Positions 1-20,000 of a stretch of 20,000 bases of DNA are shown here, piece by piece. How positions within the stretch are numbered: position 1 is the stretch's first letter; the number at the start of each line of letters is the position of its first letter. Under the pieces are notes generated by a model. That model did not search any database. It worked only from the letters and a program-made list of their open reading frames with translations, and was not told where the DNA came from. The DNA lies in the IMG/VR virus record IMGVR_UViG_3300025277_000015, one strand, 5' to 3'. The position numbers were made by a program, and so were the translations under genes. Source of the stretch: an uncultured virus (IMG/VR IMGVR_UViG_3300025277_000015) (Duplodnaviria; Heunggongvirae; Uroviricota; Caudoviricetes).

Positions 1-102
1 GCAGTACTAGACTTTGGTTCAGAGAAAACGTCAAGTGATAGCACATTTACAATAACATTCCCCACATCAGCGGCTTCAAGCGCAATTATACGTGTTGGAT
101 AG
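1..102 (+). CDS. 3' end of a phage virion structural protein (partial)
   Basis: Frame 1 reads AVLDFGSEKTSSDSTFTITFPTSAASSAIIRVG, ending in TAG at 100-102. The 'VLDFG.DK....FTI.FP.....AIIR' ending resembles small structural proteins I recall preceding tail fibres in aquatic phages. Not in the ORF track because it is truncated. Confidence 0.75.
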   Translation, partial: AVLDFGSEKTSSDSTFTITFPTSAASSAIIRVG

Positions 103-115
103 AAAGGTTTAGACG

Positions 116-3100
116 ATGGCAAGTACTTATGAGAATGACCTCAGACTTCAAGAGATTGGCACAGGCGAGCAGTCTGGTACATGGGGTACGACCACAAACA
201 CAAACTTAGAATTAATTGGTGAAGCACTTTCCTACAGCGCCACAGGCGAAGCAATAGCTAACGCAAGCACACATACTATAACAGTAGCAGATGGGGTAGC
301 CGACGAAGCACGTTGTTTCTACTTAAAATGCACAGGTGGCGGGCAAGCATGTACAGTTACACTTGCGCCTAACTCGCTGTCTAAAGTCTGGGTTATTGAG
401 AACACAACTAGCTATACATTGACGTTCTCACAAGGGTCTGGCGCTAACGTCGCTATACTTGCAGGTCAAGTTAAGATGATAGCTACCGATGGCGCAGGTT
501 CTGGCGCAGCAATTTATGACCTTATGCAAGACCTGGCTGTACCTGATTTGTTTGTAGATGATGACTTAACTCTGCAGTCTGACGCTGCGGTACTTGGCTT
601 TGGTGCAGATAAAGATACTACACTGACACATGTTGCTGACACTGGGTTACTATTAAACAGTACACGACAACTACAGTTTGGAGACTCAGGAACGTATATT
701 CATCAAAGTGCTGATGGAGTCCTTGATTTAGTATCCGATACAGAAATAGAGATTAACGCTACAACCATAGATATAAATGGTGCAGTAGATGTTTCTGGTA
801 CATATACTGGTGGTGGTTTAATGACCACAGGTGGCAACATAGTTATCCCTGACGCGGGTAATATTGGATCTGCTAGTGACACAAATGCAATCGCTATAGG
901 CGCTGATGGTGATGTTACGCTAACTCAAGATTTAGAGCTACAACATGATGCCGCAACATTATCTTTCGGGGCAGACAACGATGTTATTCTTACGCACGTA
1001 GCTGATACAGGGTTGCTGTTAAATTCAACAATGCAACTTCAGTTTAATGATGCATCACAATATATTAATGCTCCTAGTGCCACAGTACTAGATATTAATG
1101 CTACAGATGAGATTGAGCTTAACGCCACTCTTATTGATGTAAACGGTAACTTAGACGTTTCTGGTACATCACAACTTACAGGAGTAGTTACCTTTACAGC
1201 CACTCCAGTGTTTAGTTCAGACATTACTATTGAAGATGATTTATTCCTAGATAGTGACGCAGCAGTAATTCACTTAGGTGAAGATGGAGACGTAACTCTT
1301 ACGCACGTAGCTGATACAGGCATATTGTTAAATTCAACAATGCAACTTCAGTTTAACGATGCGTCACAATATATTAATGCTCCTAGCGCGACTGTCCTAG
1401 ATATTAACGCTACAGATGAGGTAGAACTTAACGCTACATTAGTAGATATTAATGCTAACTTAGAAGTTTCAGGCACTGCCGCAATAACAGGAATTGCTAC
1501 CTTTACTGACGATATAATCATTGGTGATGGTAAGACTATTGGCTCTGCCTCAGATGTGGACGCCATGACTATAGCTTCTAACGGGCAAGTAACCTTTACG
1601 CAGACACTCATTGGTACGGCACTAGACATTTCTGGTGATATTGATGTGGATGGAACGACTAACCTAGACGTGGTGGATATTGATGGTGCTGTTGATATGG
1701 CAAGCACTCTTGCTGTAGGCGGTGTCGTTACAGCCAACGCAGGTGTAGTTGTAGATAATATTACAATCGATGGCACTGAAATAGACTTATCTTCTGGTGA
1801 TCTTACGATAGATGTTGCAGGAAATATTGACCTTGATGCAGATGGAGGACAAGTTAGTATATCAGATGGTGGTACGGAGATAGGTTATCTATATAATAGT
1901 TCTAGTGATTTTATTATCCAAAGTGCAGTTTCTGATAAAGATATTAAGATTCAAGGTAACGATGGTGGTTCAACCGTTACAGCCCTGACCCTTGATATGT
2001 CAGATGCAGGTACTGCTTTATTTAACAGTGATGTTCGTCTAAATGATGCCAAGGTACTTCGCCTTGGTAATGACCAAGATTTTAGAATTTCATTTGATGG
2101 TAGTCACGGTGTTATACAAAATACAACAACTGACTCAGATATACTTTTAAAAGGTAACGATGATGGTTCAACCATTACAGCTCTCACCCTTGATATGTCA
2201 GCGGCAGGTGCGGCTACGTTTAATGATAAAATTACAGCAGTTGGTACATCTGTATTTACTAACTTAGACATCTCAGGTGACATAGACGTAGACGGTACAA
2301 CAAACTTAGACGCTGTAGACGTAGATGGTGCAGTTAACTTTGCGGCAGACGTTACCTTTGCAGATGGTGCAGATATTATTACTGCTTCAGCAGGTACATC
2401 TAACTTCAGAGCAGGTGTTAATGCAGGTAACTCAATAGCATCTGGCGGTAACTACAACGTAGCTGTAGGTGATAGTTCTGGTACTGCGATTACAACTGGT
2501 GATGAGAATGTTTTTGTAGGATTTAAAGCTGGGTTTGGTACTACAACTTCAGGGCAAAATATAGCTATAGGGTCAGGTGCTTTAGAAACTAATATTTTAG
2601 GTAGTCATAATGTTGGTATAGGTAATGCAGCTCTTGCTACTATGAACCAAGGTACTGCTACAAATACATACAATACCGCAGTTGGTTCATCAGCAGGTGG
2701 AGCAATAACCACAGGCACAAATAATACCTTAATTGGTGGATTAGCTGGTGATGCAATTACAACAGGTGTTTCTAATAATGCAGTTGGATACGGTGCTTTA
2801 GGTGCAACCACTACTGCTAATCAGAACAATGCTTTTGGTAGAAACTCTTTAGGGGCTAATACAACTGGTGCTGATAATACTGCTTTCGGACAAAATACTT
2901 TAGGAACAAATGTACTAGGTAGTAAGTCTACCGCAGTGGGTTCTGACGCTTTATCCACTCAAAACTATGCAACAGCTACGGATGGGTATAATACAGCAGT
3001 AGGTTATCTAGCAGGATCAGCAGTAACCACAGGCATACAGAACACTCTTTTAGGCGCAAACTCAGGGGATGCCTTAACGGATGCTGATTTTAATGTTGCT

Positions 3101-5113
3101 GTCGGTACTTATGCTTTAACGTCTGATACTTTAGGATCTCGTTCTGTTGCAATGGGGTGGGGAGCTTTATTTAACCAAAACTTTACCACAGCTACCGATT
3201 CTTACAATACTGCCGTAGGGCATGGTGCAGGTTCAGAAGTAACCACAGGCGTCAACAATACCCTAATCGGTGGTCTTGCAGGAGATGCGATTACGACAGG
3301 GTCAACTAATACAGGGGTCGGAAAGAATGCTTTAAGTGCAACAACAACTGCTTCTGATAATACAGCAGTGGGTGCTGAAGCATTAAAAACTAACACAACA
3401 GCGGCAAACGGAACTGCGGTAGGATACAATGCTCTATCTAGTAACACGACAGGTGCAGGTAATACAGCCGTTGGTCGTAGAGCTTTAGCGGCAAACACGA
3501 CTGCTGATAACAATGTGGCTGTTGGAATAGATGCAGGACTATCAGTAACAACAGGCGCTCAGAATACGTTTATCGGTGCAGCGGCAGGAGATGCTGTTAC
3601 GACAGGGGGTCAGAATACTGCCCTTGGAAATGATGCTTTAGGTGTTTTGACTGTTGGTTCTGACAATGTAGCAATAGGTAAAAATGCACTAGAAGGTGAT
3701 ACTAAAGGTAGTAAAACTGTTGCTATAGGTAGATCAGCTTTAGGAACACAAAACTTTACAACTGCTACAGACGCTTACAATACAGCAGTAGGATATAACG
3801 CTGGACTATCAGTAAGCACAGGCGTTGAAAACACCGTCATTGGTGGCCTTACAGGTGATGCTCTTACTACAGGTTCATATAATGTTTTTGTAGGTAAAGG
3901 TGCAGGTTCTGCGGCAACAACGTCTGATGATAATACAGCAGTTGGTAAGGATGCATTACTTACTTGTACTACAGGTAACTCTAATACTGTTCTTGGAAAA
4001 AGAGCAGGAAAATTATTAACAACAGGCTCTCAAAACACTTTTATAGGTAAAGAAGCAGGTAATGCAAATACTACCGCTGGAACTAATGTTGCGGTGGGGT
4101 ATCAAGCAATGACTGACAACACAACTGGTGCTAACAACACAGCAGTTGGCTACCTTGCATTAGGCAATAACACGACTGCTGCTGGTAACTCTGCTGTTGG
4201 ATACAAGGCACTAGAAGATTGTACAACTGGACACAGCAATGCTGGAAGTGGAGCGTATGCTTTATCTAGCGTTACAACTGGTGATAAAAATACAGGAGTT
4301 GGTTATTCTGTTGGTGCTAAAATGACAACGTCAGATGAAAATACTTGTATAGGCAATGTAGCTGGTTTTGAGCTTACTACTGGAGCAGATAATACTTTTG
4401 TTGGCTCTGAAGCTGGTGATGGTACTGATGATGGTGCTGAAAACGTGGCTGTAGGTAAGTCTGCCCTATCCGCTAATTGTGGTAATGGAAATGCCGCTGT
4501 TGGTCACGCTGCTTTATTAGCTTGTACAGGAGCATTTAATACTGCAATGGGAGTTAGTGCAGGTAGTGCTGTAACAAGTGGCGGCAACAATTTAATTTTA
4601 GGAAAAGACGCTGGATTAACAGGAAGTCCTGGTGGTAACATAACCACAGGTAGCAATGAAATTGTGCTTGGTGATGAAAATATTAGTGAAGCTCATATAC
4701 AAGTAGATTGGACAGTAGCTTCTGACCAACGTGATAAGACAGACTTTACAGCACTAGACTTAGGTTTAGATTTTGTTAAAGGACTAGCACCTGTAACATA
4801 CAAGTGGGATAAACGCTCTAAGTATGGCGATAAGACTGCTGATGGTTATGACCTTAACGCACAGTCTCCAGACGGAACACATAAAGAAGACTGGTTAGAC
4901 ATAGGCTTTAAGGCACAAGAAGTTCAAGCACTTGAAGAGGCCGCAGGATATACAACAGCCGCTAAGAAAAACCTTACTGTATCTACATCAGAAGATGGCA
5001 AGCAGATGGGTATACAATACAGCAAGTTTGTACCCATTTTAGTAAAAGCGATTCAAGAACAGAACGCATTAATTGAAGCACTCACTGCAAGAGTGGCAAC
5101 TTTAGAAGGATAA
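116..5113 (+). CDS. Long tail fibre/tailspike with C-terminal intramolecular chaperone (peptidase S74-like)
   Basis: 1665 aa with AAAGG upstream. N-terminal anchor-like motif (GEQSGTWGTTTNTNL), repeated beta-rich shaft modules, and many G/N/A/T-rich 'NTAVG..AG..ITTG' repeats. The C-terminus has SDQRDK...GLDFV..L.PVTYKW...GFKAQEV...Y.KFVPILVKAIQE followed by a coiled coil. Confidence 0.92.
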   Translation: MASTYENDLRLQEIGTGEQSGTWGTTTNTNLELIGEALSYSATGEAIANASTHTITVADGVADEARCFYLKCTGGGQACTVTLAPNSLSKVWVIENTTSYTLTFSQGSGANVAILAGQVKMIATDGAGSGAAIYDLMQDLAVPDLFVDDDLTLQSDAAVLGFGADKDTTLTHVADTGLLLNSTRQLQFGDSGTYIHQSADGVLDLVSDTEIEINATTIDINGAVDVSGTYTGGGLMTTGGNIVIPDAGNIGSASDTNAIAIGADGDVTLTQDLELQHDAATLSFGADNDVILTHVADTGLLLNSTMQLQFNDASQYINAPSATVLDINATDEIELNATLIDVNGNLDVSGTSQLTGVVTFTATPVFSSDITIEDDLFLDSDAAVIHLGEDGDVTLTHVADTGILLNSTMQLQFNDASQYINAPSATVLDINATDEVELNATLVDINANLEVSGTAAITGIATFTDDIIIGDGKTIGSASDVDAMTIASNGQVTFTQTLIGTALDISGDIDVDGTTNLDVVDIDGAVDMASTLAVGGVVTANAGVVVDNITIDGTEIDLSSGDLTIDVAGNIDLDADGGQVSISDGGTEIGYLYNSSSDFIIQSAVSDKDIKIQGNDGGSTVTALTLDMSDAGTALFNSDVRLNDAKVLRLGNDQDFRISFDGSHGVIQNTTTDSDILLKGNDDGSTITALTLDMSAAGAATFNDKITAVGTSVFTNLDISGDIDVDGTTNLDAVDVDGAVNFAADVTFADGADIITASAGTSNFRAGVNAGNSIASGGNYNVAVGDSSGTAITTGDENVFVGFKAGFGTTTSGQNIAIGSGALETNILGSHNVGIGNAALATMNQGTATNTYNTAVGSSAGGAITTGTNNTLIGGLAGDAITTGVSNNAVGYGALGATTTANQNNAFGRNSLGANTTGADNTAFGQNTLGTNVLGSKSTAVGSDALSTQNYATATDGYNTAVGYLAGSAVTTGIQNTLLGANSGDALTDADFNVAVGTYALTSDTLGSRSVAMGWGALFNQNFTTATDSYNTAVGHGAGSEVTTGVNNTLIGGLAGDAITTGSTNTGVGKNALSATTTASDNTAVGAEALKTNTTAANGTAVGYNALSSNTTGAGNTAVGRRALAANTTADNNVAVGIDAGLSVTTGAQNTFIGAAAGDAVTTGGQNTALGNDALGVLTVGSDNVAIGKNALEGDTKGSKTVAIGRSALGTQNFTTATDAYNTAVGYNAGLSVSTGVENTVIGGLTGDALTTGSYNVFVGKGAGSAATTSDDNTAVGKDALLTCTTGNSNTVLGKRAGKLLTTGSQNTFIGKEAGNANTTAGTNVAVGYQAMTDNTTGANNTAVGYLALGNNTTAAGNSAVGYKALEDCTTGHSNAGSGAYALSSVTTGDKNTGVGYSVGAKMTTSDENTCIGNVAGFELTTGADNTFVGSEAGDGTDDGAENVAVGKSALSANCGNGNAAVGHAALLACTGAFNTAMGVSAGSAVTSGGNNLILGKDAGLTGSPGGNITTGSNEIVLGDENISEAHIQVDWTVASDQRDKTDFTALDLGLDFVKGLAPVTYKWDKRSKYGDKTADGYDLNAQSPDGTHKEDWLDIGFKAQEVQALEEAAGYTTAAKKNLTVSTSEDGKQMGIQYSKFVPILVKAIQEQNALIEALTARVATLEG
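988..1440 (+). repeat. Internal duplication in the tail fibre (about 140 bp core, 309 bp spacing)
   Basis: 988-~1130 and 1297-~1440 are near-identical (LTHVADTG.LLNSTMQLQFNDASQYINAPSATVLDINATDE), differing mostly at synonymous sites. A more diverged third copy starts near 620. Confidence 0.9.
2399..4620 (+). repeat. Degenerate ~14-aa G/N/A/T repeats (beta-helix or beta-roll like) in the tail fibre
   Basis: Dozens of N-[TV]-A-[VI]-G-x-x-A units. A higher-order motif 'N..TAT..YNTAVG' occurs four times. Confidence 0.85.
4721..5110 (+). other. Peptidase S74-like autocleaving chaperone domain
   Basis: S-D-x-R-x-K motif (SDQRDK) begins at 4721, followed by the typical downstream motifs and a terminal coiled coil. 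Confidence 0.85.
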
Positions 5114-5118
5114 ATAAA

Positions 5119-5364
5119 ATGACAGACAGAACAACAGAAGAACTAGCACAAGACTACACAGCGATGGGTCACTCAATAGACCTTATTACTGCTGTGATAG
5201 CAGGTAACGCTATGGCTGGTGAACTAGCAGCAAATAGACAAGATACTGTAGACAGAAATGTAGCACACCTTGAGCTAATGAAAGCTAAGTCAGATTGGGG
5301 TAGCGAGTCTATGACAGCAACCACCAATGCAATTACAGCAGGTAAAGGTTACACTGCATCTTAA
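5119..5364 (+). CDS. Small hypothetical protein, probably tail-fibre associated
   Basis: 81-aa ORF starting 5 nt after the fibre stop with AAGGA upstream. Paralogous to 6016-6126. Confidence 0.8.
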   Translation: MTDRTTEELAQDYTAMGHSIDLITAVIAGNAMAGELAANRQDTVDRNVAHLELMKAKSDWGSESMTATTNAITAGKGYTAS

Positions 5365-5378
5365 TATAAGGGTTTACT

Positions 5379-6014
5379 ATGGAGCTAATGCCACGCCACT
5401 TTCCTAACATAGGGGTTGTTGAAGGACAACTTCCAGAGGATGTTGTGGCTAACCTATGGACTGTGATTAACGAGGCAAGAGAGAAGCCAGATGACATGAA
5501 GCCTGAACTTGCAGGTAACATCAGCTCCTCTATACGCCTTGATGGTAGCTCACCCTTACTAGAAGAGTTTGTCGGTGAGATAGTTCCTAAGTTTATGGAC
5601 AGTCACATTGGGTCTTATGGCCCACCTTGGAGAGCTGTAATGAAGGAAGGTGAAGGGTTTAACTTAGAAAGCCTTTGGGTAAACTTTCAGAAGAAGCATG
5701 AGTTTAACCCACCACACGATCACGGTGGAGTTTACAGTTTTGTAATATGGATGCAAATACCGACATCCTTTGCAGAACAACGCAAGCTACCTGTATGCGC
5801 TGAGTCAAATGCAGATAATCACATATCTAACTTTGCGTTTAGTTACACAAATACGTTAGGCAAAGTATCTACATTTGCGTATAATATGGAGAAAGAAGCA
5901 GAAGGGTACATGGTTATGTTTCCTGCACAAATGCTCCACCAAGTTTTTCCGTTTTATGAGAATGACGGAGAGAGAATATCAATATCAGGTAATATTAACA
6001 TAGAGGAAAAATAA
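5379..6014 (+). CDS. 2OG-Fe(II) oxygenase superfamily protein (TIGR02466 / 2OG-FeII_Oxy_5-like)
   Basis: Motifs WVNFQKKHEFNPPHDH, YSFVIW, MFPAQMLHQVFP and RISISGN supply the HxH...H iron ligands and the RxS 2-oxoglutarate-binding motif. Confidence 0.88.
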   Translation: MELMPRHFPNIGVVEGQLPEDVVANLWTVINEAREKPDDMKPELAGNISSSIRLDGSSPLLEEFVGEIVPKFMDSHIGSYGPPWRAVMKEGEGFNLESLWVNFQKKHEFNPPHDHGGVYSFVIWMQIPTSFAEQRKLPVCAESNADNHISNFAFSYTNTLGKVSTFAYNMEKEAEGYMVMFPAQMLHQVFPFYENDGERISISGNINIEEK

Positions 6015-6015
6015 A

Positions 6016-6126
6016 ATGGCAAGAGAAACAGATCAGATTGCACAAGACTACTCAGCAATGCTGGGCAGTGAAAACATGACTCCAGTAACAAATGCGATTA
6101 ATGCTGCTACAACCTTTATAGGTTAA
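6016..6126 (+). pseudogene. Internally deleted paralog of 5119-5364 (36 aa, not in the ORF track)
   Basis: Reads MARETDQIAQDYSAMLGSENMTPVTNAINAATTFIG*. Its AQDYSAM and GSENMT..TNAI segments align with AQDYTAM and GSESMT..TNAI of the 81-aa ORF, with about 43 central residues missing. GAGGA lies upstream. Confidence 0.75.
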
Positions 6127-6152
6127 ACAAACCATAACAAAGGGAGAAAATT

Positions 6153-6398
6153 ATGGCTAAAAAAGAAGAAGTTAAGGAAAATGTAATTAATATTGACGGT
6201 AAAGGGTACAAAGAAACTGATTTAAGTCAGCAACAAAAGTATCTTATAGCGCAACTAAAAGACTTAGGGGCAAAAGCTGGTAAACTTAGAGCTGATTTAG
6301 ATCAAGTACAAAGAGCCGCAGATAGCTTCCAGAAAGATTTATTAGAGTCTTTTAAAGAAGTGTCTGATGAGACCTCTGAAGAAGCTGAAGCAAGTTAG
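6153..6398 (+). CDS. Small coiled-coil hypothetical protein (possibly DUF6447-like)
   Basis: GGGAG RBS. 'INIDGK.Y...DLS..QK' followed by an amphipathic helix. The family name is from recall only. Confidence 0.75.
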   Translation: MAKKEEVKENVINIDGKGYKETDLSQQQKYLIAQLKDLGAKAGKLRADLDQVQRAADSFQKDLLESFKEVSDETSEEAEAS

Positions 6399-6406
6399 GA
6401 TTAACA

Positions 6407-6598
6407 ATGGCAAGAACAGTAGTGCAAGCTCACAACCGCATAGACACAATCGAACCTAAGATTACTAAACTAGAGACTGAAAATCACATTCAGTTTAAAG
6501 AAGTGTTTTACAGGTTAAAACGTTTAGAGGTGTTTTTAGTGGGTGGGCTTGGCGCTACTATTGCTATGTTAGTGAGTATACTACTTAAAATGGGGTAG
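6407..6598 (+). CDS. Small coiled-coil protein with C-terminal TM helix (XhlA/holin-like)
   Basis: AGGA RBS. Coiled coil ending RLKRLE, then hydrophobic VFLVGGLGATIAMLVSILL. Confidence 0.72.
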   Translation: MARTVVQAHNRIDTIEPKITKLETENHIQFKEVFYRLKRLEVFLVGGLGATIAMLVSILLKMG

Positions 6599-6601
6599 GT
6601 A

Positions 6602-7207
6602 ATGAAAAAATCTTTGTTATATTTGTCTTGGAGTCTTTTAGCGTTATTGTTTTTAATTATACTAGTACCTATGGTTTATGCAGAGGGTTGTGACAGTACG
6701 ACAAATAGTAATTGTGTAGAAGCTAACAGCTATACAAACTCTAAATCAACCTCTACGATAGATAGCACGACTACTGTAAAGTCTCCACCACCATCCGCTA
6801 TTTCACCTAGTATTAATTCATCAAGCTCAGACACGTGTCATATACCTGCTGGTGGCTCTGTACAGACACAAATACTGGGAATTAGTGGTGGCACAACAAT
6901 TAGAGATTTAAACTGTGAACGACTAAAAAACGCTAAGGTTATGTACGATATGGGCTTAAAAATAAGTGCTGTAGCAATAATGTGCCAGGACAAAAGGATT
7001 CACCTTGCGATGGCAAATTCTGGCACTCCATGTCCAATCAACGGTCTTGTAGGAGATGCAGCTAAGGCTGAGTGGGAAAACAATCCACATCTAGTACCTG
7101 GGTATGTTGCAGGTAAGAAGGAGAAATGGGATGAAGACGATAAGGCGACAGCTCGTGGGGCTGCTGGCATTGGTGGTCTTTTCTTGGCCTTGTTATTCTT
7201 ACTCTGA
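6602..7207 (+). CDS. Predicted exported Cys-rich protein with C-terminal membrane anchor
   Basis: Signal peptide MKK...VYA|E, six Cys, S/T/P-rich linker, Cys-flanked hairpin (C..PAGGSVQTQILGISGGTTIRDLNC) and terminal hydrophobic GIGGLFLALLFLL. Confidence 0.8.
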   Translation: MKKSLLYLSWSLLALLFLIILVPMVYAEGCDSTTNSNCVEANSYTNSKSTSTIDSTTTVKSPPPSAISPSINSSSSDTCHIPAGGSVQTQILGISGGTTIRDLNCERLKNAKVMYDMGLKISAVAIMCQDKRIHLAMANSGTPCPINGLVGDAAKAEWENNPHLVPGYVAGKKEKWDEDDKATARGAAGIGGLFLALLFLL

Positions 7208-8018
7208 GAATATTTACGGCAACACAAAAAACGCAGCTTCTGATGCACACAAATGGGTAATGAATAACCTACTGCCAGCACAAACTGGTTTGACGGTAGA
7301 GGGTGTGTTCCACAAGTACACAATAACCAAACAACCAACAACAAATTCAACTGTCTCGATTACCAATAAAAAAGTGGGTGGTGATGAATATGTTTACGAG
7401 TATGTAGACGATTGGAACAATTTACCCAGCGGCACAAAGATTAAATATGACCAAATAGTGCCTACACTTGGTAATTTGTTTGGTGATGGTGAGATAAAAG
7501 TTACGGGAGATGGGTCTCTTTCCGATGTTTTAATACTATACCACTATAAATATGACCCATGCCACACACCACTTAGCGACTCAAGTTGTCCTAATTTTAA
7601 AGATGCATTGTATGATTATCTATCAACCAACGGTTTGCTCACGTCACCGAACGTAGACGACCCGTATTATAATCAGTGGGTACAGATACAATTAGATGAA
7701 CAAGCAGAGGTAGAAGAACAGGAAGTTGATGAGCCTGAAGAAGAGGAAGCAAGTGAGGAATTGACTGTAGAAGAGGTACTCTCCGTAGCAGGTGTTGTAG
7801 ATAAAATTGCAGATCCTGTGCAACAGTTAAAAATGATGCAACAGATAGCCGCTATTGGGAAACTTGAATTATACACAAATCGTGATATAGATGGTGGTGT
7901 CTATGAAGATGTTTTACAAATAGACGGCGGTGAATTTGAAGATAACGTCAAGGCTTACAGAAGTTTAGGTCAAGACAGCACCCACAGAAGTATGGTTCGT
8001 TCTCAGTATGACGACTAA
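7131..8018 (+). CDS. Predicted exported protein; start reassigned from 7104 to 7131 (295 aa)
   Basis: AAGGAG at 7118-7123 sits 7 nt before the in-frame ATG at 7131, giving a clean signal peptide MKTIRRQLVGLLALVVFSWPCYSYS. Then a beta-rich domain, a DPC..PL....CP motif, an acidic linker and a helical C-terminus. Confidence 0.8.
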   Translation: MKTIRRQLVGLLALVVFSWPCYSYSENIYGNTKNAASDAHKWVMNNLLPAQTGLTVEGVFHKYTITKQPTTNSTVSITNKKVGGDEYVYEYVDDWNNLPSGTKIKYDQIVPTLGNLFGDGEIKVTGDGSLSDVLILYHYKYDPCHTPLSDSSCPNFKDALYDYLSTNGLLTSPNVDDPYYNQWVQIQLDEQAEVEEQEVDEPEEEEASEELTVEEVLSVAGVVDKIADPVQQLKMMQQIAAIGKLELYTNRDIDGGVYEDVLQIDGGEFEDNVKAYRSLGQDSTHRSMVRSQYDD

Positions 8019-8032
8019 ACAATGGAGATAAC

Positions 8033-8530
8033 ATGATTAAAAAAATAACACCTTTAATATTTTTGCTTTCAACCAGTTACGCTTGGGCAGTCAACTCACC
8101 AATTACAGGCACGGTTCAAGCTAGTTGTAGCATTGTAACGACCACACCAGGACAATACGGTGTGCCAAATATATGGAAACTTTCAACTGCTTCTGCAGAT
8201 GGGGGTCAAGATGCTGTTATAAAAACGACGATTGGCACTGCTGATAAGTATAAAGTAAAGATTACCCACCCGAATAGTTTTAGCTCATCACCTTCTCTGT
8301 CTGATACATTAACTTGGACAGGAAGCAGTGTGTACACATCTGGAAGTGTTTCTGGAATGTCAGCATATAATGCCGCTAAAGTCGTTGTAGGTAATGAAAC
8401 AACCTTTGATATGACTTTGGCAGGGACGACATTCTTTACAGTAGCTTCAACCGCTTCATATGGATATAATCGTGCATTCCCTAGTGGGTCTTATACAGCA
8501 TTGATATTAGCTGAATGTATCGCCAAGTAG
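8033..8530 (+). CDS. Exported pilin-like protein (resembles Csu/spore-coat-U fimbrial subunits)
   Basis: GGAG RBS and signal peptide ...AWA|V. N-terminal 'ITGTVQASCSI', S/T/G-rich beta composition, C-terminal 'PSGSYTALILAEC'. The CDS is secure; the pilin call is motif-based. Confidence 0.6.
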   Translation: MIKKITPLIFLLSTSYAWAVNSPITGTVQASCSIVTTTPGQYGVPNIWKLSTASADGGQDAVIKTTIGTADKYKVKITHPNSFSSSPSLSDTLTWTGSSVYTSGSVSGMSAYNAAKVVVGNETTFDMTLAGTTFFTVASTASYGYNRAFPSGSYTALILAECIAK

Positions 8531-8889
8531 CTTTAATTTTCATGTTGCTTGGGTTTCAGGCTCAAGCGCACGAAATGACTCCAGCATACCCAAAGTTTAA
8601 CTATAGTTATATCGAAGGTGTGTCTGTCACAAAGATGTTTTTGTTTAACAGGCGTAATGATGTTTCATATTACCAAATAGGTGTATTTACATTAGATTGG
8701 AAAGAAATACCCTTTGCATCTACATCAAAACTTATAAAGGTAAAACACGCTAAGAAATATCCATTTGATGTTTATATACGAAACTCTGACCTAGATAGGG
8801 TTGGATACATATGTACAATATCAAAAGTTTTTAAGGGGGAAGAGCAGAAAGCTTTGATAACTTCAAGGATTTGCTCAAAGATAGAATAA
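8515..8889 (+). CDS. Exported single-domain beta protein, possibly PapD-N-like chaperone fold
   Basis: Signal peptide ...AQA|H. Pattern MTP...LFN....YYQIGV...PF and a C-terminal Cys pair (ICT...ICS). Overlaps the upstream gene by 16 nt. Confidence 0.55.
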   Translation: MYRQVALIFMLLGFQAQAHEMTPAYPKFNYSYIEGVSVTKMFLFNRRNDVSYYQIGVFTLDWKEIPFASTSKLIKVKHAKKYPFDVYIRNSDLDRVGYICTISKVFKGEEQKALITSRICSKIE

Positions 8890-9318
8890 ATGAGAATATG
8901 GTTATTTATTATAGTTGTTATGTCTGTAACAGGTTGCAGTGTAATAAGTGTTTTTGCCGATAGCACGTCAAATTCTTTAAGTTTATCTCTCCCAAACACA
9001 GGCGGTAACTACCAGTCAGATTCTTTTAGAGCAGGAGAACTGGATTGTAGCATGGCGCTAGGGAGTGCAACAAACATTGAGTTTGGCATCACATCTATCA
9101 TTCAGGGCGGCACAGCGGAGAACAGTAGAAAAACTGGAGATATTGGGTTATACTCAAAGATAACAATTCCACTGGGTAGACGAAATAAAGGGTCTCGTTT
9201 AGACTGTAACAGACTGTATGAGATTGAATTAAAGAAAAAACATTTAGAAGTAATGAAGTTACAACAAGAGATTGATAGGTTACGTGAGTTAGGTAATGAC
9301 TTATCGTTTGAAAATTAG
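8890..9318 (+). CDS. Predicted lipoprotein or exported protein with Cys-flanked beta-hairpin and C-terminal coiled coil
   Basis: MRIWLFIIVVMSVTGC matches the lipobox [LVI][ASTVI][GAS]C. Alternating strands NIEFGITSII and IGLYSKITIPLG lie between two LDC motifs, followed by a heptad helix. Confidence 0.65.
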   Translation: MRIWLFIIVVMSVTGCSVISVFADSTSNSLSLSLPNTGGNYQSDSFRAGELDCSMALGSATNIEFGITSIIQGGTAENSRKTGDIGLYSKITIPLGRRNKGSRLDCNRLYEIELKKKHLEVMKLQQEIDRLRELGNDLSFEN

Positions 9319-9327
9319 GAGAAGATT

Positions 9328-9885
9328 ATGGCTGAAATGGAGGTAGGTGGCGTAAAGTTTTCTGGCTTTGGCAAAATCGGTATTGCAGTCACAGCATTAA
9401 GCACACTGGCGGGTTCGGCCTATGTGGGATATGAGTTTTACTTTGATTATCTTGATTTGCGCGAGGTAGTACAAGAGATTGATATTGATGCAATTAAAGC
9501 GGAAAATGAGCTCGTTTTAACAAAACTAGATGACGCCATTGTCTACACCAGAGACATTAAGAACAATCTCCGAGATGATCTTCTTAAACTAGAGGGATAT
9601 ATTGATAAGTTGGAGAAGAAGATTGAGACATCTTCAGAGCGCATAAAAACCACGCAAGGCTCCATAGACTTAGTATTAGAAGACGTTCTTAATCAAATGA
9701 ACGAGGTGCAGAAAGACGTGACAGCCGCAATAAGAGAGGTTGAAACCTTAAATAGAGAGACAGAGAAAGACGTCCGTGATACGATGCGGGATATAGAAAA
9801 CAGAATAGAAGAAGATATGCGAAAGCTTGAAGAGCAGTTAAACGAAAGATTACAAGAAGCGTTAGATAATCCCTTGGCTAATTAA
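9328..9885 (+). CDS. N-terminally membrane-anchored long coiled-coil protein
   Basis: AGGAG RBS. Hydrophobic segment IGIAVTALSTLAGSAYVGY, then about 140 aa of charged heptads ending ALDNPLAN. Confidence 0.8.
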   Translation: MAEMEVGGVKFSGFGKIGIAVTALSTLAGSAYVGYEFYFDYLDLREVVQEIDIDAIKAENELVLTKLDDAIVYTRDIKNNLRDDLLKLEGYIDKLEKKIETSSERIKTTQGSIDLVLEDVLNQMNEVQKDVTAAIREVETLNRETEKDVRDTMRDIENRIEEDMRKLEEQLNERLQEALDNPLAN

Positions 9886-9931
9886 CGTAATTGGTGTATA
9901 TAAAAGTTGTTTAGGTACGTAGGAGTTTACT

Positions 9932-10258
9932 ATGGCAGGAAAAAAACTACAGGAAAACAGTAAATACGCAATGGCAGATGCCGATGGCGACGGTGTAATA
10001 ACCGATGATGAGATGGATCGCCACGAGCGTTGGATACGTTTAGAAAACGAAGATAAGCTAGCGGATACACAACGTGTAATGGCCTGGATTGCAATGGTTG
10101 TGACGATTGTAGCTGTTGTTGTCTTGTTAACACCCGTTGTTGCTGTTGATAGACTTTCGGCGGCGGCAGGTTTTTTAAATACATTTATCGTTGCACAATT
10201 AGGAGTCGTTGTTGGTTTTATGGGTGCTACGGCTATTTCTAAAACTAAACTAAAATAG
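9932..10258 (+). CDS. Two-TM membrane protein with N-terminal EF-hand-like loop (holin/antiholin candidate)
   Basis: AGGAG RBS, DADGDGVITDDE loop, two hydrophobic helices and a basic C-terminus. Located directly upstream of the holin and endolysin. Confidence 0.75.
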   Translation: MAGKKLQENSKYAMADADGDGVITDDEMDRHERWIRLENEDKLADTQRVMAWIAMVVTIVAVVVLLTPVVAVDRLSAAAGFLNTFIVAQLGVVVGFMGATAISKTKLK

Positions 10259-10267
10259 GAGGATAAC

Positions 10268-10732
10268 ATGTTATCACTGCTAGGAGCAGCACTGGGGTTT
10301 GGTACATCTGTACTACCAAGTGTCATTGATTTATTTCAACAACGTCAGAAAGATGCACAAGAGCTAAAGATGCTCGAAGCGAAGGGTAAATACGCAGCGC
10401 AGCTATCTTCCCTTAAATTAGACGAACTTGAGTCTAAAGCAGATATAGCTGAAACCGAGGGCATATACGCTTCTATGAGGGCGGCAAATGCTAAATCAGG
10501 CTTTGCGGCGGCCTTGAGTGGTTCTGTACGACCTGTAATAACATATTTGTTTGTTGGGTTTTTTCTATTGGTTAAAATAACGACCTTAATGTATGCGATG
10601 AATAACGGTGCAGACTTTAGAGATGCGGTCAATGAGGTGTATTCGGACGATGTAAATTTATTGTTCACAAGCATAATCTCATTTTGGTTTGGATCACGCC
10701 AATTTGCTAAATTAAGAAAGAATGCAAAATGA
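10268..10732 (+). CDS. Holin, GTA_holin_3TM-like
   Basis: GGAGG RBS. Family motifs SVRPVITY and IISFWFGSR, hydrophobic N-terminus, and a 4-nt overlap with the endolysin. Confidence 0.8.
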   Translation: MLSLLGAALGFGTSVLPSVIDLFQQRQKDAQELKMLEAKGKYAAQLSSLKLDELESKADIAETEGIYASMRAANAKSGFAAALSGSVRPVITYLFVGFFLLVKITTLMYAMNNGADFRDAVNEVYSDDVNLLFTSIISFWFGSRQFAKLRKNAK

Positions 10733-11241
10733 AACAAAACTTTGAAGAATGTATGGCGCGTCTCCTTGAACACGAAGGGGGCTATGTAAATTTGGCTGCT
10801 GATCCTGGGGGTGAAACTAATTATGGAGTTACCCGTGCAGTCTATGAGCAATACGTTGGACGGCAAGTTATGGATGGTGAGATGAAAGGTCTTACTCACG
10901 ATGACGTTTACCCTATATACAAAGAGAATTATTGGGATAGGCTTCGGGCAGACGATCTCCCTTCTGGGGTTGACTGGAGTTGCTTCGATTGGGGTGTGAA
11001 TAGCGGGACAAGTCGTGCAGCTAAAGCACTGCAACGTATTGTAGGTGTAGAACAAGATGGTGGTATCGGACCAATGACATTACAGGCAGTTGCTGAAGTA
11101 GAGCCCACAGAAATAATAGAACAGATGCACCATATGCGTGATAAGTTTTACAGAGAGCTTAGTACCTTTGACACGTTCGGACGTGGTTGGATAAGACGAA
11201 ACGATGAGACTAAAGAGCAGGCACTTAATCTAGTAGAGTAA
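10729..11241 (+). CDS. Endolysin, glycoside hydrolase family 108 with peptidoglycan-binding domain
   Basis: HEGGYVN...DPGGETNYGVT catalytic motif, Y...YWD, FDWGVNSG, LQRIVG...DG.IGP.T and FGRGW.RR. Confidence 0.95.
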   Translation: MKQNFEECMARLLEHEGGYVNLAADPGGETNYGVTRAVYEQYVGRQVMDGEMKGLTHDDVYPIYKENYWDRLRADDLPSGVDWSCFDWGVNSGTSRAAKALQRIVGVEQDGGIGPMTLQAVAEVEPTEIIEQMHHMRDKFYRELSTFDTFGRGWIRRNDETKEQALNLVE

Positions 11242-11252
11242 AGGAGAATATT

Positions 11253-11414
11253 ATGGATTGGATTAAAGGAAGACTAAAAGAACCTTCAAGTTATGGAGCT
11301 GCCGCTGTTGTAGGCGTAGGGCTTGGTATTTTGTTTAGTATGCCAATATTAACTTGGGCAGGCATTGTTTGTGCTATTTTTGGGTTAGTACTTAAGGAAA
11401 AATCAGACGAGTAG
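11253..11414 (+). CDS. Small two-TM protein, holin-like (53 aa, not in the ORF track)
   Basis: AAGGAG RBS at 11241-11246. Reads MDWIKGRLKEPSSYGAAAVVGVGLGILFSMPILTWAGIVCAIFGLVLKEKSDE* and fills the gap after the endolysin. Confidence 0.8.
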   Translation: MDWIKGRLKEPSSYGAAAVVGVGLGILFSMPILTWAGIVCAIFGLVLKEKSDE

Positions 11415-11424
11415 TAGGTAAGAT

Positions 11425-13560
11425 ATGCCGTTAAAGAAGTTATTATTAAAACCAGGAGTTAATCGAGAGAACACTAGATACACCACTGAGGGTGGTTGGT
11501 ATGAGTGTAATAACATCCGTTTTCGTCAAGGAACCCCTGAAAAGATTGGTGGTTGGACGCGTATATCAGAAGCAACTTTTTTAGGTATTGCCCGTTCTTT
11601 GTGGAATTGGATTACTCTAGGCAGTCAGAACTTGATTGCTATAGGTACACACCTAAAGTTTTATATTGAAAACGGCGGTGGCTATAACGACATAACACCT
11701 TTACGTGCAACCACTTCTGCAGGAGATGTTACTTTTTTAGCCTCAGCAGATCAGTTAGATGGCGCTATAGATGCCGATGACACCACAATAACCATAGATG
11801 ATACTACAGGATTCCCTACTTCTGGTAAACTTATAATAGATAGTGAAGTTATAGACTACTCGGCTATAAGCAGTAACACGTTTACAGGTTGTACACGAGG
11901 CGCTTCTTATCTTGTTTCTGGTGTAACAACGAGCACTACTGCAGCTACACATAGCGATAACGCTACTGTAAATTGTTTTACTATAGTCGTTACGGACAGT
12001 AGTCATGGCGCAGAAGTTAATGATTTTGTTACTTTTAGTGGCGCCGCTGCACTAGGTGGTAATGTAACCGCTGAAATGCTCAACCAAGAGTATCAGATAC
12101 TTAATATCGAAGACGCAAACAAATACACTATTACAGCAAAAAGTTTTAACTCGGATACTATAACTAACGCTTTATATACAAATATTGCGGCTACAAGCTC
12201 TGACTCAGGGAACGGTGGTAGTTCTGTTGTAGGCGCTTACCAAATAAACACAGGCGCATCATCTGCTAACCCTCTTGTTGGTTGGGGTGCTAGTGGTTGG
12301 GGTTCTGGTGCTTGGGGACAAGGTATCTCAGATACAGAAACCTTACGTATATGGTCACAACAAAACTTTGGTGAAGACCTAATATTTGGACATAGAGACG
12401 GGGCTATTTTTTACTGGGACGCTTCAGGTACGTTAACTACCCGTGCGGTCTTATTGTCTAGTAAAGCAGGGGCTTCAAATGTGCCAACAGTACAGAATTC
12501 TATACTTGTGTCAGATATTAGCAGGTTTGTCTTTTGTTTTGGTACAAATGTACTTGGTTCCGCAACAAAAGATCCCATGCTTATTCGTTGGTCTGACCAA
12601 GAAGACGCCACAAATTGGACTCCTGCAGCTACAAACCAAGCAGGTAGCTTAAGATTATCCCGTGGTACAGAAATAGTTACTGCATCCCAAGCACGACAAG
12701 AGGTTCTTGTTTGGACAGACTCATCTTTATATTCTTTACAGTACGTCGGTATAGGCTCAGGTGTGTGGAGCGCAACGCTTGTTGGAGAGCAAATCTCGAT
12801 AACTTCGCAAAATAGTGTCGCTTACGCCAACGGTGTGTCTTACTGGATGGGTAAGGACAAGTTCTATAAATATGATGGTAGAGCTCAACCGCTCCCTTGT
12901 GACTTACGTAAACACGTATTCACAGACTTTAATCCTCTACAGTATAACCAAGTATTTGGAGGAAGTAACGAAGCGTTCCACGAGGTGTGGTGGTTCTATT
13001 GTTCAGCAGGTGCATCTAGTATCGATAAATACGTGGTGTATAACTACCTCGAAGACATATGGTACTATGGTTCTATGGCACGTACAGCATGGCTTGACTC
13101 AGGTCTACGTGCTTACCCACTTGCCGCTACCTATAACTCGTTACTGGTTGACCATGAAAACGGTATTGATGACAATGAAACAAGCACCGCCGCCGCTATT
13201 TCTGCCTTTATAACCTCTTCAGAGTTTGATTTAGATGATGGGCATCAGTTTATGTTAATGTCTCGTGTTCTACCTGATGTTTCTTTTGAGGGGTCTACGG
13301 CTGATAGTCCTGCTATAAATATGACATTCTTCCCACTAAATGCTTCAGGTTCAGGTTATAACTCGCCTACATCAGAAAGTGGTGTAAACACAGGTGCAGT
13401 TACGCGCTCTGCTACTTCTCCTGTTGAGGCTTATACAAGCCAGATTCACACACGTGTGAGAGGTAGGCAGATGTCTATGAAGATAGAATCTAGCACGACA
13501 GGTGTACAATGGCAGTTAGGTTCTCCAAGAGTTGACTTACGTACAGATGGGAGACGCTAA
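11425..13560 (+). CDS. Tail hub/nozzle protein, P22 gp10-like (DNA stabilization) with inserted domains
   Basis: 711 aa. N-terminal KPGVNRE.T....EGGW...NNIRF....PEKIGGW, Trp-rich beta-propeller-like blades (IRWSDQE, EVWWFY, YNY.E..W) and C-terminal R.RGRQ...K...W.LG.R.D...DGRR. Position matches a podovirus tail module. Confidence 0.7.
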   Translation: MPLKKLLLKPGVNRENTRYTTEGGWYECNNIRFRQGTPEKIGGWTRISEATFLGIARSLWNWITLGSQNLIAIGTHLKFYIENGGGYNDITPLRATTSAGDVTFLASADQLDGAIDADDTTITIDDTTGFPTSGKLIIDSEVIDYSAISSNTFTGCTRGASYLVSGVTTSTTAATHSDNATVNCFTIVVTDSSHGAEVNDFVTFSGAAALGGNVTAEMLNQEYQILNIEDANKYTITAKSFNSDTITNALYTNIAATSSDSGNGGSSVVGAYQINTGASSANPLVGWGASGWGSGAWGQGISDTETLRIWSQQNFGEDLIFGHRDGAIFYWDASGTLTTRAVLLSSKAGASNVPTVQNSILVSDISRFVFCFGTNVLGSATKDPMLIRWSDQEDATNWTPAATNQAGSLRLSRGTEIVTASQARQEVLVWTDSSLYSLQYVGIGSGVWSATLVGEQISITSQNSVAYANGVSYWMGKDKFYKYDGRAQPLPCDLRKHVFTDFNPLQYNQVFGGSNEAFHEVWWFYCSAGASSIDKYVVYNYLEDIWYYGSMARTAWLDSGLRAYPLAATYNSLLVDHENGIDDNETSTAAAISAFITSSEFDLDDGHQFMLMSRVLPDVSFEGSTADSPAINMTFFPLNASGSGYNSPTSESGVNTGAVTRSATSPVEAYTSQIHTRVRGRQMSMKIESSTTGVQWQLGSPRVDLRTDGRR

Positions 13561-13745
13561 TGGCTGATCAATATACTGTAGAGTTTCGTGCCCCTGCTCT
13601 ACCCTACCCCCCTACAGAATATAGCGCTGCAGAGTTTGAACAGTTTAACAAGATTCTGCGTTTATATTTTAACCAATTAGACAGTGTACTACGAGATACT
13701 TCTCTAGCAGATAAGTCTGATGCAGTTGGGTGGTTTGTTAGTTAG
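13560..13745 (+). CDS. Small hypothetical virion protein
   Basis: TAATG 1-nt overlap with the upstream gene. APALP.PP.EY...LRLYFNQLD motif. Confidence 0.75.
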   Translation: MADQYTVEFRAPALPYPPTEYSAAEFEQFNKILRLYFNQLDSVLRDTSLADKSDAVGWFVS

Positions 13746-14066
13746 ATGGCAAATACTTATACAAATGCAAAACTAGACTTAACATCTACAAGTGTTACGA
13801 CTTTATATACTTGCGCTGCCTCGACAACGGCTATTTTTAAGTCTATTATCGTATCTGAAGACTCTGGCAACGCTGACACCATAACTTTGACTTTGACTAA
13901 TAGCAGCGATGTGTATAGTTTATTTAAAACTAAGTCAGTATCAGCAAATGGTACTGTAGAGCTGTTAACTGCACCGTTAGTAGTGCAAGCGACTGAAATA
14001 CTAAAAGTTACCGCTGCTACAGCAAATAGACTACATGTAGTAGCCAGTGTGCTTGAAATAACTTAG
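13746..14066 (+). CDS. Small beta-rich hypothetical virion protein
   Basis: Abuts the upstream stop. Thr/Val-rich 106 aa (TTLYTC...SIIV...LVV...ILKV...VVASVLEI). Confidence 0.78.
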   Translation: MANTYTNAKLDLTSTSVTTLYTCAASTTAIFKSIIVSEDSGNADTITLTLTNSSDVYSLFKTKSVSANGTVELLTAPLVVQATEILKVTAATANRLHVVASVLEIT

Positions 14067-14073
14067 GTGAATT

Positions 14074-14538
14074 ATGGAAACTATCGATAGCAACCAAGAG
14101 AAGATCGCTCCAGGTCAGGTTATGGCTATCGCCGCAGAGCAGTTAAACGAAGATAACATACCCGTAGAAGCCATGTTAGCATCTGTTGCTAAAGAAGCGT
14201 CAATGGAAAGCGCAGACTTGGTACAAGTAGGAAACACTGTATTTCTTGGGCATAAGGGTAAAGGCGCAAACAAAACTAAGATGGTCGGACGTGCGTTCAA
14301 TGTAGACACAGGACGTAATTTTATACGAAATATTCTAAACTACTTAGGTTATTTGCAAGGTAAAAAATTTACGCACTACGCTTCTCAATTTAAAGGAGAA
14401 ACTTTGTTACCCGCAATGAGAGCTTTAGAGAAAAAAATGGCTAACAAAGACTCTAATATTGCTGTAGCCCGTAGTCAAAATGACCAATACGTTGTTTATA
14501 TTAATTTGGGCAAAGAACCTTTAGGGGTAGGAGCATAA
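14074..14538 (+). CDS. Hypothetical protein between tail and ejection genes
   Basis: AGGTG RBS, 154 aa mixed alpha/beta, tightly packed with its neighbours. Confidence 0.78.
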   Translation: METIDSNQEKIAPGQVMAIAAEQLNEDNIPVEAMLASVAKEASMESADLVQVGNTVFLGHKGKGANKTKMVGRAFNVDTGRNFIRNILNYLGYLQGKKFTHYASQFKGETLLPAMRALEKKMANKDSNIAVARSQNDQYVVYINLGKEPLGVGA

Positions 14539-14539
14539 C

Positions 14540-17500
14540 ATGTTTATAGCAAATGCTATCGGCGATGTTTTTGAGTTTGTAATAGGCGCAGTAGAAGACG
14601 TTGGTTCTTTTGTTGTTGAAGAAATTATACAGCCTGTAGCGACTGCAGTTAGCGACGTTGTAGAAGCCGTAATAGATGACCCCATTGCCACTATTGCTAC
14701 TATTGCAGCTACAATAACTCCAGGAATGCAGTGGGCTGTTCCCCTTATAAATGCAGCAGACACACTTGCAAAAGGCGGTAATATTGGCGATGTACTTAAG
14801 TCTGCGGCGTTAGGGTATATTGCACCAAAAGCAGGTAGTTATGTTTCTGAAGCTATTACAGGCGCAACAGGTAATATTCTTGGCGCTGGTGTAAAAGGGG
14901 CGATACAAGGAGGCGATTTAAGGAGTGCATTATTGGGGGGTGCGACTGCCGAAATAGCTTCTGCTGCTACAAATGTTATAAAAGATAACCTTCCTTCTGG
15001 AGACTTTGGGCAGTTTACTTTTAACGAAACCACTGAAAACGCTCTTAACAAAGGAATTAAAGCTTATATAGACGCAGGGGGAGATATTAGCGAAGCTGCA
15101 GTGGTAGCAACAACAGCGACGGTATCAGGACTTCTTAAAGAAAACAGCAACTTTAACGGTGATATTACCGATGGACTTGTAAACGCCACTGTTGCTGCTC
15201 TTAAAGGAGGCGACGCTTTAGGTGCGTTTAATAGTACTCTAAATGCTGCAGGGGTCAAAGACCTAAACGCAAAGATTGATGAGTTAATATTACCCCCACA
15301 AACTAAATTTTACGATGTAAATGGTGGGGAACACAGCTCCGCAGACGGTGCAAACGCAGCAAACAAAGACGCTTTAGATGCTTATAATACAGCGTCTGAT
15401 AACTATAAAAGTGCTGTAAAAGCAAAAAAACAAGCCAAAGGCATGATAGTAGATAGCGGCGACGCTTTCCGAGCAAAAAATGCAGCTTTATCTGCAGCAG
15501 ATTCGGCTATGAATAGTGCTACAGCGGCTATGGACAACTACAAAAACGCTGTAACAAACCGCGTAGATTTAGGCCTAAACGATGCTCATACAAAAGAACG
15601 TAATGATGAAGCAATCAGGCTTAAGAATGAAAAAGATGACGCAGCCGCAGACGCACGTATTATAGCTTTAGCAGATGCTAAAACAGAAGCCGAAGGATTT
15701 ATTGGTGAATATGACGAAATTAATGAAGAACTAATTGCTAAAGCAAAAGAAGCGGAAGAGGCTAGAGTAGCGGAAGAGGCTAGAGTAGCGGAAGAGGCTA
15801 GAGTAGCAGAAGAAGCTAGAGTAGCGGAAGAGGCTAGAGTAGCGGAAGAGGCTAGAGTAGCAGAAGAAGCAGAAAAGGTTAGATTAGCTGAAGAAAAAGC
15901 TGAAGCTACTCGTTTAAAAACTGAAGCTGAAGAAGCAGAAAAGGTTAGACTAGCGGAAGAAGCAGAAAAGGTTAGACTAGCGGAAGAAGCAGAAAAGGCT
16001 ACCACTGCTGAAGAAGAACTAGCTAGTTTAGGTATATCAGACGCAGATCCTATAGAAACAGACAGTGGATTTGTAGATGAAAGGGAGTTTACTGACGTAG
16101 CTTCTATAGGCGATCTAACAGATATAATTTCAAAACCTGAAGAAGAAACAGATGATATTGAAGACATATTATCTTTATATGATGACACAGAAGCAGGAGA
16201 TTTTGTTGGAGCCGAAGATGCAGTTGATGTGGCAGAAGAAAAAGATACTTCCTACCTAGCGGATTACGAACCTGTAACTATAGATACTCCAATAGATAGG
16301 CGAAGAGCAGAAGACGAATTTGACCGTATTATCGCTGAAGGCGGTGCGATAGACTACGTTGGAGCTAACGCAACTTCAAAACAAGCAAAAGCGTTATTGG
16401 CTCCTAAAGTGTCTGAATTAATGCAAGTTGGTATAAACCACGCTAGAGACCTTGGTTATAATATAAGTTCGGGGTTTTTAGAAGAGGCAGCATTAAGCGC
16501 TGCAGGTTTAGGTAAAAATGCAGATGAATTTATTGAATTTCTCGATGGACACGACGATTATTTAATTGGTGGTTGGTCTGCTAATGACAATACCTACGGA
16601 CTTACTGACGAAGATATGGCAAGTATAAGCATGTATAGCATGTCTTCGTACCCTAAAGGAGCTGGAATTGGCCCTGACACCACTAATTTAGATGCTATAA
16701 GCGCTGCTGAACTTGCTAATGAAAGTTATGAAAGCGTACTTACTGGAACAGATGTACTTAATCCTAATTACGTCCAATATACCTTTGGCACAGAAACTAT
16801 GCAAGGCGTTGCTGACTACTTAAGTAACTGGTCTAAAAGCCAAGACGCTAAAATTTCAGACGAGATGCGTGTACGCCAACATTACGCTTTACCCGCAGAG
16901 GGTACAACAATAGAGCAGATAGTAAATGGCACTGCGTTAGATATGGCAGGGCGTCCTTACGGAACTGATAAAATAGCCACAGCGATGACTGGTGCTCAAG
17001 AAGTAGGAGATATTTTTCTTGATCTTGGTTTGATGGCTATCCCGTTTGTAGGTGTTCCCATAGCTTATGGCATATCTCAATCAGCAGCGTCAGAAGCGGC
17101 TAGACAAGATATAGATAGAGCTATTAATACTGCTTTAGAAAATGGTACTTTAGAGAACGATCCTGGGTATCAAGCTCTATTAAAAATCTACAATGGAGAT
17201 GAAACTGAAGCTATCAACCGTTTAAAAGATAGGGCTGAAAAATACGCGTTTGCTGCAGGTAATGTTGGCGCTGTAGCTGATTTAGCAGTCGCAAAAATGG
17301 CGGCTGTTTCTGGTGTAAAAAGCGTTGTTAATTCTATTTCTCCTAAATTTGCAAAATTAATCGGCTTACCTTCTGCTGTTATTACAAATACAGGAGTTGA
17401 GGGTGTAGGGGAAGGCATAGAAACATATTTAGCTAACAAAGCAACAGAATACTTGGGTACAGATCCTAACGAAGGCGTTGGTGGAGCCGTGTTATTGGGA

Positions 17501-19729
17501 GCTGCAGGAGGAGCTGCAGGTACAACAACAGCAGTTGGTACGTTAACTCCAGGAACTGCATTATACAACTTAATAACAAAAGGTGCAGGTAACTCAATAG
17601 TTAAAGGTGATGTATTTGTAGATAATGAAGGAAATTTTAGCACCTCTCCTGAAGGAACCTCAGAATATGTAGGATCAGCTTTTGTCCCTAATTTTGCCAA
17701 TGAGTTTGAAGATGCAAAATCGGTTTCTGATTATACTGAGGCTGAAACAGAAATTGATACAGCAGAAACTACGTTCGCTGATTTAGAGGCAACGGGAGAG
17801 ATACCTAAAGGTATAACAGAAGATACTGTAATAGAAAATGTTATAGAAAACCTTGAAGGTGAAACAGGGGATACACTTACAGGTACAGATACAGATACAA
17901 CAGAAACAATAGATGATACGTTTACTACGTTAGAAGAAGCAGGAGTGTCGCCTGCAGAGTTTGCAAGAAATGAAAATTTCAACGATATAATGTCGTTAAA
18001 TACACAAGCAAACCCAGAATTTAGAGCTATTTTTGAAGCGATGACGGGCAATGATGCAACTGATGAAACCATAGCTAATACTCCAAACGATACGTGGAAA
18101 AGTATTCTTACTCGTGCAGAAAATAACAAAACTTTAGACACTAGCACTGTAAATAATTATAAAGCTCAATTAGATGTAACACCTGCTGACGAGTTTGTAG
18201 GTACAGGTACAGACGTTACAGATGTTATAGAAAACCTTGAAGGTGAGACAGGGGATACACCTACAGGAATAACAGGCTTTACAACTGCTAAAGGTTCTAC
18301 TTACGAATTAACGTCTGATTCTACAACTGAAAGGACTCGTGCAGCCCGTGACGATACCGAAGAATCGGGGCTTCAACCTCGTAGCGGTAAAACTGTTTAC
18401 ATGAATGAAAATGATAAAACAACTATTGGTAGTATATTTCAATCAGGAATACCCGTACAATTTATCCCCGACACCACAAATAATACAGCAAAACTAGTTC
18501 ATTTAGATAGTTATGGCCCCCTAAACGCTGGTGACGACGCTTCTGAAACTGTTGATTTTTCTCTTACTCCAGAGGTAGGGTTGTACCCTGTGGAAATTTA
18601 TGACTCAAACAACTCAGATATTCGCAATGTGCATTTTGGCAGTGAGATTGTAGGTTTAAATACCGCAGAAGATGCGTTCGTTGATTTAGAGGCAACAGGA
18701 GAGATACCCGCAGGTGAAACAACTAAAACAAGTTATGACATAGCAACTGACCCATTTGATGCAGATGGTTTCTTCGGTGACCCCAGACGTACGCGGCAAG
18801 ATTTAGTCTTTGATACTGAAACAGGAACTTACTCTGCTTTTGGCGAGATAGCTACAGGTACAGACGTTACAGGTACAGACGTTACAGATGTTATAGAAAA
18901 CCTTGAAGGTGAGACAGGGGATACACCTACAGGTACAGACGTTACAGGTACAGAAACAACAGGTGCAGATGTTACAGATGTTATAAATACGATTGCAGGT
19001 ACAGATACAGGTACAGATACTACAGTTGTCACGCCCTATACTGATACCACAGTAGGCACTACAGATGTTACTCCTAATGACGTTGTAGCTATTCTTGGCG
19101 GGGATACTAACAATGTAACAGATGCAGATATAAATGCCGTTGAAGAAGTTGTAAACATTATAAAGTCTGAGGTAGACGCTAACACAGATACAACGACAGA
19201 TACGATTGTAGACACAGCTACGGATATAGCTACTGATACCGTTACCGATACAACAGTCACCATACCAGAAGAAGAAAGAAGAAGGCGGTTAAAACGCAGA
19301 AAAGAACAGCAACGTCGTGATTTAGAGAGTGATAAAACTCGTGATCTAAATCTTGCTCAAATTGATTATTTGTTTGATATAAGCGGGCGTAATATTTTTG
19401 CTACTCCTGATCAAGAACGACGGTATGCAGGTAGTAGAGTTTATGCTCTTCCAGATATAAATGAAATGGTTGGTACGGGAGAGGAAGTTACGCCTCAATC
19501 CACGCAAGACATTAATCAAGACAATTTTTTACAGTTAATTGCCGCTGCAGACATGAACCCAGACATATTAAATCAAGAAACTGATCAATTAGGTAACCTA
19601 GTAGATTTATTTTCAGTGGACGAATCGGAAAAATTAGGTATAACTAGTCCATATGTAAGGCAAACTGCTGAAAGTTCCGACGAAACAACAGATAGAATAC
19701 TACAATTATACAACAGGGCTAAAGTTTGA
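14540..19729 (+). CDS. Giant acidic protein, probable internal virion/DNA-ejection protein
   Basis: 1729 aa with AGGAG RBS. Gly/Ala-rich helical N-terminus, coiled coil with tandem repeats, internal hydrophobic segments (IFLDLGLMAIPFVGVPIAYGI; GVGGAVLLGAAGGAAG) and a T/D-rich tail. Located after the tail hub gene, as ejection genes are in podoviruses. Confidence 0.7.
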   Translation: MFIANAIGDVFEFVIGAVEDVGSFVVEEIIQPVATAVSDVVEAVIDDPIATIATIAATITPGMQWAVPLINAADTLAKGGNIGDVLKSAALGYIAPKAGSYVSEAITGATGNILGAGVKGAIQGGDLRSALLGGATAEIASAATNVIKDNLPSGDFGQFTFNETTENALNKGIKAYIDAGGDISEAAVVATTATVSGLLKENSNFNGDITDGLVNATVAALKGGDALGAFNSTLNAAGVKDLNAKIDELILPPQTKFYDVNGGEHSSADGANAANKDALDAYNTASDNYKSAVKAKKQAKGMIVDSGDAFRAKNAALSAADSAMNSATAAMDNYKNAVTNRVDLGLNDAHTKERNDEAIRLKNEKDDAAADARIIALADAKTEAEGFIGEYDEINEELIAKAKEAEEARVAEEARVAEEARVAEEARVAEEARVAEEARVAEEAEKVRLAEEKAEATRLKTEAEEAEKVRLAEEAEKVRLAEEAEKATTAEEELASLGISDADPIETDSGFVDEREFTDVASIGDLTDIISKPEEETDDIEDILSLYDDTEAGDFVGAEDAVDVAEEKDTSYLADYEPVTIDTPIDRRRAEDEFDRIIAEGGAIDYVGANATSKQAKALLAPKVSELMQVGINHARDLGYNISSGFLEEAALSAAGLGKNADEFIEFLDGHDDYLIGGWSANDNTYGLTDEDMASISMYSMSSYPKGAGIGPDTTNLDAISAAELANESYESVLTGTDVLNPNYVQYTFGTETMQGVADYLSNWSKSQDAKISDEMRVRQHYALPAEGTTIEQIVNGTALDMAGRPYGTDKIATAMTGAQEVGDIFLDLGLMAIPFVGVPIAYGISQSAASEAARQDIDRAINTALENGTLENDPGYQALLKIYNGDETEAINRLKDRAEKYAFAAGNVGAVADLAVAKMAAVSGVKSVVNSISPKFAKLIGLPSAVITNTGVEGVGEGIETYLANKATEYLGTDPNEGVGGAVLLGAAGGAAGTTTAVGTLTPGTALYNLITKGAGNSIVKGDVFVDNEGNFSTSPEGTSEYVGSAFVPNFANEFEDAKSVSDYTEAETEIDTAETTFADLEATGEIPKGITEDTVIENVIENLEGETGDTLTGTDTDTTETIDDTFTTLEEAGVSPAEFARNENFNDIMSLNTQANPEFRAIFEAMTGNDATDETIANTPNDTWKSILTRAENNKTLDTSTVNNYKAQLDVTPADEFVGTGTDVTDVIENLEGETGDTPTGITGFTTAKGSTYELTSDSTTERTRAARDDTEESGLQPRSGKTVYMNENDKTTIGSIFQSGIPVQFIPDTTNNTAKLVHLDSYGPLNAGDDASETVDFSLTPEVGLYPVEIYDSNNSDIRNVHFGSEIVGLNTAEDAFVDLEATGEIPAGETTKTSYDIATDPFDADGFFGDPRRTRQDLVFDTETGTYSAFGEIATGTDVTGTDVTDVIENLEGETGDTPTGTDVTGTETTGADVTDVINTIAGTDTGTDTTVVTPYTDTTVGTTDVTPNDVVAILGGDTNNVTDADINAVEEVVNIIKSEVDANTDTTTDTIVDTATDIATDTVTDTTVTIPEEERRRRLKRRKEQQRRDLESDKTRDLNLAQIDYLFDISGRNIFATPDQERRYAGSRVYALPDINEMVGTGEEVTPQSTQDINQDNFLQLIAAADMNPDILNQETDQLGNLVDLFSVDESEKLGITSPYVRQTAESSDETTDRILQLYNRAKV
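15752..15859 (+). repeat. 18-bp coding tandem repeat x6 (AEEARV)
   Basis: GCGGAAGAGGCTAGAGTA x5 plus one synonymous variant, GCAGAAGAAGCTAGAGTA, as the fourth copy. Confidence 0.97.
15860..15997 (+). repeat. 27-bp coding repeat (AEEAEKVRL)
   Basis: Copies at 15860-15886, 15926-15952 and 15953-15979, plus a partial copy at 15980-15997. Confidence 0.92.
18202..18933 (+). repeat. Perfect 66-bp direct repeats (18202-18267 and 18868-18933)
   Basis: TACAGGTACAGACGTTACAGATGTTATAGAAAACCTTGAAGGTGAGACAGGGGATACACCTACAGG occurs twice, 666 bp apart. A shorter, slightly diverged copy lies at ~17838-17890. Confidence 0.95.
18853..19262 (+). repeat. Thr/Asp/Gly/Val low-complexity region (TGTDV-type units)
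   Basis: Repeated 15-bp ACAGGTACAGACGTT units and DT-rich degenerate repeats. Confidence 0.85.
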
Positions 19730-19751
19730 TGTATAAAAATGGAGATAGATA

Positions 19752-20000
19752 ATGAGTTTTTTTGGTGATATATGGAATTTTGTTTCAGGAACTGGGACTG
19801 GCACTGAAGATAATACTTTATTTAAGAGTGTATTTTATGATGATAAAGGCGAAATAGATTACGCTAAAACTGCAGGGATACTTGGAGCTATAGGCGGTGC
19901 AACAGGTGTGCTTGGTAGTGGAACTCCACCTCCTGTAGGTTATCAAGGAGAAATACCTAAGTACCGAGCTACAAGATCTCGTGTTGGTGGTACATATGAC
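19752..20000 (+). CDS. 5' part of the next gene, probable internal virion protein (partial)
   Basis: GGAG at 19741-19744 and ATG at 19752. Open to the window end: MSFFGDIWNFVSG...AGILGAIGGATGVLG...PVGYQGEIPKY. Confidence 0.78.
   Translation, partial: MSFFGDIWNFVSGTGTGTEDNTLFKSVFYDDKGEIDYAKTAGILGAIGGATGVLGSGTPPPVGYQGEIPKYRATRSRVGGTYD

Follow-up and report, generated by a model that had tools for sequence, protein, structure and literature searches.

The DNA analysed here, referred to as the window, is a stretch of 20,000 nucleotides from an uncultured virus of the Caudoviricetes (IMG/VR record IMGVR_UViG_3300025277_000015), with a GC content of 41%. Judged from its sequence, the carrier is probably a podovirus-type genome. 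A 711-aa virion protein matches CRP-901/902, HTVC023P/027P and LUZ24-like phages, and the window also encodes a 2OG oxygenase and a tail fibre of 1665 aa that carries a Peptidase_S74 domain. Near-identical DNA is present in marine metagenomes from at least 10 studies beyond the possible source study.

The region of interest is a cassette of six genes followed by lysis genes (Table 1). Its core is a trio consisting of an Ig-like protein, here called the subunit, a single-domain PapD-like protein, here called the half-chaperone, and a third small protein with a hairpin and a coiled coil. Three further proteins of the cassette are found only in phages. The first, 6602-7207, matches phrog_20531 (E 9.5e-14). 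The second, 7104-8018, has a beta-rich N-terminal part with two cysteines, followed by an acidic linker and a helical C-terminal part, and matches no family in Pfam, PHROGs or NCBIfam. The third, 9328-9885, has a layout that resembles an i-spanin, and its comparison with Pfam and NCBIfam returns only coiled-coil noise. The endolysin is assigned by PF05838 (1.5e-29) and phrog_315 (1.6e-52), and the holin-like protein matches PF11351 at 2.6e-4, which is under the family cut-off. In a blastn search with positions 6000-11300, a GH108 fragment is the sole match.

Contigs from RNA libraries (4 runs, 3 studies) match parts of 6712-9885 with 90-99% identity; as DNA carry-over is possible, they are no proof of transcription. 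One RNA-library contig, for which carry-over is likewise possible, crosses the junction between subunit and half-chaperone (8384-8641).

Table 1. Genes and features of the cassette and the adjoining lysis genes (window coordinates)
Feature	Position	Strand	Description
Phage-only envelope protein	6602..7207	+	201 aa; signal peptide, S/T-rich linker, Cys-rich domain, C-terminal hydrophobic tail
Phage-only exported protein	7104..8018	+	304 aa; start may be ATG at 7131
Ig-like subunit	8033..8530	+	165 aa; ATG start; GGAG 8 nt 5' of ATG
Subunit, putative signal peptide	8033-8089		residues 1-19
Subunit, conserved N-terminal extension	8090-8125		residues 20-31
Subunit, Cys32 codon	8126-8128		
Subunit, Cys162 codon	8516-8518		
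Single-domain PapD-like exported protein (half-chaperone)	8515..8889	+	124 aa; ATG overlaps the subunit's last codons by 16 nt
Exported hairpin and coiled-coil protein (third protein)	8890..9318	+	142 aa; invariant C53 and C106; alignment A5
Phage-only protein	9328..9885	+	185 aa; N-terminal membrane anchor, coiled coil, conserved ...LDNPL.N end
Neighbouring lysis genes	9932..11241	+	small membrane protein 9932-10258; holin-like 10268-10732; GH108 endolysin 10729-11241

The subunit, its cysteine pair and its fold

The N-terminus of the subunit, MIKKITPLIFLLSTSYAWA and then VNSPITGTVQASCSI, combines two lysines, a hydrophobic core and an A-x-A site, and MIKKITPLIFLLSTSYAWA followed by VNSP reads as a Sec signal peptide. 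The mature protein has 146 residues, of which serine, threonine and glycine make up 38%, and ends in ...FPSGSYTALILAECIAK with a G-x-Y C-terminal strand. Cys32 and Cys162, the latter fourth from the end, are its only cysteines. The initial annotation had described the signal peptide, the S/T/G-rich body of about 146 residues, the two cysteine positions and the C-terminal G-x-Y strand, and this description is correct in every detail.

The subunit belongs to a real and large protein family that carries no name. A word-indexed search found 120 homologues at E<=0.01 among 250 candidates, nearly all of 160-170 aa; these 120 have no precomputed Pfam domain and no name other than 'hypothetical'. A profile search of 1.84 billion representatives returned 134 proteins at E<=1e-3, including about 20 full-length distant relatives (146-186 aa), one of which, P0238, comes from Nitratireductor sp. 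ZSWI3 and is annotated as hypothetical. IMG/VR holds at least 599 pattern matches, at least 536 of them encoding a subunit relative, and 80 viral loci were retained from these matches for neighbourhood analysis. In PHROGs the subunit matches phrog_25895, a family of unknown function (E 2.2e-8). Pfam gives nothing at E<=0.1 and NCBIfam gives no match, a profile search of the PDB yields a single irrelevant match (E 0.34), and tblastn against 50,697 phage records finds nothing at E<=1. A search for longer or fused forms of the subunit found none, which is weak evidence.

Both cysteines are invariant in 31/31 relatives (alignment A1) and in the 24/24 sequences of a wider alignment (A2), which are 20-44% identical to its first row. 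Exactly two mature cysteines, at the same positions, occur in 75 of 76 full-length viral ORFs, the remaining one having three, and the final six residues are AECIAK in 67/76 viral copies. In phages the 3' end of the subunit gene overlaps the start of the next gene; the bacterial genes described below do not overlap (in Chelativorans L084 the stop is at 8399 and the next start at 8409). Because Cys162 is invariant in these non-overlapping genes as well, the overlap does not explain its conservation.

AlphaFold2 modeling of the subunit on alignment A1 gives a mean pLDDT of 89.6 and a pTM of 0.77. The model is almost entirely beta strand, with strands spanning residues 32-164, supporting the earlier claim of an exported beta-sandwich, and is predicted to be a generic Ig-like sandwich. 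Cys32 opens its first strand (32-38) and Cys162 lies within the last (160-164). An intramolecular staple joining the two terminal strands is therefore the simplest reading of the model, the alternative being that the two cysteines link neighbouring subunits.

Block means of pLDDT are 70 for residues 21-30 and 93-98 from residue 31 onward. The first assigned strand begins only at residue 32, although the upstream residues I24, G26 and V28 are invariant in A1, and the wider family (A2) retains V-x-F-x-G-x-V ahead of the cysteine. The alternating segment before the first cysteine that the initial annotation had pointed out is thus present, and this conserved segment, left unused by the modeled monomer fold, may correspond to a donor or edge strand.

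The annotation had gone on to read the protein as a chaperone-usher pilin of an SCPU/Csu or fimbrial family. Structural comparison offers little for this reading. Foldseek against the PDB gives no subunit match at E<=1e-3; the best row is the PapG pilin domain (E 3.5e-3, TM 0.41/0.51), followed at rank 2 by CanA cannulae and then by CfaB, Caf1, CsuA/B and HdaB, interspersed with MSCRAMM and AP2 domains. The pilin matches are weak throughout (E 3.5e-3 to 3.4e-2, TM 0.3-0.5). In VIA-align over 48,161 representatives, the best Z is 7.8, for the N3 domain of the MSCRAMM FnBPA, and nothing reaches Z>=8; chaperone-usher pilins are absent from the best 50 rows. VIA on the top 1000 of Foldseek returns the same ranking, with CanA at Z 6.5 over 137 aligned residues, and a fold search of BFVD has no match at E<=1e-3. 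The likeness of the modeled subunit to pilins is weak and appears no better than its likeness to unrelated Ig-like domains.

The family assignment itself fails every sequence test. No pilin family in Pfam matches the 31 aligned relatives (E<=5) or 22 distant relatives (E<=1), the 12 window proteins contain no match to PF05229 or PF00419, and PF05229 has no match in the trio-carrying Mesorhizobium genome G002. The closest approach comes from hhalign, in which the wide subunit family and an alignment built from 7 SCPU proteins reach a probability of only 33.5% (pairwise E 4.4e-4), in a collinear, end-to-end alignment that places the N-terminal cysteine on cysteine and G-x-Y on G-x-Y. Replacing the SCPU alignment with the family of the neighbouring protein as a control gives 0.4%, and the phage-only subunit profile against SCPU gives 2.9%. 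In the Atlas, a cluster that bears the SCPU label, 15% of whose members have PF05229, stands at rank 23 with a score of 0.95 and 184 shared features, which is only a lead. A very remote kinship with SCPU proteins is possible.

The half-chaperone and the third protein

The gene downstream of the subunit is tightly coupled to it, and the 16-nt overlap between the two is found in 60/68 viral loci. AlphaFold2 modeling of the half-chaperone (alignment A4, 30 phage and bacterial sequences) gives a pLDDT of 85.3. Foldseek returns 34 PDB matches at E<=1e-3, most of which are MSP domains or chaperones of chaperone-usher systems; the leading rows include PapD (2.9e-4), SafB, FimC, SfaE, DraB, Caf1M and MSP domains. 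VIA finds 32 chains at Z>=8. The top row is a glycosidase C-terminal domain (Z 10.6), and among the others are FimC (10.3), SafB (10.2), YadV (9.7), CfaA (9.7), the MOSPD2 MSP domain (9.7), PapD (9.1), CsuC (8.9), CupB2 (8.7), FaeE (8.5) and EcpB (8.2). The alignments to chaperones are confined to chaperone residues ~1-120, which is domain 1.

At the level of fold, these models support membership in the PapD-like/MSP superfamily. Many carriers of this fold are not chaperones, and a chaperone role for the half-chaperone is one that we infer. The protein has no match to PF00345 or PF02753, and a PDB profile search gives nothing meaningful. A search with the Mesorhizobium half-chaperone found 283 relatives, the best 120 of which are all 'hypothetical' and without Pfam domains. 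A copper-binding N-terminal histidine was considered for this protein, whose mature form begins HEMTP, and was dropped, as the bacterial relatives begin QSMTP.

The coupled PapD-like neighbour is the strongest argument for a chaperone-subunit logic at this locus. It is here, together with the N- and C-terminal motifs, that the pilin-like reading of the initial annotation finds its footing; family membership is lacking, the fold match is weak and there is no usher. The pilin idea is partly supported, and its backing comes from gene context rather than from the subunit's own fold.

The third protein follows the half-chaperone at a junction of -4 or 0 nt in 55/68 viral loci. It has a signal peptide with a conserved A-x-A|D-S site (A5), which fits signal peptidase I. 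The mature part consists of an S-L-S-L-S-L-P strand, two amphipathic strands bracketed by C53 and C106, a C-terminal heptad helix and an LSFEN end. A lipobox or lipobox-like motif occurs in just 25 of 74 viral copies, so the protein is not a conserved lipoprotein. Pfam and NCBIfam contain no family for it, a PDB profile search gives nothing meaningful, and the Atlas returns only unnamed viral clusters. As a guess, the third protein could form an oligomeric ring in the outer membrane or periplasm.

Distribution of the trio in phages and bacteria

More than 500 marine viral contigs carry the trio. In the 80 retained viral loci the six genes stand in a fixed order, and tblastn detects 6602-7207 in 66, 7104-8018 in 73, the subunit in 80, the half-chaperone in 78, the third protein in 75 and 9328-9885 in 71; by inspection, the misses lie mostly at contig ends. 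The flanks vary, with homologues of the holin in 18, of the endolysin in 20 and of the tail fibre in 18 of the 80 loci (tblastn). Downstream of the module lie an exonuclease (L022, L032 and L038), a portal gene (L045), and a 1056-aa protein or endolysins in others. An endolysin is found within ~4 kb after the module in L056, L062 and, weakly, L067, and the downstream context in L047 is not lysis. Since the downstream genes differ among loci, the association with lysis is frequent and not constant.

The phage-only proteins have a distribution of their own. Thirteen phage records contain the Cys-rich domain of 6602-7207, covering podovirus- and T4-type pelagiphages, roseophages and Ralstonia RSP15. 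HMMs of all six cassette proteins were run on four cultured phages, CRP-207, HTVC115P, HTVC023P and Mosig. The 6602-7207 HMM matches all four, and that of 9328-9885 matches HTVC115P gp49 (1.7e-34), CRP-207 gp73, annotated as 'putative lysozyme' (1.9e-10), and, weakly, Mosig (0.017). In CRP-207 the 6602-7207 homologue lies two genes upstream of gp73. The trio HMMs have no match in these four phages (best E 0.066), and neither does that of 7104-8018. As phage-only proteins occur without the trio in cultured phages, the six-gene block is a composite in which the trio is nested within a phage envelope set.

The trio is also found in bacterial chromosomes. A scan with alignment A3, using one genome per species, identified 57 bacterial loci, all in Hyphomicrobiales (Mesorhizobium, Nitratireductor, Chelativorans, Hyphomicrobium, Aureimonas and Aminobacter). 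Gene counts at these loci come from HMMs built from phage proteins only and run on six-frame translations; counts from iterated HMMs are left out because they were contaminated by overlapping open frames of high-GC DNA. The third-protein family is matched at 52/57 loci at E<=1e-3 (best 1.1e-14), each time on the strand of the subunit homologue and no more than ~1 kb from it. The five loci without it look truncated: L099, L105, L116 and L120 are short or end near the match, and L134 matches query residues 119-154 only. The half-chaperone family is matched at 20/57 loci at E<=0.1 (best 1.6e-4), and each of these matches falls between the subunit homologue and the third gene. The HMMs of 6602-7207, 7104-8018 and 9328-9885 match none of the 57 loci at E<=1.

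Gene order in bacteria follows that of the phages in Chelativorans L084 (subunit 7890-8399, half-chaperone 8409-8810, third protein 8723-9250). Mesorhizobium L096 has a four-gene operon in which subunit A (6496-7017) precedes the half-chaperone (7041-7433), followed by the third protein (7400-7960) and a second subunit gene, B, whose end is at 8417. In Nitratireductor L082, subunit-like ORFs and third-gene matches each occur twice, in tandem. Around the bacterial trio lie housekeeping genes that differ by genus, such as MttB, aroK/aroB/xerD-like, PfkB kinase, amidase and LuxR. The 48 ORFs from five bacterial loci contain no PapD or SCPU domain, and the bacterial trio proteins are all without a name in Pfam and NCBIfam. 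Of 301 genomes sampled in the class to which G002 belongs, two have the third-protein family, G002 among them; the distribution of the set is thus patchy.

Interpretation and comparison with known systems

Our leading interpretation, held tentatively and at a little under an even chance, is that the subunit is an Ig-like member of a conserved, unnamed, usher-less set of three envelope proteins common to phages and some Hyphomicrobiales. All three proteins would be exported by Sec, as their signal peptides and paired cysteines suggest. In the subunit, Cys32 of the first strand and Cys162 of the last would form an intramolecular staple, these being its only two cysteines, both invariant and each in a terminal strand. 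The PapD-like neighbour may bind the subunit by edge-strand or donor-strand pairing, a role suggested by its fold, the translational coupling and the co-inheritance of the two genes. More speculatively, the N-terminal extension (P-I-x-G-x-V) could pair either with the third protein or with another subunit, and an oligomer or short fibre would then arise at the outer membrane. In phages the trio stands together with the three phage-only envelope proteins near lysis genes, which argues that it acts in the envelope of the infected cell. Candidate activities are surface remodelling and lysis-linked envelope work.

A bolder version of this interpretation, which we regard as unlikely, makes the trio a self-sufficient usher-less pathway. 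The half-chaperone would pass the stapled subunit to an oligomeric hairpin/coiled-coil protein of the outer membrane, exchange of the N-terminal strand would build a surface or periplasmic fibre, and ocean phages of several morphotypes would use the pathway to rebuild the host envelope.

The position of the cassette in the window invites a different account, somewhat unlikely on balance, in which the proteins assemble in the periplasm into an envelope complex that does not polymerise and is connected with lysis or envelope breakdown. The subunit would then be a globular part held by the PapD-like protein, 8890-9318 and 9328-9885 would bridge the membranes in a spanin-like manner, and no fibre would form. 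The module is directly upstream of the holin-like gene and the GH108 endolysin, the cassette contains no other spanin candidate, and an endolysin also follows within ~4 kb in the three loci named above. The anchor and coiled coil of 9328-9885 fit such a role, as do its HMM match to the 'putative lysozyme' of CRP-207 and the 6602-7207 homologue two genes upstream of it. Against this, the bacterial trio sits among housekeeping genes, without the anchor protein (0/57) and without lysis genes. The lipobox that defines an o-spanin is restricted to the 25/74 viral copies of 8890-9318 noted above, the downstream genes are not lysis genes in L022, L032, L038, L045 and L047, and endolysin homologues are present in only 20/80 loci.

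Two further accounts concern the subunit itself. It could be a self-contained, secreted Ig-like protein for binding or shielding (receptor masking for superinfection exclusion, an adhesin or a lectin) whose cysteines merely stabilise the fold and whose neighbours are unrelated helpers. Its top structural neighbours are indeed Ig-like domains of adhesins and carbohydrate-binding proteins, namely FnBPA, SdrD and ClfB N3 (Z 7-7.8) and CBM3, and the monomer model is confident alone. We nevertheless consider this improbable: strict co-inheritance and translational coupling with the PapD-like and third genes, in phages and bacteria, point to a joint function, as does the tandem duplication in L082, and the conserved N-terminal extension, which lies outside the fold, requires a partner. 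That the subunit is a true but very divergent chaperone-usher (SCPU/Csu-type) pilin using an usher encoded by the host is highly improbable, even with its N-terminal V-x-F/I-x-G-x-V...C and C-terminal P-x-G-x-Y-x-A-x-V motifs, the collinear SCPU alignment at 33.5% and the Atlas lead. Neither the window proteins nor the relatives searched match PF05229 or PF00419, G002 carries the trio yet has no SCPU match, no usher lies near the five bacterial loci, and the chaperone-like protein has a single domain.

If the trio works as proposed in the usher-less interpretation, it would be a minimal, pore-less and virus-borne relative of the chaperone-usher pathway. This would bear on the origin of donor-strand systems and on the effects that abundant marine phages have on the host envelope late in infection. 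The subunit family is common in ocean data, as the 536 or more viral loci indicate, and the copies on the chromosomes of culturable Mesorhizobium and related bacteria are a tractable system for study.

In the search listings of the literature, no description of such a phage cassette was found. Two-component spanins (Rz/Rz1) share several features with it: 9328-9885 has an N-terminal anchor and a coiled coil, 8890-9318 is small, exported and cysteine-bearing, and a holin and an endolysin adjoin. Unlike spanins, 8890-9318 has no conserved lipobox, and in bacteria it accompanies the subunit and half-chaperone without the anchor protein. The usual order of spanin genes, i-spanin then o-spanin, is reversed in the phage cassette.

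Among usher-independent polymers, the CanA cannulae of Pyrodictium (9h8b, 7uii) cover nearly the whole subunit model (VIA Z 5.8-6.5, 137-138 residues), and CanA polymerises without an usher according to the titles of its PDB entries. However, scores of this size are usual for common Ig-like arrangements, the sequences are unrelated, and CanA has no PapD-like partner. TasA-type fibres are another usher-independent donor-strand polymer and are likewise not known to have a PapD-like partner.

A further close parallel is with chaperone-usher pili (PapD-PapG/K, FimC-FimA, SafB-SafA, Caf1M-Caf1 and the archaic CsuC-CsuA/B). As in these systems, the subunit is an exported protein with a predicted Ig-like fold, has an alternating N-terminal segment followed by a cysteine and a C-terminal G-x-Y strand, and is encoded next to a protein with the predicted fold of chaperone domain 1. 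In known pilins the second cysteine lies in the middle of the protein; in the phage subunit it is C-terminal instead. The trio also differs in having no usher, with PF00577 matching neither the 12 window proteins nor the 48 ORFs of the five bacterial loci. No two-domain PapD-type chaperone is found in the window or at these loci; the chaperone-like protein has one domain rather than two and aligns to domain 1 only. None of the trio belongs by sequence to the chaperone-usher families, and the set includes a third small hairpin/coiled-coil protein and is carried by phages.

The third-gene family

The hairpin/coiled-coil protein encoded at 8890-9318, third gene of the trio, carries a lipobox-like VTGC within its signal peptide. 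A lipobox occurs in 25 of the 74 viral copies of this family, while two thirds of the viral relatives are without one; lipidation seems to be optional in the family. Two subunit-like ORFs and two third-gene-family matches lie in tandem in a bacterial locus of Nitratireductor sp. ZSWI3 (L082, 6404-9298), an arrangement that suggests a duplicated set. The partners of this set may co-evolve.

Neighboring genes

Features of neighboring genes in the window
Feature	Position	Details
Tail fibre, 1665 aa	116-5113	C-terminal Peptidase_S74 intramolecular chaperone domain
2OG-Fe(II) oxygenase	5379-6014	PF13759 at 2.6e-10; phrog_81
Exported Cys-rich protein	6602-7207	C-terminal tail GIGGLFLALLFLL
Anchored coiled-coil protein	9328-9885; also L151 3268-3870	HMM
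Membrane protein, 108 aa	9932-10258	Directly ahead of holin; phrog_27150

The oxygenase gene has the tail fibre on one side and the envelope block on the other; it looks like an auxiliary gene and is seen in only 5 of the 80 loci. Homologues of the tail fibre are highly variable among loci that are close in other respects. Internally, the fibre contains numerous near-repeats, with units of the form ...LTHVADTGLLLNST.QLQF.... The small membrane protein, which includes the stretch DADGDGVITDDE, is found again in 30 of the 80 loci, and its EF-hand matches are weak (PF13202 at 0.011, PF00036 at 0.022).

Counterparts in cultured phages

An HMM built for the anchored coiled-coil protein hits HTVC115P gp49 (E 1.7e-34) and CRP-207 gp73 (E 1.9e-10), the latter annotated as a 'putative lysozyme'. 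Either this family is linked to lysis or the gp73 label is loose. The tail of the Cys-rich protein is purely hydrophobic, with no basic residues beyond it. This protein has a domain common to podovirus-type and T4-like pelagiphages and to Ralstonia phage RSP15.
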